Shown here: positions 1 through 64,000 of the stretch, piece by piece | How the letters are laid out: the number at the start of each line of letters is the position of its first letter | Position numbering within the stretch: the stretch's first letter is position 1 | Origin: an uncultured bacterium | GTDB lineage: Bacteria; Sysuimicrobiota; Sysuimicrobiia; Sysuimicrobiales; Sysuimicrobiaceae | Assembly: GCA_964437095.1 (NCBI GenBank) | Contig: CAYTFH010000002.1 | Span: forward strand, 14,627-78,626 | DNA length: 64,000 nt | Direction of reading: 5' to 3' | The notes under the pieces: model-generated | What the model saw: the letters and a program-made list of their open reading frames with translations, nothing else | What the model was told of the DNA's origin: nothing | Database searches by the model: none | Translations under genes and position numbers: made by a program

Positions 1-581
1 TCGATCTTGGGGCTCCGGAACGCCCGCTCCTGCAGGATCCGGCTGGCGCGTAGCTGGTCTCGGCGGTGCACCACCCGCACGGACTCCGCCAGGTTGGCCA
101 GGTACAGGGCCTCCTCCATGGCCGTGTCGCCTCCGCCCACCACCACCACCCGCTTGCCCCGGAAGAAGAAGCCGTCGCAGGTGGCGCACGTGCTGACTCC
201 CCTGCCCATGTACTTGGCTTCCGAGGGGAGGCCCAGCATCCGGGCCCGGGCGCCCGTAGCCACGATCACCGCCCGGGCCTCGTACACCTCACCGCTGGCG
301 GCTTGGATCCGGAAGGGCCGGCTGCGGAAGTCCACCGCCACCGCGTCCTCCGCCACGAACTCCGCCCCCACCCGCTCCGCCTGCCTGCGCATCTGCTGCA
401 TGAGCTCGGGTCCCAGGATGGGCTCCGCGAACCCCGGGTAGTTTTCCACCTCCGTGGTGAGCATGAGCTGGCCGCCGGGCTGGGAGCCCTCCAGGACCAG
501 GGGGTGCAGGTTCGCTCGGGCGGTGTAGATGGCCGCGGTCAGGCCCGCGGGCCCGGAGCCCAGGATCACCACGTCACGCAC
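1..581 (-). CDS. trxB: thioredoxin-disulfide reductase, partial (C-terminus beyond window start)
   Basis: Minus-strand translation reads [25 protein letters not shown]...[34 protein letters not shown], giving the FAD-binding GSGPAG, redox CATC and NADPH-binding GGGDTA motifs. GTG start at 581 sits 6 nt after GAGGAGG. Confidence 0.85.
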
Positions 582-768
582 GGTCTGCCTCCTCGGCTTG
601 CTCGGCCGACTTCCTCAGAGAAAACGCCCGTAGGTCGTCCAGGGATTCCCCGGCCGGGGTATATAGCTAGTGTAAGAAAGAGGGCCGTGCCCCGGGAAGG
701 CTGGGGAGGGACGGGACCGGGGTCCCGAACACACCGCCAGCGGGCCTCGGGCCGGTGGAGGAGCCGGG

Positions 769-1566
769 ATGGTGAACGCACGGTTCCGCACCGACGTGGA
801 CTACTACGAGGTGCTGCAGGTGCACCCCAGCGCCCACCCCGTGGTCATCCGCAAAGTCTACCACGTCCTCATGCTAGACCTGAAGCACCACCCAGACTTG
901 GGCGGGGACGTGGAACGGGCCCAGCTCATCAACGAGGCCTTCGCGGTGCTCTCCGACCCGCAGCGGCGCCAGGAGTACGACCGGTTCCGGGCGGAAGTTG
1001 GCCTCCATACCGAGTCGCCGGGCTCTCCCCGTACCGCCCCGGAGCAGGCCGCGGACCCGGAGGTGCACACGCGGCTGTGGGAGCAGCTGCAGGAGGGCCT
1101 GGCGGCCCTGTCCGCGTGGCCGCCCCGCAAGACCCCGCCGCCCTTCTGCCGGGGCCGGGTGGCGGCGGTGGAAGCGGGGCCTCTGGCCCGGGTGTGTGGG
1201 TTCCGCTACACGGGCTCCATCCGCTCCGCCCAGGAGAAGCTCGGGGAGGAACTGGACGTCCGCACGTACGCGCAGCCGTCCGGGGAGCTGCGCATGGTAG
1301 TGGTGTCCGCGCGAGGGACCGTGGTGGCCGGCATGCTGTGCGGGGTCGCTACGGCCGTGGGGCGCGCCGAGGTGCTGCGCGCCTTCACCACGGAGGTAAC
1401 CGGAGGGGAGGTGGACCCGGAAGCGGTGATGCGGCTCCTGCACGCGGTGGAGTACCTGGACTCCGGCGACCGCCGGCGCAGGACCCGGGCCTTGGACCTG
1501 TGGCTCGCGTGCGCCACCCGGGACCCAGAGGGCGCGTGCTTGGTCCTCGCGGCGTACCCCCTTTAG
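769..1566 (+). CDS. J-domain protein (DnaJ N-terminal domain only) with an uncharacterised C-terminal region
   Basis: N-terminal DYYEVLQV...IRKVYHVL...HPD...INEAFAVLSDPQRRQEYD is a canonical J domain with the HPD tripeptide. There is no Gly/Phe or zinc-finger region and the C-terminal 190 aa are unknown. Confidence 0.6.
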   Translation: MVNARFRTDVDYYEVLQVHPSAHPVVIRKVYHVLMLDLKHHPDLGGDVERAQLINEAFAVLSDPQRRQEYDRFRAEVGLHTESPGSPRTAPEQAADPEVHTRLWEQLQEGLAALSAWPPRKTPPPFCRGRVAAVEAGPLARVCGFRYTGSIRSAQEKLGEELDVRTYAQPSGELRMVVVSARGTVVAGMLCGVATAVGRAEVLRAFTTEVTGGEVDPEAVMRLLHAVEYLDSGDRRRRTRALDLWLACATRDPEGACLVLAAYPL

Positions 1567-1622
1567 GACACCCGTGGCCCTCACCGCACCGCCTTGGTCT
1601 CCCCTGAGGTGGCCGGTGGGGC

Positions 1623-2762
1623 GTGGGTCCCTGTGACGTGAAGAAAGCCCCCTCGAACTCGCGGGGAGCCCTCTGGGAGGTGGCCCTGGTGTTCCTCAAG
1701 CTGGGGGCCGTGGGGTTCGGGGGGCCCGCGGCCCACATCGCCCTGATGCACCGGGAGGTGGTGCGGCGTCGAGGGTGGGTGTCGGAGGGGGAGTTCCTGG
1801 ACCTGGTAGGCGCGGTCAACCTCATCCCGGGCCCCAACTCCACGGAGCTGGCCATCCACCTCGGCTACCGGAGGGCGGGATGGCCGGGCCTGGCGGTGGC
1901 GGGCGCGTGCTTCATCCTGCCTGCGTTCCTGGCGGTGCTGGGATGCGCGTGGGCGTACGTCCGGTACGGCCGGCTGCCGCAGGTGGCGTCCCTGCTGTAC
2001 GGGGTCAAGCCCGCGGTGGTGGCCCTGGTGGCCCTGGCGGTTTGGGGGCTGGGCCGCAGCGCGCTGAAGAACCGCCTGACTCAGGGGGTGGCGGCGGCGG
2101 TGCTCGCCCTGTGGTGGCTGGGAGTGCACGAGCTGGCGTTGCTGCTTGCCTCAGGCCTGGTCGTGGCGGTGGTGCGAGGGCATTCCGCGGGGGTGGTCGC
2201 GCTGGTGGCGGCCTCCGTACCCGCCGCAGCCGCCGCCTCGCCGTTCCAGCTGAGCACCCTGTTCTTCACCTTCCTGAAGATCGGGTCGGTGCTGTTCGGC
2301 AGCGGGTACGTGCTCCTCGCGTTCCTGCACGCGGACTTCGTGGTGCGCCTGGGATGGCTCACGGATGCGCAGCTCCTGGACGCGGTGGCCGTGGGGCAGG
2401 TGACCCCGGGCCCGGTGTTCACCACCGCCACCTTCGTGGGCTACGTCCTGGACGGATTTCGCGGCGCGGCGGCGGCCACCGCGGGGATCTTCCTCCCCGC
2501 CTTCGTGTTCGTGGCCCTCTCCCACCCCCTGCTGCCGCGGCTGCGGGCGTCACCCGTGGCCTCCAGCTTCTTGGATGGGGTGGTGGCGGCATCGTGGGCG
2601 TTGATGGCCGGCGTGGCCGTGCGGCTGGCGCTGGGCTCCGTGGTGGACGGCTTCACCGCCGCGGTGGCCCTGGTGGCCCTGGGGTTGTTCTGGCGCGGGG
2701 TCAACTCTGCCGCGGTGGTGCTGGGCGCGGCCCTGGCGGGCGTGTTGGTGCGGGGTCTGTGA
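1623..2762 (+). CDS. chrA: chromate transporter ChrA (two fused CHR halves)
   Basis: FGGPAAHIALMHREVV and LIPGPNSTELAIHLGY motifs in the first half, with a repeated homologous half (FLKIGSVLFGSGYVLLAFL...GQVTPGPVFTTATFVGY). Confidence 0.75.
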   Translation: MGPCDVKKAPSNSRGALWEVALVFLKLGAVGFGGPAAHIALMHREVVRRRGWVSEGEFLDLVGAVNLIPGPNSTELAIHLGYRRAGWPGLAVAGACFILPAFLAVLGCAWAYVRYGRLPQVASLLYGVKPAVVALVALAVWGLGRSALKNRLTQGVAAAVLALWWLGVHELALLLASGLVVAVVRGHSAGVVALVAASVPAAAAASPFQLSTLFFTFLKIGSVLFGSGYVLLAFLHADFVVRLGWLTDAQLLDAVAVGQVTPGPVFTTATFVGYVLDGFRGAAAATAGIFLPAFVFVALSHPLLPRLRASPVASSFLDGVVAASWALMAGVAVRLALGSVVDGFTAAVALVALGLFWRGVNSAAVVLGAALAGVLVRGL

Positions 2763-2894
2763 CGCCGCTCGGCGTCGGTTGAGCTGCGTCGGGGGCCGGG
2801 GTACTGTAAAAGCGCGGTTCCGATCAGGCATGCGACCACCCACCGGATCCCCTGCGAGCCGGCGTCGCCCCCGCGGTCCCGAGGAGGTGCTGCG

Positions 2895-4943
2895 GTGAGC
2901 GAGCTGGGTACGTTCGCCGCGGGCACGGCGCTGCTGGCCTGCGTCTACGCCGCGGTGGCGGCGGGGCTCGGCGCGCACCGCGGGAGCTCCCTGTGGGCGG
3001 AGAGCGGTTATCGGGCCCTGTGGGCGGCTGCAGGGTTGCTCACGGTGTGCGTGGCCGTGCTGGTCCACGCCCTGGTGACCCACGACTTCCGGGTGGCGTA
3101 CGTGGTCCGCAACAGCAGCCTGAGCACCCCGCTCCTGTACCGCCTCAGCGCCCTGTGGGGAGCCCAGGCGGGCTCTTTGCTGTTCTGGAGCTGGATGATG
3201 GCAGCGGTGGCCTGCCTGGCCCTGCGCGGCCAGCGGCGGGCCGACCCACAGCGGGCGGGGTGGGCCAACGCGGTGCTGGCCGCGGTGCTGGCCTTCTTCG
3301 TGTTCCTGGTGGTGGTGGAGCGTCCGTTCCGCACCTTGGCCTTCGCGCCCGCGGACGGCCGTGGGCTCATGCCCTTGCTGGAGGACCCCGGGATGGTCCT
3401 CCACCCGCCCCTCCTGTACTTGGGCCTCGTGGGGCTGAGCGTGCCGTACAGCTTCGCCATGGCAGCGTTGATCACGGGCCGGCTGGACGCGGGGTGGATT
3501 ACCGCCACCCGCACGTGGACGGTGGTGAGCTGGCTCAGCCTGGGGGCGGGGCTGGTGGTGGGCGGGTGGTGGGCGTACCGCACCCTGGGCTGGGGCGGGT
3601 ACTGGGGCTGGGACCCGGTGGAGAACGCGGCCCTGGTGCCCTGGCTGGTGTCCACCGCGTACCTGCACTCCGCGGTGGTTCAGGAACGGCGCGGGGCGTT
3701 CGCCGCGTGGAATCTAGCGCTGGTGGTCCTGAGCTTCGCCACCGCGGTCCTCGGCAGCTTCCTCACCCGCACGGGCCTGGTGGCGTCGGTGCACAGCTTC
3801 GCCCGTTCGGAGATCGGCCCGTACTTCCTCGGCTTCGTGGCGGTCCTGCTGGCGGGGTCTCTCGCGCTGGTGGTCTGGCGGTGGGACCAGCTGCGGGGCG
3901 GCCGCCCCGTGGAGGACCTGGTCTCCAGGGAAGGGGCCTTCCTGTTCAACAACGTGCTGTTCTTGAGCTTCGCGGGCGCGGTGCTGGTGGGGACCCTGTA
4001 TCCCTTGGGCGTGCAGGCGGCGGGAGGACCCGAGGTGTTCGTGGGCCCGCCCTACTACCACGCGGTGGCCGCGCCCTGGGGAGTGGCACTCCTGGTGCTC
4101 ATGGGCGTGGCGGTGCTGTTGCCGTGGCGCGGCGCGGGCACCCGCGCGCTGGTGCGCTTCCGGTACCCCGTGTTCTTCGCTCTGCTGGTGGCCTCGGCCG
4201 TGGGGGTGCTGTGGCGCCGGCCGGGGGTGGTGGCGGCCCTGGCGGCGGTGAGCTTCGCCCTGGCGGCCACGGTGCAGGCGTTCCACGGCGCGGGCAGGTC
4301 CGGCGCGCAGGCGGGCCGCGGGTACTGGCAAGGGCTGACGGACGCCTTTTGCGGACAGCGCCGGCGCTACGGCGGCTACGTGGTGCACCTCGGGGTGCTG
4401 GTCATGGCCGTGGGCATCGTGGGCAGCCACGCCTACGTGCAGGAGCGCGAGGTGACCGTGCGGCCGGGGCAGTCCTTCACCCTGAGCCGGTACGTGCTCA
4501 CCCACCGCGGGCTGCAGCTCGGTGCGACCGCGTTGGCGGACCTCACCCGGGCCTCCGTGGAGCTGCGGGAGGGCGACAAGGTGACCGTGCTGCAGCCCGT
4601 CCGCACGTTCTACCCGAGGTGGGGGCAGGTGGTGACCCGGCCCGCGGTGCGGTCCACCCTGCGGGACGACGTGTACGTGGTGCTGTGGGCGTTCAGGCCC
4701 GACGGCTCCGCGACCCTCCGGGCGTGGGTGAACCCCTTGGTGCGGTGGGTGTGGCTGGGCGCGTGGCTGGCCGGGCTCGGAGCGGTGGTGACCCTGTGGC
4801 CGCAGGGGCGGCGTGGGCGGATCCTGCCCACGGTGGGACGCTGGCCCGTGGACCGGAGGATCCCGCAGGACGGCCACCGGGAGCGCGCCGGCCGGGAAGT
4901 GCTGCGGGTGCTGCGGGGCCCGCGGGAGGGAAGGGTGCGTTGA
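2895..4943 (+). CDS. ccmF: cytochrome c-type biogenesis heme lyase CcmF (System I)
   Basis: 682-aa polytopic protein with VVRNSSLSTPLLYRLSALWGAQAGSLLFW (CcmF WWD-type region). GTG start 5 nt after GGAGG. Confidence 0.8.
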   Translation: MSELGTFAAGTALLACVYAAVAAGLGAHRGSSLWAESGYRALWAAAGLLTVCVAVLVHALVTHDFRVAYVVRNSSLSTPLLYRLSALWGAQAGSLLFWSWMMAAVACLALRGQRRADPQRAGWANAVLAAVLAFFVFLVVVERPFRTLAFAPADGRGLMPLLEDPGMVLHPPLLYLGLVGLSVPYSFAMAALITGRLDAGWITATRTWTVVSWLSLGAGLVVGGWWAYRTLGWGGYWGWDPVENAALVPWLVSTAYLHSAVVQERRGAFAAWNLALVVLSFATAVLGSFLTRTGLVASVHSFARSEIGPYFLGFVAVLLAGSLALVVWRWDQLRGGRPVEDLVSREGAFLFNNVLFLSFAGAVLVGTLYPLGVQAAGGPEVFVGPPYYHAVAAPWGVALLVLMGVAVLLPWRGAGTRALVRFRYPVFFALLVASAVGVLWRRPGVVAALAAVSFALAATVQAFHGAGRSGAQAGRGYWQGLTDAFCGQRRRYGGYVVHLGVLVMAVGIVGSHAYVQEREVTVRPGQSFTLSRYVLTHRGLQLGATALADLTRASVELREGDKVTVLQPVRTFYPRWGQVVTRPAVRSTLRDDVYVVLWAFRPDGSATLRAWVNPLVRWVWLGAWLAGLGAVVTLWPQGRRGRILPTVGRWPVDRRIPQDGHRERAGREVLRVLRGPREGRVR

Positions 4944-5338
4944 GGCTCCTGGCGGCGTGGCTTTTGGTGGTGGCGGCGTGCGGGGTCGCCTTGGCTTCCC
5001 CGGACCTGGACCAGCGGGTGCGGGCGGTGGCCTCGCGCCTCATGTGTCCGGTGTGTGAAGGGCGCACCGTGGCGGACTCCACCTCGGACCTGGCCGCGCA
5101 GATGCGGGCGGTGATCCGGGAGAAGCTGGCGCGGGGGGAGTCGGAGGACGCGGTGGTGGCGTACTTCGTGGAGCGCTACGGTCCGTCGGTGCTGGCCACT
5201 CCGCCCGCGGCCGGGTGGGGCTGGGTGCTGTGGCTCGCTCCGGCAGTACTGGCAGCCGGGGGAGCGGGTTACGTGGTGTACCGGTTCGGCCGGCGCAGCC
5301 CGTATCCGTGGGCGACCGACGGAGAGGGAGACGGTTAG
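4940..5338 (+). CDS. ccmH: cytochrome c-type biogenesis protein CcmH/CycL
   Basis: Signal-like N-terminus followed by the LMCPVCEGRTVADSTSDLAAQMR CxxC motif and a C-terminal transmembrane helix. A TTG start overlaps the ccmF stop; start is uncertain. Confidence 0.65.
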   Translation: MRLLAAWLLVVAACGVALASPDLDQRVRAVASRLMCPVCEGRTVADSTSDLAAQMRAVIREKLARGESEDAVVAYFVERYGPSVLATPPAAGWGWVLWLAPAVLAAGGAGYVVYRFGRRSPYPWATDGEGDG

Positions 5339-5341
5339 CGC

Positions 5342-6310
5342 GTGGAAGCGTCCAAGCCCTCCGGACACGCACCGGCCGGACCTGACGTCCGCCACCTCGT
5401 CGGTGCCCTGCTCGGCGCTGCCTCCTTCCTGCTCCTGGCGGCGCCCGCCCTGGCCCTTCCCGTGCAGGGCCGGGTGGTCCACGGCGAGACGGGCCGGCCG
5501 GTGGCGGGCCTGGAGGTGCGGGTGGTGGGTATGCAGACCGGGCAGCCTCCGGTGGAGGTGGCCACCCGCACCGACCGGACCGGCTCCTTCCGGGTGGAGG
5601 TGGAGCCTGTTCGTAGGACGTACGTGGTGCAGGCCATCTACCAGGGCGTGGTATACACCTCGGGCCCCCACGCCGCGGGCCGGGGAGGTCTCGTGGTCCG
5701 GCTCGTGGTCTTCGAGGCCACGCGCCAGCCTCCAGCGCTCGCCTTGCGCCGCCGGGCCCTGCTGTTGGACCTGCAAGGCCCGTGGTTTTTGGTTCGGGAG
5801 GCGGTGGTGGTGTACAACCCCGGCCTCCGGACCTACGTGGGCGGTCAGGGCACGGCGGGCACGTGGCGGGTGCCGCTGCTGAGGGGGGCGGAGGACGTGC
5901 GGGTGGTGCGGGGGATGGTGCCTGCAGGCGTAGACCCGGACGGGGCGCTGGTGGACACCCTACCGGTGGTGCCCGGAGAGAGAACCGCGGTGCTGGCCTA
6001 CAGGGTGCGGGCCCGCGGCCCCTCACTCCTGGAACTCCCGCTGGGCTTGCCCACGGCCGCTTTGGACGTTTTCGTGACGGAGCCCCTGCGGGTGCGGTCC
6101 AAGGCCCTGGTCACCCGCGCAACACGGGTGGTGGAGGGCCAGAGGGTGACCTGGCATCACGCGGAGGGACTTGGCGGGGACGCGGTGGTGGCCATGGAGG
6201 TGGACGGCGTCCCTCCGCTGTCTAGGGGCATCCCCGTCGCCCTGGCCTCCCTGCTGGCGGTAGCGACGTGTGGCTTCGTGGCCTGGCCCTGGCTGAGGCG
6301 GCGCGGTTGA
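5342..6310 (+). CDS. hypothetical secreted, membrane-anchored protein (beta-sandwich, carboxypeptidase-regulatory-like repeats)
   Basis: ORF with a signal-peptide-like LVGALLGAASFLLLAAPALA, RVVHGETGRPVAGLEVRVVG...TGSFRVEV repeats and a C-terminal hydrophobic anchor. Immediately downstream of ccmFH. Start uncertain. Confidence 0.4.
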   Translation: MEASKPSGHAPAGPDVRHLVGALLGAASFLLLAAPALALPVQGRVVHGETGRPVAGLEVRVVGMQTGQPPVEVATRTDRTGSFRVEVEPVRRTYVVQAIYQGVVYTSGPHAAGRGGLVVRLVVFEATRQPPALALRRRALLLDLQGPWFLVREAVVVYNPGLRTYVGGQGTAGTWRVPLLRGAEDVRVVRGMVPAGVDPDGALVDTLPVVPGERTAVLAYRVRARGPSLLELPLGLPTAALDVFVTEPLRVRSKALVTRATRVVEGQRVTWHHAEGLGGDAVVAMEVDGVPPLSRGIPVALASLLAVATCGFVAWPWLRRRG

Positions 6311-6539
6311 TCTCCTCGGGCCAGCGTTTTACACTGCTACCGGTATGAGGGGTTCGCAGGACCTCCTGTTCGCGCCGCGGCAGTGCATCTGTCCTCGGCG
6401 GGGGCACGGGTGTGGCGCCTGCCACGCTGGCCCCCGCGTCGCCTGACCGCGCGCGGCCGTCCTCTCCCACAGCACCACCGCGTCCACCACAACTCCCGAC
6501 CGCGCGCCGGATCCCTGGACCAACGAGGAGGTGGTCTGG

Positions 6540-7610
6540 ATGCAGGGCGAACCAAGGCCGTCTGCTTTGGACTGCTGCCACGAGCTGTCCCGCGAGGAGC
6601 GCGAGGTCTTGCCCCGACGGCGGTTCCTGGCTTGGTTGGTGGCCGCGGGCCTGGCGGGGTGGATGGGCGTGCTTCGGCCGGCCCGGGCGCAGGGCCGCCG
6701 GCGGGTCCGGCTGGGCTTCTGCGGGCAGCTGCTGTGCGTGGTGCCCTACGAGGTGGCGCGCCACCACGGGTACTTCGCGGAGCAAGGGCTGGACGTGGAG
6801 CTGGTGTACTTCCGGGGCGGGGCCGCGGCCATGCAGGCCCTGGTGGGCGGGGCCGTGGACTACGCGGCCACGTCCTTCGACGTGGCGCTGTCCGCCTACG
6901 CCCGGGGCGCGCGCATCGTGCGGTTCTTCACCACCGGGCGGCTGCCCCTGTTCGCCCTGGTCACGGCACCCGGACAAGCGGGCCGCATCCGGCAGCTGGC
7001 CGACCTCGCAGGGCGCACCGTGGGGATCTCGGGGCTGGGCAACGCGGACCACGTGCTGGCCGTGTACCTCGCGCGCCGGGCGGGTGTGGACCCCCAGCAA
7101 GTGCGGTTCGCGGTGCTGGGGCCGAGCCTGTACGACGCCCTGCGGTTGGGGCACGTGGACGCGGGCATGGTACAGGAACCTGCCCTCACCCTACTGGTCC
7201 GCGCAGGAGGCAGGGTGCTGGCCAACCTCATGGACCTCAAGCAAGCCGAGCGGTGGCTGGGTGGCCCCTACGAGTTCATGGGGGTGGCGGTGCGCCGGGA
7301 CGAGTGGCAGGCTCGGGAGCCCGAGATGCGCGCCCTCGCCCGGGCGCTGAGCCGCGCCCTGCGGCTGGTACACTACGGAACGCCCAAGCTGGTGGTGCAG
7401 GCCCTGCCGCCCGAGCTGGTGGCGGGCGGCGACCGCGGGCTGTTCGAGGAGGTCCTGGCGCGCCACCGCAGGTCCCTGTACCCGCAGTCGGGCCGCATCG
7501 ACCTGGCGGCGGTGCGGCGCGTGGCGGAGCTGCAGGAGCAGGCGGGCGTGCTCGCGAGGGCCGTGGATCCCACGGAGCTGGTGACCAACGCCATCGTGGA
7601 GGGGCTGTGA
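6540..7610 (+). CDS. ABC transporter substrate-binding protein, NitT/TauT (SsuA/ThiY/NMT1-like) family, Tat signal
   Basis: RRRFLAWLVAAGLAG twin-arginine signal and NMT1/SsuA-like fold motifs. ATG is 8 nt after GAGGAGG. Confidence 0.7.
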   Translation: MQGEPRPSALDCCHELSREEREVLPRRRFLAWLVAAGLAGWMGVLRPARAQGRRRVRLGFCGQLLCVVPYEVARHHGYFAEQGLDVELVYFRGGAAAMQALVGGAVDYAATSFDVALSAYARGARIVRFFTTGRLPLFALVTAPGQAGRIRQLADLAGRTVGISGLGNADHVLAVYLARRAGVDPQQVRFAVLGPSLYDALRLGHVDAGMVQEPALTLLVRAGGRVLANLMDLKQAERWLGGPYEFMGVAVRRDEWQAREPEMRALARALSRALRLVHYGTPKLVVQALPPELVAGGDRGLFEEVLARHRRSLYPQSGRIDLAAVRRVAELQEQAGVLARAVDPTELVTNAIVEGL

Positions 7611-8386
7611 GCGCCCTGGCGGTGCGGGGTCTGCGGGTCCGCTACGGCGCGCACCGGGTGCTGGACGGGGTCGACCTGGAGGTGGAGCAGGGCGAGTTCG
7701 TGGGCCTGGTGGGGCCGTCGGGCTGCGGCAAGAGCACCCTGCTCCGGTGCGTGGCGGGCCTCGTGGAGCCTGAAGCAGGAGTGATCGAGGTGCTGGGCCG
7801 GCCCGTGCGCGGGCCCCAGCCGGAGGTGGGCATCCTGTTCCAGGACGACGCCTTGCTGCCGTGGAGGACCGCCGGGGAGAACGTGGCCTTGCCCTTGCGG
7901 TTCCGCGGGCGGTCGGGCCGGGAAGCCCGCGAAGAGGCGGAGGCTTGGCTAAAGCGGGTGGGCCTCGAGGGGTACGGGGACCACTACCCGTCGGAGCTGT
8001 CGGGCGGCATGCGCAAGCGGGTGGCCCTGGCGCAGGTGCTGGCCGCCCGCCCGCGGGTGCTGCTCATGGACGAGCCCTTCGCCAGCGTGGACGCCATCGT
8101 CCGGCACTTGCTGGAGGTGGACCTGCTGCGGCTGGTGGAGGAGGCGGGAACGTCCGTGCTGCTGGTGACCCACGAGCTGGAGGAAGCCATCAGCATGGCG
8201 GACCGCGTAGCGGTGCTGTCCGCGGGCCCTGCCGCGCGGATCGTGGACGTGTACCGGGTGCCCTTCGGCCGTCCCAGGGACCCCGTGGCGGTGCGGGCGG
8301 ATCCCGGCTTCGGCCCCCTGGTGGAGACCGTGTGGCACACTTTGCGGGCGGAGGTGGCCCGCATGGGCTGGGAGCTCACCGCATGA
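7607..8386 (+). CDS. ABC transporter ATP-binding protein (NitT/TauT family)
   Basis: Walker A GPSGCGKST, signature LSGGMRKRV and Walker B LLMDEPF. GTG start overlaps the upstream stop. Confidence 0.85.
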   Translation: MSALAVRGLRVRYGAHRVLDGVDLEVEQGEFVGLVGPSGCGKSTLLRCVAGLVEPEAGVIEVLGRPVRGPQPEVGILFQDDALLPWRTAGENVALPLRFRGRSGREAREEAEAWLKRVGLEGYGDHYPSELSGGMRKRVALAQVLAARPRVLLMDEPFASVDAIVRHLLEVDLLRLVEEAGTSVLLVTHELEEAISMADRVAVLSAGPAARIVDVYRVPFGRPRDPVAVRADPGFGPLVETVWHTLRAEVARMGWELTA

Positions 8387-9186
8387 GCCGGCTGGTGGCG
8401 GGCGTGCTGTTGCTCGGAAGCTGGGAGCTGGCCTCCCGGCTGCGGTGGCTGGACCCGTTCCTGTTCCCCTCGCCGAGCGCGGTGGGCTGGGTGCTGTACG
8501 AGCTGGCCCGTACGGGACAGGTCTGGGGGCACCTGAGGGTCACGGTGTGGGAAGCGGTGGCGGGCCTGGGGCTGGGTACCGCGGTGGGGGCGGTTCTGGG
8601 GTTGGTGTGCGCCACCTTCCGGCCCTTGGCGCAGGTGGTGGAGCCCGCCATGGCGCTGCTCAACGCCGTCCCCCGGGTGATCCTGGCACCCCTGTTCGTC
8701 ATCTGGTTCGGCATCGGCGCGGCCTCCAAGGTGGCCCTGAGCTTCCTGCTGGTCATGGTGGTGATGTTCTTCGCCACGTACTCCGGCATCCGGGAGGTGG
8801 ACCCCCGGTTGGTGGAGCGCATCCGCACCCTGGGCGGCGGACGGCGGGAGGTGGTGCGGGAGGTGCACGTCCCTTCCGTGACCGCCTGGGTGGCCAGCGG
8901 CCTGAAGGTGGCGGTGGGGTTCGCGTTTACCGGCGCGGTGGTGGGGGAGTTCGTGGCCTCCAGCCAGGGCCTGGGCTACCTCCTATCCTTCGCGCAGAGC
9001 ACGTACAACGCGCCCCTCACCCTGGCCCTCATCGCTTTGGTGGTGGGGGTCATCCTCCTGCTGTTCTACGCCTTCGGGCGGCTGGAACGGTGGTGGCTGC
9101 GGTGGAAGCCGCAGTACCGAGGTGCCCGCCGCCCTGGCCCGCAGGCGGCGGGCCCTGCGGTTCAGCCTGCGGAGCAGTCGCCGTAG
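8383..9186 (+). CDS. ABC transporter permease (NitT/TauT family)
   Basis: Six-TM BPD-transporter permease. ATG overlaps the upstream TGA (ATGA). Confidence 0.8.
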   Translation: MSRLVAGVLLLGSWELASRLRWLDPFLFPSPSAVGWVLYELARTGQVWGHLRVTVWEAVAGLGLGTAVGAVLGLVCATFRPLAQVVEPAMALLNAVPRVILAPLFVIWFGIGAASKVALSFLLVMVVMFFATYSGIREVDPRLVERIRTLGGGRREVVREVHVPSVTAWVASGLKVAVGFAFTGAVVGEFVASSQGLGYLLSFAQSTYNAPLTLALIALVVGVILLLFYAFGRLERWWLRWKPQYRGARRPGPQAAGPAVQPAEQSP

Positions 9187-9226
9187 GAAAGGCGGGGGGC
9201 CGAACGCCCCCGCCACGGGCCGCGGC

Positions 9227-9727
9227 TCACGCCTGGACCGCCTGCTGGCCGCTGCGCAGGCCGAGGACGCCCGCCAGCAGCACCGCCAGCACCACGCCCC
9301 AGGCCAGCACCGGCTCCGCGGGCAACCGCAGCCCCAGCACAGGTTCCAGGGCGTACGCGCCCGGCCCCGCCAGGGCCACGGCCACGGCTGCCGCGCTGGC
9401 TATCAGCGGGTACTCATACCCGCCGTTCTGCACCCACAGCCCGTTCCGGGCGTGGACCAGCGCGATGGCCACGGCCATGACGGCCACCATCAGCACCGCG
9501 GCCACGGGCACCAGCAGGCCGAGGGCCAGCAGAGCACCGCCCACGAACTTTGCGAGCCCGGCCGCAAGCGCCCACAGCCGCCCGGGCCGCAGCCCGAGCT
9601 GCTCCATCCACGCCCCGGTCTTGCCGAGGCCGTCGCCGCCGAACCAGCCGAACAGCTTCTGGGCCCCGTGCCCGACGAACAGGAGCCCGAGGACGGCACG
9701 AGGGATCAACAAGCCCAGGTCCAGCAT
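9227..9727 (-). CDS. DoxX family membrane protein
   Basis: RAVLGLLFVGHGAQKLFGWFGG DoxX signature. Four predicted TMs. Confidence 0.7.
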   Translation of the reverse strand: MLDLGLLIPRAVLGLLFVGHGAQKLFGWFGGDGLGKTGAWMEQLGLRPGRLWALAAGLAKFVGGALLALGLLVPVAAVLMVAVMAVAIALVHARNGLWVQNGGYEYPLIASAAAVAVALAGPGAYALEPVLGLRLPAEPVLAWGVVLAVLLAGVLGLRSGQQAVQA

Positions 9728-9789
9728 CGACCTCACCCCCTTTCGTCGTCACGGGTGGCGGGGTGGGAAGCACCGCCCCGCCGCGAGGA

Positions 9790-10122
9790 TCAGGCGGCGA
9801 GTTCCACCGGGACCTTCTTGGGCAGCAACTTCTGCTCGACCGGGATCCGGATCTCCAGGATCCCGTCCCGCCACTGGGCCCGCGCCTGCGCGGCGTCCAG
9901 CCCGGCGGGAAGGGTCACGGTACGCTCAAACCGCCCGCTGGGAATGCCCAGGACCACCACGTCGTCCCGGGGCACGTCCAGCGCCTTCCGCTCCCCGCGG
10001 ACCGTGAGGGTGTTCGGGCCCACCCGGATGTCCACGGCCTTCGGGTCCACCCCGGCCAGGTCCAGGCGGACCACGAAGTGGCCGTCGGCGAAGTAGGCGT
10101 CCATGGCGGGCACGAACGCCAC
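9790..10122 (-). CDS. Hsp20/alpha-crystallin family small heat shock protein (short form)
   Basis: PAMDAYFADGHFVVRLDLAGVDPKAVDIRVGPNTLTVRGERK...WRDGILEIRIPV is an alpha-crystallin domain. The start is constrained by the upstream gene stop at 10152; the N-terminus is unusually short. Confidence 0.6.
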   Translation of the reverse strand: MAFVPAMDAYFADGHFVVRLDLAGVDPKAVDIRVGPNTLTVRGERKALDVPRDDVVVLGIPSGRFERTVTLPAGLDAAQARAQWRDGILEIRIPVEQKLLPKKVPVELAA

Positions 10123-10151
10123 GTCCGCGGTGCCGTGAAATGCCGGGCGGG

Positions 10152-11012
10152 TTATTCCCGCACCCTCCCGGGGCCCCGGGTGGGCGCGGGCCGCGGGGCG
10201 GGGGGCGTGTACGGGATGGGGGCGTACTCCACGGACGGCCTGCGGGGCCCGGCCTGGGGGTACAGGGCCATGAGGCGGTGGACCTCCTCGGGCATGTCCG
10301 TGCTCACCTTCAAGCCCAGCTCCCGGGCCTCCTCCACGGTGATGGGGTAGTCGTGGGTCCAGCGCCCGCAGCTGAGGGCTTCGGCCACGGCGTCCGCGCG
10401 CTCGGGGGGCATCTTGTCGGACAGCAGCTCCCGCACCGCGTGCCGCACCTGCCGCAGGGGCTTCTCCGCCACGTCCGCCAACATCACCGTCTGGTCGTCC
10501 ACCTCGTTGATGTTCTTCCGCTCCAGGACCTTGAGCACGGACGCCGCGGGGTACTGGCCCAGCTGCGGGTCCACGGGGCCCAGCCCCGCGTGGGGGTCCA
10601 TGACGATCTCGTCCGCGGCCAGGGCGATGAGGGTGCCGCCGGACATGGCGTAGTGGGGCACGAACACCGTGACCTTCCCCCGGTGGGCCTGCAGGGCCCT
10701 GGCGATCTGCTCCGCGGCCAGCACCAGCCCCCCAGGGGTGTGCAGGATGAGGTCGATGGGCATCTCCGGCGCGGTGAACCGCACCGCCCGCGGCACCGCC
10801 TCGGAGTCGTCGATGTCGATGTAGCGCACCAAGGGGAAGCCCAGCAGGCTCATGGTCTCCTGCCGGTGGATCATGGCGATGACCCGGGAGCCCCGGGCGC
10901 GCTCCAGCTGGTGGATCAGGCGCAGGCGGGCGGCCTCCAGCCACCGCCGCTGCAGGACCGGCTGCAGGGCGGAGGCGATGAAGAACAGCCACAGGATATC
11001 CAGAGCCGTCAC
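10152..11012 (-). CDS. SDH-family (ClpP-fold) serine protease
   Basis: LWLFFIASALQPVLQRRWLEAARLRLIHQLERARGSRVIAMIHRQE...PIDLILHTPGGLV matches the SDH/S49-like Clp-fold protease family. GTG start at 11012 after AGGAGGG. Confidence 0.65.
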   Translation of the reverse strand: MTALDILWLFFIASALQPVLQRRWLEAARLRLIHQLERARGSRVIAMIHRQETMSLLGFPLVRYIDIDDSEAVPRAVRFTAPEMPIDLILHTPGGLVLAAEQIARALQAHRGKVTVFVPHYAMSGGTLIALAADEIVMDPHAGLGPVDPQLGQYPAASVLKVLERKNINEVDDQTVMLADVAEKPLRQVRHAVRELLSDKMPPERADAVAEALSCGRWTHDYPITVEEARELGLKVSTDMPEEVHRLMALYPQAGPRRPSVEYAPIPYTPPAPRPAPTRGPGRVRE

Positions 11013-11023
11013 GGTCCCTCCTC

Positions 11024-11045
11024 TGTCAAGTCGCAGGACTTGACG
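11024..11045. promoter_or_regulatory. HAIR-like dyad in the divergent region between the SDH-protease/hsp20 operon and the PRC/BON gene
   Basis: TGTCAAG-tcgcagga-CTTGACG uses the same half-site as the hspR operator. It lies just upstream of the protease RBS. Confidence 0.45.
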
Positions 11046-11103
11046 GACCCCGGAGGGCCCCGCACACTGGAGGCGGGAGGAGTATACCGCGGAGGGCGGG
11101 AGG

Positions 11104-12537
11104 ATGAGCACGAGGGAGCGTTCCGCGCGGTTGGAGATCCATCCCGGAGCCGTGGTCCACGCCCCCGAGGGCGTGGCGGGCCGCGTAGCGGAGGTGGTGG
11201 TGAGCCCGCGGGAGCGCCGGGTGGTGGCCCTGGTGGTGGAGCTCGGCTCCGGCCGACCCGTGGTGGTGCCGGCGGAATCGGTGGAGGACGCCACGGAGGA
11301 GGCCGTGCGGGTGCGGGCCTCCGTGGCGGAGCTGGAGCGGCTGCCGGCCTGGCAGGCGGAGGCGCACGCGCCCGCGGCGCTGTCGTGGCCTGGGTGGAGG
11401 GCCCTGCGGCAGGGGGGTGCGTGGCTGCCCCTGCCGGGGTCGTTGCGGCGCATGGAGGGGCTGCAGCGGCAACTTTCGGGTCAAGCCGTAGTACGGCCGG
11501 AGGAGCCGTTCGCGATCATCCGGCGCGGGCAGCGGGTGGTGGCCAGCGACGGCGCCATCGGCCGCGTGGACCAAGTACTGGTGGACGCCGCCACGGGCCA
11601 GGTGAAGCACCTGGTGGTGCGTCAGGGGTTGCTGTTCTCCCGAGACGTGGCCGTCCCCGCGGACTGGGTGAGCACCATCGAGGACGGGGTGGTGGTGCTG
11701 GAGGCTTCCCGGGACGCGGTGGCGCGCCTGCCCGTGTGCCGGCCCGACGACGAGCTGGAGCGGGACGTGGAGGAAGCCCTGCAGCGGGAGGAGCTGTTGC
11801 GGGTCCTGGCGGTGCCCGTGCGGCCGGAGGTGGTCGACGGGGTGGTGCGGCTGCGGGGCCACGTGCACAGCCGGGCCCTGGCCGCGCGGGCGGAGGAGGT
11901 GGCGCGGTCGGTGCCGGGTGTGGTGGAGGTCTGCAACGAGCTGGTGGTGGACCACGAGCTGCTGCAACAGGTGGTGGCCTCCGTGCAGGCGGATCCGGCC
12001 ACCCGGCACCTGGCGGGATACTCCCTGCGGGTGCGGGACGGGGTGGTGGAGCTTACGGGCAGTGTGCCTTCCCTGGAGGCGGCGCGGGCCCTGGAGCGGG
12101 CCATCGCCCGGGTGCCCGGGGTGCGGGGGATCGCCAACCACATGACGGGCCTGGACGTCCCGCCCACGTGGCGGCAGGTGGTGCAGCCGGAAGTGGGCCG
12201 ACCAGTGTACGCCACGGACCAGGAGCTGGGCCGGGTGGAGGCGGTGGTGGTGGACCCCGACAACCGCCGGGTGCAGGCCGTGGTGGTGGCGGGCGAGTTC
12301 CCGGACGCGGGTGTGTTGCCCTTCGCCGCGGGACCCCTGTGGGAGCGCCGGGTGGTGATCCCCTTGGAGGACGTGGAGCGCGTAACCCCTGGGGGCGTGT
12401 TCCTGCGGGTTCACGCGGGTGAGGCCGCGGAGCGGCCGGACCTGCGCGAGGAGGACTACCCGCCCGCGCCGCCTTCATGGGTCCCGCCCTTCCCCTACGG
12501 GTCCGGGCAGGTCCGGTGGCCCGCGAAGACCGGATAG
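11104..12537 (+). CDS. stress protein with three PRC-barrel and two BON domains
   Basis: Repeated xVxAxDGxxGRVxxVxVDxxxxRVxxLVV PRC-barrel motifs (three copies) and BON-like VRLRGHVHSRALAARAEEVARSVPGVVEVCNELVV segments. Confidence 0.6.
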   Translation: MSTRERSARLEIHPGAVVHAPEGVAGRVAEVVVSPRERRVVALVVELGSGRPVVVPAESVEDATEEAVRVRASVAELERLPAWQAEAHAPAALSWPGWRALRQGGAWLPLPGSLRRMEGLQRQLSGQAVVRPEEPFAIIRRGQRVVASDGAIGRVDQVLVDAATGQVKHLVVRQGLLFSRDVAVPADWVSTIEDGVVVLEASRDAVARLPVCRPDDELERDVEEALQREELLRVLAVPVRPEVVDGVVRLRGHVHSRALAARAEEVARSVPGVVEVCNELVVDHELLQQVVASVQADPATRHLAGYSLRVRDGVVELTGSVPSLEAARALERAIARVPGVRGIANHMTGLDVPPTWRQVVQPEVGRPVYATDQELGRVEAVVVDPDNRRVQAVVVAGEFPDAGVLPFAAGPLWERRVVIPLEDVERVTPGGVFLRVHAGEAAERPDLREEDYPPAPPSWVPPFPYGSGQVRWPAKTG

Positions 12538-12543
12538 ATGCAC

Positions 12544-12584
12544 TGTCAAGAGACTTGACAATACCATTGTCAACCACGTAGCCT
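12544..12584 (+). promoter_or_regulatory. hspR-dnaK operon promoter with overlapping HAIR-like inverted repeats (putative HspR operator)
   Basis: TGTCAAG-aga-CTTGACA-atacca-TTGTCAA: CTTGACA-N7-TGTCAAC mirrors the HAIR consensus CTTGAGT-N7-ACTCAAG. -35 TTGACA (12555-12560), 18-nt spacer, -10-like TAGCCT (12579-12584). Confidence 0.6.
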
Positions 12585-12616
12585 GGGGTCGGAAGCTGGC
12601 AGCGAGGGATTGAGCC

Positions 12617-12937
12617 GTGGCGGAGCGGACCTACCGGCGGGACGAGGTGCCGGTGTACGTGATCAGCGTGGCCGCGGAGCTGGCGGGGGTGCACCCCCGC
12701 ACCCTCCGGATCTACGAGGCCAAGGGGCTGATCCGGCCCGCCCGGCGGAAGCACATCCGGCTGTTCAGCGAGCGGGACGTGCAGCGGGTGCGGCTGATCC
12801 AGTACCTGACCCAGGAGGTGGGGCTGAACCTGGCGGGGGTGCGGCTGTTCCTGGAGATCCAGGAACGCCACGAGGAGGTGGCGCAGTGGTTGCTGGAGCT
12901 TTGCGACACCCAAACGGAAAGGAGGGAGCGGCGATGA
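12617..12937 (+). CDS. hspR: MerR-family heat-shock transcriptional repressor HspR-like
   Basis: [52 protein letters not shown] is a MerR HTH. The gene is first in the dnaK operon and an HAIR-like dyad lies upstream. Confidence 0.8.
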
Positions 12938-13386
12938 GCATCCTGCGGTGGGACCCCTTCGAGGAGCTGCGGGAGATGCAGCGGTCCTTGGACCGCCTGT
13001 TCGACGAGTTGTCGGGCCGGCGGCCGCTGCGGCGTCGGGAGGCGCGGGAGCCCGTGGTGTGGGAGCCCGCGGTGGAGGTGTACGAGACGGACCAGGAGGT
13101 GGTGGTCCGGGCGGAGCTGCCCGGCGTGGACCCTAAGAACGTGAACGTGACCGTGCAGGACAACACCGTGACCATCGAGGCGGAGGCCAAGGAGGAGCAG
13201 GAGGAGCGGGGTCGCACCTACCTGCGCCGGGAGCTGCGCTACGGCCAGTTCTGCCGGAGCCTGACGCTGCCCGCGGAGGTGCGGGCGGACGCGGCCAAGG
13301 CCACCTACCGCAACGGTGTGCTGGAGCTGCGCGTGCCCAAGAGCGAGCGCGCGAAGCCCAAGCAGGTGAAGGTGGAGGTGAGCTGA
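12934..13386 (+). CDS. Hsp20/alpha-crystallin family small heat shock protein
   Basis: [25 protein letters not shown]...[32 protein letters not shown]...LELRVPK. ATG overlaps the hspR stop (ATGA) and follows GGAGGGAG. Confidence 0.9.
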
Positions 13387-13393
13387 CCAAGCA

Positions 13394-13426
13394 CGCGGGG
13401 CGGCCCCGCCGCGGGGCCGCCCCGCG
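13394..13426 (+). other. perfect 31-33 nt GC palindrome (stable hairpin) between hsp20 and dnaK, no U tract
   Basis: GCGGGGCGGCCCCGC-C-GCGGGGCCGCCCCGC is exactly self-complementary (stem of about 15 bp) and is followed by GAGGGAGGGAG (the dnaK RBS). Confidence 0.7.
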
Positions 13427-13440
13427 AGGGAGGGAGTGAC

Positions 13441-15324
13441 ATGGGCAGGGTTGTCGGCATCGATCTGGGTACCACCAACTCGGTCATCGCGGCCATGGTG
13501 GGTGGAGAGCCCGTGGTGATCCCCAACCGGGAGGGCAGCCGCCTCACCCCGTCCGTGGTGGCCTTCACCAAGACCGGGGAGCGCCTGGTGGGGCAGATGG
13601 CCAAGCGGCAGGCCATCCTCAACCCCGAGAACACCATCTACTCCATCAAGCGCTTCATGGGGCGCCGCTTCCACGAGGTGGAGACGGAGCGGAAGATGGT
13701 GCCCTACAAGGTGGTGGAGGGCCAGCACGGCATGGCGGTGGTGGACATCCCCGCCGCGGGCCGCACCTTCACCCCTGAGGAGATCTCCGCCATGATCCTC
13801 CAGAAGCTGAAGGAGGACGCGGAGGCTTACCTGGGGGAGAAGGTGGAGGCGGCGGTGATCACCGTGCCCGCGTACTTCAACGACGCCCAGCGCACCGCCA
13901 CCAAGAACGCGGGGGAGATCGCGGGGCTCAAGGTGTTGCGGATCATCAACGAGCCCACCGCCGCCTGCCTGGCCTACGGGCTGGACAAGAAGGGCTCGGA
14001 GACGGTGCTGGTGTGGGACCTGGGAGGCGGGACCTTCGACGTCTCCGTCCTGGAGATCGGGGAAGGGGTGTTCCAGGTGCGGGCCACCGCGGGGGACACC
14101 CACCTGGGCGGGGACGACTGGGACGAGCGCATCGTGAACTGGCTGGCGGAGGAGTTCCGCAAGCAGCACGGCATCGACCTCCGCCAGGACCGGCAGGCCC
14201 TGCAGCGGCTGCGGGAGGCCGCGGAGCGGGCCAAGATCGAGCTCAGCGCCATGGTGCAGACCACCATCAACCTGCCCTTCATCACCGCGGACGCCACGGG
14301 GCCCAAGCACCTGGACATGGTGCTCACTCGGGCCAAGTTCGAGGAGCTCACCGCGGACCTGGTGGAGCGGTGCATCGGGCCCTTCCGTCAGGCCCTGCAG
14401 GACGCCAAGCTCAGCGAGCGGGACCTGCACGAGGTCATCCTGGTGGGCGGCAGCACCCGCATGCCCATGATCCAGGAGCTGGTGCGCCGGCTCACGGGGA
14501 AGGAGCCCAACAAGGAGGTCCACCCGGACGAGGTGGTGGCCGTGGGCGCGGCCATCCAGGCGGGGGTGCTGGCGGGTGAGGTGCGGGACGTGGTGCTCCT
14601 GGACGTCACCCCCCTGTCCCTGGGCATCGAGACCCTGGGCGGGGTCATGACGGTCCTCATCCCGCGGAACACCACCATCCCCACCCGGAAGAGCGAGACC
14701 TTCACCACCGCGGAGGACGGCCAGACCCAGGTGGAGATCCACGTGCTGCAGGGCGAGCGGCCCATGGCCCGGGACAACCGCACCCTGGGCCGGTTCATCC
14801 TGGACGGCATCCCGCCCGCGCCGCGGGGGGTGCCCAAGATCGAGGTCACCTTCGACATCGACGCCAACGGCATCCTGGCGGTGTCCGCCAAGGACCTGGC
14901 CACGGGCCGCGAGCAGTCCATCAAGATCACCGGCACCTCCACCCTCACCCGGGAGGAGGTGGAGCGGATGATCAAGGAGGCGGAGGCCCACGCGGAGGAG
15001 GACCGCCGCAAGCGCGAAGAGGCGGAGATCCTCAACCGCGGGGACAGCCTGGCCTACCAGACGGAGCGGCTGCTGCGGGACCAGGCCAAGGGCGTGTCGG
15101 AAGCCGAGCGGCGGGAGCTGGAGCAGAAGGTGGCGGAGCTCCGGCAGGCGGTGCAGGCCCGGGACGTCCAGCGGGTGCGGCAGCTGTCGGAGGAGGTGCA
15201 GCGCCTCACCTACAAGCTCAGTGAGCTGCTGTACCGCGGTGCGGCCAGTGGGGCCAGCACCGGCGGCGGTCAGAGCAAGGGGGACGGGGAGGTCATCGAC
15301 GCGGACTACAAGCCCAGCGACTAG
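13441..15324 (+). CDS. dnaK: molecular chaperone DnaK (Hsp70)
   Basis: [25 protein letters not shown] and [12 protein letters not shown] Hsp70 signatures; 627 aa. Confidence 0.97.
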
Positions 15325-15342
15325 CTGGGGAGGTCACGGGCC

Positions 15343-15948
15343 ATGTGGGAGGAGCGTCCGGAGCGGGAAGGCACCGAGCCGGAAGCCGCAGGGCAGGCCA
15401 CTCCCGCGGAGGCCGAGGCTCCGGAGCAGGCCGCCGCGGAGCCGCAGCCCGTGGTGGTGACCCAGGAGGAGCTGGCGGCCCTCCGGGAGGAGGTGGAGCG
15501 CTACCGCCAGGAGGCGGAGCGCAACTGGCAGCAGTTCCTGCACGCGGCCGCGGACCTGGAGAACTACAAGAAGGCCGCGGCCCGCATGCAGCAGGACGCG
15601 GTGGACCGCACCCGGCGGCAGATGCTGTTGGTGCTCCTCGGGGCGGTGGACGACCTGGAGCGGGCCATCGCCTACGCGGAGCGCGGGGCGGAGCACGAGG
15701 CCGTGGCGGGGATCCTGGAGGGTCTGCGCATCACCCACCGGTCCCTGCTGGACCAGCTCCGGGCCCTGGGCGTGGAGCGCATGGAGGTGGCGGGCGAGCG
15801 GTTCGACCCCGCCCACCACGAGGCGGTGGAGGTGACCCCCGCGGAGGAGGCGGGGGTGGAGCCGGGCACGGTGCTGGAGGCCGTGCAGCCCGGCTACGTC
15901 CTGGACGGTCGGGTCCTGCGCCCCGCACGGGTGCGGGTGGCCCAGTGA
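15343..15948 (+). CDS. grpE: nucleotide exchange factor GrpE
   Basis: Coiled-coil N-terminus followed by the GrpE C-terminal domain (FDPAHHEAVEV...VLEAVQPGYVLDGRVLRPARVRV). Confidence 0.9.
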   Translation: MWEERPEREGTEPEAAGQATPAEAEAPEQAAAEPQPVVVTQEELAALREEVERYRQEAERNWQQFLHAAADLENYKKAAARMQQDAVDRTRRQMLLVLLGAVDDLERAIAYAERGAEHEAVAGILEGLRITHRSLLDQLRALGVERMEVAGERFDPAHHEAVEVTPAEEAGVEPGTVLEAVQPGYVLDGRVLRPARVRVAQ

Positions 15949-15975
15949 CGGTGCGGGCGGGCCGGTGAGGGAGCC

Positions 15976-16875
15976 ATGGAGTTCAAGGACTACTACCGGA
16001 TCCTGGGGGTGGATCGCAAGGCCGACAGCAAGGCCATCGGGGAGGCTTTCCGTCGGCTCGCCCGGCAGTACCACCCGGACGTGAACAAGGACCCCCAGGC
16101 CGCGGAGAAGTTCAAGGAGATCAACGAGGCCTACCAGGTCCTCAGCGACCCGGAAAAGCGCGCCCGCTACGACCAGATGCTGGAGCTGCGGGAGCGCGGG
16201 ATGCCCTGGGAGCAGGTGTTCACCCGACCGGGGACGGGCCGCACCGCGGAGTGGACGTGGTTCGGGGAGCCCCAGGATTTGTTCGGCGGGTTCTCCGACT
16301 TCTTCCGCCGGTTCTTCGCAGACCTGGGAGGCCCCTTCGAGGCGGAAGGGCTGTGGGGCCAGCAGCCCCTCACCGCCACCGCGGAGATCAGCCTGGAGGA
16401 GGCCTTCCGCGGCACCGAGCGGGAGCTGGTGGTGCGCAACGGGTTCCCGCGGCGCGTAACGGTGCGGATCCCACCCGGGGTCCACACAGGCCAGAAGGTG
16501 CGGGTGCGGGGTGCGGGCGGGGACGTGTACGTGGAAGTCCGGGTGCAGCCCCACCCGGTGTTCTCCCGGGAGGGCGACGACCTGGTGTGCGAGATCCCCA
16601 TCTGCCTCACGGAGGCCCTGCTGGGCGCGGAGATCGAGGTCCCCACCCTGGAGGGCAAGGTGAAGGTGCGGGTCCCGCCCGAGACCCAGCAGGGGCAGGT
16701 GTTGAGGCTGCGGGGCCTGGGGATGCCGAAGCTGCGGGGCTCCGGGCGCGGGGACCTGCTGGTCCGGCTGCGGGTGGTGCTGCCGCGGGGGTTGAGCGTG
16801 GAGGAGCGGCGGTTGGTGGAGCAGCTGGCCAAGCTCCGGCGCGAGAACCCGCGGGCTGCCATGGGGCTCAAGTAA
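15976..16875 (+). CDS. DnaJ-class co-chaperone without zinc finger (CbpA-like)
   Basis: [35 protein letters not shown]...[20 protein letters not shown] domain plus C-terminal DnaJ substrate-binding domains. No CxxCxGxG repeats. Confidence 0.85.
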
Positions 16876-16898
16876 GGCGTGGAATGGGGAGGAGACCG

Positions 16899-19505
16899 AT
16901 GCGGTGGGACAAGCTGACGGAGAAGTCGCAGGAAGCCCTGGCGCGGGCCCAGGAGCTGGCCCGGGAGCGCGGCCACCCGCAGGTGGACACCGAGCACCTG
17001 CTGGCGGCCCTCCTGGACCAGGCGGACGGGGTGGTCCCGCAGGTGCTGCAGAAGGCGGGGGCGTCCGTGGCCCGCATCCGCCAGCAGGTGGGCCAGGCCC
17101 TGGCGGCCCTGCCCCAGGTGCACGGTGCGGCGGAGCTGTACGTGGCCCCGGGCCTGCGGCGTGTGTGGGACGCGGCGGAGCAGGAAGCCCAGCGGATGCA
17201 GGACGAGTACACCAGCACGGAGCACTTCCTCCTGGCCATGGCCGACGCCCCCCAGACGGGCGCCGGCCGGGTGCTGCAGCAGAACGGGGTCACCAAGGAG
17301 GCGGTGCTGCGGGCCCTGTCGGAGGTCCGGGGTTGGGTGCGGGTCACCGACCCCCGGCCGGAGGCCAAGTACCAGGTCCTGGAGCGCTACGGCCGGGACC
17401 TCACGGAGCTGGCGCGGGCCGGCAAGCTGGACCCCGTGATCGGGCGGGACGAGGAGATCCGGCGGGTGATCCACGTCCTCAGCCGCCGCACCAAGAACAA
17501 CCCCGTGCTCATCGGCGAGCCGGGGGTGGGCAAGACGGCCATCGTGGAGGGGCTGGCGCAGCGGATCGTGCGCGGGGACGTGCCCGAGCAGCTGAAGCAC
17601 AAGCGGGTCTTCCAGCTGGACATGGGGGCGTTGGTGGCGGGGACCAAGTACCGGGGCGAGTTCGAGGAGCGGCTGAAGGCGGTCCTCAAGGAGATCGCGG
17701 ACAGCCACGGGGAGATCATCCTGTTCATCGACGAGATCCACACCGTGGTGGGCGCGGGGGCCGCGGAGGGGGCCGCCATGGACGCCGCCAACATCCTCAA
17801 GCCCATGCTGGCCCGGGGGGAGCTGCACTGCATCGGCGCCACCACCCTGGACGAGTACCGCAAGCACATCGAGAAGGACCCGGCCCTGGAGCGCCGGTTC
17901 CAGCCCGTGTACGTGGGCGAGCCGTCGGTGGAGGATACCATCTCCATCCTCCGGGGCCTCAAGGAGAAGTACGAGGTCCACCACGGGGTGCGGATCACGG
18001 ACGCCGCGGTGATCGCCGCCGCCACCCTGTCCAGCCGCTACATCAGCGACCGCTTCCTGCCCGACAAGGCCATCGACCTCATCGACGAGGCCGCGGCCAA
18101 GCTCCGCATGGAGATCGACAGCAAACCCGCGGAGCTGGACGAGATCGACCGCCGCATCATGCAGCTGGAGATCGAACGCGAGGCGCTGCGCAGGGAGACC
18201 GATCCCGCCGCCCAGGAGCGGCTGGCGAAGCTGGAGCAGGAGCTGGAGCGGCTGCTCCGGGACAGCGAGGCCCTGCGGCAGCGGTGGGACCGGGAGAAGC
18301 AGATCGTCCAGCGGATCCGGCAGATCAAGGCGGACATCGACCGCACCAAGGTGGAGCTGGAGCAGGCGGAGCGGGTGGCGGACCTGGAGCGGGCGGCCCG
18401 GTTGCGGTACGGGACCCTGCCCGAGCTGCACAAGCAGCTGGGCGCGGCCGAGGCGGAGCTGCGGGCCCTGGGCCCGCACCGCCTGCTGAAGGAGGAGGTG
18501 GACGCGGAGGACATCGCGGAGGTGGTGAGCAAGTGGACCGGCATCCCGGTGACCAAGCTGCTGGAGGGCGAGATGCAGAAGCTCCTGCAGCTGGAGGACC
18601 GGCTCCACCAGCGGGTGGTGGGGCAGGACGAGGCGGTCCAGGCGGTGGCGGACGCCATCCGCCGGGCTCGGGCGGGGCTGAAGGACCCCAAGCGGCCCAT
18701 CGGCGCCTTCCTGTTCCTGGGCCCCACGGGGGTGGGCAAGACGGAGCTGGCCCGCGCCCTGGCGGAGGTGCTGTTCGACTCCGAGGACGCCATGGTGCGC
18801 ATCGACATGTCCGAGTACCAGGAGAAGCACACGGTCTCCCGGCTGGTGGGCGCGCCTCCCGGCTACGTGGGCTACGAGGAGGGCGGGCAGCTCACGGAGG
18901 CCGTGCGGCGCCGGCCCTACCGGGTGGTGCTGTTCGATGAGGTGGAGAAGGCGCACCCGGACGTGCTCAACGTGCTCCTGCAGGTGATGGAGGACGGGCG
19001 GCTCACGGACGCCCAGGGCCGCACCGTGGACTTCAAGAACACCGTCCTCATCCTCACCAGCAACGTGGGCAGCCAGCACCTCCAGCACCTGGACCCCGAG
19101 GACCCCGCGGCCTTCGAGCTGGCCAAGGTGTACGTGCTGGACGAGCTGCGCCGGACCTTCCGGCCGGAGTTCCTCAACCGCCTGGACGAGATCATCGTGT
19201 TCCGGCCCCTGTCCCGGGCCCAGCTGGAGCGCATCGTAGACCTGCAGCTGGCGTACCTGGAGCGGCGGCTGGCGGACCTGAAGATCCGGGTGGAGGTGAC
19301 CCCGGAGGCGCGGGAGTGGGTGGCCCGGGAGGGCTACAGCCCCGACTACGGTGCGCGGCCCCTGCGGCGCCTGATCCAGCGGACGGTGGAGAACACGCTG
19401 AGCCGCATGGTCCTGCGGGGCGAGCTGCGGGAAGGAGACGTGGCCGTGGTCACGGTGCGCGGCGGGGCTATCGCCGTGGAACGCCAACAGCCCGTGCCCG
19501 CGTGA
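16899..19505 (+). CDS. clpB: ATP-dependent chaperone ClpB
   Basis: Two AAA+ modules ([16 protein letters not shown]) with a long middle coiled-coil domain; 868 aa. ATG follows GGGGAGGAG. Confidence 0.95.
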
Positions 19506-19518
19506 GCCCCGGGGCTGC

Positions 19519-19905
19519 TCAGCCGTACCCGAGCTCCTCCAGGCGGTCCTCGTCCAGGCCGAAGTAGTGGCCCAGCTCGTGCAGCACGGTCCTGCGGATC
19601 TCCTCCCGCAGGCCGTCCTCGCTGTCGTAGGCGTCCTCCAGGGGCCCCTGGAAGAGGGTGATGCGGTCCGGCAGCAGGGGAGGCTCGATGCCGCGCTCCG
19701 GCAGGGGTGTGCCCTCGTACAGGCCGAACAGCACCCCGTCCTCGGGCAGGCCCACGGACGCCAGCTGTTCGGGGGTGGGCCAGTCCTCCACCACCACGTG
19801 CACGTTCTGGAGGGCGCGGCGGAACGGCTCGGGCACCTCCGCCAGGGCCTCTTCCACCAGTCGCCGGAAGCGCCTGCGGCTGAGGCGCACGGTGACCCCC
19901 TTCAC
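19519..19905 (-). CDS. small zinc metallopeptidase-like protein (minimal MMP-like family)
   Basis: HELGHYFG HExxH motif in a 128-aa protein. Confidence 0.55.
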   Translation of the reverse strand: MKGVTVRLSRRRFRRLVEEALAEVPEPFRRALQNVHVVVEDWPTPEQLASVGLPEDGVLFGLYEGTPLPERGIEPPLLPDRITLFQGPLEDAYDSEDGLREEIRRTVLHELGHYFGLDEDRLEELGYG

Positions 19906-21029
19906 GGCCGCGCCTCAGCCCGCAAGGCGGCCGCGGGCACGGGCAGCCCGCAGCCCCGGAGCCGCTCCAGCCGGCCGTACAGATCCTCCAGGCTGTCCGC
20001 GCACACGGTCACGTGGCCCACCTTGCGCCCCGGCCGCACCGCCTTCCCGTACCAGTGGAAGTGGGTACCGGGGACCCGGAGGATGGGGGAGGGATCGGGG
20101 CGCTCGCCGATGAGGTTCACCATGGCGCAGCAGGTCCAGGGCCGGGTGGAACCCAAGGGGAGGCCCGCCACCGCCCGCACGTGGTTGGCGAACTGGCTGG
20201 TCTGGGTGCCCTCGATGGTCCAGTGGCCGGAGTTGTGCACCCGGGGCGCCATCTCGTTGGCCAGGAGTCCTGCGTCCGTTTCGAACAGCTCCAGGCAGAG
20301 GACGCCCACGTAGTCGAGGGCCTCCAGGGCACGCCGGGCGTACGCTTCCGCCGCCTCCGCCACACCTGCGGGGAGCTCTGGCGCCGGAGCCAGGGACAGG
20401 CGCAGGATCCCGCCTTCGTGGTGGTTCTCCACCACGGGGTAGCAGGCCACGTCGCCCGAGGCGCCGCGCACGGCCAGGACAGACAGCTCCCTGCGGAAGG
20501 CCACGAACTCCTCCACCACGAGAGGCCGGCCGCCCAGGACCTGCCACGCCGCGTCCACCTCCTGGGGCCGTTGCACCACCCGCTGCCCCTTCCCGTCGTA
20601 GCCCAGACTGCGGGTCTTCACCACGGCGGGCAGGCCCACCTGTTGCACCGCCTCGCGCAGGTCTTCCAGGGAGTCGACGGGCGAAAACCTTGCGGTGGGG
20701 ATCCCCAGGGAACGGAAGAACCGCTTCTCTGCCAGCCGGTCCTGCGCCACCTCCAGAGCCCTGGGGGGTGGGTGGACGGGGAGCCTGCGGGCCAGCTGCA
20801 CAGCCGTCTCCACGGGCACGTTCTCGAACTCGTACGTGACCCGGTGGCAGGTGCTCGCCAGCTCCTCCAGCGCCCGGGGGTCGCCGAACTCCGCCCGCAG
20901 GTGCAGCCCCACCGCGGCGGCACACGGGTCCTCCGCGGGATCCAGGTACGTGAACTGCAGGCCCAGGGGCAACCCCGCGAGACCCAGCATGCGGCCCAGC
21001 TGGCCGCCGCCCAGCACCCCGATCCTCAC
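19902..21029 (-). CDS. purK: N5-carboxyaminoimidazole ribonucleotide synthase PurK
   Basis: [15 protein letters not shown] start and an ATP-grasp fold. Overlaps the purE stop. Confidence 0.9.
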
Positions 21030-21523
21030 GGCGCCTCCCGCGGGTCCGGGTGGTCCAGCACCGCCTGGGTCTGGGCCGCCCGGTACCGGCGCAACGCCTC
21101 CCGGATGTGCGGGTACTTGTTGCCGAGGATGCTCGCCGCGAGCAACGCCGCGTTCACCGCACCCGCGCGGCCGATGGCCAAGGTCCCCACGGGGACCCCC
21201 GCGGGCATCTGGACGATGGACAGCAAGGAGTCCAGGCCCCGCAGGGCCTGGGACTCCACGGGTACGCCCAGCACGGGCAGGACCGTCTTCGCCGCGGTCA
21301 TCCCGGGTAGGTGGGCGGCCCCTCCTGCGCCCGCGATGATGACCTCCAGACCCCGGGCCTCCGCGGACTGCGCGTACTCGTACAGCAGGTCCGGGGTTCG
21401 GTGGGCGGACACCACCCGCACCTCGTAGGGAACGCCCAGCTGCTCCAGGGTGTCCGCGGCGTGGCGCAGGGTCTCCCAGTCCGACCGGGACCCCATGATG
21501 ACACCCACCAGAGGCTGCATCAA
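21026..21523 (-). CDS. purE: N5-CAIR mutase PurE
   Basis: [40 protein letters not shown] PurE signature. Confidence 0.9.
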
Positions 21524-21542
21524 GGGGATTGTAGCGCAGCCA

Positions 21543-22247
21543 TCAGGCGGGTTTGCGGGCCCGCACGGTCACGGACTGCACGGGCACCGCCCAGGGGTCC
21601 CCGCACCCGGCGTCCGCCACCTCCAGCACCTCCACGTCCTGAAAGCCCGCGGTTTCCAGCAGCTGGAGGTACTCCTCCCTCGGTGGTGCGCCGGCCACGC
21701 ACGCGCTCCACGCCTGGGGGTCCTCCGCCAGGTGAGGCGGGAGGGGGCCTGCGGCCACCACGTCGGAGACCACCAGCCGTCCTCCCGGTTTCAGCACCCG
21801 GTAGGCCTCCCGGAAGGCCCGGGGCTTGTCCGGCACGAGGTTCAGCACGCAGTTGCTCACCACCACGTCCGCGAAGCCGTCCGGCAGCGGCAGCGCCTCC
21901 AGGTCGCCCAGCACGAACCGGGCGTTGTGCACGCCCAGGACCGCGGCGTTGCGCCGCGCCAGGGCCACCATTTCCGGGGTCATGTCCACGCCCACGGCGC
22001 GTCCCTCCGGTCCGACCCGGGAAGCGGCCCGCAGGACGTCCAGGCCTGCGCCGCTCCCGAGGTCCACCACCACCTCTCCCGGCCGGAGGTCGGCGTGCGG
22101 GACGGGGCTACCGCAGCCCAGGGATGGACCCACTGCGCCCGCCGGCTGCGGCCCGGCGCGCTCACACTCGCAGCCGCAGCCCGTCGCCCCGCGAGCCACC
22201 CCACCGTAGTACTCGCGGACCTGCTCCTTGATGCGGCCGGCGTCCAC
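21543..22247 (-). CDS. arsM: arsenite S-adenosylmethionine methyltransferase ArsM-like
   Basis: [15 protein letters not shown]-binding motif plus conserved Cys residues (GCGCECE, LGCGSP, C-terminal AGCG). GTG start after GGAGGAGGTG. Confidence 0.7.
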
Positions 22248-22738
22248 TACCCACCTCCTCCAACGGTTCTCGGACACCCTCCGAAGGAGAATCCACGTTC
22301 TTCGATGGGAAGCGAACGCACCATGAGCCGGGCGCTTTCGGGACAGGCGCCCTGGAACTCCGCGGAGGCGCCAAGGCGCGGGTCGGCCTGGGAGCGGGGG
22401 ACCTCCCGGAAGCCGAAGTACCTGTGGAAGTACGCCGCCGCGGTCTCCGTGAGCAGGTACGCGTGCCGGGCTCCCTGTCGGGCGGCTTCGGACAGGGCGG
22501 CATGACAGAGACGCCGGGCCACGCCCTGGCCCCGGTGCGCGGGGTCGGTGGCCACCGACCGCAGGAGGGCCACCTGGCCGTACACCTCCACGCCTGCGGT
22601 CCCCACCACCGCACCTTGGTGCTCGGCCACCCAGAAGCCCGCCAGGTGCTCGCGCACGCCCGCCCCCGGCAGGCCACACCGCGCCAGCAGGTCGAGGATG
22701 GCGCCTTCGTCGGTGGCCGTGGCGCGTCGCAGGATCAT
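22247..22738 (-). CDS. GNAT family N-acetyltransferase (ArsN-like position in ars operon)
   Basis: VVGTAGVEVYGQVALLRSVATDPAHRGQGVARRL is a GNAT acetyl-CoA-binding motif. It lies between arsR and arsM. Confidence 0.65.
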   Translation of the reverse strand: MILRRATATDEGAILDLLARCGLPGAGVREHLAGFWVAEHQGAVVGTAGVEVYGQVALLRSVATDPAHRGQGVARRLCHAALSEAARQGARHAYLLTETAAAYFHRYFGFREVPRSQADPRLGASAEFQGACPESARLMVRSLPIEERGFSFGGCPRTVGGGG

Positions 22739-22747
22739 CTGTGCCCC

Positions 22748-23104
22748 CTACAGCAGGTCCACCAGCTCGGCCACGGCCCGTTTCAGGCCTGGCCTCCGGA
22801 TCCGGTAGTACACCCACGTCCCGCGGCGCTCCGCTTCCACGAGCCCCGCCTCCCGCAGCACCTTGAGGTGGTGGGACACCGTGGGCTGCGCCAGGGACAG
22901 CGCCTCCTGCAGCTCGCACACGCACAGGGGGCCGTGACGCGCCAGCAGCCGCAGCGCCACCACCCGTGCGGGCTCGGCCAGGGCCGCCAGCACGGACGCC
23001 GTGGCCTCGGCCCGCCGGCGGTCGTCTTCCAGCACCGGAGGCGGAGTACAGCCGCCCGCGGAGGGCACCCCGTCCGGGTGGGTGGGTCTCGCCAACGTCC
23101 GCAC
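22748..23104 (-). CDS. arsR: ArsR/SmtB family metalloregulatory transcriptional repressor
   Basis: LAEPARVVALRLLARHGPLCVCELQEALSLAQPTVSHHLKVL is a winged HTH with a CVC metal-binding motif. Confidence 0.8.
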   Translation of the reverse strand: MRTLARPTHPDGVPSAGGCTPPPVLEDDRRRAEATASVLAALAEPARVVALRLLARHGPLCVCELQEALSLAQPTVSHHLKVLREAGLVEAERRGTWVYYRIRRPGLKRAVAELVDLL

Positions 23105-23110
23105 GCCCCC

Positions 23111-23140
23111 AGGCTAGCAATTGAATCGAATACTGTCAAT
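23111..23140 (-). promoter_or_regulatory. arsR promoter (TTGACA-N17-TAGCCT) with an ATTGA-N11-TCAAT dyad; the predicted transcript is leaderless
   Basis: On the minus strand, -35 TTGACA, a 17-nt spacer and TAGCCT end 7 nt before the arsR GTG. There is no room for an SD, and the same -10 hexamer is used at the hspR promoter. Confidence 0.45.
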
Positions 23141-23170
23141 GTATCGCGGGGCTACGGGTCGGCCTCGTCT

Positions 23171-24418
23171 CTAGAGGGCCCGGGTGGCGCCGCGGCCCAG
23201 CACCACCAGGCCGGAGGGGTCCACGTGGTACCGGCGGGCGTCCTCCTCCAGGTCGAACCCGATGACGGTGCCGGGCTCCAGGGTGTTGAACCGGTCCACC
23301 ACCACGCGGCGCAGCCGCACCCCGGGCCGCAGCACGCAGTAGTCCATGACCACGGACTCCTCCACCTCCACGTCCTCCTCCACCCGGACCTCCCGGCCCA
23401 GCACGGACCGGACCACCCGCCCGCCGTGGATCACGCACCCCTCGCCGATCAGGGAGTCCCGGACCTCCCCGAACACGATGCGGGCGGAGGGACCCGCGTA
23501 GGGAGCTCCCTTGATGGGCCACAGGTGGTTGGACAGGTCGAACCGGGGCTGCGGGCCCAGCAGGTCCATGTGGGCCCGCCAGTACGCCTCCAGGGTCCCC
23601 ACGTCCCGCCAGTACCCGGGCTCTTCGTAGGGCTTGACGCCGGGGATCCGGTTGGTGTGGAAGTCGTACGCGAACACCCGGTGTCGGGACACCAGGGCGG
23701 GCAGGATGCTGCGGCCGAAGTCGTGCGCCGTGTCCTTCGAGGCGTCCTCCACCACGGCGTCCACCAGCAGCCTGGCGTCGAACAGGTAGTTCCCCATGGA
23801 GGCCAGGGCGAACCCCGGCCGGCCCGGCATGGGCCGGGGCCGGGCGGGCTTCTCTTCAAATCCGCGCACGCGTCCGTCGGGGTCCGTCTCCAGCACGCCC
23901 ATGCGGCTGGCCTCCTCCACGGGCACGGGCAGGGCGGCCACGGTGACCTCCGCCTCGCGCTCCAGGTGGAATTCCACCATCTGGGAGACGTCCATGCGGT
24001 AGATGTGGTCGGCCCCGAACACCGCCACCAGGGCCGGGCCGAAGTCGCGGATGAGGTTCAGGTTCTGGTACACCGCGTCCGCGGTGCCCCGGTACCAAGA
24101 GTCCCCCCAGCGCATCTGCGGAGGGACCACCAGGACGAAGTGGTCCTCGTGCAGGCCGCTGGCCCGCCAGGCGTGGCGCAGGTGGTCGATGAGGGACTGG
24201 GACTTGTACTGCACCAGGATGTACAGGGAGAACACGTTGGAGTTCACCAGGTTGCTCAGCACGAAGTCCACGATGCGGTACTTGCCCCCGAAGGGCACCG
24301 CGGGCTTGCTGCGGTCCCGGGTCAGGGGGTGTAGGCGCTCACCGCGGCCCCCCGCCAGCACCAGGCCCAGCGTGCGCCTGCGACCACCGGGAGACGGCCG
24401 GTCTCCGCTGTTGGACAT
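23171..24418 (-). CDS. glgC: glucose-1-phosphate adenylyltransferase GlgC
   Basis: LVLAGGRGERLHPLTRDRSKPAVPFGGKYRIVDFVLSN signature. Confidence 0.9.
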   Translation of the reverse strand: MSNSGDRPSPGGRRRTLGLVLAGGRGERLHPLTRDRSKPAVPFGGKYRIVDFVLSNLVNSNVFSLYILVQYKSQSLIDHLRHAWRASGLHEDHFVLVVPPQMRWGDSWYRGTADAVYQNLNLIRDFGPALVAVFGADHIYRMDVSQMVEFHLEREAEVTVAALPVPVEEASRMGVLETDPDGRVRGFEEKPARPRPMPGRPGFALASMGNYLFDARLLVDAVVEDASKDTAHDFGRSILPALVSRHRVFAYDFHTNRIPGVKPYEEPGYWRDVGTLEAYWRAHMDLLGPQPRFDLSNHLWPIKGAPYAGPSARIVFGEVRDSLIGEGCVIHGGRVVRSVLGREVRVEEDVEVEESVVMDYCVLRPGVRLRRVVVDRFNTLEPGTVIGFDLEEDARRYHVDPSGLVVLGRGATRAL

Positions 24419-24437
24419 GGCTCACCCCGCGTCACCA

Positions 24438-25286
24438 TCATACGGGCCAGGGACTGCCGGAAAGGCCCTGGACGGGGATCCCGGCCGCCTCCAGGGCTTC
24501 GCGCAACCGCCACCGCAGCTCCCGCTCCGCCTGGGCCCGGTGGGCGGGCAGGACGGGGACGGCCACGCGGACGGTGGCGCCGGCGGGGGTGAGCTCCACC
24601 AGGGAATCCACCTCCACGGGACCCGCGGTCCAGTCCGGGTGCTGCGCGGCCCACGTCCCCGCCACCTCCTGGCAGACCCGGGCCGCGCTACTAAGGTCCG
24701 CGGTGGCAGCTACGGTGACGGACACCACCGCCCGCAGGTGCCCCCGGCTCAGGTTGGCGAAGCGGGTGATCTCGCCGTTGGGGATGGTGACCAGCTCCCC
24801 CGTGTACCGGCGGATCTGGGTGTTGCGGAGGGTGATCTGCTCCACCTGCCCTACCTCACCGCCCACCGCCACCACGTCGCCCACCTGCAGCGCCCCGTCC
24901 AGGATGAGGAAGAAGCCGGACAGGCTGTCCCGCACCAGGGTCTGCGCCCCGAGACCCACCGCCAGTCCTGCGATCCCCGCGCTGGCGATGACCGCGGCGG
25001 CGTCCACGTTCATCTGCCGCAGGATCATCACTAGGGCCACGAAGTACACCGCGTAGCGCACCGCGCTGTGGGCCAGGGAGGCCAGGGTGCGCGCCCGAGC
25101 GAGCCGCGCCTCGTAGTCCCGAACCCCCGGGAGAGGCTGCAGCAGCCGGTCCACGGCCCTGCGCGACCCGGTCACCACCAGCCACGCTCCCAAGGCGATG
25201 GCCACCGACGCCAGGAGGCTGCGCAGCGCCGCCGCCAGGCGGGCGGCGGAGGCCAGGTCCTGGAACACTTCCCGCAACACCTCCAT
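24438..25286 (-). CDS. small-conductance mechanosensitive channel (MscS family)
   Basis: Three TMs followed by the MscS beta domain (GDVVAVGGEVGQVEQITLRNTQIRRYTGELVTIPN). ATG overlaps the upstream stop (ATGA). Confidence 0.8.
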   Translation of the reverse strand: MEVLREVFQDLASAARLAAALRSLLASVAIALGAWLVVTGSRRAVDRLLQPLPGVRDYEARLARARTLASLAHSAVRYAVYFVALVMILRQMNVDAAAVIASAGIAGLAVGLGAQTLVRDSLSGFFLILDGALQVGDVVAVGGEVGQVEQITLRNTQIRRYTGELVTIPNGEITRFANLSRGHLRAVVSVTVAATADLSSAARVCQEVAGTWAAQHPDWTAGPVEVDSLVELTPAGATVRVAVPVLPAHRAQAERELRWRLREALEAAGIPVQGLSGSPWPV

Positions 25287-27052
25287 CAGATCTCCCCCCG
25301 CGCGCGGCGGACGGCCAGGTCGATGAGCAGGGCCGCAGACCATCCGAAGCCGGGAGCCGCGCGGGTGCCGGGCTGGCCCGTCTCCGGGTTGTAGTACTCC
25401 CGGAGGTCGGGGGATTGGGCCAGCATCTCCAGGGTACGGTCGCACAGCTCCCTGGCTCGGTGGCGCTGCCCGCAGCGCAGCAAGCCGTCCACCAACAGGT
25501 AGTTCACGTTCACCCAAACCGGGCCGCGCCACATGCGGTCGGGGTCATATGCGGGGTCGGAGCGGGCCACGGTGGGGACGGGGTACGGTGCCCAGAAGGC
25601 CTCCGGGTCCTCCAGGCGATCCAGCAGGGCGCCCTGGACCGCGGGCGGGAGCCGCCCCGTGAGCAGGGGCAGCAAGCTCACCACCGTGAGGCTCGGTACC
25701 CGTTCGTGGCCACCGGGGACCATGCGCTGCGCCCAGAACAGGCCGGAGCGCGGGTCGTACAGGTGGTCCAGCAGGGCCTGCGCCAAGCGGTCCGCCTGCC
25801 GGCGCCAGGCTTGAGCGTCCTCCATCAAACCCAGGACCTCCGCCATGCGCCCCAGGGCCTCGGCCTGCAGGCACAGGTACGTGTTCAGGTCCGGCGACTC
25901 CACGGGCATGCCAAAGTCCCAGAGCGGGCTGTCGTCCAGCCCGGACGAGAACGGGTGGTCGTACTGGCACACCCCATCCCCGTCCCGGTCGCAGCGTTCC
26001 AGCCACCAGGCCTGCCAACGGCTCAGGGGCTCGTACATCTCGTCCAGGAAGTCCGCGTCCTGGGTGGCCTCGTACACCCGCCACAGGCACCACCCCGCCA
26101 CGGGCGGCTTGGTGACGGAGGCGTCCACGGGGTAGCCCATGCGCTCCACCACGCCCTCGTCGAACACACAGTCGGGCACCATCCCGTCGGGCCGCTGGTG
26201 GTCGAACAGGACCCGGAACTGGTCGTGGGCCAGCTGTGGGTCCACGTGCCGGTACGCCAGGGCGTGGAAGAAGGCGTCCCACTGCCACAGCCCCACGTAG
26301 TGCACCTTGGACGGCACCATGGCCTCCCGCGTCACGTAGAACCGGCTGCTGATGAGCCCGGCCCGCATCAGGTACCACGCGTACAGATACGCCGGCCGGA
26401 GTCCCGGCAGCGCTGCGGGGATCCGGTCGAACCACTCCCGCCACCGCTGCTCCGCGGCCTCGAAGACACCCGAGGGCTGGATACGGCGGTCAAAGCCCAG
26501 GCGCGGGGTGACGTTGAGGGTGAACAGGGGATCCGGGTGGTGGCCTACCACCACGGTGACCTGCCACTGGCCGGAATCCGTGGCCGCGGCCTCGTTGCGG
26601 AGCACGGGGGCGTTGGTGGTGTACGCCACGTTGCGGATCCCCCGGGCGCGACCTCCCCGCCGGTCGGGGGTCAGGCTGTCGGCCCGGACCACGAACCGGA
26701 TCCCCCAGGGGCCCGGAGGGGGCCTTAAAGCCAGCAGCTCGGGGGTGGCGAAGCACAGCTGGAAGGACCCGAGGGGAGTGCGGAACACCAGCTTGTGCGG
26801 GTAGCAGCTCAGGTCCCACCGGAGCGGGTTGCCCTGGCCGTCCAGCAGCTCCACCTCCTTCACCAGCGGCGGCCGCACCCGGTACGTGCCCTCCGTGTAC
26901 TCCAGCTTCGGCCACCGCTCGCACACCCGCACGTACAGCCGCGGCCGGTCCGGCTCCCGGAACACCAGGATGCGGCTGCCGCGGTCCGTGAAGGGCACCA
27001 CGGTGGGGTCCAGGCGGGAGCCCACCACCTCCAAGGGGTCGGCTTCAGGCAT
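25286..27052 (-). CDS. GH63 family glycoside hydrolase, likely glucosylglycerate/mannosylglycerate hydrolase
   Basis: (alpha/alpha)6 GH63-like segments (GLWQWDAFFHALA, WRGPVWVNVNYLLVDGL). Adjacent to gpgS. Confidence 0.6.
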   Translation of the reverse strand: MPEADPLEVVGSRLDPTVVPFTDRGSRILVFREPDRPRLYVRVCERWPKLEYTEGTYRVRPPLVKEVELLDGQGNPLRWDLSCYPHKLVFRTPLGSFQLCFATPELLALRPPPGPWGIRFVVRADSLTPDRRGGRARGIRNVAYTTNAPVLRNEAAATDSGQWQVTVVVGHHPDPLFTLNVTPRLGFDRRIQPSGVFEAAEQRWREWFDRIPAALPGLRPAYLYAWYLMRAGLISSRFYVTREAMVPSKVHYVGLWQWDAFFHALAYRHVDPQLAHDQFRVLFDHQRPDGMVPDCVFDEGVVERMGYPVDASVTKPPVAGWCLWRVYEATQDADFLDEMYEPLSRWQAWWLERCDRDGDGVCQYDHPFSSGLDDSPLWDFGMPVESPDLNTYLCLQAEALGRMAEVLGLMEDAQAWRRQADRLAQALLDHLYDPRSGLFWAQRMVPGGHERVPSLTVVSLLPLLTGRLPPAVQGALLDRLEDPEAFWAPYPVPTVARSDPAYDPDRMWRGPVWVNVNYLLVDGLLRCGQRHRARELCDRTLEMLAQSPDLREYYNPETGQPGTRAAPGFGWSAALLIDLAVRRARGEI

Positions 27053-28868
27053 GGGAAGGTCCCCCGGAGGCCAGCAGGGCCGCGCGGCGGGCACGGTACT
27101 CGGGCACGGTGAGCACGGGCGGGCGCTCCACCTCCACCACCTCCCGCTCCTCCAGGAACAACTGGCCCAGCTCGTGGCGGATGAGCTTCATGGTGCGGGA
27201 CGCGGAGTCCAACAGGGGCGTGCCGATCCGGTCCTCCAGCCGCCGCGCCACCACCTGGACGATCTGGAACGCCATGAGGGACAGGCTCTGGAGGGACTGG
27301 TTGCGGTGGATGCGCTGCTCCAGGTCCACCTGTCCGATGGCGTGCAGCCCGAACCGGCTCAACAGGTCGATGAGCATGCCGGTCTCCACCCCGTAGCCGG
27401 TGAAGAAGGGGATCTGCTCCAGGGCCTCCCTCCGTCCCGCGTACTCACCCGCCAGGGGCTGGATGAGGCCGGACAGTTCCGGGAAGAACAGGTTGAACAG
27501 CGGGCGCGCCACCAGCTCCGTCACCCGGCCGCCGCCGGTCTCGTACAGCCGGTCCCCGATCTGCACGGGCCGTCGGTAGTACCCTTTGACGAACAGGATG
27601 CGCTCCTCCCGGAGCAGGGGGCCCACCAGGCCGTACACGAACTTGGGGTGCATGTTGCGGATGTCCGTGTCCACCCACACCACCACGTCCCCCCGCACCA
27701 CGTACAGGCTCTTCCACAGGGCCTCCCCCTTGCCCCGGTAGGAGCCCAGGTGGGGCAGGATCTCCCGGTGGCGGTACACGGGGATCCCTTCCGCCTCCGC
27801 GATCCCCCGGGTGCGGTCGGTGGAGTCGCTGTCGATGAGGACCATCTCGTCCAGGAGGGGTACCTCCCGCATGAGGCGGTCCCGCAGTACCCGGATCACG
27901 CTCCCGACGGTCTCCTCCTCGTTGAGGGCGGGCAGGGCCAAGCTGATGGTCCAGCCGCGGCGCCGCTTGAGCTCCACCAGGTGGTCCAGGTCCTCGAACT
28001 CCCGGGCGTGGAAGGTGTTCTCCGCGAACCACTTCTCCACTTCCGGCCGCGACCACCGGGCCGGGGCGGTGGCGTGCTCCTGTAGCCACACCTGCACCGA
28101 CCGGCCGGTGCGGACCACCACCAGCGGGGCGATGGCGCGCAGGGGAGGTTGCACCGCGGGCCGCGCGGGGTCCGCGGTGGCGCCCACCACCACCGCGGTG
28201 TAGCGGGGGGCCTCCTGGGCGATGACGTGGGCGGCGCTGCCCGTGGCGATGCGCTTCCGCACCCCCTGCTCCGCCCGCTGCATCACCACCAGGTACGGCC
28301 GCTCCTCCCGCCAACGGTCCCGCTCCGGGATGTCCTCCCGGAACACGTGCAGGGCGGTGACCTCACCTCCCGCGGCCTCTGCCAGGGCCTGCGCCACCCG
28401 CAGGGCCAGCTCCGCGTTGGGCCCGCCCCGCACGCCCACCAGGACCCGCGAGAAGTCCTGGGGAGCCAGGGGCGGGGCCAGGACCACGTCGCACGGAGCC
28501 GTCCTCAGCAGGTCGTCCACCCGCAGGCCGAACACGGGCTCCTCCAGGGAGCCCGGGCGCAGGACCACCAGGAGCTCTGCCGCCTCCTCCCGGCACGCGG
28601 AGGTCACTTCCCGCCAGGAGTCGTGGCCCGCCCGAACCAGCACCCGCACCGCCTCGGCCCCAGGCCGGCTCCGGGCCGCCCGCTCCAGGTCCTCCCTGGC
28701 CCGCTGTGCCGCGGTGGCCGCGGTGCTCAGGGGCTCGTCGGGGGGGACGGGCACGGGGTACAGGAGCACCGGGTCGGCGCCCCACGCCCGCGCCAGGGGC
28801 AGGAGGAGCTCTAGGACTCCGGCCGCGCGCTCCGGCTGGGTGAGGGTTGCCAGGACCGTACGCTTCAT
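27045..28868 (-). CDS. gpgS: universal stress protein (tandem Usp) fused to glucosyl-3-phosphoglycerate synthase GpgS (GT81)
   Basis: The C-terminal ~320 aa align colinearly with mycobacterial GpgS (ISLALPALNEEETVGSV, LIDSDSTD, GKGEALWKSL, GGGRVTELVARPL, SGEYAGRRE, GYGVETGMLID). The N-terminal ~290 aa have two UspA-like halves. Confidence 0.8.
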   Translation of the reverse strand: MKRTVLATLTQPERAAGVLELLLPLARAWGADPVLLYPVPVPPDEPLSTAATAAQRAREDLERAARSRPGAEAVRVLVRAGHDSWREVTSACREEAAELLVVLRPGSLEEPVFGLRVDDLLRTAPCDVVLAPPLAPQDFSRVLVGVRGGPNAELALRVAQALAEAAGGEVTALHVFREDIPERDRWREERPYLVVMQRAEQGVRKRIATGSAAHVIAQEAPRYTAVVVGATADPARPAVQPPLRAIAPLVVVRTGRSVQVWLQEHATAPARWSRPEVEKWFAENTFHAREFEDLDHLVELKRRRGWTISLALPALNEEETVGSVIRVLRDRLMREVPLLDEMVLIDSDSTDRTRGIAEAEGIPVYRHREILPHLGSYRGKGEALWKSLYVVRGDVVVWVDTDIRNMHPKFVYGLVGPLLREERILFVKGYYRRPVQIGDRLYETGGGRVTELVARPLFNLFFPELSGLIQPLAGEYAGRREALEQIPFFTGYGVETGMLIDLLSRFGLHAIGQVDLEQRIHRNQSLQSLSLMAFQIVQVVARRLEDRIGTPLLDSASRTMKLIRHELGQLFLEEREVVEVERPPVLTVPEYRARRAALLASGGPSHA

Positions 28869-28948
28869 GCAAGGGCAGTTTACCGCCCTGCCGCGGTGGG
28901 CACGAGCCGACAGGTGTTGATCGACCCGGCCCCGAAGATAACGGAGTC

Positions 28949-30013
28949 ATGAGCTACGTGCTGGACGACCCGCACCGCCGGAAGGCCTTGGACCCCCAGG
29001 ACATGGTGGGCCTGGTGTTGCGCACCCCGGAGTTCCTGCAGGAGGGGTGGAAGTTGGGGAGTGCGCTCCCGATCCCCGACCCGGAACCGCCCCGGCACCT
29101 CCTGGTCCTCGGCATGGGCGGATCGGGCATCGGGGGCGACCTGTTGCGGGGGCTCCTGTACGGCCGGGCCCGGTTCCCCGTGACCGTGGTCAAGGACTAC
29201 TCCCTGCCCGCGTGGGTGGGGCCGGGGGCGATGGCCTTCGCATGCTCGTACTCGGGCAACACGGAGGAGACCCTGAGCGCGTACCAGCTGGCCCGTGCCG
29301 CGGGCGCGCGGTGCGTGGCGGTCACCTCCGGGGGCAAGCTGGCGGAGCGCGCGGCGCGGGACGGAGTCCCGTGGGTGAGAGTCCCCCCGGGGCTTCCACC
29401 GAGGGCGGCTCTGGGCTACCTGCTGGGTCCCATGCTGGCGGTGGTGCACCGTTGGGGCTGGGTGGACGGCCTGCAGCAGGAGGTGGAGGAGGCGGTCCCC
29501 CTGCTCCAGGAGCTGGCGCGACGGTGGGGCCCGGAGGTGGCCACCCCGGACAACCCGGCCAAGCAGCTGGCCCGGGACCTGGTGGCGCGGGTGCCCGTGG
29601 TGTACGCGGCGTCGCGCCTGTCGGAGGCGGCGGCCCTGCGGTGGAAGACCCAGCTGAACGAGAACAGCAAGGTGTACGCCACGTGGAACGCCTTCCCGGA
29701 GCTCAACCACAACGAGACCGTGGGCTGGGCGCTGGCGGGACAGCCGGAAGGGCTGCTGGCGGTGGTGGTGCTCCGGGACCCGGACGACCCGCCGAGGCTG
29801 GTCCGGCGGGTGGAGGTGACCCGGGAGTTGGCGTTCGGTCCGGCGGCCGCCGTCCACGAGGTGCGGGCGACCGGGCGGGCCCCGTTGAGCCGGGTCCTGT
29901 CCCTCGTCTTGTTCGGGGATCTGGTGAGCGTGTATCTTGCATACTTGAGCGAGGTGGACCCCACCCCCGTGACGGTGATCGACGAGCTCAAGCGTCGCCT
30001 GGAGAGCCGGTAG
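28949..30013 (+). CDS. bifunctional phosphoglucose/phosphomannose isomerase (SIS domain, archaeal-type PGI/PMI)
   Basis: LLVLGMGGSGIGGDL SIS motif and a PGI/PMI family C-terminus. Confidence 0.7.
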   Translation: MSYVLDDPHRRKALDPQDMVGLVLRTPEFLQEGWKLGSALPIPDPEPPRHLLVLGMGGSGIGGDLLRGLLYGRARFPVTVVKDYSLPAWVGPGAMAFACSYSGNTEETLSAYQLARAAGARCVAVTSGGKLAERAARDGVPWVRVPPGLPPRAALGYLLGPMLAVVHRWGWVDGLQQEVEEAVPLLQELARRWGPEVATPDNPAKQLARDLVARVPVVYAASRLSEAAALRWKTQLNENSKVYATWNAFPELNHNETVGWALAGQPEGLLAVVVLRDPDDPPRLVRRVEVTRELAFGPAAAVHEVRATGRAPLSRVLSLVLFGDLVSVYLAYLSEVDPTPVTVIDELKRRLESR

Positions 30014-30033
30014 GGCGAGGAGGCGGACAGCGG

Positions 30034-31140
30034 ATGGCGCGGGTGTACCTGGAGAACGTGACCAAGCGGTTCGGGAACGTGGTGGCGGTGAACCGGGTGA
30101 CCCTGGAGATCCCGGACCGGCAGTTCACGGTCCTGGTGGGCCCCTCCGGGTGCGGCAAGACCACCTGCCTGCGCCTCATCGCGGGGTTGGAGGAGGTGAC
30201 GGAGGGGAACGTCTACATCGGCGACCGCCTGGTGAACGACGTGCCCCCCAAGGACCGGGACATCGCCATGGTGTTCCAGAACTACGCCCTGTACCCCCAC
30301 ATGACGGTGTACGAGAACATGGCCTTCGGCCTGCGGCTGCGGAAGTACCCCAAGTCGGAGATCGACCGCCGGGTGCGGGAGGCCGCGGCCATGCTGGGCA
30401 TCGAGAACCTCCTGGACCGCAAGCCCCGGCAGCTGTCGGGGGGCCAGCGGCAGCGGGTGGCGGTGGGGCGGGCCATCGTGCGGGAGCCCCAGGTGTTCCT
30501 CATGGACGAGCCCCTCAGCAACCTGGACGCGGCCCTACGGGTGCAGACCCGGGCGGAGCTGAAGAAGCTGCACGCCCGCCTGCAGACCACCACCGTGTAC
30601 GTCACCCACGACCAGGTGGAGGCCATGACCATGGGGGACCGCATCGTGGTCATGCGGGACGGGGTGGTGCAGCAGGTGGACACGCCCATGAACCTGTACG
30701 AGAAGCCCGCCAACCTGTTCGTGGCGGGCTTCATCGGCAGTCCCTCCATGAACTTCGTGCCGGGAGAGGTCCGGCAGAAGGACGGGGCCCTGGTGTTCGA
30801 CGCGGGGACGTGGCACGTGCCCATCCCGCCCGACCTGCACGAGTACGTGCGGCCGTGGGAGGGACGGCGGGTCATCTTCGGGATCCGGCCCGAGCACATG
30901 GAGGACGTGGCCCTACGCAACGGCCAGCTTCCGCCCTCCTTCGTCACCCTGCGGGCCAAGGTGGAGGTGCACGAGCCGTTGGGGTCGGACGTGATCCTCT
31001 ACCTGGACGCGGGCGGGCACTCCCTGGTGGCCCGGGTGGACGCCCACAGCCGGGCCAAGATGGGCGACGAGGTCACCGTGGCCATGGACCTGCGCAAGAT
31101 GCACCTGTTCAACGCCCAGACCCACGAGGCCATCGTCTGA
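30034..31140 (+). CDS. sugar ABC transporter ATP-binding protein (MalK/MsmX/UgpC type), orphan
   Basis: GPSGCGKTT, LSGGQRQRVA and LMDEPLSNLD motifs plus a TOBE C-terminal domain. There are no adjacent permease or SBP genes. Confidence 0.9.
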   Translation: MARVYLENVTKRFGNVVAVNRVTLEIPDRQFTVLVGPSGCGKTTCLRLIAGLEEVTEGNVYIGDRLVNDVPPKDRDIAMVFQNYALYPHMTVYENMAFGLRLRKYPKSEIDRRVREAAAMLGIENLLDRKPRQLSGGQRQRVAVGRAIVREPQVFLMDEPLSNLDAALRVQTRAELKKLHARLQTTTVYVTHDQVEAMTMGDRIVVMRDGVVQQVDTPMNLYEKPANLFVAGFIGSPSMNFVPGEVRQKDGALVFDAGTWHVPIPPDLHEYVRPWEGRRVIFGIRPEHMEDVALRNGQLPPSFVTLRAKVEVHEPLGSDVILYLDAGGHSLVARVDAHSRAKMGDEVTVAMDLRKMHLFNAQTHEAIV

Positions 31141-31188
31141 GCGCGGGCTCCCACGGACCCGCAACCTCCCGCGAGGGAGCGGCGGCGC

Positions 31189-32058
31189 CTACGAGGACGG
31201 CCCCTTGTCCTCCACGGCCCTCTGGGCCAGGTCGCCCAGGGGGGCCAGCAGGCGCGTGAACTCCATGGGGAACACGAACTTGGTGGCGGGGCTCTCGCCC
31301 AGGGCCTTGAGGGCCTCCAGGTACTGCAGGGTCATGGTCTTGCTGTCCACGTTGCGGGCCACGCTGAAGATCTTGTCCAGGGCCAGGGCGAACCCCTCCG
31401 CCCGCAGGATGGCCGCCTGACGGTCGCCCTCCGCCTTCAGGATGGCCGCCTGCTTCTCGCCCTCCGCCACCTTGATGGCCGCCTCGCGTTTCCCGTCCGC
31501 CTCCGTGACCACCGCCCGGCGGTTGCGCTCCGCGGACATCTGCCGCGTCATGGCTTCCTGGACCTCCCGCGGCGGAAGGATCTCCCGGATCTCCACCGCG
31601 GTGACCTTCACGCCCCACCGCTCCGTGACCTCGTCCAACTTCGCCCGGAGCACCTGGTTGATCTGCTCCCGGCGGGCCAGCACGTCGTCCAGGACGATGT
31701 CCCCGATCACCGCCCGCAGGGTGGTGGTAGCGATCCCCCGGGCCGCACCCGCGAAGTCCGCCACCTGGATCACGGAAGCCTCCGGCTCCACCACCTTCCA
31801 GTAGATGAGGAAGTCGATGTTGATGGGCGCGTTGTCCTTGGTGATGCAGGTCTGGGAAGGGATCTCCAGGAAGGCCTCCCGCAGGTCCACCCACACCGCC
31901 CGGTCCACGAAGGGGATGAGGAACACGATCCCGGGACCCCGCTGGCCGATGGAGCGGCCGAACCGGAACACCACCAGCCGCTGGTACTCGCGGACGATCT
32001 TGACCGCGGAGAGCAGCAGCCAAAGGCCGACGACTGCCGCGGCCAGCACGTAGGTCAT
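31189..32058 (-). CDS. SPFH/band-7 (stomatin-like) membrane protein
   Basis: N-terminal TM then VVFRFGRSIGQRGPGIVFLIPFVDR...ITKDNAPINIDFLIYWKV SPFH domain. Confidence 0.85.
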   Translation of the reverse strand: MTYVLAAAVVGLWLLLSAVKIVREYQRLVVFRFGRSIGQRGPGIVFLIPFVDRAVWVDLREAFLEIPSQTCITKDNAPINIDFLIYWKVVEPEASVIQVADFAGAARGIATTTLRAVIGDIVLDDVLARREQINQVLRAKLDEVTERWGVKVTAVEIREILPPREVQEAMTRQMSAERNRRAVVTEADGKREAAIKVAEGEKQAAILKAEGDRQAAILRAEGFALALDKIFSVARNVDSKTMTLQYLEALKALGESPATKFVFPMEFTRLLAPLGDLAQRAVEDKGPSS

Positions 32059-32147
32059 CCCTTCACCTCCCGGGCACGCCCGTGGGTCCATAACGTATCT
32101 TTGACCCGGGAGGTCGGGTTCCTGCTGGAGCCCTCAGGAGGTGGCGC

Positions 32148-33110
32148 GTGTCCCACGGTGCCGTGGCGGTGGACCTGGGAGGGAGCTGGATCCGGGCGGG
32201 CGTGGTGGGCCCGGACGGCGCGGTGCGGGAGGTGCTGCGCGTCCCCACCCCGCAGGCCGGGCCCGATGCGGTGGCGGAGGCCATCGCCCACCTGGTGCGG
32301 CAACTGGGCCCGGTGCCGCCGGGAAGGGTGGGGGTGGCAGTACCGGGGCCGCTCAGCGTGCGGGAGGGGGTGGTGTTCGAACCGCCCAACCTGCGGGGCT
32401 GGAGGGACGTACCCCTGCAGCGGATGCTGGAGGAGCGCTTGCGCCGGCCCGTGGTCCTGGAGAACGACGCCAACGCCGCGGCGTCGGGGGAGTGGTGGAA
32501 GGGTGCGGGTGCCGGGAGCCGCCACCTGGTCTACCTCACCGTGAGCACGGGGGTGGGAGGAGGCCTGGTGCTGGATGGGAAGCTGTACCGCGGGGCGAGC
32601 GACACCGCGGGGGAGATCGGCCACGTGGTGGTGGAGCCCGACGGCCCGTTGTGCTCATGCGGCCGGCCCGGGCACCTGGAGGCGGTGGCCTCCGGCCCCG
32701 CCATCGCCCGGTGGACGCTGGAACGCCTGCGGGAGGGCCGGGCTTCGGTGCTGGCGGGCAAGGAAGCGCTGTCCAGCCGGGACGTGGCGGAAGCCGCGGA
32801 GCGCGGCGACGGGCTGGCGCAGGAGGCTTTCCAGCGGGCGGGCCGGTACCTGGGCCTAGCCGTGGCAGGGCTACTGAACCTGCTGAACCCGGAGGTGGTG
32901 GTCATCGGCGGAGGGGTGGCCCGGGCGGGGCGGTGGCTGTTCGACCCGCTGCTGCAGGCGGCGCGGGAAGCCAGCTTCGACCGTCCGTGGAAGGCCGCCC
33001 GCATCGTGCCCGCGGCCCTGGGGGACCACGCGGGGCTGGTGGGGGCGGCGTACGTGGCCATGGAGCAGGAAGGAGGGATGCGCGGTGGACCGGGTCACGC
33101 TGAACACTGA
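32148..33110 (+). CDS. ROK family glucokinase
   Basis: AVDLGGSWIRAGVV, ENDANAAASGE and a CSCGRPGHLE zinc motif. GTG is 6 nt after AGGAGG. Confidence 0.85.
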   Translation: MSHGAVAVDLGGSWIRAGVVGPDGAVREVLRVPTPQAGPDAVAEAIAHLVRQLGPVPPGRVGVAVPGPLSVREGVVFEPPNLRGWRDVPLQRMLEERLRRPVVLENDANAAASGEWWKGAGAGSRHLVYLTVSTGVGGGLVLDGKLYRGASDTAGEIGHVVVEPDGPLCSCGRPGHLEAVASGPAIARWTLERLREGRASVLAGKEALSSRDVAEAAERGDGLAQEAFQRAGRYLGLAVAGLLNLLNPEVVVIGGGVARAGRWLFDPLLQAAREASFDRPWKAARIVPAALGDHAGLVGAAYVAMEQEGGMRGGPGHAEH

Positions 33111-33684
33111 AGGCGGCGTGCTGGAGCTGGTGCGCGCCGACATCACCCAGCAAGCCACCGACGCGGTGGTGAACGCCGCCAACCCCACCCTCATGGGCGG
33201 CGGAGGGGTGGACGGAGCCATCCACCGGGCTGGTGGTCCGGCCATTCTCGAGGAGTGCAAGCGCATCGTGCAGACCCTGCCGGGCCGGCGGCTGCCCCCC
33301 GGTGAAGCGGTGATCACCACCGGGGGAAACCTGCCCGCGCGCTACGTGATCCACACCGTGGGACCGGTGTGGCGGGGAGGCGGGGAGGGGGAGGACGAGG
33401 TTTTGGCTCGGGCGTACCGGTCCAGCCTGAAGCTCGCCCGGGAGCGGGGGTTGCGGTCCGTGGCCTTCCCGTCCATCAGCACGGGTGCGTACGGGTTCCC
33501 CGTGCCGCGCGCGGCCCGGGTGGCCCTTGGGGCGATCCTGGAGTTCTTGCGCGCGAACCCCGGGGCGTTCGACGTGGTACGGATGGTGCTCTGGAGTGAG
33601 GACGACTTCCGCGCCTACCGCCAGGCCCTGGAGGAGCTGCGGGCTACAGGAGGAGGCGGACGGGGTTCTCCAGCAAGCGCTTGA
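33085..33684 (+). CDS. macro domain protein (YmdB-like O-acetyl-ADP-ribose deacetylase)
   Basis: ADITQQATDAVVNAANPTLMGGGGVDGAIHRAGGP...VIHTVGPVW matches the YmdB/Af1521 macro family. It overlaps the glucokinase 3' end by 26 nt and E2 convergently. Confidence 0.8.
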   Translation: MDRVTLNTEGGVLELVRADITQQATDAVVNAANPTLMGGGGVDGAIHRAGGPAILEECKRIVQTLPGRRLPPGEAVITTGGNLPARYVIHTVGPVWRGGGEGEDEVLARAYRSSLKLARERGLRSVAFPSISTGAYGFPVPRAARVALGAILEFLRANPGAFDVVRMVLWSEDDFRAYRQALEELRATGGGGRGSPASA

Positions 33685-34834
33685 CCTCCACCAGGAACTG
33701 GGCCGCGCCCACGCCATCCGTAACCCGGTGGTCCGCGGACACCGTGAGCTGCAGCACCGGGCGCACCACCACCTGGCCGGACCGGACCACGGGCCGGTCC
33801 TGGGCCCGGCCCACGGCCAGGATGCCCGCCTGAGGGGGGTTGATGATGGCCACGAAGTTCACCACGTCGTACATGCCGAGGTTGCTCACGGAGAAGGTGG
33901 CGCCGGTGTACTCCTCCTGGCGCAGGCGCTTGGCGTGGGTCCCTTCGATCAACCGCCGCGCCTCCCGGGCCAGCTGCAGCAGGGGCAGACGGTCCGCGTC
34001 CCGCAGCACCGGCGCGATGAGCCCGTCGGGGGTGGCCACCATGATCCCCAAGTGGACCCGCCGGAACCGGCGCAGGGTTCCGTCGTCCAGCACGTGGGCG
34101 TTGAGGTCGGGGTGGTTGCGCAACGCCAGGGCGGTGGCCTTCAGCACCAGGTCGTTGACCGTCACCCGGCCTTCCTCTCCCAGAGCCTCCTGCAGCTGCT
34201 CCCGCAGCTCCAGCGCCCGAAAGAGGTCCACCTCCGCGGTGACGTAGAAGTGGGGCACGTGCTGCTTGCTGTGGGTCACCACCCGGGCGATGGCCTGGCG
34301 CATCCGGCTCGGGGGCACGTCCTCGTACTCTGCCTCCGCCTCCGCCCGAAGGGGCGCCGCCCGGCGCTCCAGGTAGGCCAGCACGTCCCGCTCCACGATG
34401 CGGCCTCCCGGGCCCGTGCCCCGGACCTGGGACAGGTCCACGCCGTGCTCGGAGGCGATGCGCCGCGCCAGCGGGGAAGCCTTGACCCGCGCGGGAGGCG
34501 CTTCCGGAGGCGGAGCCGGCGGCGACGGCTGCGCTGCGGGGGCGGCGGGCGCGGTGGGGGGTGCGGCCTCCGGGGCGGGAGCGGGAGCTTCCGCGGGCTG
34601 CCCGTCGATGTACGCGATCACCTGCCCCACGGGCACCACCTGGCCTTCTGGAACCGCGATGTGCAGGACCCCGGAGGCTTCCGCCTCCAGCTCCACGTTC
34701 ACCTTGTCCGTCTCGATCTCCACCAGCACCTCGCCCTTTTCCACGCGGTCGCCGTGGCGCTTGCGCCACGAGAGGACCTTGCCCTGCGTCATGGCGTCGC
34801 CCATCTTGGGCATGATGACCTCGGCCATGCCCAC
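33644..34834 (-). CDS. 2-oxoacid dehydrogenase E2 (dihydrolipoamide acetyltransferase)
   Basis: Lipoyl domain (EIETDKVNVELEAEASGVL), Pro/Ala linker, E3-binding domain, and catalytic domain with DHRVTDG. Confidence 0.9.
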   Translation of the reverse strand: MGMAEVIMPKMGDAMTQGKVLSWRKRHGDRVEKGEVLVEIETDKVNVELEAEASGVLHIAVPEGQVVPVGQVIAYIDGQPAEAPAPAPEAAPPTAPAAPAAQPSPPAPPPEAPPARVKASPLARRIASEHGVDLSQVRGTGPGGRIVERDVLAYLERRAAPLRAEAEAEYEDVPPSRMRQAIARVVTHSKQHVPHFYVTAEVDLFRALELREQLQEALGEEGRVTVNDLVLKATALALRNHPDLNAHVLDDGTLRRFRRVHLGIMVATPDGLIAPVLRDADRLPLLQLAREARRLIEGTHAKRLRQEEYTGATFSVSNLGMYDVVNFVAIINPPQAGILAVGRAQDRPVVRSGQVVVRPVLQLTVSADHRVTDGVGAAQFLVEVKRLLENPVRLLL

Positions 34835-34844
34835 CTCCCGTGCG

Positions 34845-35819
34845 CTACCGCAGCACCCGGCGGATGGCGCGCTGGATGCGCTCCTCGTCCGGGAAAGCCA
34901 GCTTCTCCAGGTTGCGGGCGTACGGCGCGGGCACGTCCTCCCCCGTGACCCGCTCCACGGGAGCGTCCAGGTCGTCGAAGCACCGCTCGTAGATCCCCGC
35001 GGCCACCTCCGCCGCGGCCCCGAACAACGGCCACTGCTCCTGCACCACCACCGCCCGGTGGGTCCGGCGCACCGACTCCGCCACCGTGTCCATGTCCAGG
35101 GGCCGGAGGCTGCGGAGGTCGATCACCTCGCACTCCACGCCCTCCCGGGCCAGGTCCTCCGCCACCGCCAGAGCCAGGTGCAGCATGCGGCTGTACGCCA
35201 CCACCGTCACGTCCCGGCCCCGCCGCACCACCGCGGCCCTGCCGAAGGGGACGGCGGACTCACCCTCCGGCACCGGCCCTTTGATCCCGTACAGGGCCGC
35301 GTGCTCCAGGAAGATCACCGGGTCGTCCGCCCGCATGGCGGTGCGCAGCAACCCCTTGGCGTCCGCGGGCGTGGCCGGGGCCACCACCCGCAGGCCGGGG
35401 AAGTGGCCGTAGAAGGACTCCAGGGATTGCGAGTGCTGCGCGGAGAGCTGAACCCCGGCGCCGTTGGGCCCGCGGATGACCAGGGGGACGGACACCTGGC
35501 CGCCGGAGAAGTAGCGCACCTTGGCGGCGTTCTGCAGAATCTGGTCCGCGGCGGGTAGGGAGAAGTTCCAGGTCATGACCTCCACCACGGGCCGTAGCCC
35601 CAGCATGGCCATGCCGATGGCCGCGCCGATGAACCCCAGCTCGGAGATGGGGGTGTCTACCACCCGCTTGGGGCCGTACCGCTCCAGGAGGCCCTCCGTG
35701 ACGCGGAAGGTGCCCTGGTAGACCCCGATGTCCTCTCCCAGGAGCAACACCCGGGGGTCGCGGTCCATCTCCTCCACCAGGGTGGACCGCAGGGCTTCGC
35801 GGTAGGTCATCTCCGGCAC
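34845..35819 (-). CDS. pyruvate/2-oxoacid dehydrogenase E1 component beta subunit
   Basis: Transketolase-like pyrimidine-binding and C-terminal domains; 324 aa. Confidence 0.9.
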   Translation of the reverse strand: MPEMTYREALRSTLVEEMDRDPRVLLLGEDIGVYQGTFRVTEGLLERYGPKRVVDTPISELGFIGAAIGMAMLGLRPVVEVMTWNFSLPAADQILQNAAKVRYFSGGQVSVPLVIRGPNGAGVQLSAQHSQSLESFYGHFPGLRVVAPATPADAKGLLRTAMRADDPVIFLEHAALYGIKGPVPEGESAVPFGRAAVVRRGRDVTVVAYSRMLHLALAVAEDLAREGVECEVIDLRSLRPLDMDTVAESVRRTHRAVVVQEQWPLFGAAAEVAAGIYERCFDDLDAPVERVTGEDVPAPYARNLEKLAFPDEERIQRAIRRVLR

Positions 35820-35823
35820 GGCC

Positions 35824-36819
35824 TCACCCTCCGTACACGTCCCGGTACAGCTCCTCGGGTGGCGGTTCCGGGCTGGACTCCGCGAAGGCCACCGCCTCCT
35901 GCACGCGCCCCTGCGCCCAGACCTCCACCTCCGCCACCCGGGCGTCGTCCAGGACTCCGGCAGCCCTGAGCCGCCGCTCCAGCAGGAGGATGGGGTCCCG
36001 CTGCCGCCACCGTTCCACCTCCTGCCGGTCCCGGTAGGGCTGGAACAGGTCCGCGGCCCCGTGCCCGGAGAAGCGGTAGCTGAGGGTTTCCACCGCGTAC
36101 GGGCGGCCCGTGCGCCGGACCTGCTCCACCACCCGCCGCGCTACCTCGTACACCTCCACCACGTCCATGCCGTCGCACCGCTCGTGGGGGATGTCGTACG
36201 CGTCGAACCGTCGGTGCAGCTCCGGTACCGCGGAGGCCCGTTCCACGGAGGTCCCCATGCCGTACTGGTTGTTCTCCACCACGAACACCACCGGACACAT
36301 GCCCTCCCGGCCCCACAGGCCTGCCAGGTTGGCCGCCTCGTGAAGGGCTCCGCTGTTCATGGCGCCGTCGCCGAAGAAACACAGGCACACCCGGTCCGTG
36401 CCCTGGTACCGGAGGGCGTACGCCGCGCCCACCGCCAGCGGCATGTGGCCGCCCACGATCCCGTAGCCCCCGTAGTTGCCCCGGGCGGTGTCGAACAGGT
36501 GCATGGACCCCCCCTTGCCCTTGCACGTGCCCGTGACCTTGCCGTACAGCTCCGCCATCACCGCGCCCGGGTCGGTGCCCCGGACCAGGGTGTGCACGTG
36601 GTCCCGGTAGGACACGAAGAACACGTCGTCCGGTCGGGCGGCGGACAGAAAGCCCAACGGGACCGCCTCCTGCCCGATGGCCACGTGCAGGTAGCCGCCG
36701 ATCTTCCCCCGCCGGAAGCTGCGTTCCGTCTGCTCCTCGAACCGCCGGCAGAACAGCAGCGTCCGGTACCACTCCAGCAGGGTGTCCACCGGCACCGCCA
36801 CCGGCCGCGCGTGCTGCAT
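35824..36819 (-). CDS. pyruvate/2-oxoacid dehydrogenase E1 component alpha subunit
   Basis: ThDP-binding GDGAMNSG...ENNQYG motif. ATG is 4 nt after GAGGAGGA; the alternative GTG at 36840 would overlap accC. Confidence 0.85.
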   Translation of the reverse strand: MQHARPVAVPVDTLLEWYRTLLFCRRFEEQTERSFRRGKIGGYLHVAIGQEAVPLGFLSAARPDDVFFVSYRDHVHTLVRGTDPGAVMAELYGKVTGTCKGKGGSMHLFDTARGNYGGYGIVGGHMPLAVGAAYALRYQGTDRVCLCFFGDGAMNSGALHEAANLAGLWGREGMCPVVFVVENNQYGMGTSVERASAVPELHRRFDAYDIPHERCDGMDVVEVYEVARRVVEQVRRTGRPYAVETLSYRFSGHGAADLFQPYRDRQEVERWRQRDPILLLERRLRAAGVLDDARVAEVEVWAQGRVQEAVAFAESSPEPPPEELYRDVYGG

Positions 36820-36836
36820 GGGTCCTCCTCGTTCCG

Positions 36837-38201
36837 TCACGACCCGCGGCCCAGGGCGCTCAGGTCCACGCGCCGCTGGACGAAGTTGGTGTACACCTCC
36901 CCGCGCCGGAAGAAGGCGTTGTCCAGGATGGCGCGGTGCAGGGGCAGGGTGGTGCGCACACCCGTGATCTCGAACTCCCTCAGGGCCCGCTCCATCCTGG
37001 CGATGGCCTCCTGCCGGTCCCGCCCCCAGGCCACCACCTTTGCCACCAGTGAATCATAGTACGGCGGGATGGTGTAGCCCGCGTACACGTGGGTGTCCAC
37101 CCGGATCCCGGGCCCGCCCGGAGGGATGAAGGACACCACCCGGCCCGGGGAGGGACGGAAGTCGTGGGCGGGGTCCTCCGCGTTGATCCGGCACTCCAGG
37201 GCGTGCCCGCGGAACGCCACGTCCTTTTGCGAGAAGCGCAGCCGCTCGCCCGCGGCGATGCGGATCTGCTCGGCCACCACGTCCAGGCCCGTGATGGCCT
37301 CCGTCACGGGGTGTTCCACCTGGATGCGGGTGTTCATCTCGAGGAAGTAGAAGTTCTCCTGGCGGTCCACCAGGAACTCCACGGTGCCCGCGTTCACGTA
37401 CCCGATGGCCTGCACCAGGCGCAGTGCTGCCCGGTGCAGCTGGGCCCGCAGGCGGCCGGACAGGCCCGGGGCAGGGGCTTCCTCCAGCAGCTTCTGGTGG
37501 CGCCGCTGGATGGAGCAGTCCCGCTCGCCTAAGTGCACGGCGTTGCCGCGGCTGTCCGCCAGGACCTGGACTTCCACGTGGCGGGGTTCTTCCAGGTACT
37601 TCTCCAGGTACACCTCGCCGCTCCCGAAGGCAGCCTCCGCCTCCCGCGATGCGGTCTGCAGGGCGCGGCTCAGGTCCTCCCGGTTGTGCACCACCCGCAT
37701 CCCCCGGCCCCCGCCGCCCGCGGAGGCCTTCACCAGTAAGGGGTAGCCGAGCCGGTCGGCCAGACGCAGGGCCTCCCGCTCGTCCCGCACGGGCCCTGGG
37801 CTGCCAGGCACCACGGGCACGCCGGCCCGTTGGGCGATCTCCCGTGCCCGGGCCTTGTTGCCCATGGCTTCGATGGCCTCCGGGGGCGGCCCGATGAAGG
37901 TGATCTTGGCGTCGCGGCAGATCTCCGCGAACCGGGGGTCCTCCGCCAGGAAGCCGTAGCCGGGGTGGATGGCGTCCACGCCCAGCAGCTCCACGGTGCT
38001 CAGGATGTTGGGGATGTTCAGGTAGCTGTCCGCGGCGGGGGGCGGGCCGATGCAGAAGGCCTCGTCGGCCAGCCGCACGTGCAGGCTGTCCCGGTCCGCC
38101 TCGGAATACACCGCCACGGTGCGGATGCCCAGCTCCCGGCAGGTGCGGATGACCCGCACCGCGATCTCGCCCCGGTTGGCCACGAGAACCTTCCTGAACA
38201 T
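36837..38201 (-). CDS. accC: acetyl-CoA carboxylase biotin carboxylase subunit
   Basis: MFRKVLVANRGEIAVRVIR with ATP-grasp and biotin carboxylase C-terminal domains. Confidence 0.95.
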   Translation of the reverse strand: MFRKVLVANRGEIAVRVIRTCRELGIRTVAVYSEADRDSLHVRLADEAFCIGPPPAADSYLNIPNILSTVELLGVDAIHPGYGFLAEDPRFAEICRDAKITFIGPPPEAIEAMGNKARAREIAQRAGVPVVPGSPGPVRDEREALRLADRLGYPLLVKASAGGGGRGMRVVHNREDLSRALQTASREAEAAFGSGEVYLEKYLEEPRHVEVQVLADSRGNAVHLGERDCSIQRRHQKLLEEAPAPGLSGRLRAQLHRAALRLVQAIGYVNAGTVEFLVDRQENFYFLEMNTRIQVEHPVTEAITGLDVVAEQIRIAAGERLRFSQKDVAFRGHALECRINAEDPAHDFRPSPGRVVSFIPPGGPGIRVDTHVYAGYTIPPYYDSLVAKVVAWGRDRQEAIARMERALREFEITGVRTTLPLHRAILDNAFFRRGEVYTNFVQRRVDLSALGRGS

Positions 38202-38211
38202 TTCCGAAGGG

Positions 38212-38676
38212 CTACCCGTGGGGGTCGATGAGGAACAGGGGCTGCCCGTACTCCACCGGGGCGCCGTTCTCCGCCAGCACCCGCACCACCCGCCCGGAGA
38301 CCTCGGCCTGGATCTCGTTGAACATCTTCATGGCCTCGATGATGCACAGGGTCTGCCCTGCCTCCACCCGGTCGCCCTCCTGCACGAAGGGTGGCTGGTC
38401 GGGGCCCGGGGCCCGGTAGAAGGTCCCCACCATGGGCGCGGTCACGGGGACCCAGTGGGGGCTGGGCGCGTCGGCCGCCGGCGCCGCGGGGGCGGCGGCG
38501 GGCGCGGGGGCAGGCGCGGGCGCCGTGAGAGCAGGGGGCGGGGCGCTGCGGGGCGCCTTGCGGATGGCTACCCGCAGGTGGCCCGCCTCCACCTCCAGTT
38601 CCGTGATGTCCGCCTCGCTGGCGATGCGCACCAGCTCGCGGATCTCGTCGAAGTTCAGGTGCTGCTCGCCGGACAT
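38212..38676 (-). CDS. accB: acetyl-CoA carboxylase biotin carboxyl carrier protein
   Basis: Ala/Pro linker and the EAMKMFNEI biotinylation motif. Confidence 0.9.
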   Translation of the reverse strand: MSGEQHLNFDEIRELVRIASEADITELEVEAGHLRVAIRKAPRSAPPPALTAPAPAPAPAAAPAAPAADAPSPHWVPVTAPMVGTFYRAPGPDQPPFVQEGDRVEAGQTLCIIEAMKMFNEIQAEVSGRVVRVLAENGAPVEYGQPLFLIDPHG

Positions 38677-38696
38677 GCCACCTCCTCGGCCGGGGG

Positions 38697-39683
38697 CTAT
38701 GCGGGCGCTGCGGGGCCTGGTTCCACCCCGAACCGGCCCATGCGCCGGTACTTATCGTACCGGCGGCGCCGCCGCTCCTCGGGAGGAAGATCCCGCACCT
38801 CCCGCAGGTGGCGGCTCAGGGCCTCGTGCAGGGCCGCCGCCGCCCGGTCGGGGTCCAAGTGCGCGCCGCCCAGGGGCTCGGGCACCACCTCGTCCACCAC
38901 GCCCAGCTCCAGCAGGTCCCGAGCGGTGAGCTTGAGGGCCGAGGCGGCCTCCTCCTTCCGGTCGGAATCCCGCCACAGGATGGCGGCACACCCCTCCGGC
39001 GGAATGACAGAGTAGATGGCGTACTGCATCATGAGCACCCGGTCCCCCACGGCCACGGCCAGGGCCCCGCCGCTGCCGCCTTCGCCCGTGATGGCCACCA
39101 CCACGGGGCACCGCAGCTCCAGCATGGTGAGGATGCTGCGGGCGATGGCCTCCGCCTGCCCGCGCTGTTCCGCCTCCACGCCCGGGTACGCCGCGGGGGT
39201 GTCCACCAGGGAGATCACGGGCAGCCCGAGTTTGTCCGCCAGGCGCATGATCCGCATGGCCTTGCGGTACCCCTCAGGGTTGGGCATGCCCCACCGGCGG
39301 TGCACGTTCTCCCGGGTGTCCTTACCCTTGTGGTGGCCCACCACCGCCACCGGCTGCCCGTCCAGGCGGGCGAGGCCGCAGAACATGGCGGGGTCGTCGC
39401 CGAACAGGCGGTCCCCGTGCAGCTCCACCACGTCCGTGAACACCTTCTCCAGGTAGTCGCCCAGCTTCGGCCGCTGCGGGTGGCGGGCGGCCTGCACCAC
39501 CTGCCAGGCCGTGGGCTCGTGCCACAGGCCCGCCCGCACGGCCTCGATCCGGGCCCGCAGGGCCTGCACCCGCGACGACAGGTCGGGCACCTGCTCGGCC
39601 GGGGTGGCCTGCAGCTGTGCCAGCTGCTCTTCGAGCTCCTGCAGCTCCCGCTCCTGTTGGGCGCGGTCAGGAGGGCTGGTCAA
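38697..39683 (-). CDS. accA: acetyl-CoA carboxylase carboxyltransferase alpha subunit
   Basis: Carboxyltransferase alpha family (GEGGSGGALA). Confidence 0.9.
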   Translation of the reverse strand: MTSPPDRAQQERELQELEEQLAQLQATPAEQVPDLSSRVQALRARIEAVRAGLWHEPTAWQVVQAARHPQRPKLGDYLEKVFTDVVELHGDRLFGDDPAMFCGLARLDGQPVAVVGHHKGKDTRENVHRRWGMPNPEGYRKAMRIMRLADKLGLPVISLVDTPAAYPGVEAEQRGQAEAIARSILTMLELRCPVVVAITGEGGSGGALAVAVGDRVLMMQYAIYSVIPPEGCAAILWRDSDRKEEAASALKLTARDLLELGVVDEVVPEPLGGAHLDPDRAAAALHEALSRHLREVRDLPPEERRRRRYDKYRRMGRFGVEPGPAAPA

Positions 39684-40575
39684 GGACCACCTCCCCGCGA
39701 TCCCCTCCCATGAGCCGCAGCAGGCGGGCCACGGTGGCCTTGAGCTCGGACCGGGGCACGATGAGGTCCACGAAGCCGCACCGCAGGAGGAACTCCGCGG
39801 TCTGGAACCCTTCCGGGAGCTTCTGGCGGATGGTCTGCCCGATGACCCGTGCCCCCGCGAACCCGATGAGGGCGCCCGGCTCCGCCACGTGCACGTCCCC
39901 CAGCATGGCGAAGGAGGCGGTGACCCCGCCCGTGGTGGGGTCGCACAGCACGGACACGAAGGGTAGCCCCGCGGCGTGCAGGCGGCTCGCCGCGGCCACG
40001 GTCTTGGCCAGCTGCATCAGGGACAGCACGCCCTCCTGCATGCGGGCACCGCCGCTGGCGCTGCAGGTCACCACGGGCAGCCGCAACGCCACCGCCCGCT
40101 CGAACATCCGGGCCACCTTCTCCCCCACCACGGAGCCCATGCTGCCACCCAGGAAGTCGAAGTCCAGCACCCCCACCGCGGCCTCCACGCCCGCGATGCG
40201 GCCACGGCCCGTGAGCACCGCCTCCCGCCGGCCCGTCCTCTGGACCGCCTGGCGGTAGCGCTCCGCGTACTCCGGGAACTGCAAGGAATCCAGGGAGACC
40301 AGGTCCGCGTCCCACTCCTCGAAGGTGCCCTCGTCCACCAGCAACTGCAAACGTTCGGGGCCGCTGAGCCGGTGGTGGTAGCCGCACTTGGGGCAGACCT
40401 TGAGGTTGCGTTCCAGCTCCTTGCGGTACACCAGCTGGGCGCACCGCGGGCACTTGGCCCACAGCCCCGCGGGGATGTCCCGCCGCTGTATGGACTGGTA
40501 CTTGGGCCGGCGCAGCCAGTTGAGCACGGTTTCCGGTTTTCGGGTCCTGCGCGTCGGAATCCTGCCCGGCCCCAC
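39667..40575 (-). CDS. accD: acetyl-CoA carboxylase carboxyltransferase beta subunit
   Basis: N-terminal CPRC...CPKC zinc ribbon and a carboxyltransferase beta domain. Confidence 0.9.
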   Translation of the reverse strand: MGPGRIPTRRTRKPETVLNWLRRPKYQSIQRRDIPAGLWAKCPRCAQLVYRKELERNLKVCPKCGYHHRLSGPERLQLLVDEGTFEEWDADLVSLDSLQFPEYAERYRQAVQRTGRREAVLTGRGRIAGVEAAVGVLDFDFLGGSMGSVVGEKVARMFERAVALRLPVVTCSASGGARMQEGVLSLMQLAKTVAAASRLHAAGLPFVSVLCDPTTGGVTASFAMLGDVHVAEPGALIGFAGARVIGQTIRQKLPEGFQTAEFLLRCGFVDLIVPRSELKATVARLLRLMGGDRGEVVLDQPS

Positions 40576-40646
40576 AATGGAGGCGAGGAGGGTGTCCGAG
40601 CCGTGCGCGTGGGCCGACCGGAGGGAACCGGAAGGGAGGTGGAAGG

Positions 40647-41720
40647 ATGCGCGGGAGGGCGTGCCTTTTGCTGCTGGCCCTGGCGGGTCTCGCGGGAGTG
40701 GGACCCCGCGCGGGCGCGCAGACGTCGGCAGGGGACCTGGTGGAAGCGTACCGCTGGCGGCTGGAGAACGCCGCGGGCGGCCTGGTGGAGGGCAGCGAGG
40801 ACGGAGGCCGCACGTGGAGGACCTTGGGGCGCGTGGTGCGGCCCGCGGTGGCTACGGCCGTGGGCTTCACCGCCAGCCGCTGGGGACGGCCGGGGACCGT
40901 GGTGGCCACGGGAGCCAACGCGGTGCACGTGAAGGTGGCCGACACGCCCGACGGCCGCGGGGTCATCTTCACCCTGTGGCCCCGGGGAGCGCCGTGGTCG
41001 CCGCACGTGATCCTCACGGACATCCCGGGTGGACGCGGGATCTTCGGCGGGCGGTTCAGCGCCTTCGTGGGCAACCCCGTCCTGGTGGAAGGACCCGCGG
41101 GGACGTCGCCGGTGGCGGGCTGGACCCCGGTGGTGGGAGCGCGCCTGGTGGTGGTGGTCCAGCGGCCGGCCCGCACGTCTGTGGAGCTAGAGCTCGAGAA
41201 CCGGTTCGGAGGTCTGGTGCGGGCGCGGTTTACGGACGGATCGGAGGAGCTGGTGGCGGTGGTGCTGCGGCCCGTGGCGGGCGTGGGGCGGTTCGAGGGG
41301 ACGCAGTACGTGGGCATCGGGCGGGTGCGGGCCAACCACCCGGGCGTCATCGACGTGTCCACCTCGCCCGTGGGGCAGGTGGGCGGGTTCCAGATCATCC
41401 CCCGGGACCACGCCCACAGCCCGGAGCTGGTGGGCGCGGTGCTGGGGACCCAGTGGATGGTGGTGGGACCCGTGAACCCCCTGGACCCCTCCCCGCAGGG
41501 AACGGCGCCCCTGTTCTCGGCCTTCATCGCTCCCCGCTACGACCCCGACGACCTCTCCGACGAGGAGTGGCAGCGGCGAGTGAGCGAGCGGTACCTGGTG
41601 ATGTGCCGGGTGGACGCCGGGCCCTGGCAGCTGTTCCCTCCCCTGGTGGGTCGGCGGGACGACGCCCTGCTGCGGGTGACCCACATCAAGATCCTCCTGC
41701 CCCTGTGGTCGTGGCCGTGA
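40647..41720 (+). CDS. hypothetical secreted protein (signal peptide, no recognised domain)
   Basis: ORF with ATG after GGAAGGGAGGTGGAAGG and a cleavable signal LLLLALAGLAGVGPRAGAQ. Confidence 0.45.
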   Translation: MRGRACLLLLALAGLAGVGPRAGAQTSAGDLVEAYRWRLENAAGGLVEGSEDGGRTWRTLGRVVRPAVATAVGFTASRWGRPGTVVATGANAVHVKVADTPDGRGVIFTLWPRGAPWSPHVILTDIPGGRGIFGGRFSAFVGNPVLVEGPAGTSPVAGWTPVVGARLVVVVQRPARTSVELELENRFGGLVRARFTDGSEELVAVVLRPVAGVGRFEGTQYVGIGRVRANHPGVIDVSTSPVGQVGGFQIIPRDHAHSPELVGAVLGTQWMVVGPVNPLDPSPQGTAPLFSAFIAPRYDPDDLSDEEWQRRVSERYLVMCRVDAGPWQLFPPLVGRRDDALLRVTHIKILLPLWSWP

Positions 41721-41791
41721 AGCCCCGGCGAGCCGGGGACCTCGCGCTGTGAGATTATGAGGGGAGAACAAAGCGCGTCGAGGGAGCAGCC

Positions 41792-42943
41792 ATGTCGACC
41801 CCGTACCGTGTGTACACGCCGCCTCCGGAGAGCCCTCTGCCTCCGGCGCCCCGGGGTCCGGGCGCCGGCGTGTGGGTGGCGGTGGTGGTGCTGTCCCTGC
41901 TGGCCGGCGCTGCCGGAGGGTACCTGGCGCCGCGCGGCGGCCGTGCGTCCCCTCCCGCGGTGACGTCCACCCAGGCTCCGCCCGCGGTAAGTGGCACGGT
42001 GCGGGTGGTGTCGGAGGAGTCCGTGGTGATCCAGGTGGTGGAGAAGGTGCGGCCCGCGGTGGTGAACATCCAGACGCGCGGGTTCGCGCCGGACTTCTTC
42101 GGGCAGCTGTTCCCGCAGGAGGGAGCAGGGTCCGGGGTCATCGTGAGCGAGGACGGGTACATCCTGACCAACAACCACGTGATCCGCAACGCCACCCAGA
42201 TCCGGGTGCGGCTGCTGGACGGTACGGAGCTGGAGGGCCGGGTGGTGGGCACCGACCCACCCTCGGACCTGGCGGTGATCAAGGTGGACCCCAAGGGCCG
42301 GAAGCTGCCCGCGGCGGAGCTGGGCGATTCCCACGCCCTCAAGGTGGGCCAGCTGGCCATCGCCATCGGCAACCCCTTCGGCCTGGGCAGCACCGTGACC
42401 GTGGGGGTGGTGAGCGCCCTCAACCGGTCCATCCAGGTGCCGGGGTTCGTCATCGACAACCTGATCCAGACGGACGCGGCCATCAACCCCGGGAACAGCG
42501 GCGGCGCCCTGGTGAACAGCGCGGGGCAGGTGATCGGCATCAACACCGCCATCATCCCGCAGGCCCAGGGGATCGGGTTCGCCATCCCCTCCTCGGTGGC
42601 CCGCACGGTGATGGAGCAGCTCATCCGCACGGGCACCGTGCAGCGCCCCTTCTTCGGGGTGGCGTACGTGGAGGTGACCCGGGAGCTGGCGCAGGCGTAC
42701 GGCCTGGCGGCGGACCACGGGGTGCTGGTGCAGCAGGTGGTCCCGGGCAGCGGGGCGGAGAAGGCCGGGATCAAGCCCCTGGACATCATCGTGGAGATGC
42801 AGGGCAAGCGCATCGAGGGCGCCAGCGACTTCCAGCGGGAGATCCTCCAGCGCCGGGTGGGGGACGTGGTGACCGTCACCGTGGTGCGGGGAGGGCAGCG
42901 GCTGCAGCTTCAGGTCCAGCTGGGCCCGCGGCCGCCCCAGTGA
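41792..42943 (+). CDS. htrA: HtrA/DegP family serine protease with PDZ domain
   Basis: Catalytic triad context (TNNHVIRNA, DLAVIKV, GNSGGALVN), N-terminal TM and a C-terminal PDZ domain. Confidence 0.9.
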   Translation: MSTPYRVYTPPPESPLPPAPRGPGAGVWVAVVVLSLLAGAAGGYLAPRGGRASPPAVTSTQAPPAVSGTVRVVSEESVVIQVVEKVRPAVVNIQTRGFAPDFFGQLFPQEGAGSGVIVSEDGYILTNNHVIRNATQIRVRLLDGTELEGRVVGTDPPSDLAVIKVDPKGRKLPAAELGDSHALKVGQLAIAIGNPFGLGSTVTVGVVSALNRSIQVPGFVIDNLIQTDAAINPGNSGGALVNSAGQVIGINTAIIPQAQGIGFAIPSSVARTVMEQLIRTGTVQRPFFGVAYVEVTRELAQAYGLAADHGVLVQQVVPGSGAEKAGIKPLDIIVEMQGKRIEGASDFQREILQRRVGDVVTVTVVRGGQRLQLQVQLGPRPPQ

Positions 42944-42973
42944 GGCGTCGCCACCGGGTCCGTCGAACGTCGG

Positions 42974-44314
42974 TCAGCAGCTCCTGGGGCGGCCCTCCCA
43001 CTCCGCCACCCACGCCCGCAGGAGCTCTTCGAGGGTGGGGGAGCTCACCTCCTCCAGGTCGTACGTGACCTTGGCCGCGGGCTTGTCCAGCCGCAGGAGG
43101 CGGCGCAGGTCCACGGGGGTGCCCACCACCACCGCGTCCGCTTCCGCCCTCCGGAGGGTCTGCTCCAGGTCCCGCAGCTGCGGCCCGCCGTACCCCATGG
43201 CGGGTACGACCTGGGTGAGGTGCGGGTAGTCGCGGAACACCTGCTGCAGCGTGCCCACCGCGTAGGGCCTGGGGTCCACCACCACCGCCCCGAGCCGGCG
43301 GGCGGCCAGCAGCCCCGCGCCGTACGGCATCTCCCCGTGGGTCACCGTGGGGCCGTCCTCCACCACCACCACCCGGCGGCCCGCCACCAGCTCCGGCCGG
43401 TCCAGGCGGATGGGGGACGCAGCTTCCACCACCCCCGCCTGGGGGTTCGCAGCGCGGACGTTGCGCTCGACCTCTTCCACCGCCTCCCGGGGCGCGGTGT
43501 CCACCTTGTTGACCACCACCACGTGGGCCATGCGCAGGTTGGTCTCCCCAGGGTGGTAGCGGAGCTCGTGACCGGGCCGGTGCGGGTCCGCCACCACCAC
43601 GAACCGATCGGGCCACACGAAGGGGAAGTCGTTGTTGCCCCCGTCCCACACCAGCACCTCCGCCTCGGCTTCCGCCTGCCGGAGGACCTGTTGGTAGTCC
43701 ACCCCCGCGTACACCACGATCCCCAGGGCCACGTGGGGCTCGAACTCCTCCCGCTCCTCCACGGTCAACCCGGCCCGGTCCAGGTCCTCCCAGGTGGCGA
43801 AGCGCTGCACCGCCTGGGAAGCCAGGTCGCCGTACGCCATGGGGTGGCGGACCACCACCACCCGCTTGCCCCACGTTCGCAACAGCCGCGCCAGCTTGCG
43901 GGCGGTCTGGCTCTTGCCGCTTCCGGTCCGCACCGCTCCCACCGCCACCACGGGAACCCCGACCCGCAGCATGGTGTCCTGGGGGCCCAGCAGACGCACG
44001 CTGGCGCCCGCGGCCAGAGCCCGGGAAGCCACGTGCATCACGTGTTCGTGGGACACGTCGCTGTAGCTGAACACCACCTCCCGCACGCGCTCCCGGCGGA
44101 TCCACGCCTCCATCTCCTCCTCGGGCACGATGGGGATGCCGTCCGGGTAGCCCGGTCCGGCCAGCTCCGGCGGGTAGCGGCGGCCCGCCAGGTTCGGGAT
44201 CTGGGTGGCGGTGAACGCCACCACCCGGTAGTCCGCGCGCCCGCGGAAGTACACGTTGAAGTTGTGGAAGTCGCGGCCGCCCGCTCCCAGGATGAGGACG
44301 GGGACGGGCTCCAT
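42974..44314 (-). CDS. cyclic 2,3-diphosphoglycerate synthetase-like P-loop protein
   Basis: 447 aa with N-terminal VLILGAGGRDFHNFN and an internal Walker A (AVRTGSGKSQT), recalled as characteristic of the archaeal cDPG synthetase family. The assignment is from memory. ATG is 5 nt after the argS stop. Confidence 0.45.
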   Translation of the reverse strand: MEPVPVLILGAGGRDFHNFNVYFRGRADYRVVAFTATQIPNLAGRRYPPELAGPGYPDGIPIVPEEEMEAWIRRERVREVVFSYSDVSHEHVMHVASRALAAGASVRLLGPQDTMLRVGVPVVAVGAVRTGSGKSQTARKLARLLRTWGKRVVVVRHPMAYGDLASQAVQRFATWEDLDRAGLTVEEREEFEPHVALGIVVYAGVDYQQVLRQAEAEAEVLVWDGGNNDFPFVWPDRFVVVADPHRPGHELRYHPGETNLRMAHVVVVNKVDTAPREAVEEVERNVRAANPQAGVVEAASPIRLDRPELVAGRRVVVVEDGPTVTHGEMPYGAGLLAARRLGAVVVDPRPYAVGTLQQVFRDYPHLTQVVPAMGYGGPQLRDLEQTLRRAEADAVVVGTPVDLRRLLRLDKPAAKVTYDLEEVSSPTLEELLRAWVAEWEGRPRSC

Positions 44315-44319
44315 GGGGG

Positions 44320-46161
44320 TCACATCACCTCGGGAGCGGGCACGCCCAGCAGCGCTAGGCCGGTGCGCAGGACGTCCCGCACCTGCCGCACCAGGGCCAG
44401 CCGCGCGCCCCGCAGGCCCGGCGGAGCCTGGAGCACGGGGGTGGCAGGGCTGCCGTCGGGCTGGCGGGCGTTGTAGTACGCGTTCCACGCGGCCGCCAGG
44501 TCCAGGAGGTACTGGGCCAGCACGTGGGGGGTGCGCTGCGCCGCGGCGGTGGCCACCGCGTCGGGGAACTCCAGCAGGGCCCGCGCCACCGGCCGCTCGT
44601 ACTCCGTGGCCCGGGTGAAGTCCGCGTCCTCCTCCCCCAGCCCGGCTTCCTGCGCGCGGCGGAGGATGGAGGCGGCCCGGGCGTGGGCGTACTGCACGTA
44701 CGGGCCGCTGTCGCCCTCGAAGGACAGGGCCTGCTCCCACCGGAAGTCGATCTGGCGCCGGGGCTCGGTCTTGACCATGGCGAACCGCACCGCGCCGATG
44801 CCCACCTGCTCCGCGGCCGCTTCGGGGTCGGGGTGGTTCGGGTTCTTCTCCGCCACCACCGCCCGGGCCCGACGGCGGGCTTCGTCCAAGACCTCGTCCA
44901 CGGACACGGTGTGTCCGCGACGGCCCGAGATGCGGCGCCCCTCCAGGGTGACCGTCTCGTAGGCCAGGTGGTGGGCGCCGTCGGCCAGGTCCGGACGGCC
45001 GGCTACCGCCAACGCCGCCCGGACCACCTTCTGGGGGTAGCTCTGGGTGGCGTCGATGACGTTGATGGTCTGGTCGCAGCCTGCGAACCGCAACTTCCGG
45101 TCGCCCTCGGGGTGGGAGGTGTACAGCACGCGGCCGGAGGGCTGGCGGGTGAAGGGGCGGAAGGCCAGGCCCTGCAGCAGGCCCATCTTCCAGAACTGGA
45201 AGGCGATGTCCTTGGCGGGGTAGGTGGCGGTGCCGTCGGAGCGGACCAGCACCAGGTAGGGGTCCTCCAGCCCCTGCACGAAGGCGGAGGTGTCCATCAC
45301 CAGCGCCCCCGCGTACTTCCCGTCCCGGGGCCGCTGCACGTACGGGGTGTGCTCCAGGAGGGCCAGGGCCCCCTGCAGCAGCCCCTCCCGCACCAGGTCG
45401 GACTCCCACACCAGGACGTCGTACTCCGCACCCAGCCGCCACATGGTCTCCAACTGGGCCCGCAGGATGCGGTCCACCTCTTCCCGCAGCTCCCCCGCTT
45501 CCAACCGGTGCAGGACCCGGCGGACGCCCTCCTCGATCTCCTGCCGACGGTGGGGGTCCTCCATCTCCCGGTGCAGCCGGACGTACGCCTCGCCCACCCA
45601 GTGGTCGTACTTGACGGCGCCGTCGTAGCGCAGGCCGTACCGCTCCAGGGCGAACAGGGACTCCGCCACCTGACGGCCGGTGTCGTCGATGTAGTTGAGG
45701 ACCCGGACCTCGTAGCCCGCGTAGGAGAGGATGCGGCTGACCGCGTCCCCCAGGGCCACGTTGCGCAGGTGTCCCACGTGCAGCTCCTTGTTGGGGTTCA
45801 CGGAGGTGTGCTCCACCAGCACGCACCGGCCCACGGGCGCTGGCGGCTGCAACGGCCGGGTGGCGGCCCGAAGCAGCTCCGCGGGGTCCACGGTGAAGTT
45901 CACGTACCCGCCCACCGCCTGCGCGCTGCGGACGCCCGGGGGGAGGGGGACGAGGGAGGCCAGCTCCTGCGCCACGGCTTGAGGGGGGCGGCGCAAGATG
46001 CGCGCCAGGGTGAAGGCCACCGGACTGCCGTAGTCGCCGGGCCGGTCCGGAGGTGTGGGCTGCACCACCACCTCCACCGGCTCTTCCACGCCCAGCAGCG
46101 CCAGGGCCTGCTCCGCGGCCCGTCGGAGTTCCGCTTTGAGGTCCCGCACGTCCCGGACCAT
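44320..46161 (-). CDS. argS: arginine--tRNA ligase
   Basis: HIGH-like HVGHLRN, and anticodon-binding and catalytic domains. The long upstream extension of the ORF in the track is unlikely to be real. Confidence 0.9.
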   Translation of the reverse strand: MVRDVRDLKAELRRAAEQALALLGVEEPVEVVVQPTPPDRPGDYGSPVAFTLARILRRPPQAVAQELASLVPLPPGVRSAQAVGGYVNFTVDPAELLRAATRPLQPPAPVGRCVLVEHTSVNPNKELHVGHLRNVALGDAVSRILSYAGYEVRVLNYIDDTGRQVAESLFALERYGLRYDGAVKYDHWVGEAYVRLHREMEDPHRRQEIEEGVRRVLHRLEAGELREEVDRILRAQLETMWRLGAEYDVLVWESDLVREGLLQGALALLEHTPYVQRPRDGKYAGALVMDTSAFVQGLEDPYLVLVRSDGTATYPAKDIAFQFWKMGLLQGLAFRPFTRQPSGRVLYTSHPEGDRKLRFAGCDQTINVIDATQSYPQKVVRAALAVAGRPDLADGAHHLAYETVTLEGRRISGRRGHTVSVDEVLDEARRRARAVVAEKNPNHPDPEAAAEQVGIGAVRFAMVKTEPRRQIDFRWEQALSFEGDSGPYVQYAHARAASILRRAQEAGLGEEDADFTRATEYERPVARALLEFPDAVATAAAQRTPHVLAQYLLDLAAAWNAYYNARQPDGSPATPVLQAPPGLRGARLALVRQVRDVLRTGLALLGVPAPEVM

Positions 46162-46546
46162 GGTAGCAGAACGGCCCGGGACAGGCCCCCGGTGGTATAA
46201 TGCGGCCGTGACCGCCGCACGGGAGCTGCTGGACCGCGTGGTGCGCTCGGTGAGGGAGGGTGCCACCTCCGTGGCGCGGGAGTCCGAGCGCCTCGCGCGG
46301 GTGGCGCGGGTCCGCCTGGAGATCGGGACCCTGCAGGCCCGGCTGGAGGACCGGTACACGGACATCGGTCGGGTGGTGCACGCCCGTTACCGAGCGGGTA
46401 CTTTGGCGGACCCGGAGCTGGCGGCGCTGTGCCAGCCCGCGGAAGCCCTGGAAGCGGAGATCCGCAGGCTGGAGCAGGAGCTGGCGGACCTGCGCAGCGC
46501 GGAAGGCGGCTCCGGTCCGGAGGGCCGGGGCGGCTCCGGGGGCTAG
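46160..46546 (+). CDS. hypothetical coiled-coil protein
   Basis: ORF only; heptad-like LEAEIRRLEQELADLRS. Start uncertain. Its ATG shares the CCATGG palindrome with the argS start on the other strand. Confidence 0.3.
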   Translation: MVAERPGTGPRWYNAAVTAARELLDRVVRSVREGATSVARESERLARVARVRLEIGTLQARLEDRYTDIGRVVHARYRAGTLADPELAALCQPAEALEAEIRRLEQELADLRSAEGGSGPEGRGGSGG

Positions 46547-46684
46547 GGTTGTCCACCACGCCGCCGCGGACGCCGACCGCCACCGTCGCGGGGGTTCCCG
46601 GGGTGGTCTAGCCCTTCCCGTAGATCCAGGAATCGGTGGCACACCCGTGAGAGCGTTCCCGAGCCGAGGAGGTCTGCCCGGGAT

Positions 46685-47930
46685 GTGGTGGAGGGGCCGA
46701 GTGCTGGCGGTGCTGCTGGTGGTGGGGCTGGTGGTACCCGCCTTCGGGCAGATCTTCACGGACACCGCGGGCCGGCCCGAGCAGCGGACGCTGGAGAAGC
46801 TGGCGGCCAAGGGCGTGTTCCCCATCCCGGAGGACCGGCGGTTCCAACCGGAGGCGCGCATCACGCGCCTGGACTTCTTCGTGGCCTTGGCCCGGGCGGT
46901 GGGGCTGCGGGAAGGCGGCGGAACGCTGCCCGAGTACCGGGACGCCGCGGAGATCCCCACGAGCGCCCGGGGGCTGCTGGCCGCCCTGGCGAGCGCGGGC
47001 ACCGTGAACCAGCGCAGGGCGGTGCGCAAGGTCCAAGAGTGGGAGGTGATCCTGGAGACGGACAAGGGGACCTACGGGCCGGGGGAGGAGATCGGCCTGA
47101 CCCTGTCCCTGAAGAACACCTCCGGACGAGTGGCCGAGGTGGAGTTCGCCACCTCCCAGCGCTACGACTTCGTGATCCGCAGTCCGGCGGGGGAAGAGGT
47201 GGCCCGGTGGTCGCTGGGCCAGCAGTTCACCACCCAGGGCCTCAAGCTCACGGTGCAGCCCAACCAGCAGGTGGTGATTGGCGACACCAAGTGGAAGCAG
47301 CTGGACCAGAACGACCGCCCCGTGCCCCCCGGCCGCTACGAGCTGGTGGGCGTGGTCACCGCCCGCCCGCAGCCCATGACGGTGACGGTGTTCTTCACCA
47401 AGGGGTTCGTGACCAGCTTCCCCGACAACACCTTCCGGCCCCGCGCCCCCATCACCCGCGCGGAGGTGGCGGAGCTGGCGGCGCGGGTGAGCGGGCTGGA
47501 GCAGGAGGCGCTGGCCAAACGGGGGAACCCCATCCCCGCCCAGGACGCCCAGGACGTGAGGCCCGAACACCGGGGGTACGTGGCCCTGGCCCTGGAGCGC
47601 AAGTTCCTCGTCACCACCGAAGGGCGGGTTCGGCCCAACGACCCCGCCAGCCGCTTGGACGCGGCCTTGGCCCTGGACGGAGTGATGAACGTGCTGGGCC
47701 GGTACAACTTCGTGCGGGGGCGGTTCCGGGCCATCCAGCCGGGCAACCCGGCCATCCTGTCCGTGGCGGACGGGCCCACCCTCCGCAACTTCCGGCTGGG
47801 GCGGGTGGTGGCGGTGTACCGCAACGACCGGCCCGCGCAACTGCAGGACTTGAAGCCCAACGACGAATTGGCCATGCTGTTGCTGGGGGACGTGGGAGAC
47901 GTGACGTACATCGAGGCCAAGGGGCCTTAA
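46685..47930 (+). CDS. SLH-domain cell-surface protein with central BsuPI-like protease-inhibitor domain
   Basis: Signal peptide, then two SLH-like motifs ([46 protein letters not shown]), one at each end. Central region resembles the BsuPI intracellular proteinase inhibitor fold. Confidence 0.55.
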
Positions 47931-47946
47931 CCACGGGAGCTGCCGG

Positions 47947-48624
47947 ATGCTCTTCTTCTTGGACACCGCCAACCCCGAGCAGGTGCGGACCGCCGCCGGG
48001 TGGGGCATTCTCGACGGGGTGACCACCAACCCGACCCTGATGGCGCGGGAAGGACGGGATCCCAAGGAGCTGGTGCAGGAGATCGCCCGGTGGGTGTCCG
48101 GTCCCATCAGCGTGGAGACCACCAGCCTGGACGCGGACGGGATGGTGCGGGAGGCCCGGGAGTTCGTCCGCTGGGCTCCCAACGTGGTGGTCAAGGTACC
48201 CATGACGCCCGAGGGGCTGCGGGCGGTCACCCGGTTGAGGGAGGAAGGGATCCGGATCAACGTGACCTTGGTGTTCAGCCCGGTACAGGCGTTGCTGGCC
48301 GCCAAGGCGGGTGCCACCTTCGTGAGCCCCTTCGTGGGCCGGCTGGACGACATCGGGCACGTGGGCATGGACGTGGTGCGCCAGGCGGTGGACATCCTGA
48401 GGCGGTACGGGTTCGCCACCCAGGTCCTGGCCGCGAGCCTGCGGCACCCCCTCCACGTGCTGGAGGCGGCTCAGGCGGGGGCGGACATCGCCACCATGCC
48501 CTTCGCCACCCTGGAGCAGCTGTTCCGGCATCCCCTCACGGAGTTGGGGCTGGAGCGGTTTCTAGCGGACTGGCGGAAGCTGCAGGCGGAGCTGATCCGC
48601 CGTACGTCCCCCGTGGGCTCGTAG
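47947..48624 (+). CDS. tal: transaldolase/fructose-6-phosphate aldolase (short Tal/MipB type)
   Basis: [21 protein letters not shown] and the Schiff-base lysine context VVVKVPMT. Confidence 0.9.
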
Positions 48625-48687
48625 CCGCGAGCCCTTCGGGGTTCCCTTGGCACGGAGGAGCCTCCCTGGGTCGGCCCGACCGGGGGG

Positions 48688-49998
48688 ATGGCACAGACGC
48701 GGGCCAGGAACGTGGAGGTGGAGGTCATTCTCGCGCTGGCGGAACTGGAAGCCAAGAACCTCGCGGAGCTCCAGGAGATCGCCAAGGAGCTGAACATCCC
48801 CAACTACCGGCGCTACCGCAAGCAGGAACTCATCATGCGCATCCTGCAGGCGCAGACGGAGCAGTCGGGGCTCATGTTCCGCTCCGGCATCCTGGAGATC
48901 ATGCCCGAGGGCTACGGGTTCTTACGGACCGGAGGGTACCTGCCCGGCTCCGAGGACATCTACGTGTCGCCCTCCCAGATCAAGCGGTTCGGGCTGCGGG
49001 TGGGGGACGAGGTCCTGGGCCAGGTGCGCCCGCCCAAGGACAACGAGAAGTACTACGCTCTGTTGCGGGTGGAAGCGGTCAACGGCCTGGACCCCGAACA
49101 GGCCCGCAACCGTCCTCACTTCGAGCAGCTCACCCCCGTGTTCCCGTACGAGCGGTTCCGGTTGGAGACGGGGAGCGACCTCACCACCCGGGTGGTGGAC
49201 CTGTTCGCGCCCATCGGCAAGGGGCAGCGGGCCATGATCGTGTCCCCCCCCAAGGCGGGCAAGACCACCCTGCTCAAGAAGATCGGGCAGGCCATCGTGC
49301 AGAACCACCCCGAGGTCTACCTCATGGTGCTGCTCCTGGACGAGCGGCCGGAAGAGGTCACGGACATGCGGCGGTCCGTGGAGGCGGAGGTGGTGGCCAG
49401 CACCTTCGACCGCCCGCCGGAGGAGCACGTGCAGGTGGCGGACCTGGTGCTGGAGCGGGCCAAGCGCATCGTCGAAGGCAAGCGGGACGTGGTCATCCTC
49501 CTGGACAGCCTCACCCGCTTCGCCCGGGCCAACAACCTGGTCATCCCGCCCTCGGGCCGGACGCTGTCGGGCGGTCTGGACCCCGCGGCCCTGCACCGCC
49601 CCAAGCGGTTCTTCGGCGCCGCGCGGAAGATCGAGGAAGGGGGCAGCCTCACCATCGTGGCCACGGCCCTCATCGACACCGGCAGCCGGATGGACGACGT
49701 GATCTACGAGGAGTTCAAGGGGACCGGCAACATGGAGCTGCACCTGAACCGGAAGCTGCAGGAGCGCCGCACCTTCCCCGCCATCGACATCAAGATGTCC
49801 GGAACCCGGCGGGAGGAGATGCTCCTCACGGAGGAGGAGCTGCGCAAGGTGTGGGTGCTGCGCAAGTCCTTGGAGCAGCTGGACACCGTGGCCATGACGG
49901 AGCTCATCCTGGACCGCATGCGCAAGACCCCCAACAACGCCGCCTTCCTGAGGTCCATCGTCAAGTCCTCCGAGGAGGAGATCGGGGTCGGCTCCTAA
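48688..49998 (+). CDS. rho: transcription termination factor Rho
   Basis: N-terminal RNA-binding OB fold and RecA-like ATPase ([18 protein letters not shown]). Confidence 0.95.
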
Positions 49999-50085
49999 CC
50001 CGGGGACGGCCCACCCGGGGCAGGATTCCAACGCGGGTTCGGATAGACTGCCACACAGCCACCTGCTGGCGGCCATTCGTTCGCA

Positions 50086-50116
50086 TCTATGCCTGCTTGA
50101 AACCTTGCCTATAATC
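50086..50116 (+). promoter_or_regulatory. AT-rich pocket with perfect TATAAT (-10) upstream of the LysM-M23 gene
   Basis: tgcTTGAAAccttgccTATAATctatcc sits in an otherwise 70% GC region. TATAAT is at 50110-50115; the -35 is ambiguous. Confidence 0.35.
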
Positions 50117-50156
50117 TATCCTTGGTCCGCGTCCGCGCGGGCTCCGCGGTCCGTCC

Positions 50157-51212
50157 GTGGCAGCCACAAAGACCCGACGGGAACCGGGAGGGGCGTTGCG
50201 TCGCGCCGCTTTCCGAGCCCTGGCCCTGTGCGCGGTACTACTGTTGCCCGGCCCGCGTACGGGCTCCCCAGAGGTGCACCGGAGGACGCCGGAACAGGTG
50301 TCGCCCTCCTCCGTGGTGCTGCTGCAGCGCCCGAAGCCCTTTGTACCCGAGGTGGTCACGCCTCCGGCCTTCCTGGTGGCCCGGGCAACTCCGCCCGGGC
50401 GCCCTCGGACGCTGGCGGTCCGGGCCACACCACCGGCTTCTCCCGCGCCCCGGCCGACCAGGCGGCCCGCTCAGCAGGCCACAGCTCAGTACCGGGTGGT
50501 GGAGGGCGACAGCCTGTGGTCCATCGCCCGGCGGCTCGGGACCACGGTGGAGGCCCTAGCCGCGGCCAACGGCATCTCCGAGGCGGACTTCCTCCAGCCC
50601 GGCCAGGTGCTAACCGTGCCCAGGGGCGAGGCGCCAGCCCGGCGCACCCCGCCGGTGAGCTCCACGTACACCGTCCGGAAGGGGGACACCCTGTGGGCCA
50701 TCGCCCTCAAGACCGGGGTGAGGGTGGAGGACCTGGCGGCGGCCAACGGGATCGAGGGCGACCGGCTACAGATCGGGCAGAAGCTGGTGATCCCCACGGG
50801 GCCGGTGGCGGCGCGCCCCCTGAAGGCTCTGCCCCGCACCCGGCGCGTGGCCTACCTGTGGCCGGCCCGGGGCGTGGTGACGTCCCGCTTCGGGGCACGG
50901 TGGCGGCGGCACCACACCGGGGTGGACATCGCCGCTCCCCGAGGCACCTTGATCCGCGCCGCCCGGGACGGCCGGGTGGTGCGGGCGGGGTGGTACGGCG
51001 GCTACGGGCTGGTGGTGGTGGTGGACCACGGGGACGGGATGGAGACCTGGTACGGGCACGCGTCCGCGGTCCTGGTGCGGGTGGGACAGCCGGTGGAGCG
51101 GGGCCAAGCCATCGCCCGGGTGGGCTGCACGGGCGCGTGTACGGGCCCTCACGTGCACTTCGAGGTGCGGGTCCGGGGCCGCCCCGTGGACCCGCTGCGG
51201 TACCTTCCCTAG
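50157..51212 (+). CDS. LysM-domain (two copies) M23 family peptidoglycan endopeptidase
   Basis: Two LysM motifs (YRVVEGDSLWSIARRLGTTVEALAAANGI and YTVRKGDTLWAIALKTGVRVEDLAAANGI) and M23 motifs (HTGVDIAA...HVHFEVR). Start uncertain. Confidence 0.8.
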   Translation: MAATKTRREPGGALRRAAFRALALCAVLLLPGPRTGSPEVHRRTPEQVSPSSVVLLQRPKPFVPEVVTPPAFLVARATPPGRPRTLAVRATPPASPAPRPTRRPAQQATAQYRVVEGDSLWSIARRLGTTVEALAAANGISEADFLQPGQVLTVPRGEAPARRTPPVSSTYTVRKGDTLWAIALKTGVRVEDLAAANGIEGDRLQIGQKLVIPTGPVAARPLKALPRTRRVAYLWPARGVVTSRFGARWRRHHTGVDIAAPRGTLIRAARDGRVVRAGWYGGYGLVVVVDHGDGMETWYGHASAVLVRVGQPVERGQAIARVGCTGACTGPHVHFEVRVRGRPVDPLRYLP

Positions 51213-51298
51213 ACCGCTCCCCTCGGGTAAGGCGGCCGGACCCCCTCTCGCGCTCGTCCCCTGCACGGAAGTGGAGCTCCTCGGGCGTCGCCATTAGG

Positions 51299-52210
51299 AT
51301 GGAGTCGGTGGCTTCGCAGAGGTTTCCCTACAGGGCGGCCATCGGAGGGCAGGCGGTCCTCGAAGGCGTGATGATCCGCAGCCCGCACTGGGTCAGTACC
51401 GCGGTGCGGACGCCGGGCGGGGTCATCGCGGAGGAGGTGCTGCACCGTCCGAGCCTGCTGGTTCACGTCCCGTGGGCACGGGTGCCCGTGGTGCGGGGTG
51501 CGGTGGTCCTGTGGGAGGCGCTGGTGGTGGGGACCCGGGCTCTGGTCTACTCCGCCACCCGGGCCGTGGAGGGCGAGCTGGGACGGCCCCTGTCCGCCAG
51601 GGAGGTGGGATTGAGTTTGGGCGTCGGCTTGAGCCTGGCGGTGGGGTTGTTCTTCGTCCTGCCCACGGTGGCGGTGCGGTGGGTGGATCGGGGCATGGGT
51701 GCGGTGTCCTTCAGCCTGGTGGAGGGTCTGGTACGCACCGCGGTGCTGGTGGGCTACGTGGGCGCGGTGGGGCTGCTGCCCGAAGTCCGCCGGGTGTTCA
51801 TGTACCACGGCGCGGAGCACAAGGTGGTGAACGCGTGGGAGCGGGGCTCGCCCCTGGTGGTGGAGGAGGTCCAGAAGCACAGCCGCTACCACCCGCGGTG
51901 CGGGACGTCTTTCCTCCTGGTGGTGGTCCTGGTGGCGGTGGTGGTGTTCTCCCTGCTGGGCAAACCGCCGCTGTGGTGGCGGGTGCTCTCCCGGGTGGTG
52001 CTGGTTCCCTTGATCGCGGGGATCGCCTACGAGGTGATCCGGGCGGGGTCGCGTTCCCGGTGGCTGCGGCCCTTGCTGGTTCCGGGGATGTGGCTGCAGC
52101 GCCTCACCACCCGGGAGCCGGATCCGGAGCAGGTGGAGGTGGCCATCCGGGCGCTGCGGGCCGTCCTGGAGCGGGAAGACCCGCGGTGGCTGGAGCGTCC
52201 CGTGGTGTGA
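51299..52210 (+). CDS. DUF1385 family membrane protein (YqhQ-like)
   Basis: [16 protein letters not shown] and [14 protein letters not shown] conserved DUF1385 segments. The protein is polytopic. Confidence 0.7.
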
Positions 52211-52224
52211 GGAGGGTCGTGGAC

Positions 52225-53298
52225 GTGGCGGCGCAGGAGCGGCTGGAGCGTCTGGAGCAGCGGTACGAGGAGCTGGGCCGGCTGCTGGGGGACCCGTCCG
52301 TCCTGGCGGACCCCCAGCGGTACCGCCAGCTGGCCAAGGAGCACGCGGAGCTGGAGGAGGTGGTGGGGAGGTGGCGGGACCTGCGCCGGCTGGAGGAACA
52401 GAGGACGCAGGTCCAGGCCCTACTGCAGGACCCCGACCCCGCGGTCCGGGAACTGGCCGAGCAGGAGCTGGAGGAACTGCAGCGGCGCAGGGAGCGTCTG
52501 GAAGGCGAGCTGAAGGAGTTGCTGGCGCCCCGGGATCCCTACGACGACCGGAACATCCTCGTGGAGATCCGCCCCGCGGCGGGAGGAGAGGAGGCGGCGC
52601 TGTTCGCCGCGGACCTGCTCCGGATGTACACGCGGTACGCGGAGCGACGGGGCTGGAAGGTGGAAGTCCTGGAGCTGCACCCCTCCGACCTGGGCGGGGT
52701 GAAGTCTGCCACCCTGAGCATCGCGGGGAAGGGGGCCTACAGCCGGCTGAAGTACGAGAGCGGGGTGCACCGGGTGCAGCGGGTGCCCGAGACGGAGGCC
52801 GCGGGCCGCATCCACACCTCCACCGCCACGGTGGCGGTGCTCCCGGAGGCGGAGGAGGTGGAGGTGGAGATCCGGCCGGAGGAGCTGGAGGTGGACACCT
52901 TCCGGGCCGGGGGCGCGGGCGGCCAGAACGTCAACAAGGTGGAGACCGCGGTCCGGATCCGGCACCTACCCACGGGGATCGTGGTGACGTGCCAGGACGA
53001 GCGGTCCCAGCACCAGAACCGCGAGAAGGCTCTGCGGATCCTGCGGGCGCACCTGCTGGAGCTTCGGCGGAGGGAGCAGCAGCAGCGGATCGCCGCGGCC
53101 CGCCGGCAGCAGGTGGGGACCGGCGAGCGCAGCGAGAAGATCCGCACCTACAACTTCCCCCAGAACCGGGTGACGGACCACCGCATCGGGCTCACCCTGC
53201 ACCGCCTGGACGCCATCCTGGACGGAGACCTGGACCCCATCCTGGACGCCCTGGTCAGCCGGGCGCGGGCGGAGGCGGAGCAGGTGACGGCCCGTTGA
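52225..53298 (+). CDS. prfA: peptide chain release factor 1
   Basis: PxT-region context and GGQ motif ([25 protein letters not shown]). GTG start 8 nt after GGAGGG. Confidence 0.95.
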
Positions 53299-54230
53299 AG
53301 GACCTTTCCGCCGGACAGCCGACACCCCACGCGCCGACCAGCGTGCGGGAGGCGTACCTCTGGGGGCGGGAGCACCTGGAGGCCTGCGGGGTGGAGGCGG
53401 CGGCCCTGGAGGCGGAAGTGCTCCTGCGCCACGCCCTCGGTGTGGACCGCGCGCAGCTGTACGCCCGCTGGCCCTGCCCGCTGCCGGAGGGTGCGTGGCG
53501 GCGGTACGTGCAGCTGTTGGAGGAGCGGGCCGCGGGCCGCCCGCTGGCGTACGTGGTGGGTGAGCGTGAGTTCTTCGGCCTGCGCTTCGCCGTGGACCCG
53601 CGGGTGCTGGTCCCTAGGCCCGAGACGGAGCTTTTGGTGGAGGTGGTCCTGCGCGCCACGCAGGGCGTAACGTCGCCCGTGTACGTGGAGGTGGGGACGG
53701 GCAGCGGGGCGGTGGCCGTGGCCCTGGCGGTGCACCGGCCGGACGCCACGGTGTACGCCACCGATCTTTCCGCGGCCGCGTTGGCCGTGGCGGTGGAGAA
53801 CGCCCGGCGACACGGGGTCCTGGAGCGGATGCGCCTGCTGGAGGGCGACGCGTTGGCACCGGTGCTGCAGGCCGGCGTCCGGGCCCACGCGGTGGCCTCC
53901 AACCCTCCCTACGTCCCCCCACAGGCGCGGGCCGAGCTGCCCCGGGAGGTTCTGGCGGAACCGGAGGTGGCGGTGTTCGCCCCGGGACCCCGAGGAGTAG
54001 AGCTGCACGAGCGCATCGCCGAACAGGCCCGCAGGGTTCTCCTGCCCGAAGGCTTGATCGCCCTGGAGGTGGCGGCCAAGTGGGACCAGGCCCGGACCGT
54101 GGCGGAGACGCTGTCCCGCCTCGGATACCGAGACCCGCAGGTGGTACGGGACCTGAGCGGCCTCGAGCGGGTGGTGGTGGCGAGGCAACCCCGCTCCGTT
54201 GCGGGTGAGGGCGGGCTGGACGTACAGTAG
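53295..54230 (+). CDS. prmC: release factor glutamine N5-methyltransferase PrmC/HemK
   Basis: NPPY catalytic motif (VASNPPYVP) and SAM-binding [15 protein letters not shown] start overlaps the prfA stop; start uncertain. Confidence 0.85.
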
Positions 54231-54299
54231 GGCCGAGGACCCCCAGGCCTTCTGGCGTTTTCACACGGGCCGCAGTCCAACAGCGAGGAAGGGAGCGAC

Positions 54300-54971
54300 A
54301 TGGTGGAGCTGGTCACGGAACACGTGGTCGTGCTGCGGGTGGACCCCGAAGCCCCTGCTCCCCGGCGGGCGGTGGAGGCCCTGCGCGTCGGCCAGGTGGT
54401 CGTGTATCCCACGGACACGGTGTACGGACTGGGCTGCGAGGCCACCAACCCGGCGGCCGTGCGCCGGGTGTTCGAGATCAAGGGAAGGCCCCCGGACCAG
54501 CCGGTGCCGGTGCTGCTGGCGGAGCCCCACCAGGCCGCGGAGCTGGCGGAGCTCAGCGAGGGCGCCCGCCGCCTGATCCGACGCTTCTGGCCCGGGCCCC
54601 TCACCCTGGTGCTGCCGTCCCGCGGGGTGGTGGCGGAGATGGTGACCGCGGGCACGGGGACGGTGGGGCTGCGGGTACCGGACCACCCGGTGCCCAGGGC
54701 CCTGGTGCGGGAGTGCGGGTTCCCCCTGGTGGGCACCAGCGCCAACTCCACGGGCAAGCCCGCGCCCGTGACCGTCCCCCAGGTGCTGTCCGACCTGGAC
54801 GCCCGCGTGGGGTTGGTCCTGGACGGCGGGCGCCTACGGGGCAGGCCGTCCACGGTGGTGGACGGCACGGGCGAGCGGCCTCGCGTGTTGCGGCCGGGCC
54901 CCATCCCCGCGGAGCTCATCGAGCGCGTGTGGGCGGGCGGGCAGGTGGAGGCGCTAGCGGCCGCGAAGTAA
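54300..54971 (+). CDS. tsaC: L-threonylcarbamoyladenylate synthase (YrdC/TsaC type)
   Basis: VYPTDTVYGLGCEATNPAAVRRVFEIKGRP YrdC signature. Confidence 0.85.
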   Translation: MVELVTEHVVVLRVDPEAPAPRRAVEALRVGQVVVYPTDTVYGLGCEATNPAAVRRVFEIKGRPPDQPVPVLLAEPHQAAELAELSEGARRLIRRFWPGPLTLVLPSRGVVAEMVTAGTGTVGLRVPDHPVPRALVRECGFPLVGTSANSTGKPAPVTVPQVLSDLDARVGLVLDGGRLRGRPSTVVDGTGERPRVLRPGPIPAELIERVWAGGQVEALAAAK

Positions 54972-54981
54972 GGGCGGAAGG

Positions 54982-55434
54982 GTGCGCATCGCCATCGCCA
55001 GCGACCACGCGGGCTACGCCCTCAAGGAGGAGCTGAAGCGGTTCGTCCAGGAGCTGGGACACGAGGTCCGGGACTTCGGCACCGACAGTCCCGAACCCGT
55101 GGACTACCCGGACTTCGTGGTCCCCGCGGCGGAGGCGGTGGCCCGCGGGGAGTGCGACTTGGGCATCGTGCTGGGCGGGAGCGGCAACGGGGAGGCCATG
55201 GCGGCCAACAAGGTGCCCGGGGTGCGGTGTGCGGTGTGCTGGGAGTCGTATACCGCGCGCATGGCCCGCCAGCACAACGACGCCAACGTGCTGTCCCTGG
55301 GCGCCCGGGTGATCGGGCCGGAGCTGGCGCGGGAGATCGTGCGCACGTGGTTGGACGCGCGGTACGAGGGCGGCCGTCACGACCGCAGGCTGGCGAAGCT
55401 GCGGGCCGTGGAGGAGAAGTACGGAAGGGGGTGA
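54982..55434 (+). CDS. rpiB: ribose-5-phosphate isomerase B
   Basis: [17 protein letters not shown]...[23 protein letters not shown] RpiB/LacAB family. Confidence 0.9.
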
Positions 55435-55441
55435 ACCCGGC

Positions 55442-56716
<1,275 letters not shown>

Positions 56717-56728
56717 GGGGGTGTCCGC

Positions 56729-57358
<630 letters not shown>

Positions 57359-57439
57359 GAGCATGCGCGGGAAACGTTCACGGTTGACGGGACCGGGATC
57401 CCCAAGGATGGCGCCGGGGACTTTTGGGGTGGGTTCGCC

Positions 57440-57919
57440 GTGGGCCGGCCGAGCTGGGACGAGTACTTCATGAGCATGGCGGCCTTGGCCGCCACCCGGT
57501 CCACGTGCGTCCGCCGGCGGGTGGGGGCGGTGATCGTGAAGGAGCGCATGGTGCTCTCCACCGGATACAACGACACCCCGAGAGGGATCCGGAACTGCGG
57601 GGAGGGCGGGTGTGCCCGCTGCGCGGGGGACGCGCCGCCGGGTACTGCCCACGACACCTGCCTGTGCATCCACGCGGAGCAGAACGCCATCATCCAGGCC
57701 GCCTACCACGGGGTGGCCATCGCGGGTGCCACCCTGTACTGCACGGTCCAGCCTTGTCTCGTGTGCGCGAAGATGATCGTGAACGCGGGAATCCGTCGGG
57801 TGGTGTACGCGGGCGAGTACCCCGACCCCGCCGCGGCCCGGCTCCTGCAGGAGGCGGGGGTGGAGTTGGTGCAGTACACCGGTCCAGTGGAGGCCTTGGC
57901 GTCCGCGGCCCTCCCCTGA
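57440..57919 (+). CDS. comEB: dCMP deaminase (ComEB-like cytidine/deoxycytidylate deaminase)
   Basis: Zinc ligand motifs HAEQNAI and PCLVCAKM. Confidence 0.85.
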   Translation: MGRPSWDEYFMSMAALAATRSTCVRRRVGAVIVKERMVLSTGYNDTPRGIRNCGEGGCARCAGDAPPGTAHDTCLCIHAEQNAIIQAAYHGVAIAGATLYCTVQPCLVCAKMIVNAGIRRVVYAGEYPDPAAARLLQEAGVELVQYTGPVEALASAALP

Positions 57920-57920
57920 C

Positions 57921-58592
57921 ATGGCCGCCCGCATCCTGGTGGTGGACGACGAGCGTCCTCTCGTGGAGTCCATCCGGTTCGCCCTGCAGCGGGAGGGCCA
58001 CGAGGTGCAGGAGGCCTTCGACGGGGTGCAGGCCCTGGAACTCGCCCGGACCGGTCGGTTCGACCTGGTGGTCCTGGACGTGATGCTCCCGGGCATGAGC
58101 GGCTTCGAGGTGTGCCGGGCGTTGCGGCAGGAGAGCGACGTCCCCATCCTGTTGCTCACGGCCCGGTCCCACGAGACCGACCGGGTGGTGGGGCTGGACC
58201 TGGGCGCGGACGACTACGTGACCAAACCCTTCTCCATGCGGGAGCTGATGGCCCGGGTGCGGGCGTCCTTGCGGCGGCGGGGGATGCAGCAGGCGGCGGT
58301 GCTGTCCGCGGGAGACCTGGTCCTGGACCCCGCGCGGCACGAGGTGCGTTGCGGCCCCCGGGTCGTGGTCCTGGCCCCGAAGGAGTACGAGCTCCTGTCG
58401 ATCCTCCTGCGGCACGCGGGCCGGGTGCTGACCCGGGACCAGCTGCTGGCACAGGTGTGGGGCTACGACTACACGGGGGACGAGCGCACCGTGGACGTGC
58501 ACGTCTCGTGGCTGCGCCGCAAGTTGCGGGAGGCGGGGTCCTCGGTGCGCATCGAGGCGGTGCGAGGGGTCGGCTACCGGCTGGAACCCTGA
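57921..58592 (+). CDS. OmpR/PhoB-family response regulator
   Basis: Receiver domain (VVDDE...[13 protein letters not shown]) and winged-helix C-terminus ([12 protein letters not shown]). Confidence 0.9.
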
Positions 58593-58624
58593 TTTGTCCG
58601 GGGGTGGAAGGAGGCCCGGTGCGC

Positions 58625-59896
58625 GGGTGGGTATGGTGGGCCCTGGCCGTGGCCGCGGGTACCGGCGCCGCGTGGACCACCGTGGTCGGGGACCGGTGGG
58701 CCGCGGTGGCGGCGTGGCTGGGCGTGGCCGCGGTGGTGTTGGCGGGATGGCAGGAGCGCAGCTCGCGCCGGGCCGTGCGGGCCCTGGCGGAGTACCTGCG
58801 CCGCGGAGGCCAAGCGCCGCCCGGTGAGGCCGGCGAGCTGGCGGCGGCGGTGGCCCCGCTGCTCCGGGAGCTTCGGCAAGCCCTCCAGCACAGCCAGGTC
58901 CGCGAGCAGCAACTCCAGCAGCTCTTGGACGCCGTGCCGTGGGGGGTGGTGCTGCTGGACCCGCGGGGCCGGGTGGTTTGGGTGAACGGGGCCGCGCAAA
59001 GCCTCCTGGGCGTGGACGCAGGACAAGCGAGGGACATGGCCGCGGTGGCGGTATTCCGGCGGCACGAGGTGGACGGGTTGCTTCAGGAGGCGGGGCGTAC
59101 GGGGGAAGCGGCGCGGGACCTGGAGCTCGGGGGCGTGCTGCACGTGCGGGCCCGACGGCTGCGGGACGGAGGCTTCCTGCTCCTGGTCCAGGACGTGACC
59201 CGGGAGCGCAGGGCGGAGGTGGTGCGGCGCGACTTCGTGGCCAACGTGTCCCACGAGCTGCGCACGCCCCTGGCTTCCCTGCGCGCCATGGCCGAGACCC
59301 TGCGGGACGGAGGGTTGGACGATCCGCAGCTGGCGGCCCGGTTCGTGGACCAGATCCTGCGCGAGGTGGACCGCATGACCCGGCTGGTGAACGACCTGCT
59401 GGACCTGTCCGCCCTGGAGGCGGGCGTGGTGCGGCTGCGCTGGGAGGAGCTGGACGCGGGACGCCTCCTGCAGACGGTGGCCGCTCGCTACGAACCGGCA
59501 GCGTCCCGCAAGGGCGTGAGCCTCCTGGTCCGGCCCGGGGAAGCGGTGGTGCGGGGCGACCGGGACCGGCTGGAACAGGCCCTGGGCAACTTCGTGGACA
59601 ACGCGGTGAAGTACACCCCGCCGGGCGGACGCGTGGAGCTGGCGGTGGAACTCCACGGAGAGGAAGTGCACCTGGTGGTCGACGACACGGGCCCCGGGAT
59701 CCCGCCCGAGCACCTGCCCCGGGTGTTCGAGCGGTTCTACCGCGCGGACCCTTCCCGAAGCCGCGCGGAAGGGGGGACGGGGCTGGGGCTCGCCATCGCC
59801 AAGCACGTCGCCCTGGCCCACGGCGGCCGTGTGGAGGCTTCCAACCGCCCCACCGGCGGAGCCCGGCTGTCCCTGGTGCTGCCCAAAGGCCGCTGA
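58625..59896 (+). CDS. sensor histidine kinase (PhoR-like: 2 TM, PAS, HisKA, HATPase)
   Basis: H-box [13 protein letters not shown] and N, G1, G2 boxes ([19 protein letters not shown]). GTG start after GGAAGGAGG. Confidence 0.85.
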
Positions 59897-60034
59897 GCTT
59901 GCGCGTTCCTTGCCCGTCCGGCGGCGAGGTGGTATCCTACGCCCGACCCGCGATCGTGGAACTCGCCCGAACGCGCGCCCCGTGGCGGACGGGCCCTACC
60001 GGAGTCTGACGGGGCTTTCGCGTTTCGTAGCTTG

Positions 60035-60405
60035 ATGCGCTTCGTCCTCGTCTTGCTGGGCGGTGCTCTGGGAGCCCTGGCCCGTTACCTGGTGGACGAT
60101 GGATCCTGAGCCGCCCGGACACGGGCTTCCCCTTCGGCACCCTGGTGGTGAACCTGTCCGGCAGCTTCCTGCCGGGGCTCCTATCCGTGCTGACGGTGGA
60201 GCGGCTCCTGGTACCCGGGGAGTGGCGGATCTTACTCGGGGTGGGGTTCTTGGGCGCGTACACCACCTTCTCCACCTGGCAGTACGAGACCTTCCGATCG
60301 CTGGAGGCGGGGCAGTGGGCGGCGGGCCTGGTGAACCTGTTCGGGAGCGCGGTGGCCGGGCTCGCCGCCCTGGCCCTCGGTGTCCTGGTGGCACGGGCCT
60401 GGTGA
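60035..60405 (+). pseudogene. crcB: fluoride channel CrcB/Fluc, interrupted by a -1 frameshift (or a sequencing error)
   Basis: Frame A encodes MRFVLVLLGGALGALARYLVDDGS then a stop at 60107. The rest of CrcB (GFPFGTLVVNLSGSFLPGLL...GAYTTFSTWQYE) continues in the -1 frame to 60405. Restoring one T near 60098-60101 gives ARYLVDDWILSRPDTGFPFGTL, a normal CrcB spacing. Confidence 0.55.
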
Positions 60406-60750
60406 TCAGGGGGTCACGGGCCGGTGCCGGTACAGGATGACCCGGACGTTCTCCAGGGTCACCAGGCCCTCGCCGATCATGTCGTCCAGGACTGGGAGGA
60501 AGGCCTCGATGCGTTCGGCCTCGTCCGCGATCTCGATGACCACGGGCAGGTCCTCCGACAGCCGCAGCAGCTTGGCGGTGTGGATGCGGCTGCTGGCTCC
60601 GAACCCCATCAAGCCGCGGAGGACCGTGGCGCCCGCCAGACCCATCTGACGGGCGCGCAACACGATGGCTTCATACAGGGGCCGGTCGTGCCACCGGTCC
60701 GACTCGCCCACGTAGATCCGCAGGAGTAGACCTTCCTCGCTGAGCTTCAC
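60406..60750 (-). CDS. DUF190 (PII-like) protein, the family typically encoded next to crcB
   Basis: LLLRIYVGESDRWHDRPLYEAIVLRARQMGLAGATVLRGLMGFG signature. GTG start 4 nt after GGAGGGG. Confidence 0.75.
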   Translation of the reverse strand: MKLSEEGLLLRIYVGESDRWHDRPLYEAIVLRARQMGLAGATVLRGLMGFGASSRIHTAKLLRLSEDLPVVIEIADEAERIEAFLPVLDDMIGEGLVTLENVRVILYRHRPVTP

Positions 60751-60840
60751 CGCGCCCCTCCGCACAGTGGGACTTCTCGGTGGAAGCCGCGGGCTCCTCC
60801 CGGCCACCCGGCTGTGGACCCGGGGTCCCCAGAATCGCCG

Positions 60841-60862
60841 CGGTGGCAGGATTCGCTGCCAC
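60841..60862 (-). terminator. perfect 8-bp stem hairpin 9 nt downstream of the usp stop (weak or partial terminator)
   Basis: GGTGGCAG-gattcg-CTGCCACC, with no strong U tract on the transcribed strand. Confidence 0.3.
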
Positions 60863-60870
60863 CTCGCGGA

Positions 60871-61782
60871 TCATGTCGTCGACGTCAGCGGGACCAGCAG
60901 GACGGGGACCCTCACCACAGGCGTCAAGCGCGCCACCACGCTGCCGGCCCAGAAACTCTCCCAGGGGCCTCGGGCGTGGGTGGCCATGATCACCAAGTCC
61001 GGGTGCCGATCCGAAACCGCCGCGGCCAGCTGTTGGACCACGTCGCCGCGCCGCAGCTCCGCGTCCGCAGCGAGCCCTCGGCCGCGAAGGGAGGCCTGCA
61101 GGTCCTGCAGCTGCTTCCAGGCAGCGTCTGAAGCCAGGTCCAGCACAGCGCCGGCGGCCTGAGGGAGGAATACTGCGGCTGCGGCGTCCTCCGGAGAGAC
61201 GGTGGCAGGGGTGGGGATCACCGTGACGAGGTGCAGGCGTGCGCGGCAGGCCACCGCGATCTCCTCGGCCCACGGCAGGGCCGCGTGGGACTCCCCCTGG
61301 GGGTCCACGGGGACCAGGAGCAGCTGGATTCCTGGGCTCGGAGCGGCGGGGGCGGGGATCAGGAGGACGGGGCGGCCGCTGCGGACCAACACCTGCTGTG
61401 GGACATGCCCCAACAGGCGTGCCCTGAGGCCACCCCACCCGTGGGCTGCCAAGACCAGAATGTCCGCGTGAAGCGCCTCCGCTTGAGCCGCGATACACGC
61501 CGCCACGTCTGCCAGGGCGGCGGAGGCGACGTGCACCTCCACAGCCAGCCCCTCTCCCCGGATCCGAGCGGCGGCCTCCTGTAGGTAGCGCCACGCGGCG
61601 TCCGCGGTGCGTAGGTGCGGCTGCCCGTGGACGGTCTGGGGCGGGCGCGCCTCCAGGACGTGGAGGAGCGTGAGCCGGCCCCGGAGCGCCCGGGCCAGCT
61701 GGCACGCCACCGGCAGGCTGCTCTCCGAGAGCTGGGATCCGTCGAGGGCGACGACGAGATGACGGCCCGGATTCCCCGTCAC
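60871..61782 (-). CDS. universal stress protein (tandem UspA domains)
   Basis: HLVVALDGSQLSESSLPVACQLA...ILVLAAHGWGG and a second Usp repeat. GTG overlaps the mntH stop. Confidence 0.75.
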   Translation of the reverse strand: MTGNPGRHLVVALDGSQLSESSLPVACQLARALRGRLTLLHVLEARPPQTVHGQPHLRTADAAWRYLQEAAARIRGEGLAVEVHVASAALADVAACIAAQAEALHADILVLAAHGWGGLRARLLGHVPQQVLVRSGRPVLLIPAPAAPSPGIQLLLVPVDPQGESHAALPWAEEIAVACRARLHLVTVIPTPATVSPEDAAAAVFLPQAAGAVLDLASDAAWKQLQDLQASLRGRGLAADAELRRGDVVQQLAAAVSDRHPDLVIMATHARGPWESFWAGSVVARLTPVVRVPVLLVPLTSTT

Positions 61783-63128
61783 GACGGACCCCCCAGGAAG
61801 GTGCGCCACAGTAGGTACGCGTTGAGGGCCACCACGAGAGCCGTGACCGCCCAAGCGAGGGCGGACGTCAGCCGATGATTGGCCAGGTCCCCCATGAGGC
61901 GGCGGTCGCTGGTGAAGTGGATCAAGGGCACCAGGGCGAAGGGGAGCCCGAAGCTCAGCACCACCTGGCTCAGGACGAGGGTCCACGTGGGATCCAACCC
62001 TAGGGCGATGACGACCAGGGCCGGGGCCATAGTGACCACGCGCCGCAGCCACAGGGGGACGTGACGGCGCAGGTAGCCCTGTATGACCACCTGCCCCGCC
62101 ATGGTGCCCACCGTGGAAGAGGAGAGCCCCGATGCCAGGAGGGAGACGGCGAACATGCTCCCCGCCAGGTCACCCAGAAGCGGCTGCAGGGTCCGGTAGG
62201 CCTCCTCGATGCTTGCTACGTGCGATAGACCCGCGCGGTAGAAGGTGGAGGCTGCCATGACCACCATGGCGGCGTTGATGAGCCCGGCCACGCCCATCGC
62301 CAAAACCACGTCCACCAGCTCCAGTCGGAACAGCCGCTTCGCCTGCTCGGGTGTGAGGACCGGGATTCGGTGCTGCACGAGGGCCGAGTGGAGGAAGATC
62401 ACGTGGGGCATCACGGTGGCCCCCAGGATGCCGGCCGCGAGGAGCACGCTCTCGGCGTCCGAAAACCGGGGAGTGACGGCGGCGCGGGCCAGGGCACCCC
62501 AGTCCGGCCGCTCCAACACGGTCTCCACTACGTAGGCCACCGCGATGACCCCCACCAGGGCGCCGATCACCGCTTCCACGGGACGGTACCCGTACCGCTG
62601 AAGGGCGAGGATGCTAAAGGTCACCGCGGCCGTGAGGAAGCCTGCGGGGAGGAGCGGGATCCCGAACAGGAGGTGCAACCCTAAAGCCGCCCCGAGGAAC
62701 TCCGCCAAATCCGTGGCCATGGCCACGAGTTCCGAGACCGCCCACATGAACCACACCAACGGAACGGGCAGTCGGTCCCGGCAAACCTCGGCGAGGTTGG
62801 ACCCCGTGGCGATTCCGAGCTTGGCGGCAAGGGACTGAACCAGAATGGCGATGAGGTTACTGGCCAGCACCACCCACAGCAGCAGGTACCCATAGCGCGC
62901 ACCGCTCTGGATGTTCGTAGCGTAGTTCCCGGGATCCATGTAGGCCACGGAGGCGACGAAGGCGGGTCCGAGAAAAGGCCAGATCCGGGCCCACCAGGGG
63001 CCCCGCGGCCGCCCCGCGAGGACTTCCTGGGCGGCTCGCAACATGGCCGCGTCCGCGGAGCGCTCGCGGACTGCCGCGGGGGGCTCTTCGGCCGCGGAAT
63101 GCCCTGCGTTGACGGCTCCGTCCTCCAT
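61779..63128 (-). CDS. mntH: NRAMP family divalent metal (Mn2+/Fe2+) transporter MntH
   Basis: LGPAFVASVAYMDPGNYATNIQSGARYGY NRAMP signature (DPGN). Confidence 0.9.
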   Translation of the reverse strand: MEDGAVNAGHSAAEEPPAAVRERSADAAMLRAAQEVLAGRPRGPWWARIWPFLGPAFVASVAYMDPGNYATNIQSGARYGYLLLWVVLASNLIAILVQSLAAKLGIATGSNLAEVCRDRLPVPLVWFMWAVSELVAMATDLAEFLGAALGLHLLFGIPLLPAGFLTAAVTFSILALQRYGYRPVEAVIGALVGVIAVAYVVETVLERPDWGALARAAVTPRFSDAESVLLAAGILGATVMPHVIFLHSALVQHRIPVLTPEQAKRLFRLELVDVVLAMGVAGLINAAMVVMAASTFYRAGLSHVASIEEAYRTLQPLLGDLAGSMFAVSLLASGLSSSTVGTMAGQVVIQGYLRRHVPLWLRRVVTMAPALVVIALGLDPTWTLVLSQVVLSFGLPFALVPLIHFTSDRRLMGDLANHRLTSALAWAVTALVVALNAYLLWRTFLGGPS

Positions 63129-63209
63129 GGTCCGTGCGGGCGACGCAGGAGCGACGCCCCCTTCAGGATGCTACCACCCGGGAAGGGCGGGGGTCGCTGT
63201 GGGAGGGGC

Positions 63210-63241
63210 TTGACCTTCCGGTTTGCGGGAAGCTGTAGGTT
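63210..63241 (+). promoter_or_regulatory. MerR/CueR-type promoter upstream of the P1B-ATPase gene
   Basis: TTGACC-ttccggtttgcgggaagctg-TAGGTT has a 19/20-bp spacer containing a CCTTCC...GGGAAG dyad. Recalled as nearly the same layout as E. coli PcopA (TTGACCTTCC...GGAAGG). Confidence 0.5.
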
Positions 63242-63279
63242 GGGGCGGGAGAAAGAGAGAGGCGCGGAGGGGAGTCCCG

Positions 63280-64000
63280 GTGACTGCGGGGGCTGCCAAG
63301 CTCCTCGTGAAGCTCGGAGGCATGCACTGCTCTTTGTGCGTGGAGTCGGCGCGCAAGGCGGTTCGCAGGCTCCCCGGCGTTCGGTCTGTTCACGTGTCCA
63401 TCGCCCACAGCGAAGCCCTGGTGGAATACGACCCGGCGCGCGTGAGCCCTGAGGCCATCTCCGAGGCTCTCCGAGCCGTGGGCTTCCCGGTCCTGCCCCC
63501 CGACGAGGCCGGGCGCCTTGCGGAGGAGGAACGGGAGCTGCGCCGGGCGCGGGGGCTGGCGTGGCTGGGGGGCGCCCTGATGGCCGCCGCCACGGCCCTG
63601 ATGGGCGCGAGCGCCCTGTGGGGGCTCAGCAGGGCGCGGGCGCTGGTGCTGGGGGCTTTGGCCCTGGGGACGGCTGTGGGGCCCGCGGCGTGGGTCCTGC
63701 GCAACGCCTGGCAGTCCGTGCGCCGGGGCATCCTCAACCAGGACGTGCTGGCGGCCGCCTCGGCCCTGGCGGGTCTTGGGGGCGGCATCGTAGGGCTGTG
63801 GTCCCCCCGCCTTCCCCGCCGGAGAGTTCTTCGCCGCCGCGGTGTTCGTGTTCGGCTTCCACCTCGTGGGCGGCTACCTTTCGGTGCTGGTGCACGTACG
63901 CGCTTCCCAGTCGGTCCGCAAGCTGCTGAGCTTGGCCCCGGCCACCGCATGGAGGGTGCTGCCGGACGGGTCGGAGGAGGAAGTCCCGGTGGGGGGGCTG
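63280..64000 (+). CDS. copA: heavy-metal (copper-type) P1B-ATPase, partial, with apparent +1 frameshift in a C6 run
   Basis: N-terminal HMA domain (GMHCSLCVESARKAV). The P-type ATPase TM region shifts frame at CCCCCC (63804-63809). Deleting one C gives LWSPAFPAGEFFAAAVFVFGFHLVGGYLSVLVHVRASQSVRKLL. GTG start after GGAGGGGAG. Confidence 0.65.
   Translation, partial: MTAGAAKLLVKLGGMHCSLCVESARKAVRRLPGVRSVHVSIAHSEALVEYDPARVSPEAISEALRAVGFPVLPPDEAGRLAEEERELRRARGLAWLGGALMAAATALMGASALWGLSRARALVLGALALGTAVGPAAWVLRNAWQSVRRGILNQDVLAAASALAGLGGGIVGLWSPRLPRRRVLRRRGVRVRLPPRGRLPFGAGARTRFPVGPQAAELGPGHRMEGAAGRVGGGSPGGGA

Follow-up and report, generated by a model that had tools for sequence, protein, structure and literature searches.

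An inverted repeat between SDH-type protease and PRC/BON genes in Candidatus Sysuimicrobiota is a candidate operator that differs from HAIR

Several operators of bacterial stress genes resemble inverted repeats of the TCAAG/CTTGA or TGTCA/TGACA type. The SoxR box, CCTCAAG-TTAA-CTTGAGG, is an operator of the MerR family with a 4-nt spacer; in its promoter the −35 and −10 elements are 19 nt apart, and the box is located between them. The RheA operator of Streptomyces albus hsp18, TGTCATC-N5-GATGACA, is located in a divergent regulator/sHsp region and serves for repression. The HAIR element of Streptomyces, Mycobacterium, and Helicobacter has the consensus CTTGAGT-N7-ACTCAAG (PMC6102357), and its minimal form is TTGAGY-N7-ACTCAA (PMC6102357, PMC2687793). 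The HspR of H. pylori covers 70–80 bp, i.e. it binds cooperatively beside a nucleating HAIR (PMC6102357). For the SDH-type proteases (PF01972), neither a physiological role nor a regulator is described in the literature that was searched.

We analyzed a stretch of 64 kb of DNA, in the following called the window, from an uncultured hot-spring bacterium of Candidatus Sysuimicrobiota (formerly CSP1-3). The original prediction had been that a HAIR-like dyad is shared by a minus-strand operon, encoding an SDH-type protease and a minimal Hsp20, and a divergent plus-strand gene, encoding a PRC/BON protein, and that all three genes belong to the HspR regulon. The dyad was found exactly as claimed, and Pfam and NCBIfam matches showed that all three gene identities had been assigned correctly. 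The heat-shock setting was also confirmed, as the PRC/BON gene precedes hspR-hsp20-dnaK-grpE-dnaJ-clpB on the plus strand. The coordinates of all features are summarized in Table 1.

Table 1. Features of the SDH–PRC/BON–hspR region. Positions refer to the window; promoter elements and the operator assignment of the dyad are predictions.
Feature	Position	Strand	Remarks
5′-truncated hsp20, 104 aa	9790–10104	−	α-crystallin domain and C-terminal tail; ATG at 10104
Junction of the ~275-bp deletion (approximate)	10130–10140	−	placed by aligning the window to L005, L006, L001, and L002
SDH-type ClpP-fold serine protease, 286 aa	10152–11012	−	GTG start at 11012; hydrophobic N-terminus
Shine-Dalgarno motif of the SDH gene, GAGGAGGG	11016–11023	−	conserved in relatives
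Dyad TGTCAAG-N8-CTTGACG	11024–11045		predicted operator; invariant core GTCAAG-N8-CTTGAC at 11025–11044
PRC/BON −10 element CACACT (predicted)	11063–11068	+	17 nt past the −35 element; from conservation
SDH −10 element TATACT (predicted)	11081–11086	−	from conservation
Shine-Dalgarno motif of the PRC/BON gene, GGAGGG	11091–11096	+	
PRC/BON protein, 477 aa	11104–12537	+	three PRC-barrel and two BON stretches; Pfam PRC E = 4.1e-21, BON E = 9.3e-20
hspR promoter operator array (predicted)	12544–12574	+	TGTCA 12544, TGACA 12556, TGTCA 12568; 12-nt period
hspR promoter −35 element TTGACA	12555–12560	+	predicted −10 element TAGCCT at 12579–12584
HspR-like MerR-family regulator, 106 aa	12617–12937	+	MerR_1 E = 6.7e-18; heads hspR-hsp20-dnaK-grpE-dnaJ-clpB

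The SDH protease matches PF01972 with an E-value of 1.7e-116 (388.7 bits, cut-off 31.3) across profile positions 14–277 of 286, and NF047768 with 424.9 bits (cut-off 250), as expected of a full-length family member. It is also similar to the N-terminal domain of NfeD1b (PF25145, E = 8.3e-13). No solved structure matches it by sequence, and a look-up of the exact protein sequence returned no record. In comparison with the NfeD/STOPP membrane proteases and the SDH-type family, the window protein is a full-length PF01972 member, and its association with hsp20 and hspR comes from gene context only. The HspR-like protein scored 92.5 bits with the HspR model NF047375 (cut-off 105), which was by far its best match; the next unrelated model, ZntR, scored 40.6 bits. 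It has a MerR-type helix-turn-helix and its gene is located in an operon with dnaK, grpE, and dnaJ.

To judge the significance of the dyad, we estimated its frequency within and outside of the locus. Allowing up to one mismatch, GTCAAG-N8-CTTGAC occurs once in the 64-kb window, compared with 0.06 occurrences expected from shuffled sequences. Among the 93 loci compared, 11 related ones (10 distinct sequences) match exactly, as does the window, and all others lack the pattern. In 80 SDH loci plus the window (~661 kb), TCAAG-Nx-CTTGA was found eight times with a spacer of 8 nt and at most once with any other spacing. The 12 unique PRC/BON-proximal sequences have invariant arms and a fixed spacer length of 8 nt, and the spacer varies freely in sequence. 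In the window the arms reach 11 nt with one mismatch (11022–11032 and 11037–11047). The SDH proteins of the dyad-bearing genomes are 87–95% identical and form one shallow clade, so that the conservation effectively represents a single evolutionary origin. The more distant genomes L009 and L089 lack the dyad, despite having the same divergent gene pair.

Because no consensus promoter was detected by scanning the region 9000–14000, promoters and −10 elements were assigned by conservation, and these as well as the transcription start sites should be read as predictions. The right arm of the dyad contains the −35 element of the PRC/BON promoter (TTGACG, 11040–11045), and the whole dyad lies within the SDH leader. 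The consensus of the PRC/BON promoter in the relatives is TTGACn, 17–18 nt, cACAcT; a (C/G/A)ACA(C/T)T element is kept at this distance in 12 unique relatives, with a varying spacer sequence. The −10 region of the SDH gene, GGTATACTCGTCCCGCC, is conserved in all relatives and remains with SDH rather than with PRC/BON where the two genes are apart. With the SDH −10 element at 11086–11081, the two transcription units would start back to back, with predicted starts near 11075 (plus strand) and 11074 (minus strand). The dyad would then cover approximately positions +27 to +50 of the SDH transcript, directly upstream of the SDH ribosome-binding site. CTTGACA was also considered as the −35 element of SDH and was rejected, as it lies at variable distances of 12 to 20 nt from the start codon and the place required for a −10 element is taken up by the ribosome-binding site and the start codon.

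In some relatives extra DNA separates SDH and PRC/BON, and a separate copy of the dyad is found at each gene. In four of them (L001, L002, L003, and L086) the left arm GTCAAG persists upstream of PRC/BON without an adjacent SDH gene; SDH has its own copy, aTCAAr-N8(7)-CTTGACA, in which the PRC/BON −10 element has decayed. The spacer of the SDH-proximal copy is 7 nt in L002 and L081, which weakens the argument for a requirement of the dyad by SDH itself. In L094 both PRC/BON and the dyad are missing, while TATACT, with the conserved GGTATACTCGTCCCGCC region, and the SDH gene are still present. Therefore, the dyad travels with the PRC/BON promoter. Taken together, conservation and duplication indicate that the dyad is a real and selected cis-element common to both divergent genes, in support of this part of the original prediction. 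Judged by these comparisons, it is a conserved regulatory site at a stress-gene promoter, beyond a chance match.

A simple explanation would be that no dedicated regulator is involved, i.e. that the right arm acts as a −35 element, with the left arm as a feature of promoter architecture, for example a second contact of RNA polymerase or sigma factor or what is left of a divergent −35 element. Read outward to a gene, each arm gives cTTGAC, like −35 elements placed back to back, the seventh base of the right arm varies as expected of a plain −35 hexamer, and an inverted TGTCAA is also found upstream of the −35 element of the hspR promoter. However, no −10 element follows the left arm, where a ribosome-binding site and a start codon are located instead, and in L001–L003 and L086 this arm is invariant at a distance of 8 nt without any leftward gene start. 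In addition, TTGAC is not accompanied by an inverted partner at the other intergenic sites of the window that contain it. We therefore regard an explanation by promoter architecture as improbable; the left arm GTCAAG has no promoter role.

The location in the SDH leader could also point to a function as RNA. The dyad would then form a hairpin near the ribosome-binding site of SDH, maybe together with an anti-Shine-Dalgarno sequence CCUCC, and exert a thermometer-like control of translation. In a fold of the minus-strand leader of the window (−37 kcal/mol), the dyad indeed forms an 8-bp hairpin and the Shine-Dalgarno motif is paired to an upstream CCUCC, the sequence CCGCCTCC near the beginning of the leader is conserved, and at position 7 of the stem the U-A pair of the window is replaced by C-G in L007. 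In contrast, the fold is no better than those of shuffled sequences (z = −1.72, equaled by 10 of 200 shuffles), and single-sequence folds of the dyad region were not significant for either strand. RNAalifold yielded −7.6 kcal/mol with zero compensatory pairs and a positive covariation term, extensions of the stem are missing in L005 and L006, and G-to-A changes in L001–L003 lead to uncompensated A-C mismatches. Pairing of the SDH Shine-Dalgarno motif, which would characterize an RNA thermometer, is not backed by covariation, and Rfam contains no match. The split arrangement retains a dyad upstream of the PRC/BON start, outside of the SDH leader. The lack of compensatory pairs and the uncompensated changes in one arm argue for a read-out of the DNA rather than of an RNA stem, and control at the RNA level appears very improbable.

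On balance, the invariant core is probably an operator for a dimeric DNA-binding regulator, first of all at the PRC/BON promoter. A regulator bound to the dyad would occlude the −35 element of PRC/BON, and it might also block elongation into SDH, so that one site could control both genes. Repression is more likely than activation, because the near-consensus −35 element is located inside of the dyad; the center of the dyad, about 41 nt upstream of the predicted PRC/BON start, would be compatible with a class II activator as well. The binding of a protein as well as the direction of regulation are predicted from sequence.

No gene for a candidate regulator other than hspR was found near the dyad. 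The dyad was compared with the HspR operators of the phylum. In all 16 hspR promoters three to four TGWCA cores are exactly 12 nt apart, with varying orientation of the cores. Such a phased array is the predicted form of the HspR operator in this phylum and a variant of HAIR; in the window, CTTGACA-N7-TGTCAAC at the hspR promoter (12554–12574) has the HAIR geometry. This definition of an HspR operator form for an uncultured thermophilic phylum should enable the prediction of HspR regulons in these genomes. For Sysuimicrobiota, an analysis covering 112 genomes has been published (PMC11604079). The half-site that the dyad was proposed to have in common with the hspR promoter is present there as TGTCAAG (12544–12550) and CTTGACA (12554–12560), and the dyad and the hspR promoter are the only two sites in the window where words of the TGTCAAG and CTTGACA types are paired. 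Most simply, both sites are palindromes built on the −35 consensus cTTGACa.

The dyad resembles HAIR in being an inverted repeat of CTTGA and TCAAG that overlaps a promoter beside hspR-dnaK-clpB. Like a HAIR, it is located at a chaperone or protease locus, i.e. at the PRC/BON promoter and in the leader of a protease gene, and it adjoins the hspR-dnaK-clpB cluster. However, the proposed similarity to HAIR did not extend to the geometry. The arms are swapped (TCAAG…CTTGA), the spacer is 8 nt instead of 7 nt, and the distance of 17 nt between the cores puts them out of phase, by about half a helical turn, with the 12-nt period of the TGWCA arrays at the 16 hspR promoters. The conserved sequence also differs, i.e. 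GTCAAG in the dyad versus TGWCA in the arrays. L003 and L005 do not have an intact left TGWCA core in the dyad (CGTCA), and the right core ends in A in just 4 out of 12 sequences. Outer half-sites that could complete the dyad arms to HAIR units were sought, and none is present or conserved.

These differences make it unlikely that the dyad is an operator of HspR, in which case PRC/BON, the SDH protease, and the hsp20 remnant (see below) would be derepressed by heat along with hspR-hsp20-dnaK-grpE-dnaJ-clpB. Several observations would agree with such a role. The heptamers of the dyad are identical to those of the hspR promoter (12544–12560), and hspR is only 1.5 kb away, directly after PRC/BON, with no terminator predicted between the two genes (scan of 9000–14000). 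All dyad-bearing relatives in which this could be examined have PRC/BON next to hspR. In L094 the SDH-hsp20-DoxX unit and hspR are immediate divergent neighbors, and the 176 bp between them carry the hspR operator array. Contacts with non-canonical flanking DNA have a precedent in the 70–80 bp that H. pylori HspR occupies next to HAIR (PMC6102357). HspR is a weaker candidate for the regulator of the dyad than another dimeric regulator. A wider scenario, in which HspR or a recruited partner reads one heptamer in two geometries, i.e. in the TGWCA arrays and in the everted dyad at PRC/BON and SDH, is more speculative still and rather doubtful. A single thermosensing repressor would in this case couple the membrane SDH protease and the PRC/BON stress protein to DnaK and ClpB, and proteases of the SDH type would represent a class of heat-shock proteases that act alongside sHSPs in several phyla.

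The SoxR box has the same arm order as the dyad, TCAAG…CTTGA, and is recognized by a dimer of the MerR family, but the dyad has a spacer of 8 nt and covers the −35 element and upstream DNA. The RheA operator resembles the dyad as a TGTCA…TGACA palindrome in a divergent intergenic region of stress genes, where it controls a small heat-shock gene, but it differs in spacing and in the sequence of the arms, and no RheA-like gene was noticed near the locus.

Gene context still links the SDH protease to heat shock. hsp20 genes are located beside SDH in several other phyla, and neighbors encoding Hsp20 and rhomboid proteins recur. No HAIR- or CIRCE-like element was recognized upstream of the hsp20-SDH clusters of Dehalococcoidia and Deltaproteobacteria. 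SDH-type proteases (PF01972) are widespread, and the predicted operator in common with PRC/BON, the divergence from hspR in a sister lineage, and the hsp20 and rhomboid neighbors elsewhere suggest, as a testable hypothesis, a role in protein quality control at high temperature.

A very different picture emerged for the short Hsp20, which had been taken as a minimal design in an operon with the protease. The protein matches PF00011 with 59.9 bits (cut-off 20.8, E = 2.9e-16), and the α-crystallin domain begins about seven residues past the methionine. Alternative GTG starts are located at 10113 and 10122, and no Shine-Dalgarno motif was found upstream of the gene. The orthologues in L005 and L006 have 144 aa as well as their own leader and ribosome-binding site, and in comparison with L005, L006, L081, L085, and L094 the N-terminal region and the translation signals are missing from the window gene. 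The alignment indicates that a deletion of ~275 bp took the structured hsp20 leader, the ribosome-binding site, the start codon, and ~27 N-terminal codons. The short hsp20 is thus, as judged from the alignment, the remnant of a recent deletion that is so far peculiar to this genome. The SDH/Hsp20 operon exists here only because the deletion joined the two genes, and the attractive pair of a minimal chaperone and a protease is an artefact of this event. The adjacency itself, whose absence from related genomes had been named beforehand as speaking against the prediction, is also unstable among close relatives, i.e. a full-length hsp20 (143–144 aa) is present in seven distinct relatives, no gene in six, and the truncated form in the window only. 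Similar to N-terminally short sHSPs, the window protein would retain the α-crystallin domain and the C-terminal V-P-V (IXI-type) motif, but its short form results from the deletion and does not represent a conserved minimal architecture. With regard to relaxed selection, the dN/dS value of the short hsp20 on the window branch, estimated from pairwise values, is about 0.2, the same as that of SDH.

The comparisons point to a conserved, operator-like dyad, previously undescribed, at the predicted promoter of PRC/BON (a stress-protein gene) and in the predicted leader of the divergent SDH protease gene, within a heat-shock neighbourhood. The dyad lies exactly where the original prediction had placed it, and the half-site is indeed shared with the hspR promoter: the only other pairing of TGTCAAG/CTTGACA-type heptamers in the window is upstream of hspR. 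The arms can be extended to 11 nt with one mismatch, and GTCAAG-N8-CTTGAC with at most one mismatch occurs once in the window (72% G+C), versus 0.06 times in shuffled sequences. Conservation is the stronger argument that the dyad is real. The exact motif occurs in 11 related loci, and the 82 other loci compared all lack it. In an alignment of the 12 unique sequences, GTCAAG and TTGAC are invariant, the spacer is always 8 nt long, and the spacer sequence is not conserved. TCAAG-Nx-CTTGA was counted eight times at N8 in 80 SDH loci and the window (~661 kb), and no other spacing accounts for more than one occurrence.

In all relatives, the sequence in the PRC/BON direction is GTCAAG-N8-cTTGACn, followed after 17-18 nt by (C/G/A)ACA(C/T)T-GGgAGG, and can be read as a PRC/BON promoter, with the right dyad arm (11040-11045) as the -35 element and CACACT (11063-11068) as the -10 element. 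On the SDH strand, the block CCGCGGTATACTCGTCCCGCC is kept in all relatives. Extra DNA separates PRC/BON from SDH in L001, L002, L003, L081, and L086, and TATACT (11086-11081) is best interpreted as the -10 element of SDH because in these split genomes the block remains with SDH and is missing from the PRC/BON leader. Both units would then begin back to back around 11074-11075, which would put the dyad inside the SDH leader, with its end one base ahead of the ribosome-binding site. CTTGACA, the arm on the SDH side, was rejected as the -35 element of SDH: it lies anywhere from 12 to 20 nt from the start codon, and the room that a -10 element would require is taken up by the ribosome-binding site and start codon.

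In the split genomes with both sides covered (L001, L002, L003, and L086), each gene retains a dyad copy. The copy at SDH is aTCAAr-N8-CTTGACA, and its PRC/BON -10 element has degenerated; L002 has N7 spacing, as does L081, a short contig with only the SDH side. The upstream arm is invariant even where no promoter role is conceivable for it, which is the signature of a protein-binding dyad. In one sub-clade, the inserted DNA contains a gene for a coiled-coil protein, with the N-terminus MGFTVTDLADLLRLLEERPEWKNALR... and a variable number of AEAQRRTEERVGRLEQALAEL repeats, which matched no significant family in Pfam.

Coordinates of features in the window and in compared loci
Feature	Locus	Position	Remarks
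DoxX gene	window	9227-9736	minus strand
Short Hsp20 ORF	window	9790-10104	minus strand
SDH-type ClpP-like serine protease	window	10152-11012	minus strand; GTG start; PF01972 E=1.7e-116; NF047768 424.9 bits (cut-off 250)
Dyad TGTCAAG-N8-CTTGACG	window	11024-11045	
PRC/BON protein	window	11104-12537	plus strand; 477 aa; three PRC-barrel and two BON stretches
Zincin_1-family putative metallopeptidase gene	window	19519-19914	minus strand
Full dyad at PRC/BON	L001	3632	
Full dyad at PRC/BON	L002	2820	
Full dyad at PRC/BON	L086	2922	
Full dyad at PRC/BON	L003		with GTTGAC
Coiled-coil gene	L002	2755-4001	
Coiled-coil gene	L003	1584-2584	
Coiled-coil gene	L081	1-222	
Coiled-coil gene remnant	L001	3576-4001	frameshifted or decayed
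Coiled-coil gene remnant	L086	2545-3001	frameshifted or decayed
hsp20 leader	L005	1100-1312	
hsp20 leader	L006	4853-5067	
hsp20 leader	L081	1259-1460	
hsp20 leader	L094	6760-7000	minus strand
hsp20 leader	L085, L087, L088		
DoxX, hsp20 (143 aa), SDH	L094	5736-8291	
hsp20-rhomboid-SDH	L016	2745-4870	same strand
Three tandem hsp20, then SDH	L051	2205-4849	same strand

The published HspR-associated inverted repeat (HAIR) is CTTGAGT-N7-ACTCAAG, with the minimal form TTGAGY-N7-ACTCAA (PMC6102357; PMC2687793). CTTGACA-N7-TGTCAAC (12554-12574) in the hspR promoter of the window has this geometry, with a third half-site 3 nt upstream. We compared 16 hspR promoters, 12 from the close clade and four from other Sysuimicrobiota lineages (the window, 12544-12574, and 15 others: L001-L007, L085-L092, L094, L096, L098, L100). 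All 16 contain three to four TGWCA cores with a period of exactly 12 nt, one of them inside the -35 element TTGACA. The central base of the core, and hence its orientation, is variable, e.g. TGTCA-TGACA-TGACA in L004 and L094 and TGACA-TGACA-TGTCA-TGACA in L098. Because the period is strict while the orientation varies, the Sysuimicrobiota HspR operator appears to be a phased array built from a core that is nearly self-complementary, a HAIR variant; a literature search retrieved no description of such an array as HspR operator.

In contrast to these arrays, the dyad has its cores 17 nt apart, which puts them out of register by about half a helical turn. TGWCA is not conserved in the dyad (CGTCA in L003 and L005), only 4 of the 12 sequences have A as the final base of the right core, and the invariant positions (AAG of GTCAAG and CTT of CTTGAC) are those that vary in the arrays. 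Outer half-sites completing a HAIR unit were found on neither side. The dyad falls outside the definition of HAIR. Binding of HspR to the dyad is unlikely; the simplest account of the common heptamer is that both palindromes are laid over the consensus -35 element cTTGACa. We lean towards a putative site for a dimeric regulator other than HspR. Action of the dyad as an RNA structure in the SDH leader was not supported: the leader folds no better than shuffled sequences, RNAalifold yielded no compensatory pairs, one-sided G-to-A changes in the arms are uncompensated, and an Rfam search gave no matches.

The predicted SDH protease, short Hsp20, and PRC/BON genes were all confirmed. The nearest genomes belong to Candidatus Sysuimicrobiota (formerly CSP1-3; phylum described in PMC11604079) and include Ca. 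Tepidifontimicrobium thermophilum (93% identity in the SDH protein). PRC/BON is followed on the plus strand by genes for a 106-aa MerR-family protein, a 150-aa Hsp20, DnaK, GrpE, a DnaJ-like protein, and ClpB. Among curated models, HspR matches the MerR-family protein best (92.5 bits, below the cut-off of 105). Because the gap to hspR (12537-12617) is only 80 bp and contains no predicted terminators, transcription from the PRC/BON promoter may continue into the hspR-dnaK-clpB operon. The metallopeptidase gene lies directly after clpB on the opposite strand.

The proposed minimal chaperone-protease pair did not survive comparison with relatives. In seven of them (L005, L006, L081, L085, L087, L088, L094), SDH is followed by a gene for a 143-144 aa sHsp (MLVRRTSPFAEIAALQRELSNLFDRIFGSE...), preceded by a ~200-nt intergenic region with its own Shine-Dalgarno sequence. 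The window lacks ~275 bp, between a point 17 nt beyond the stop codon of SDH and roughly codon 27 of hsp20, and with it the entire leader, ribosome-binding site, native start codon, and N-terminal region; what remains starts at internal codons without a Shine-Dalgarno sequence. The "minimal Hsp20" is a remnant, and its "operon" with SDH a by-product of the deletion. The region downstream of SDH is a deletion hot-spot: hsp20 is wholly lost in L001, L002, and L086, and together with DoxX in L003, L007, and L090. The window-branch dN/dS of the remaining domain, estimated from pairwise values, is ~0.2, equal to that of SDH, so the deletion would be either recent or tolerated.

The ~200-nt hsp20 leader, which the window has lost at about 10135, is highly structured. 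The L005 leader alone reaches -123.5 kcal/mol (z=-3.18), a stability matched by 0 of 200 shuffles, and RNAalifold on five leaders gave -77 kcal/mol with seven compensatory pairs. The block CCACCTCCTCAC, which is unpaired and does not vary, includes the exact complement of the Shine-Dalgarno sequence GAGGAGGTG of hsp20, ~85 nt downstream. The leader, without matches in Rfam, is a candidate RNA thermometer or translational control element.

An Hsp20 gene lies within 4 kb of SDH in 14 of 80 species-level SDH loci, representing about six independent groups, e.g. Dehalococcoidia (hsp20-rhomboid-SDH; L016-L019, L029) and deltaproteobacterial genomes (three hsp20 genes, then SDH; L051, L039). Small heat-shock genes are thus repeatedly linked to membrane proteases in phyla other than Sysuimicrobiota. 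In Thermotogota, a membrane "ClpP class serine protease" family, which may not be PF01972, and a rhomboid protease are listed among the gene families whose presence tracks growth temperature (PMC11719638). Gene context continues to link the SDH protease with heat stress; of the proposed HspR module, the conserved dyad and the heat-shock neighbourhood stand, while the HAIR geometry and the "minimal Hsp20" do not. In L094 (GCA_031432545.1; SDH 81% identical), DoxX-hsp20-SDH is directly divergent from hspR-hsp20-dnaK-grpE-dnaJ-clpB, with no PRC/BON between; the SDH leader is short and lacks the dyad, and the 176-bp SDH-hspR gap includes the hspR array and the SDH TATACT.

Follow-up and report, generated by a model that had tools for sequence, protein, structure and literature searches.

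In the canonical actinobacterial heat-shock system, the dnaK operon (dnaK-grpE-dnaJ-hspR) encodes the MerR-family autorepressor HspR, and the promoter bears more than one copy of a 7-N7-7 inverted repeat, HAIR (CTTGAGT/ACTCAAG; minimal form TTGAGY-N7-ACTCAA); the HspR regulon takes in clpB, lon and hsp20 (acr2) (PMC2687793, PMC6102357). Several HAIR copies are known at the S. coelicolor dnaK promoter, several HspR dimers act cooperatively at H. pylori cbpA (PMC6102357), and in both S. coelicolor and M. tuberculosis HspR acts with DnaK as its co-repressor (PMC6032397, PMC6102357). In H. pylori, hspR shares an operon (cbpA-hspR-orf) with the gene of a J-protein without zinc finger, HspR overlaps the -35/-10 region at the promoter of its own operon, binding is cooperative between a central HAIR-like repeat and the auxiliary sites that flank it, and CbpA modulates HspR (PMC6032397, PMC6102357). 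The H. pylori operator is some 70-75 bp long, its arms are poorly conserved, and HrcA co-regulates other targets. HspR of Deinococcus radiodurans targets hsp20, dnaK, grpE, dnaJ and clpB together with lon and ftsH (PMC2687793, PMC6888292), at dispersed loci with a HAIR each.

In the window, which is the whole 64-kb stretch of DNA analysed here, an HspR-led locus appears to be an ordinary self-repressed heat-shock operon, and its source would be an uncultured hot-spring bacterium, a thermophile. The locus resembles the actinobacterial system in the predicted autorepressor encoded along with dnaK and in the repeat at the promoter (one full repeat and an orphan half-site); however, hspR is the first gene instead of the last, and hsp20 and clpB form part of the dnaK operon. 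As in H. pylori, hspR shares one operon with a J-protein lacking the zinc finger and the operator lies on the -35 box, where HspR would bind, whereas dnaK, grpE and clpB, all absent from the H. pylori operon, are present and no CIRCE element was seen in the window. The genes that D. radiodurans keeps dispersed stand in one operon behind one operator. In Thermus thermophilus, whose gene order we take to be dnaK-grpE-dnaJ-dafA-clpB, clpB likewise travels with dnaK. The T. thermophilus J-protein also lacks a zinc finger (PMC3727329), but the operon of the window is led by hspR-hsp20, and its dnaJ-clpB gap of 23 bp holds no dafA-sized gene. The system of the window is a variant of the known HspR system.

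Gene content of the operon

Gene calls and profile matches bore out the order that an earlier sequence-only reading had proposed, hspR-hsp20-dnaK-grpE-dnaJ (without zinc finger)-clpB, including the placement of clpB inside the operon. The six genes run in one direction over positions 12617-19505, and they are listed here with two associated elements:

12604-12609, + strand: ribosome-binding site of hspR (GAGGGA)
12617-12937, + strand: hspR, GTG start, MerR-family repressor of 106 aa
12934-13386, + strand: hsp20, small heat-shock protein of 150 aa, start overlapping the hspR stop (ATGA)
13395-13425, + strand: GC-rich hairpin in the hsp20-dnaK gap, 14-bp stem and 3-nt loop
13441-15324, + strand: dnaK, 627 aa (NF001413, 996 bits)
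15343-15948, + strand: grpE, 201 aa
15976-16875, + strand: J-protein gene, type II (class B), J domain and DnaJ C-terminal domain
16899-19505, + strand: clpB, 868 aa from MRWDKL (TIGR03346, 1367 bits)

The ATGA coupling between hspR and hsp20 was found as described, but the near-zero gaps claimed for the remaining junctions were not, these being merely short (54, 18, 27 and 23 bp, in order downstream of hsp20). The operon ends with clpB, as the neighbour at 19519-19905 is convergent; an alternative ATG for clpB lies at 16884. The hairpin in the hsp20-dnaK gap (free energy -43.4 kcal/mol, z -3.9) has no U-tract and is situated immediately 5′ of the dnaK ribosome-binding site, and hairpins of differing sequence were present at the equivalent spot in L005, L006, L012, L013, L021, L023 and L048.

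The J-protein matched the Pfam domains DnaJ and DnaJ_C, gave no zinc-finger Pfam match and contained two cysteines only, in agreement with the earlier reading that the zinc finger is missing. Its description as CbpA-like held for this shared build, but the protein is nearer to the type II DnaJ of T. thermophilus than to E. coli CbpA. With the CbpA equivalog NF007618 the score was 178 bits (cutoff 403), the top profile (NF010892, zinc-finger-less DnaJ) scored 248 bits against 392, and the best solved relative was T. thermophilus type II DnaJ (DnaJ2, PDB 4j80/6psi, E 4e-55).

For the product of the first gene, the best profile was the HspR model NF047375 of NCBIfam at 92.5 bits, which is under its curated equivalog cutoff of 105, while the next subfamily, ZntR, reached 40.6 bits; the Pfam match was MerR_1 (65 bits). 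When compared with HspRs from canonical actinobacterial dnaK-grpE-dnaJ-hspR operons, it was 51% identical to that of Nonomuraea and 56% identical to that of Actinomyces in the DNA-binding domain (alignments of 76-80 residues, E about 1e-21), at a length of 106 aa versus 166 aa in Actinomyces. The protein is thus of the HspR type and not a member of the CueR, SoxR or ZntR subfamily. Identity at HspR places the source among Sysuimicrobiota/CSP1-3 bacteria, nearest to Ca. Tepidifontimicrobium thermophilum, and hspR is linked to DnaK-system/ClpB genes both in the window and in related loci. The AlphaFold2 model (mean pLDDT 80) contained a beta strand at 13-15, helices at 16-23 and 27-35, a wing at 42-51 and helices at 52-68 and 72-105. 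With its winged helix-turn-helix and a single long helix, the predicted fold is of the MerR kind, and the top Foldseek matches were NmlR, GlnR, TnrA and MtaN. The recognition helix (residues 27-35, PRTLRIYEA) carries HPRTLRIYE in the HspR family of the window versus HPQTLRQYD in canonical actinobacterial HspR.

Half-sites and putative promoter upstream of hspR

Three half-sites of the CTTGACA/TGTCAAG type had been reported at the promoter, and all were present in the string TGTCAAG(12544)-AGA-CTTGACA(12554)-ATACCAT-TGTCAAC(12568), preceded by a decayed one:

12530-12536, + strand: half-site A, decayed (CCGGATA, 4/7 versus CTTGACA)
12544-12550, + strand: half-site B (TGTCAAG), 3 bp 5′ of the -35 half-site
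12554-12560, + strand: half-site C (CTTGACA), including the -35 hexamer TTGACA at 12555-12560
12568-12574, + strand: half-site D (TGTCAAC), within the promoter spacer
12579-12584, + strand: putative -10 hexamer (TAGCCT), separated from the -35 by 18 bp

Half-sites C and D form a HAIR-like 7-N7-7 inverted repeat (CTTGACA-N7-TGTCAAC, 12554-12574) with 13 of 14 positions matching, and B and C form a perfect 7-3-7 palindrome that is unique in the 64-kb window. The A-B pair (12530-12550) matched the repeat with three mismatches, and A overlaps the TAG stop (12535-12537) of the PRC/BON gene upstream. Because A is decayed, the window holds about 1.5 copies and not three; the supposed multi-copy operator is one full repeat, C-D, with the orphan half-site B. 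Searching for CTTGACA-N7-TGTCAAG with up to one mismatch yielded one match in 64 kb and none in 100 shuffles, while the bare 7-mer CTTGACA occurred in the window about as often as chance predicts (3 versus 2.85).

No canonical HAIR was obtained in the window with up to three mismatches, whereas canonical sites (TTGAGT-N7-ACTCAA) were present in the actinobacterial comparison loci L205 and L206. Each arm of the window is identical to the HAIR arm at five of seven positions and falls outside the canonical arm pattern. The inner bases are CA/TG in place of GT/AC, and the half-site consequently equals the -35 consensus. The claim of a HAIR-like geometry with a distinct half-site was sustained, and the repeat is strongly conserved 5′ of hspR operons in other genomes.

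The half-sites lie over the -35 and the spacer as proposed, with C including TTGACA and D sitting in the putative spacer. The consensus promoter scanner called no site at the operon promoter, because TAGCCT fits TATAAT at three of six positions only. Of the 12 nearest relatives (L005-L016), 11 have a TAnnnT motif 17-18 bp after TTGACA, and the closest one, L005, carries TACTGG in its place. The window and its nearest relatives have spacers of 17-18 bp, the more distant L017-L048 group spacers of 18-19 bp.

The operator in related genomes

The operator was searched, allowing up to two mismatches, in a related set of 80 genome loci (1.02 Mb) with the reversed sequence as the null. Sixty of the 65 matches, from 59 of the 80 loci, lay no more than 350 bp upstream of the hsp20/hspR cluster, against a single match in the reversed sequence of the same loci. 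The consensus from these loci was CTTGACAAYRNYATTGTCARG, and half-site C was invariant across the 60 sites. The operator overlapped core promoter elements throughout, in a register that differed by clade (over the -35 and spacer, upstream and over the -35, or over the -10), and such overlap at varying registers fits steric repression. In a second, independent scan, the exact palindrome was found in 17 high-GC metagenome contigs, 11 of them with hsp20, hspR, lon or dnaK adjoining; in one of these 11 (L094), hspR is the third gene and the operator is nonetheless at the operon start. For comparison, HspR is known to target hsp20, dnaK, clpB and lon (PMC2687793).

The gene order of the window recurred in Sysuimicrobiota, Armatimonadota and ANGP1 genomes, and the Chloroflexota arrangement was (hsp20)-hspR-lon-dnaJ-clpB with a single repeat as operator. 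Both the HspR-first order and the distinct half-site are real, but they cannot be regarded as local peculiarities since they were found across several phyla. From these comparisons, a variant operator that is the same as the -35 box of the promoter is common to several poorly studied bacterial phyla.

The 12 closest loci carried a four-half-site array (A-B-3 bp-C-D). It is quite conceivable, although we lean somewhat against it, that HspR binds C-D only and that B and the remnant of A are non-functional ancestral leftovers instead of parts of a cooperative operator. Half-site A, intact (5-7/7) in L007, L008 and L010-L016, has decayed to 4/7 in the window and to 1/7 in L005; the 56 more distant sites averaged 2.2/7 at position A and about 3.05/7 at B, and one repeat suffices in the Chloroflexota operons. 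Against this, B retained 5-7/7 at a fixed distance of 3 bp from C in all 12 nearest loci, with 7/7 in the window and 6/7 in L005 despite the lost partner A, and full cooperative occupancy by H. pylori HspR requires non-consensus flanks (PMC6102357).

Proposed regulation and its meaning

We consider it likely that the whole locus is transcribed as one autoregulated heat-shock unit, with a sigma-A-type promoter, HspR repression and chaperone feedback. The promoter (TTGACA-18 bp-TAGCCT) would drive hspR-hsp20-dnaK-grpE-dnaJ-clpB, and the HspR dimer made from the first gene would bind C-D, a repeat whose left arm coincides with the -35 hexamer and whose right arm falls within the spacer. By covering the -35, HspR would compete with RNA polymerase and so repress its own operon. 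Half-site B would be the remnant of a second tandem repeat (A-B), intact in sister lineages, and probably still aids the docking of a second, weakly bound dimer. Upon heat shock, derepression would follow because unfolded proteins draw away the operon-made DnaK and/or J-protein, a titration modelled on Streptomyces and Mycobacterium HspR, and repression would return as free chaperone builds up.

Activation in the MerR style, with spacer-bound HspR distorting the DNA to switch the promoter on at heat shock, seems very improbable. It would suit the predicted MerR fold and a dyad between -35 and -10 as at promoters activated by the MerR family; such promoters, however, have an overlong spacer of 19-20 bp and a centred dyad, and here the spacer is 18 bp (17-18 bp among relatives and 19 bp in a few distant loci, hence not uniformly overlong) and the dyad is off-centre, over the -35 itself. 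Distortion would also not tolerate the clade-dependent register, and all characterised HspRs are repressors (PMC6032397, PMC2687793). We give even less credence to another regulator, such as a TnrA/GlnR-like protein on B-C, with hspR as first gene by coincidence. The B-C sequence (TGTCA-N7-TGACA) formally fits the TGTNA-N7-TNACA box, and GlnR and TnrA are the solved structures closest to this HspR, but the TnrA model scored 26.6 bits (cutoff 140) versus 92.5 for the HspR model, the motif follows hspR heat-shock operons across phyla even with C-D alone, and nitrogen-metabolism genes are not involved. Least credible of all is a strong -35 hexamer beside fortuitous palindromes, to which the expected frequency of bare CTTGACA would be agreeable; this was effectively refuted by the shuffles, in which the repeat, unique in the window, never arose, and by its same-place conservation in related loci.

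The autoregulated unit that we favour joins in one operon the repressor and most of what other bacteria keep as a dispersed HspR regulon. More tentatively, and with some doubt on our part, the HPRTLRIYE proteins may constitute a distinct HspR specificity class, spread over Chloroflexota, Armatimonadota, Sysuimicrobiota/CSP1-3, ANGP1 and some Bacillota and Acidimicrobiia. As TTGACA, the -35 hexamer of sigma-A promoters, would be its half-site, HspR and RNA polymerase would be rivals for one and the same set of six bases. If such a class exists, TGWCA cores (W = A or T) would recur every 12 bp in alternating orientation, so that an occupied dimer site could slide by one register in evolution, to A-B in Sysuimicrobium and C-D in Tepidifontimicrobium, B and C being kept throughout, and one switch would govern the entire Hsp20/DnaK/ClpB disaggregation machinery.

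Operon composition and identity of the repressor

The ORF listing and profile searches revealed six co-directional genes in the order hspR-hsp20-dnaK-grpE-dnaJ-clpB, preceded by a set of short promoter elements.

Features of the predicted operon and its promoter region (window coordinates)
12535-12537, + strand: stop codon TAG of the upstream PRC-barrel/BON gene (sequence reading of 12200-13100)
12544-12550, + strand: half-site B, TGTCAAG, followed by an AGA spacer and half-site C
12554-12560, + strand: half-site C, CTTGACA, containing the -35 consensus TTGACA and followed by ATACCAT
12568-12574, + strand: half-site D, TGTCAAC, right arm of the C-D repeat
12579-12584, + strand: predicted -10, TAGCCT (sequence reading)
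12604-12609, + strand: ribosome-binding site of hspR, GAGGGA (sequence reading)
12617-12937, + strand: hspR, 106 aa, Pfam MerR_1, GTG start at 12617
12934-13386, + strand: hsp20, overlapping hspR by ATGA
13441-15324, + strand: dnaK (ORF listing and profile searches)
15343-15948, + strand: grpE (ORF listing and profile searches)
15976-16875, + strand: J-protein gene, J domain and DnaJ C-terminal domain without zinc finger
16899-19505, + strand: clpB (ORF listing and profile searches)

The intergenic gaps downstream of hsp20 measured 54, 18, 27 and 23 bp, and the operon ends at clpB because a convergent gene for a zincin-like peptidase (19519-19905) comes next. These searches confirmed the operon proposed in the sequence-only reading, with hspR first, hsp20 coupled to it by ATGA and clpB inside. 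The same reading had described a zinc-finger-less, CbpA-like DnaJ; the zinc finger is indeed missing, but with 178 bits the protein stayed below the cutoff of 403 of the CbpA equivalog, and it was closest to DnaJ2 of T. thermophilus, a type II DnaJ that is fully functional (PMC3727329). Judged by its sequence, the J-protein is best called DnaJ rather than CbpA. A second J-domain protein of 265 aa, a potential further DnaK partner, is encoded 11 kb upstream of the operon (769-1566) and carries an N-terminal J domain only (Pfam DnaJ, 49.5 bits).

Between hsp20 and dnaK, a perfect 14-bp GC hairpin with a 3-nt loop (13395-13425; -43 kcal/mol, z -3.9) was found immediately 5′ of the dnaK ribosome-binding site, without a U-tract. 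The same gap holds hairpins of unrelated sequence in seven related loci (L005, L006, L012, L013, L021, L023 and L048). The hairpin may serve as a partial terminator or transcript stabiliser, uncoupling the levels of hspR-hsp20 from those of dnaK-clpB. An Rfam search of the whole window gave no match, hence no known RNA thermometer or leader, and no tRNA genes were found in the window.

The best NCBIfam match of the MerR-family protein was the HspR equivalog at 92.5 bits, which is below the curated cutoff of 105. Other subfamilies scored far lower (ZntR 40.6, MerR 36, CueR 32, TnrA 27, SoxR 26), so that a CueR- or SoxR-type regulator, the alternative raised in the sequence-only reading, was outscored by a wide margin. 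Over the DNA-binding domain the protein was 56% identical to HspR of Actinomyces oris and 51% identical to that of Nonomuraea. These two actinobacterial records, with the order dnaK-grpE-dnaJ-hspR (annotated in A. oris; with clpB after hspR in Nonomuraea), were the only useful canonical comparators from a search of a plasmid collection, which otherwise returned mainly unrelated MerR paralogues. An AlphaFold2 model (mean pLDDT 80) had a MerR-type layout in which residues 27-35 form the recognition helix; the nearest solved structures found by Foldseek were NmlR, GlnR, TnrA and MtaN, and no HspR structure was found in the PDB. On these scores, the window repressor is HspR-like. E. coli CbpM in complex with the CbpA J-domain (3ucs) was also among the Foldseek matches (E about 1e-3), a lead which suggests that direct contact between HspR and a J-protein is structurally plausible.

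The putative operator in the window and in related loci

Half-sites C and D form an inverted repeat with the 7-N7-7 geometry of HAIR, the HspR-associated inverted repeat. The bare 7-mer was not enriched in the window (3 matches, 2.85 expected). The full 7-N7-7 repeat, allowing up to one mismatch, matched once and occurred in none of 100 dinucleotide-preserving shuffles; the perfect 7-3-7 palindrome of B and C was also unique in the window. Searches of the window for the canonical HAIR and for CIRCE, the HrcA operator, were both empty. The sigma-70/terminator scanner reported no promoter at the site, the -10 being below the strength of its rule; the promoter is predicted from conservation instead. 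The sequence-only reading had seen a multi-copy operator of three alternating half-sites. The three half-sites are literally there, but as one complete putative operator (C-D) and an orphan half-site B. Their TGACA/TGTCA cores recur at 12-bp steps and, with D included, TGWCA cores (W = A or T) make up a regular 12-bp array. The upstream neighbour (11104-12537), an OsmY-like protein of 477 aa with a pair of PRC-barrel and a pair of BON domains, stops 6 bp short of half-site B, and in L005, the closest related locus, a homologous PRC/BON C-terminus likewise ends just upstream of the operator.

The exact HspR protein was matched only in the Logan assemblies SRR11582144-148. The closest named genome was a MAG of Ca. 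Tepidifontimicrobium thermophilum (HspR 94%, DnaK 97% and ClpB 93% identical), whose genus is placed in Sysuimicrobiota/CSP1-3, a hot-spring phylum with published enrichment cultures (PMC11604079). A homologue search for HspR gave 7994 hits. With a profile of 30 homologues, 80 loci were retrieved from species-representative genomes and compared by tblastn with the six window proteins. The same six-gene order was found in Sysuimicrobiota, 'Armatimonadota', ANGP1 and unclassified MAGs (L005-L007, L010, L012, L013, L015, L017, L021, L023, L042 and L048); hsp20 was missing from the operon in L009, L011 and L016. In Chloroflexota, mostly Limnocylindria, the layout was (hsp20)-hspR-lon-dnaJ-clpB, with neither dnaK nor grpE in it (L018, L027 and most of L018-L084). 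The 2.5-3 kb stretch after hspR was a Lon protease gene in both Chloroflexota loci inspected (L018 and L027), and Lon matches also lay downstream of hspR in several metagenome contigs. Since two hspR-led layouts recur among the 80 loci, HspR-first is, on this comparison, a widespread layout and not specific to the window's genome. Known HspR targets include all the operon genes concerned, namely dnaK, clpB and lon in Streptomyces, hsp70, clpB and acr2 in M. tuberculosis, and hsp20, ftsH, dnaK, lonB and clpB in Deinococcus (PMC2687793). As far as gene order indicates, a regulon dispersed elsewhere is collapsed into one operon in the window.

In the 140 bp upstream of hspR, printed for all loci, the same repeat recurred. 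With up to two mismatches, CTTGACA-N7-TGTCAAG gave 65 matches in the 1.02 Mb of the 80 loci, compared with one in the reversed-sequence control, and 60 of these, distributed over 59 loci, were no more than 350 bp upstream of the gene that opens the hsp20/hspR cluster. The consensus of the related-locus sites was CTTGACAAYRNYATTGTCARG, with arms of effectively 8 bp, a centre of 5 bp and a nearly invariant left arm. As an independent test, the exact palindrome was scanned across metagenome contigs, yielding 120 loci of which only the high-GC subset was informative: among contigs with at least 60% GC, hsp20, hspR, lon or dnaK directly adjoined the palindrome in 11 of 17. Most of the exact-palindrome contigs were low-GC, marine and unrelated to heat shock. 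In 46 of the 120 (L087, L100 and 44 others in L085-L204), CTTGACAA-N5-TTGTCAAG preceded a conserved ~323-aa ORF ('MSRIRLNQELRNKV...') by about 41 bp; this ORF does not resemble heat-shock proteins and may come from a phage, and the palindrome appears to serve a different use there. In the metagenome contig L094 (678-698 and 4114-4341), with the order dnaK-dnaJ-hspR-clpB, the operator precedes dnaK over TTGACA...TATATT and hspR comes third; the motif therefore tracks the operon promoter rather than the hspR gene.

Promoter registers and recognition helices

Aligned on the -35, the 12 closest loci share the array A (CTTGACA)-N7-B (TGTCAAG)-N3-C (CTTGACA, the -35)-N7-D (TGTCAAG), followed 17-18 bp past the -35 by a TAnnnT -10 in 11 of them, the exception being L005 (TACTGG). 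B and C were kept in all 12, with 5-7 of 7 matches. Half-site A was intact in most, for example in L007 and L014 (7/7) and in L012 (6/7), but had decayed to 1/7 in L005 and to 4/7 in the window, where it overlaps the stop codon of the neighbouring gene. D matched at 6/7 in the window and L012 and at 5/7 in L005 and L015, and was decayed in the other closest loci. At 56 more distant sites the mean matches were 2.2/7 at A and 3.0/7 at B; the extra upstream repeat (A-B) is therefore clade-specific. In a separate Armatimonadota group (L017, L021, L023, L042 and L048), the repeat lies over the -10 and the -35 is a separate upstream TTGACA; here the putative operator is shifted relative to the predicted promoter. 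The predicted promoters of this group, ~75-90 bp upstream of hspR, thus hold two direct TTGACA copies, of which the upstream one serves as the -35. Chloroflexota carry a single TTGACA-type repeat over the -35 and spacer, abutting the -10.

The published HAIR consensus of S. coelicolor is TTGAGY-N7-ACTCAA (PMC2687793). Two such canonical repeats lie upstream of dnaK in each actinobacterial comparator, GTTGAGT-N7-GCTCAAG and GTTGAGT-N7-ACTCAAC in L205 and GTTGAGC-N7-ACTCAAG and CCTGAGT-N7-ACTCAAC in L206, without any TTGACA-type site. The comparators have the recognition helix HPQTLRQYD, whereas the window HspR has HPRTLRIYE, as do most of the ~90 TTGACA-type loci with usable alignment (77 in exact register). 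This pairing of helix and half-site is a two-clade correlation in sequence, not proof of the determinant. Arg28 (HPR versus HPQ) as the sole switch from GT to CA specificity was weakened by L094, which pairs HPQTLRLYE with a perfect operator of the TTGACA type; Arg28 is thus not a strict requirement. Covariation with the half-site is better for residues 32 and 34 than for Arg28, over very few independent lineages. L094 is a natural intermediate, useful for finding the residues that set half-site specificity.

Predicted mode of regulation and its meaning

In every clade the putative operator lies over core promoter elements, at a register varying by clade, and the -35/-10 spacers of the window and its nearest relatives measure 17-18 bp, whereas MerR-activated promoters typically have 19-20 bp. 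Both features argue for simple steric repression, whereby HspR would repress its own operon by blocking the core promoter, as was demonstrated for H. pylori HspR at its own promoter (PMC6032397). By the same spacer length and clade-dependent register, MerR-type activation of the operon promoter by HspR is argued against. Although TGTCA-N7-TGACA in B-C (12544-12560) formally fits the TnrA/GlnR box TGTNA-N7-TNACA, and GlnR and TnrA are among the structures nearest to the HspR model, we regard this fit as a by-product of the half-site array because Chloroflexota have the C-D type only and the window protein does not match the TnrA model.

Under steric repression by HspR, the operon's own chaperones could feed back on its activity, for which there is precedent: DnaK acts as co-repressor in both S. 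coelicolor and M. tuberculosis, and H. pylori HspR is modulated by CbpA (PMC6032397). Half-site B may plausibly act as a helper, since several HAIR copies are found at S. coelicolor dnaK and H. pylori HspR binds cooperatively as multiple dimers (PMC6102357).

The original observation was thus borne out and its interpretation was essentially right, HspR binding being predicted from sequence. A full-text literature search, with curated regulon databases outside its scope, turned up no account of HAIRs of the TTGACA type or of operons led by hspR. The apparently new part is modest: a conserved HAIR half-site variant coinciding with the -35 hexamer, a variant recognition helix matching it, and a one-operon layout common to several little-studied phyla. 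The understanding of how the HspR system functions is unchanged by this operon. The HspR/HAIR circuit, characterised in Actinobacteria, Deinococcus and Epsilonproteobacteria, is now extended to several large, mostly uncultured phyla, in which the consensus CTTGACAAYRNYATTGTCARG is usable for heat-shock regulon prediction. The natural repressor/operator specificity pair (HPQTLRQYD with TTGAGT versus HPRTLRIYE with TTGACA) bears on how MerR-type helices read DNA. Finally, the one-operon layout would put the window's sHsp-DnaK-ClpB disaggregation genes under a single promoter, with further copies elsewhere in the genome possible, an arrangement convenient for studies of thermal adaptation in hot-spring enrichments.

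Follow-up and report, generated by a model that had tools for sequence, protein, structure and literature searches.

Stem-loops between the cistrons of an operon can protect the mRNA on either side of them. In malE-malF, a 3′ protective hairpin stops 3′-to-5′ exonucleases and preserves the upstream cistron, and in papBA the transcript is cut by an endonuclease directly 5′ of a hairpin, which then shields the 5′ terminus of the segment that follows (PMC5927463). In the Bacillus subtilis dnaK operon, the repressor and the chaperones are uncoupled through RNase Y-dependent cleavage between the repressor gene hrcA and grpE (PMC11313650, PMC3446304), and two further articles also deal with protective stem-loops (PMC4423207, PMC8219983). 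Operon tuning by such hairpins is well known, and the locus described here does not challenge the current understanding.

Our analysis covers a 64-kb stretch of DNA, called the window in the following, which has a G+C content of ~72% and harbors a six-gene heat-shock operon with a very G/C-rich palindrome between hsp20 and dnaK. Related loci are labeled Candidatus Sysuimicrobiota (CSP1-3), including Candidatus Tepidifontimicrobium thermophilum. This phylum is uncultured and known from hot springs, and a metatranscriptome of related organisms has been deposited (SRR27732999; PMC11604079).

Like the REP element of malE-malF, the decay terminator of the Rhodobacter puf operon and the SRPS stem-loops of the Clostridium cip-cel operon, the hairpin in the window is stable, lacks a U tract and lies between co-directional cistrons. 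As in these systems, a few nucleotides separate it from the preceding stop codon, relatives conserve it, and it is found where a more abundant product, here the small Hsp, precedes less abundant ones. In contrast to the malE-malF REP, it is a single-copy, locus-specific element rather than a dispersed one, and it differs in having an all-G/C stem of much higher stability, as expected at ~70 °C.

A second group of systems, comprising B. subtilis hrcA|grpE-dnaK-dnaJ and cggR|gapA as well as Escherichia coli papB|papA, where RNase E cuts just upstream of the hairpin, shares with our locus an operon that starts with its own repressor gene, and an A-rich unpaired stretch followed by a hairpin and a strong Shine-Dalgarno (SD) sequence. 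This order of linker, hairpin and SD is what a cleavage site followed by a 5′ protective structure looks like (PMC5927463, PMC11313650, PMC3446304). Unlike in the hrcA|grpE type, hsp20 is here located on the repressor side of the hairpin, and the regulator is HspR-like rather than HrcA. The B. subtilis dnaK operon is the closest biological parallel.

With a canonical Rho-independent terminator, the element shares a G/C-rich hairpin directly 3′ of a stop codon, but a U tract is found in neither the window nor the orthologues, and four essential genes of the operon come next, within 15 nt. In Thermotoga maritima a small heat-shock gene reportedly lies directly upstream of dnaK, as it does here, an arrangement that Michelini and Flynn are said to have described in 1999. 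To our knowledge, no such hairpin has been described for the T. maritima hsp20-dnaK operon, whose regulator and remaining genes differ.

The heat-shock operon and its candidate promoter

The operon comprises six genes on the forward strand in the order hspR-like, hsp20, dnaK, grpE, dnaJ and clpB, with the hairpin between the second and the third. Its first gene (12617–12937) encodes a MerR-family repressor of 106 aa (Pfam MerR_1), whose best NCBIfam match is HspR with 92.5 bits (cut-off 105), while other MerR families reach at most 41 bits. It is followed by hsp20 (12934–13386), the cistron upstream of the hairpin, which encodes a small heat-shock protein of 150 aa (Pfam HSP20, 1.1e-23), and by the downstream cistron dnaK (13441–15324; 627 aa; Pfam HSP70, 6.4e-263). 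Next come grpE (15343–15948; Pfam GrpE), a dnaJ-like gene (15976–16875) whose product of 299 aa has a J domain and a C-terminal domain but no zinc-finger domain match, and clpB (16899–19505) as the last gene. The spacers between these genes measure −4, 54, 18, 27 and 23 nt, so the gap between hsp20 and dnaK is the only long one, and it is also the only one that contains a structure; the 18-nt spacer after dnaK, for example, has no hairpin.

At 12934–12937 the stop codon of the hspR-like gene overlaps the start codon of hsp20 (ATGA), unlike the structured 54-nt spacer before dnaK, and this overlap suggests translational coupling of the repressor and the small Hsp. The DnaJ of the operon is short and resembles the Thermus/CbpA type, and a second, unrelated J-domain protein of 265 aa is encoded at 769–1566. 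At the far end of the operon, clpB and a zincin-like metallopeptidase gene on the reverse strand converge with 13 nt between their stop codons (19505–19519), which leaves no room for a terminator there. Directly upstream of the operon lies a gene for a BON/PRC-barrel protein (11104–12537) that is conserved in the close relatives L001–L003 and L137–L143; in L137, L139, L140 and L142, an NfeD/SDH-protease gene on the opposite strand is the next one further upstream. Pfam annotation of ~30 window genes revealed no RNase gene.

A candidate promoter combined with a HAIR-like operator is located upstream of the hspR-like gene at 12543–12585 (+; TGTCAAG-aga-CTTGACAAT-acc-ATTGTCAA). This segment forms a sharply conserved island in the otherwise divergent upstream regions of nine relatives. 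It includes a −35 box, TTGACA, at 12555–12560 and the sequence TAGCCT ~18 nt downstream, and the −35 box sits within AT-containing inverted repeats of the HAIR type, with a CTTGACA-N7-TGTCAAc site at 12554–12574. The segment is likely to be the single promoter and operator of the operon. No promoter-like site was detected in the hsp20-dnaK spacer, and we infer from the arrangement of the locus that all six genes are co-transcribed from one promoter upstream of hspR.

The palindrome between hsp20 and dnaK

The spacer extends over 54 nt (13387–13440, +) from the TGA of hsp20 at 13384–13386 to the ATG of dnaK at 13441. Direct reading of the sequence reveals a perfect inverted repeat of 16+1+16 nt at 13394–13426 (+), 7 nt 3′ of the hsp20 stop codon. 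The original prediction had described a 31-nt palindrome with a stem of about 15 bp, and this 31-mer, GCGGGGCGGCCCCGC-C-GCGGGGCCGCCCCGC, is present at 13395–13425 with 0 mismatches; the repeat is in fact one pair longer on each side. Its description of a 54-nt spacer without a U tract, in which the palindrome directly precedes the dnaK ribosome-binding site, likewise agrees with our reading. In the RNA form, folding yields an all-G/C stem of 14–15 bp with a loop of 3–5 nt, and the hairpin by itself has an energy of about −37.5 to −38.6 kcal/mol at 37 °C. Each arm of the window palindrome is itself a 7+1+7 palindrome (GCGGGGC-G/C-GCCCCGC), so that the whole element also reads as two direct copies of a 16-nt unit in tandem; these nested arms permit either two small hairpins or one long one.

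Between the hsp20 stop codon and the hairpin lies an unpaired, A/C-rich linker, CCAAGCA (13387–13393, +), a candidate entry site for an endonuclease. The corresponding linkers in relatives are 7–13 nt long and contain ~36% A, as counted by eye from the 5′ flanks, in a genome of ~72% G+C. On the other side, the window stem is followed by AGGGAGGGAGTGAC and then by the dnaK ATG, so that there is no U tract and the SD adjoins the stem. The ribosome-binding region of dnaK occupies 13427–13440 (+; GGGAGGGAG), with GGAGGG at 13429–13434, 6 nt before the ATG, and all orthologues share its GGAGGGA without change. The dnaK SD remains single-stranded in nearly every fold predicted at 37 and 70 °C, and the AUG is not sequestered. 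The hairpin itself is predicted to retain −17 to −24 kcal/mol at 70 °C, with −24.4 kcal/mol for the fold of the window spacer. The copy in the window is the longest and most stable hairpin of its family, and what is loop in the relatives is part of the stem here.

Several comparisons bear out the original expectation that a repeat as perfect as this is unlikely to be due to chance. None is expected from 100 dinucleotide shuffles, the runner-up among perfect inverted repeats with a loop of up to 10 nt in the 64-kb window has a stem of 11 bp, and the longest stem in each of 300 random 64-kb sequences generated with a first-order Markov model (Markov-1) ranged from 9 to 15 bp and never reached 16. 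Among 31,978 windows of 44 nt on both strands, the hairpin is the most stable (−38.6 kcal/mol vs. a mean of −14.6, sd 4.6). Moreover, three independent public assemblies carry exactly the same spacer sequence, which rules out an assembly artifact.

The palindrome is also a single-copy element: only one copy is present in the window at up to 3 mismatches, and the window and each related locus contain a single occurrence of the core motif, in each case in the hsp20-dnaK spacer. A degenerate form of the 31-mer has no exact match in 185,579 species genomes, and a covariance model built from the orthologues gave strong matches only at the hsp20-dnaK spacer site in 21 sources. The element therefore does not belong to the dispersed repeats of the REP/BIME type, which occur as many intergenic copies, and the suggestion that it might be a generic REP-like repeat is refuted within the reach of these data. 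Rfam gave no match for the whole window at gathering scores or for the local region at E≤1, and the tRNA/tmRNA scan found neither.

Conservation of the hairpin in related operons

Conservation analysis was based on 16 distinct hsp20-dnaK spacers, that of the window and fifteen others, from genome, metagenome and assembly collections, with Hsp20 proteins that are 87–100% identical. Pairing was scored on a pair table anchored at the core and on a covariance-model alignment; a MAFFT alignment misplaced the outer stem pairs. All 16 spacers contain a hairpin of 11–15 bp at the same site, which starts 7–13 nt after the hsp20 stop codon and whose 3′ end lies 14–20 nt before the dnaK ATG. They share a family core, GGGGCGGCC/GGCCGCCCC (+), whose nine central pairs are essentially invariant, while the loop varies freely among relatives in both sequence and length (3–6 nt).

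At the ends of the stem, pairs change in a compensatory manner (CG/GC/GU; GC/UA/UG/CG; CG/GC), and L062 carries a compensated change or indel inside the stem. In the model-based alignment 89% of the cells are paired (95% in the main helix) and 7 pairs show double changes, a covariation that rests on the stem ends and on few independent events in 16 related sequences with an invariant, not covarying, core. None of 500 shuffles reached the observed values for pairing or double changes, and pairing dropped to 46–62% when the partners were slid by 1–3 columns. RNAalifold by itself recovered an 11-pair core. All non-Watson-Crick pairs in the interior of the stem (L007, L147, L060/L140 and L139/L142) are G·U on the sense strand and none is A·C; these are four apparently independent cases, and the ratio of 4:0 corresponds to p ~0.06. 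In addition, for 15 of the 16 spacers the sense-strand fold equals or exceeds its antisense counterpart in stability. The combination of compensatory changes, sense-strand G·U pairs and free loops indicates selection on mRNA structure rather than on a double-stranded DNA site. On the basis of these alignments, it is very probable that the hairpin is a selected RNA structure of the sense strand.

The hairpin is restricted to part of the lineage. Close relative L008 carries a degraded version without a strong hairpin, and the distant relatives L150 (with a 19-nt spacer), L152, L149 and L154 have the same operon, again without a strong hairpin; where distant relatives retain the order hspR-hsp20-dnaK-grpE, their spacers of 19, 41, 56 or 78 nt contain no comparable hairpin. 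The element is thus dispensable for the operon, and on this phylogenetic distribution it is a clade-specific addition that would tune the operon without being essential to it. In the distant relative L009 (4447–4620), the hsp20-dnaK spacer is 172 nt long. A long, imperfect structure forms at the stop codon, and a second, strong hairpin apart from it (GGTGCCGGGCGGC...GCCGCCCCGGTACC) is located ~113 nt from the hsp20 stop codon and ends 16 nt before the dnaK ATG; it may be homologous to the window element or convergent with it. In L017 and L019, labeled Armatimonadota, a canonical terminator composed of a hairpin and a T run follows hsp20 at the same relative position.

Pairing outside the stem was observed in a few relatives. 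In L004, L063 and L007 the stem is followed by CCCTCC, which is able to form 5–6 bp with the SD GGAGGG across a loop of 2–3 nt. Such anti-SD pairing was rejected as a general feature, as it is confined to these three spacers and absent from the window and most relatives. The predicted minimum free energy fold of L004 3266–3345 at 70 °C pairs the 5′ arm of the hairpin (GGCGGCCCGACC) with dnaK codons 2–6 (GGTCGGGTTGTC), which is probably coincidental and applies to that variant only.

Possible roles of the hairpin in the operon mRNA

The locus thus combines a spacer between two same-strand cistrons with a selected, stable stem-loop on the sense strand. We favor, at about an even chance, a role of this stem-loop as an intercistronic determinant of mRNA processing or stability that would uncouple hspR-hsp20 from dnaK-grpE-dnaJ-clpB. 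The original prediction had offered three options, and among these a processing or stability element setting the hsp20:dnaK stoichiometry is the one best supported by the comparative data. According to this model, the sense mRNA of the six-gene operon, transcribed from the HspR/HAIR-type promoter, would form the very stable stem-loop and would be cut endonucleolytically near it. In one variant, the hairpin would block 3′-to-5′ exonucleases and thereby preserve the upstream hspR-hsp20 segment, as in malE-malF or puf. In the other, it would protect the dnaK-grpE-dnaJ-clpB segment at its 5′ end, beside a strong, ribosome-occupied SD, as in papBA, cggR-gapA and the B. subtilis hrcA|grpE junction. 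Either way, the amounts of small Hsp and repressor would be uncoupled from those of the DnaK-ClpB machinery despite a single promoter. Co-transcription, the cut, the stabilized side and the effect on stoichiometry are all steps that we infer from the layout of the locus.

The 5′ protection variant is slightly favored by the unpaired A-rich linker and by a short and conserved distance to the ribosome-binding site of dnaK, seen also in L009, while the location a few nucleotides after the hsp20 stop codon fits the 3′ barrier variant equally well. For comparison with RNase III processing hairpins, the stems of the family measure 11–15 bp, and classical RNase III substrates of the T7 early mRNA type have ~20 bp, roughly two helical turns. 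If the processing and stability model is true, the locus would show how an uncultured thermophilic phylum sets the ratio of small Hsp and repressor to the DnaK-ClpB disaggregase from one HspR-controlled promoter. It would also illustrate the extreme G/C stem required for elements of this kind to work near 70 °C, and enlarge the set of conserved cis-RNA elements by one that Rfam does not include.

An attenuator or pause site without a U tract, whether factor-independent or factor-assisted, is an unlikely but plausible alternative. Here, a fraction of the RNA polymerases would terminate or pause on reaching the hairpin, resulting in more hspR-hsp20 than full-length transcript or in timed loading of ribosomes on dnaK. 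A strong G/C hairpin right after a stop codon is what such a site would look like, the terminators after hsp20 in L017 and L019 mark the hsp20 3′ end as a natural transcript end elsewhere, and none of the intergenic regions of the window contains a canonical terminator with a hairpin and a T tract, so that the lineage may end its transcripts in another way. However, intrinsic termination requires a weak rU:dA hybrid, and the bases after the stem are purine-rich (AGGGAGGGAG), with a U tract in no relative. Although it has the hairpin, the site was accordingly rejected as a canonical intrinsic terminator: the next 12 nt read AGGGAGGGAGTG, the terminator scan does not report it, and a T run follows the hairpin in none of the orthologues. 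Comparable hairpins are also lacking after the other genes of the window, which argues against a general terminator form of the lineage, and dnaK, grpE, dnaJ and clpB, which have no promoter-like spacer of their own, must be reached by read-through. Nor does the hairpin represent the usual gene end of this genome, since 3′ flanks in the window, taken as the 100 nt after the stop codons, show no more structure than coding sequence does (−20.3 vs. −20.9) and intergenic sites with a hairpin and a T tract are not found.

We regard it as rather unlikely that the hairpin serves as a translational insulator, which would lock up C-rich sequence and the upstream RNA and thereby keep the G-rich SD of dnaK accessible; ribosomes that finish hsp20 would be kept from sliding or coupling to dnaK, which would be translated independently. 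The 3′ end of the hairpin lies 14–20 nt before the ATG in the 16 orthologues and in L009, approximately at the upstream edge of the 30S footprint, and an SD that is unpaired in nearly all predicted folds at both temperatures is what insulation would predict, as is the contrast to hspR and hsp20, which overlap and appear coupled. On the other hand, relatives with 19- or 41-nt spacers keep the same SD without any hairpin, and a stem of 16 bp far exceeds what insulation needs. Such a role would be compatible with the processing and stability model rather than exclusive of it.

The distribution of the hairpin raises the question of whether it is selectively neutral or a decaying relic, for example of an hsp20 terminator that lost its U tract when an hspR-hsp20 unit and a dnaK operon fused, or of replication slippage that created a palindrome. 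Distant relatives with the same gene order do without the hairpin, the version in L008 is degraded, and the window copy, the most extreme of the family, resembles a recent extension of the loop into the stem. Nevertheless, we consider a relic improbable, as the loop and flanks have diverged freely while pairing in the main helix is kept at 95%, indicating purifying selection on pairing, and as the stem shows compensatory double changes together with the compensated change or indel in L062.

Two properties of the element are not explained by a mere barrier: its core is invariant where pairing alone would suffice, and its arms are nested palindromes. This leaves room for a lineage-specific regulatory RNA site instead of a passive barrier, and a small probability therefore goes to the hairpin being the target of a dedicated RNA-binding protein or of chaperone feedback, with Hsp20, DnaK or the HspR-like protein perhaps acting on its own mRNA, or to a terminator or pause signal that works independently of a U tract in a phylum apparently devoid of canonical intrinsic terminators.

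The perfect DNA palindrome with palindromic arms, and a core sequence that is invariant in relatives beyond what pairing demands, could also point to a DNA-level element, such as a cruciform or a palindromic site for a dimeric regulator. We find this very improbable, since the distance between the half-sites varies by several nucleotides among relatives, with an effective loop of 3–6 nt there and 1–3 nt in the window, and since mismatches occur only as sense-strand G·U, hence as A·C on the other strand. Furthermore, the site is operon-internal, ~850 nt from the promoter, and a conserved, AT-containing HAIR-like operator is present upstream of hspR. The protein-binding palindrome among the originally proposed options is disfavored by the variable arm spacing, by the strand-specific G·U pairs and by the presence of operator-like palindromes upstream of the first gene instead. 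The consensus operators of heat-shock regulators are CTTGAGT-N7-ACTCAAG for HAIR and TTAGCACTC-N9-GAGTGCTAA for CIRCE; the palindrome was rejected as a HAIR or CIRCE operator because it is all G/C, shows no similarity to either consensus, has variable half-site spacing and lies inside the operon.

An RNA thermometer controlling dnaK translation, the remaining original option of a thermosensitive structure, would suit a hairpin directly 5′ of the SD in a heat-shock operon but is extremely improbable, given that the predicted folds leave the SD and AUG free, that ~−24 kcal/mol are left at 70 °C (range −17 to −24 kcal/mol), which would preclude melting in the physiological range, and that Rfam yields no match even at E≤1; the free SD and AUG and a hairpin that persists at 70 °C likewise set it apart from ROSE/fourU-type thermometers.

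Two further stable folds were observed in the window. The second most stable local fold (9117–9160, −; −34.9 kcal/mol) contains a perfect inverted repeat of 10 bp, and the fifth most stable one is located at 6397–6440 (+; −34.0 kcal/mol). Each is situated in a spacer that separates two genes of the same orientation and lacks a U tract, and the two folds could represent further intercistronic stability elements.

Follow-up and report, generated by a model that had tools for sequence, protein, structure and literature searches.

Type 1 ArsR repressors, such as those of plasmid R773 and of the E. coli chromosome, are winged-helix proteins of the ArsR/SmtB family that carry an LCVC sequence in helix 3 and are encoded by the first gene of their operon, which they autoregulate. 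In the R773 protein, Cys32, Cys34 and Cys37 of helix 3 form a three-cysteine site. The structurally characterised arsenite methyltransferases (ArsMs), 5evj and 4fr0/4fs8 (the latter two being the CmArsM entries), combine a SAM-binding fold with four conserved cysteines. The catalytic cysteines of CmArsM are Cys44, Cys72, Cys174 and Cys224, and the first ArsM cysteine is needed for inorganic As(III). An ArsR and an ArsM effector can form an operon that has no pump: arsR-arsM-arsC of Arsenicibacter rosenii SM-1 (ArarsRMC) is inducible by As(III) and gives E. coli AW3110 tolerance to both As(III) and methylarsenite, MAs(III) (PMC11868830). Some two-cysteine ArsRs can be selective for methylarsenite (PMC11868830).

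Some ars operons also encode a GNAT acetyltransferase, ArsN, first reported in 2009. ArsN1, as represented by PpArsN1, is a phosphinothricin-acetyltransferase (PAT)-like enzyme that N-acetylates arsinothricin, a glutamate analogue (PMC6465285). The genes of a separate clade, clade 2 (arsN2), likewise found in ars operons, encode N-acetylglutamate-synthase-like proteins of the NF040501 family (Nadar et al. 2019; PMC6465285). Acetylation of arsinothricin is established for ArsN1 only, whereas no substrate is established for ArsN2 (PMC6465285, PMC6205960); according to reviews, no function has been assigned to ArsN2 since arsN was first described. As to gene expression, leaderless mRNAs are known from Actinobacteria and from Deinococcus, in which they make up 60% of the mRNAs of D. 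deserti (PMC6300522). In such genes a TANNNT-type -10 element lies some 7 nt ahead of the ATG or GTG at which transcription and translation both start. The main text of the paper describing the phylum Sysuimicrobiota (CSP1-3) does not mention ars genes (PMC11604079).

Gene content of the locus and its repressor

We analysed a 64-kb stretch of Sysuimicrobiota DNA (the window), in which genes were called with a codon log-odds caller. As read from its ORFs, the minus strand of positions 21543-23170 carries three co-directional genes in the order arsR (22748-23104, GTG start, 118 aa), arsN2 (22247-22738, ATG start, 163 aa) and arsM (21543-22247, GTG start, 234 aa). The gap between arsR and arsN2 is 9 nt, and the stop codon of arsN2 overlaps the start codon of arsM by 1 nt (TAGTG); arsN2 thus lies inside the ars operon, between arsR and arsM. 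Family scans bore out the initial annotation, in which the first gene encodes an ArsR repressor, the second a GNAT of the kind found in ars operons and the third an ArsM. The operon is flanked by glgC and purE. Related loci were collected by a search seeded with an 11-sequence ArsN2 alignment, and the reference proteins for these loci were picked by all-against-all ORF clustering and then verified with NCBIfam. The order glgC-arsR-arsN2-arsM-purE-purK is kept in all Sysuimicrobiota loci whose ArsN2 has an identity of 61-72%; in the collection of species-representative genomes, the best match to the window reaches only 68% identity.

A terminator scan detected no terminators between glgC, the ars genes and purE, including the arsM-purE junction, and a scan of the whole window at Rfam gathering thresholds returned zero RNA families. 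One lineage (L009) has lost the promoter and the greater part of arsR but has kept arsN2 and arsM intact. Together with the lack of detected terminators, this means that read-through transcription takes place as well, or is enough by itself.

The locus contains neither a permease nor a reductase gene, as would be found in a canonical arsRBC or arsR-acr3-arsC efflux operon. Indeed, six-frame tblastn across the 64 kb found no Acr3, ArsB, ArsC of either type, ArsH, aquaporin or any of three MFS transporters (best E = 0.26), in line with the initial statement that no arsB, acr3 or arsC lies nearby; the queries included an Acr3 verified by TIGR00832 (462 bits), E. coli ArsB and ArsC, and a thioredoxin-type ArsC. 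An efflux system may be encoded elsewhere in the genome, beyond the 64-kb window. The membrane proteins of the window are ChrA, an ABC permease, DoxX, a DUF1385 protein, CrcB and an MscS channel. Translations read by eye also include CcmF and an NRAMP transporter, and a P1B-type ATPase gene starts at position 63280.

In combining an ArsR with an ArsM effector and no pump, the locus resembles ArarsRMC and arsR-arsM operons generally. It differs from ArarsRMC in having ArsN2 in the place of ArsC, a helix-3 CVC site instead of the atypical site of the A. rosenii ArsR, a different candidate operator (Bacteroidota loci use ATCGTAATATTGCGAT) and a transcript that is predicted to be leaderless.

The repressor scored 101.9 bits against the ArsR/SmtB HTH model NF033788 (cutoff 55) and 65.5 bits against PF01022, has the winged-helix ArsR/SmtB DNA-binding domain and is 39% identical to ArsR of E. 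coli K-12. Cys61 and Cys63, the CVC pair of the helix-3 sequence LCVCEL, are invariant in 10/10 lineages. In its fold, its LCVC sequence and the place of its gene at the head of the operon, the protein is like type 1 ArsRs; unlike in those, the third position of the CxCxxC site is a glutamine (Gln66 replaces the Cys37 of R773) and the candidate operator overlaps the -35 box. It is possible that Cys19, which lies in the variable N-terminal arm and is present in 5/10 lineages, substitutes as a third ligand. This arm, of about 35 residues and only sometimes with a cysteine, is similar to N-arm sites such as those of CadC or CgArsR. Since helix 3 has two cysteines only, and ArsRs selective for methylarsenite have precedents, it is also possible that the inducer could be MAs(III) instead of As(III).

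ArsN2, ArsM and their linkage

The GNAT scored 141.1 bits against the ArsN2 equivalog NF040501 (cutoff 125), with model positions 3-132 of 133 covered, and the acetyl-CoA motif RGQGVA is conserved. The top structural matches of its modelled fold (pLDDT 92.4) were the N-acetylglutamate synthases 2r8v, 5yo2 and 5yge, and the solved sequences nearest to it are the entries 5yge and 5yo2, for an amino-acid acetyltransferase from M. tuberculosis. A PAT structure ranks only 50th among the fold matches, and the protein is closer to the N-acetylglutamate synthases than to the phosphinothricin acetyltransferases. In NCBIfam (E <= 0.001) the GNAT matched no ArsN1 or PAT model, nor was there an ArsN1 or PAT match among the solved sequences, and assignment to the PAT-like ArsN1 was rejected. 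The initial annotation was thus right to see in this gene an ars-operon GNAT in the position of ArsN, but the clade is ArsN2 and not the arsinothricin-acetylating ArsN1. Another assignment raised at the outset, a RimI-type housekeeping enzyme, did not hold either (25 bits for rimI versus 141 bits for ArsN2).

In family, in likeness to N-acetylglutamate synthases and in its place within an ars operon, the gene is like the clade-2 arsN genes described by Nadar et al. (PMC6465285). With PpArsN1 it shares being a GNAT encoded in an ars operon, although the two belong to separate clades. The Burkholderiales loci that we found carry arsN2 together with arsC, an aquaporin gene, arsH and an MFS transporter gene and have no arsM; unlike in these, arsN2 is here coupled to arsR and arsM only. 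More distant ArsN2-like GNATs (P0036, P0053 and P0062; 43-51% identity) sit in non-ars contexts.

The methyltransferase has a short N-terminus and scored 258 bits against the arsenite methyltransferase model NF008823, 5 bits under the cutoff of 263; its best matches among solved structures are all ArsM enzymes. In the alignment, Cys45, Cys133 and Cys183 correspond to Cys72, Cys174 and Cys224 of CmArsM, and Cys26 corresponds to Cys46 of 5evj. With the cluster Cys24/26/28 and Cys45, Cys133 and Cys183, all four catalytic cysteine positions are therefore occupied. Among arsN2-linked ArsMs, Cys24, Cys133 and Cys183 are kept in 27/27, Cys45 in 26/27 and Cys28 in 23/27. Like the solved ArsMs (4fr0/4fs8, 5evj), the protein has a SAM-binding fold and the four conserved cysteines. 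Unlike them it has 234 aa only, without the C-terminal domain of the algal structures and with a short N-terminal domain that bears a CxCxC cluster. Because the four catalytic cysteines are kept, inorganic As(III) is the likely substrate. The initial reading of the operon as concerned with organoarsenicals rather than arsenite is not the one that fits best: this ArsM has all four As(III) cysteines, and a pump-less operon that gives As(III) tolerance has a precedent (PMC11868830).

In 22 of the 80 species loci, arsM is located no more than 3 kb from arsN2; at least six phyla are represented. In addition, ArsN2/ArsM fusions occur in at least 20 protein clusters. An ORF of locus L037 and six fusion clusters that were checked passed both curated cutoffs (281-326 bits against NF008823), four of them with the order ArsN2-ArsM and three with the order ArsM-ArsN2. 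In Bacteroidota loci, an arsR-arsM-arsN2 set is followed by a thioredoxin-type arsC and acr3. Tentatively, ArsN2 and ArsM may be two halves of one conserved pathway (one polypeptide in some Chloroflexota), in which methylation with SAM would be coupled to acetyl-CoA-dependent N-acetylation of an amino-bearing arsenical. In such a pathway, ArsN2 might act on an organoarsenical that resembles glutamate, or on a conjugate of arsenic with cysteine or another low-molecular-weight thiol.

It is unlikely that the operon is a module for resistance to organoarsenicals of the arsinothricin type, as proposed in the initial annotation. The fold of ArsN2 is that of enzymes that N-acetylate glutamate, of which arsinothricin is an analogue (PMC6465285), and ArsM gives a partial, weak match to the ArsM models of arsinothricin biosynthesis. 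This match, however, reaches only 143 bits where the cutoff is 500, and identity with the arsinothricin-biosynthesis ArsM was rejected. The enzyme of arsinothricin resistance is ArsN1, which the GNAT matches neither by model nor by rank of structure. Moreover, ArsM retains the first cysteine for inorganic As(III) and ArsR has the CVC site of the arsenite type. Homologues of arsL and arsQ were not recognised among the genes of the window, no direct search being made for either.

A role in the production of methylarsenite is still less probable. According to this explanation, in low-oxygen hot-spring mats ArsM would make toxic MAs(III) as a weapon, and ArsN2 would serve for self-protection. That MAs(III) was a primordial antibiotic of anaerobic methylators is an established idea (PMC11868830), and Sysuimicrobiota are predicted to be facultative anaerobes (PMC11604079). 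A search of the window for genes of MAs(III) resistance, which covered arsH and MFS (arsK-like) genes but not arsP or arsI, also found none, so that no partner other than ArsN2 is left. However, MAs(III) lacks an amino group that a GNAT could acetylate, and control by an arsenic-sensing repressor is typical of detoxification. Nothing in our results separates production of MAs(III) as a weapon from plain detoxification.

The arsR promoter, its start codon and the candidate operator

On the minus strand upstream of arsR, we read directly a -35 TTGACA (23139-23134), a spacer of 17 nt, a -10 TAGCCT (23116-23111), the bases GGGGGC and the GTG start codon (23104-23102). Six bases thus intervene and the G of GTG is the seventh, as in the initial description of a TTGACA-N17-TAGCCT promoter that ends 7 nt before the arsR GTG. 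The -35 is kept as TTGAC[A/G] in 10/10 Sysuimicrobiota lineages and the -10 as TAGCCT in 9/10 (TACGCT in L010), supporting the earlier view that TAGCCT is a real -10 variant. In the 128 kb of both strands there are just two copies of TAGCCT, compared with 8.7 expected, each time 17-18 nt after a TTGACA; the window thus has two TTGACA-N16-19-TAGCCT arrangements against 0.00 expected. A scan of positions 21000-24000 for consensus promoters and terminators found nothing, and it missed the arsR promoter because TAGCCT matches TATAAT at 3/6 positions only.

The second copy of TAGCCT belongs to the promoter of an HspR-like MerR gene (12617-12937, 92.5 bits against NF047375 with a cutoff of 105). It is placed as TTGACA-N18-TAGCCT at 12555-12584 of the plus strand, with the same TAGCCTGGGG as the arsR promoter; the recurrence of the TTGACA-N18 layout at this gene had been pointed out in the initial annotation. 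The GTG of this comparator is preceded by a leader of about 32 nt that includes the Shine-Dalgarno sequence GAGGGA, so that the gene is not leaderless.

At arsR, 10/10 lineages have an ATG or GTG 6 nt past the -10 (7 in L018), in each case in the reading frame of ArsR. The T and the G of this codon are invariant columns of the alignment; the N-terminal arm and the flanks diverge across lineages, and the indels in the arm all keep the frame. In TAGCCT-N6-GTG, the -10 is placed for transcription to start at the start codon, which leaves no room for a Shine-Dalgarno sequence. The conserved -35, -10 and in-frame ATG/GTG of 10/10 lineages lend strong comparative support to the prediction, already made initially, that the arsR transcript is leaderless. 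The same -10/start layout is seen at the Litorilinea arsR genes (L039 and L090). In the window, -10 boxes 6-8 nt ahead of start codons are also found at purE, at an ORF at 46208 and at the GpgS gene; such a box accompanies only 12 of 4214 ATG/GTG codons. At the downstream boundary of the locus, the purE -10, TACAAT (21528-21533, minus strand), lies 7 nt before the purE ATG (21520); TACAAT-N7-ATG is kept in 11/11 loci and TGnTACAAT in 9/11. This arrangement of the arsR start is like that of the leaderless mRNAs of Deinococcus and Actinobacteria; unlike there, the phylum is another one, the -10 is the unusual GC-rich TAGCCT, and the leaderless state is a prediction from sequence.

We give little credence to the alternative that the transcript is not leaderless, with arsR expressed by read-through from glgC or from a start farther upstream, the conserved ATG/GTG being incidental and ArsR being made from an internal codon. 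Consistent with it, no terminator was detected past glgC, and L009 keeps arsN2 and arsM without the promoter. In addition, the first 23 codons of arsR score slightly negative in the codon model, which prefers a GTG at 23035, and one gene caller set the start of the L005 ArsR at an internal ATG, giving a protein of 84 aa. However, the start stays 6-7 nt past the -10 in 10 lineages, alternating between ATG and GTG, and the indels of the N-terminal arm are all frame-keeping. Furthermore, no Shine-Dalgarno sequence lies ahead of any internal candidate start, and the same layout recurs at both Litorilinea genes and at purE.

The predicted leaderless promoter is overlapped at its -35 by a candidate ArsR operator, ATTGACAGTATTCGAT (23125-23140, minus strand), an imperfect 6-4-6 inverted repeat. 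Its ATTGAC and TCGAT are invariant columns of the Sysuimicrobiota alignment (A5), and its conserved form over the -35 box is ATTGAC-N4-KTCGAT. The pattern ATTGACNNNNKTCNAT has matches in 19 of 94 loci, and 19 of the 20 matches lie directly upstream of arsR. The remaining match is between arsR and arsN2 in an Armatimonadota locus (L057), which has a perfect palindrome, ATTGATCTCTGTCAAT. The motif also recurs in arsR-arsN2-arsM loci of Chloroflexota. We infer that the ATTGAC-N4-KTCGAT element is the ArsR binding site. The dyad ATTGA-N11-TCAAT that had been noted over the -35 is present (23120-23140, minus strand), but it was rejected as the operator: it is at chance level, an equivalent repeat occurring in 52% of shuffles of the 66-nt spacer, and its outer TCAAT arm is kept in only 3/10 lineages (the window, L001 and L010).

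Proposed mechanism and significance

Taken as a whole, the evidence is probably best explained by a chromosomal, vertically inherited and self-regulated arsR-arsN2-arsM arsenic operon of Sysuimicrobiota, which most likely detoxifies arsenite by methylation and not by efflux. The opposite view, that the locus is not an arsenic system and joins a generic metal- or sulfur-sensing ArsR/SmtB regulator to a housekeeping acetyltransferase and a housekeeping methyltransferase, could appeal to the many ligands of ArsR/SmtB regulators, the generic HTH model, the slightly sub-cutoff ArsM score and the distant ArsN2-like GNATs (<=51% identity) in non-ars contexts, but is very improbable in the face of an ArsN2 equivalog above its cutoff, four conserved ArsM cysteines and the Bacteroidota loci in which arsR-arsM-arsN2 precedes arsC and acr3.

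The sequences themselves show what the genes are, where the motifs lie and how far they are conserved, that the window lacks a pump and a reductase, and that ArsN2 and ArsM are linked and in places fused. The mechanism that we infer for the operon covers binding of the motif by ArsR, the inducer, the start of transcription, the activity of ArsM and the substrate of ArsN2. Without arsenic, a dimer of ArsR would occupy the 16-bp imperfect repeat (ATTGAC-N4-TTCGAT), which includes the -35, and RNA polymerase would be blocked. Trivalent arsenic would bind Cys61 and Cys63 of helix 3, to which Cys19 of the N-terminal arm may add a third ligand, and ArsR would be released. Transcription would then begin at the G of the arsR GTG, or at most 1 base from it, and arsR would be translated from the leaderless mRNA without a Shine-Dalgarno sequence. 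The two downstream genes, with their 1-nt stop/start overlap, would be translated from ribosome-binding sites of their own. ArsM would use SAM to add one, two or three methyl groups to As(III), the trimethyl product being volatile, so that detoxification would proceed by transformation and not by efflux from the locus. ArsN2, an active-looking acetyl-CoA-dependent acetyltransferase, would be the partner of ArsM in the pathway and would act on some amine substrate.

ArsR-controlled arsM operons and arsN2 genes are each already known, so the locus itself is no surprise. Its candidate ArsR operator is common to several phyla, and its promoter provides a clean comparative case for leaderless transcription with a GC-rich -10 (TAGCCT) in Sysuimicrobiota. 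For this uncultured hot-spring phylum, the arsenic-methylation module appears to belong stably to the chromosome and to be inherited vertically. The most useful outcome is the linkage of arsN2 with arsM, seen in gene order as well as in fusions of either orientation, which narrows the search for the role of ArsN2. If true, the coupled pathway would be an undescribed branch of arsenic biochemistry and would give ArsN2 a function.

Gene content and ancestry of the operon

The window, which has a G+C content of 72%, carries three closely packed ORFs on the minus strand between glgC (23171–24418, minus strand) and purE (21026–21523, minus strand). These are arsR (22748–23104; GTG start, 118 aa), the GNAT gene arsN2 (22247–22738; ATG start, 163 aa), which begins 9 nt past the arsR stop, and arsM (21543–22247; GTG start preceded by GGAGGAGGTGG, 234 aa), whose start shares one base with the arsN2 stop (TAGTG). 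Curated models bear out the coordinates and gene calls of the initial annotation: the products match an ArsR/SmtB metalloregulator (101.9 bits, cutoff 55), the equivalog NF040501, ‘arsenic resistance N-acetyltransferase ArsN2’ (141.1 bits, cutoff 125), and the arsenite methyltransferase model NF008823 (258 bits, below the cutoff of 263). The observation is confirmed and its interpretation holds in part; the locus is probably an ArsR-repressed arsenite-methylation operon with an ArsN2 partner and a leaderless transcript.

Proteins identical to those of the window occur on metagenome contigs, and, among named genomes, Candidatus Tepidifontimicrobium thermophilum, a member of Candidatus Sysuimicrobiota (formerly CSP1-3), and bacterium HR32 come closest. 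Sysuimicrobiota, a lineage of hot springs, was described on the basis of MAGs and enrichments, in a paper whose main text does not mention ars genes (PMC11604079); the operon is found here in a phylum with no earlier description of them. All relatives whose ArsN2 is 61–72% identical share the neighbourhood, in the order GpgS-like glycosyltransferase, GH63 hydrolase, MscS, glgC, arsR, arsN2, arsM, purE, purK and a zincin gene on one strand, with PGI upstream and divergent. Among contigs reaching that far, the window and the related loci L007 and L009 carry clpB-dnaJ-grpE-dnaK further downstream on the opposite strand, and L010 does not. Judging from this gene order, the operon is an old, vertically inherited insertion and not a mobile island.

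We searched the 64-kb window by six-frame tblastn. Related loci supplied the queries Acr3 (TIGR00832, 462 bits) and thioredoxin-type ArsC, E. coli K-12 supplied ArsB and glutaredoxin-type ArsC, and the neighbourhoods of arsN2 genes supplied ArsH, an aquaporin and MFS transporters. The only match was arsR, and all pump, reductase, ArsH, aquaporin and MFS queries gave E values of at least 0.26, in agreement with the earlier claim that no pump or arsenate reductase gene lies nearby. A pump-less arsR-arsM-arsC operon can be induced with As(III) as well as MAs(III) and is protective (PMC11868830), so the absence of a pump is ordinary for methylation modules. The membrane proteins of the window are ChrA, an ABC permease, DoxX, DUF1385, CrcB and the MscS channel, and CcmF and an NRAMP transporter were recognised by eye in translations. 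Two of these concern other toxic ions: ChrA is a chromate transporter (278 bits; 1623–2762, plus strand) and CrcB a fluoride channel (60145–60405, plus strand). The region 63210–64000 (plus strand) holds a P1B-type heavy-metal ATPase gene whose HMA domain contains GMHCSLC. The gene starts near 63280, 40 kb from the ars operon, and has an apparent frame shift at about 63800. Upstream of the gene are TTGACC and TAGGTT, separated by a 20-nt spacer that holds a CTTCCGG...CGGGAAG dyad, an arrangement like that of MerR/CueR-controlled promoters.

Promoter, candidate operator and operon ends

The sequence before arsR reads TTGACA-N17-TAGCCT-GGGGGC-GTG. TAGCCT occurs twice in the window against 8.7 copies expected, both times 17–18 nt past a TTGACA, and the relaxed pattern TTGANN-N16–18-TANNNT is found at four places in 128 kb, each upstream of a gene and in its orientation. 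Sigma-70-type polymerases normally start at a purine 7 nt past the −10 box. Here that purine belongs to the start codon, and therefore arsR mRNA should begin at the start codon. The layout shared by ten Sysuimicrobiota lineages is TTGAC[A/G]-N16/17-TAGCCT (once TACGCT)-N6 (once N7) before a start codon that switches between ATG and GTG. In each of the ten the frame stays open from this codon into the ArsR domain, and the N-terminal arm, some 35 residues long, shows near-complete divergence and indels. The conserved layout and frame strongly support the putatively leaderless arsR transcript proposed initially. The recurrence of the layout at the hspR promoter (TTGACA-N18-TAGCCTGGGG) is likewise present, but hspR carries a Shine-Dalgarno sequence in its leader of roughly 32 nt. 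At that promoter (12540–12584, plus strand) overlapping palindromes, TGTCAA-N5-TTGACA and TTGACAAT-ACC-ATTGTCAA, lie around and inside the spacer, and probably serve the hspR-hsp20-dnaK-grpE-dnaJ-clpB cluster as its HspR operator.

Only 12 of the window's 4214 ATG/GTG codons have a −10 box at leaderless spacing. The purE promoter (21518–21535, minus strand), within the 19-nt arsM–purE gap, has an equivalent site in 10 related loci; TACAAT-N7-ATG is kept in 11/11 loci, and in 9 of the 11 as an extended TGnTACAAT. With its −10 box 7 nt before the ATG, purE is predicted to be leaderless too, and, since purE has its own promoter, the ars unit comprises three genes. Further leaderless-type starts are TATAAT-N6-GTG (46193–46210, plus strand), preceding a 112-aa ORF (46208–46546) with no family match, and TAAACT-N8-ATG (28868–28882, minus strand) at the gene for a Usp-domain glucosyl-3-phosphoglycerate synthase (GpgS; 27045–28868, minus strand).

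As to the operator, the dyad ATTGA-N11-TCAAT of the initial annotation is present but not beyond chance, as shuffling the 66-nt spacer produced a comparable 5-bp inverted repeat in 52% of cases. Only 3/10 lineages keep the outer arm of the dyad, and we rejected it as an operator. The invariant element is ATTGAC-N4-(G/T)TCGAT, an imperfect 6-4-6 inverted repeat with the −35 box within its left half. The pattern ATTGACNNNNKTCNAT has 20 matches in the 94 loci compared, 19 directly upstream of arsR and one, in the Armatimonadota locus L057, between arsR and arsN2; there are none elsewhere in these loci. The motif also precedes arsR in Chloroflexota arsR-arsN2-arsM loci, once (L039) as two tandem copies. 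In L057 a perfect palindrome, ATTGATCTCTGTCAAT (ATTGAT-N4-GTCAAT), lies upstream of arsR, and the operator-like copies are at L057:1225–1240 and 1675–1690, the second being the one between arsR and arsN2. We infer that the conserved repeat is the ArsR site, where bound ArsR would occlude the −35 box. The ArsR sensor pair Cys61/Cys63 is invariant, the third type 1 cysteine is replaced by Gln, and a cysteine of the N-terminal arm (Cys19 in the window) occurs in 5/10 lineages. Two-cysteine ArsRs can be methylarsenite-selective (PMC11868830), so the inducer may be either As(III) or MAs(III). Bacteroidota arsR-arsM-arsN2 operons (L048, L051, L076, L078) have another palindrome conserved immediately ahead of arsR, ATCGTAATATTGCGAT, presumably the operator of an ArArsR-type repressor.

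A scan found no terminator-like structures flanking the ars operon, and read-through is likely. In L009 (7856–8001, corresponding to window 22748–23170) a deletion has taken the arsR promoter together with some two-thirds of the gene, and the 39-codon C-terminal piece that is left has an ATG overlapping the stop of glgC (TGATG). Given this loss, the intact arsN2 and arsM would have to be expressed constitutively, by read-through from glgC.

ArsM, ArsN2 and their linkage

The best solved relatives of the window ArsM are all ArsM enzymes. Its Cys45, Cys133 and Cys183 align with Cys72, Cys174 and Cys224 of the 4fr0/4fs8 enzyme, and the first catalytic cysteine is covered by an N-terminal CxCxC cluster (Cys24, 26 and 28). 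In 27 arsN2-linked ArsMs, Cys24, Cys133 and Cys183 are each kept in all, Cys45 in 26 and Cys28 in 23. ArsM requires the first cysteine for As(III) and not for methylarsenite. Its presence therefore favours arsenite as substrate, and argues against the earlier proposal of organoarsenical handling in place of arsenite; the enzyme looks competent for inorganic arsenite. In contrast to algal ArsM, it is short and lacks the C-terminal domain.

Nadar et al. distinguished two clades of ars-operon GNATs: arsN1, phosphinothricin-acetyltransferase (PAT)-like and acetylating arsinothricin, and arsN2, related to N-acetylglutamate synthases and left unstudied there (PMC6465285). ArsN function is still unresolved according to later reviews (PMC6205960, PMC12607644). 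The placing of an ars-operon GNAT in the ArsN position holds; the enzyme is an ArsN2 and not the arsinothricin enzyme ArsN1, as the ArsN2 equivalog was matched and no ArsN1 or PAT model among the curated families was. Nor is it a RimI-type acetyltransferase, the rimI model giving 25 bits. The nearest solved sequences are single-domain M. tuberculosis N-acetylglutamate synthase entries (5yge/5yo2). The predicted structure is confident (pLDDT 92.4), and its closest folds are the N-acetylglutamate synthases 2r8v, 5yo2 and 5yge, with a PAT structure first at rank 50. This modelled fold suggests a glutamate-like amino acid as substrate. ArsN2 proteins keep the motif RGQGVA for acetyl-CoA and, as a C-terminal motif specific to the family, ASAEFxGACPxSA, whose cysteine is nearly invariant.

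The ArsN2 search yielded 80 species-level loci, and in 22 of these arsM is within 3 kb of arsN2 (Sysuimicrobiota 5, Chloroflexota 8, Armatimonadota 1, Gemmatimonadota 2, Bacteroidota 5, Bathyarchaeia 1). The order is arsR-arsN2-arsM in Sysuimicrobiota, Armatimonadota and 6/8 Chloroflexota loci, and arsR-arsM-arsN2 in Gemmatimonadota and Bacteroidota; two Ktedonobacteria loci (L030, L052) have no adjacent arsR. The Sysuimicrobiota loci, L019, L085 and L090 have no pump or reductase gene within 10 kb; an MFS transporter is added in two Chloroflexota loci, and arsC and acr3 in those of Bacteroidota. Burkholderiales arsN2 lacks arsM and neighbours arsC, an aquaporin, arsH and an MFS transporter, joined in Roseateles/Pelomonas by a cysteine-rich MarR. 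In L050 (9932–11818) and other Roseateles/Pelomonas loci the ArsN2 frame seems to run on into a flavin-dependent oxidoreductase-like domain, which may be a true fusion or an ORF run-on.

In the Caldilineaceae chromosome locus L037 (9980–11398) a single 473-aa ORF holds both ArsN2 (residues 16–145, 134 bits) and ArsM (residues 168–472, 281 bits). A search with this fusion found at least 20 clusters of 402–473 aa with GNAT and methyltransferase domains (proteins P0086–P0143), some from Caldilineaceae and Roseiflexaceae MAGs. All six checked exceeded both curated cutoffs, three being ArsN2-ArsM and three ArsM-ArsN2. Independent fusion in both orders, conserved adjacency across phyla and the 1-nt overlap in the window are classic signs that two proteins act in one pathway, and by these signs ArsN2 and ArsM are functionally linked. 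Our literature search found no papers combining ArsM, GNAT and fusion. The main interest of the locus is the lead that it gives on ArsN2.
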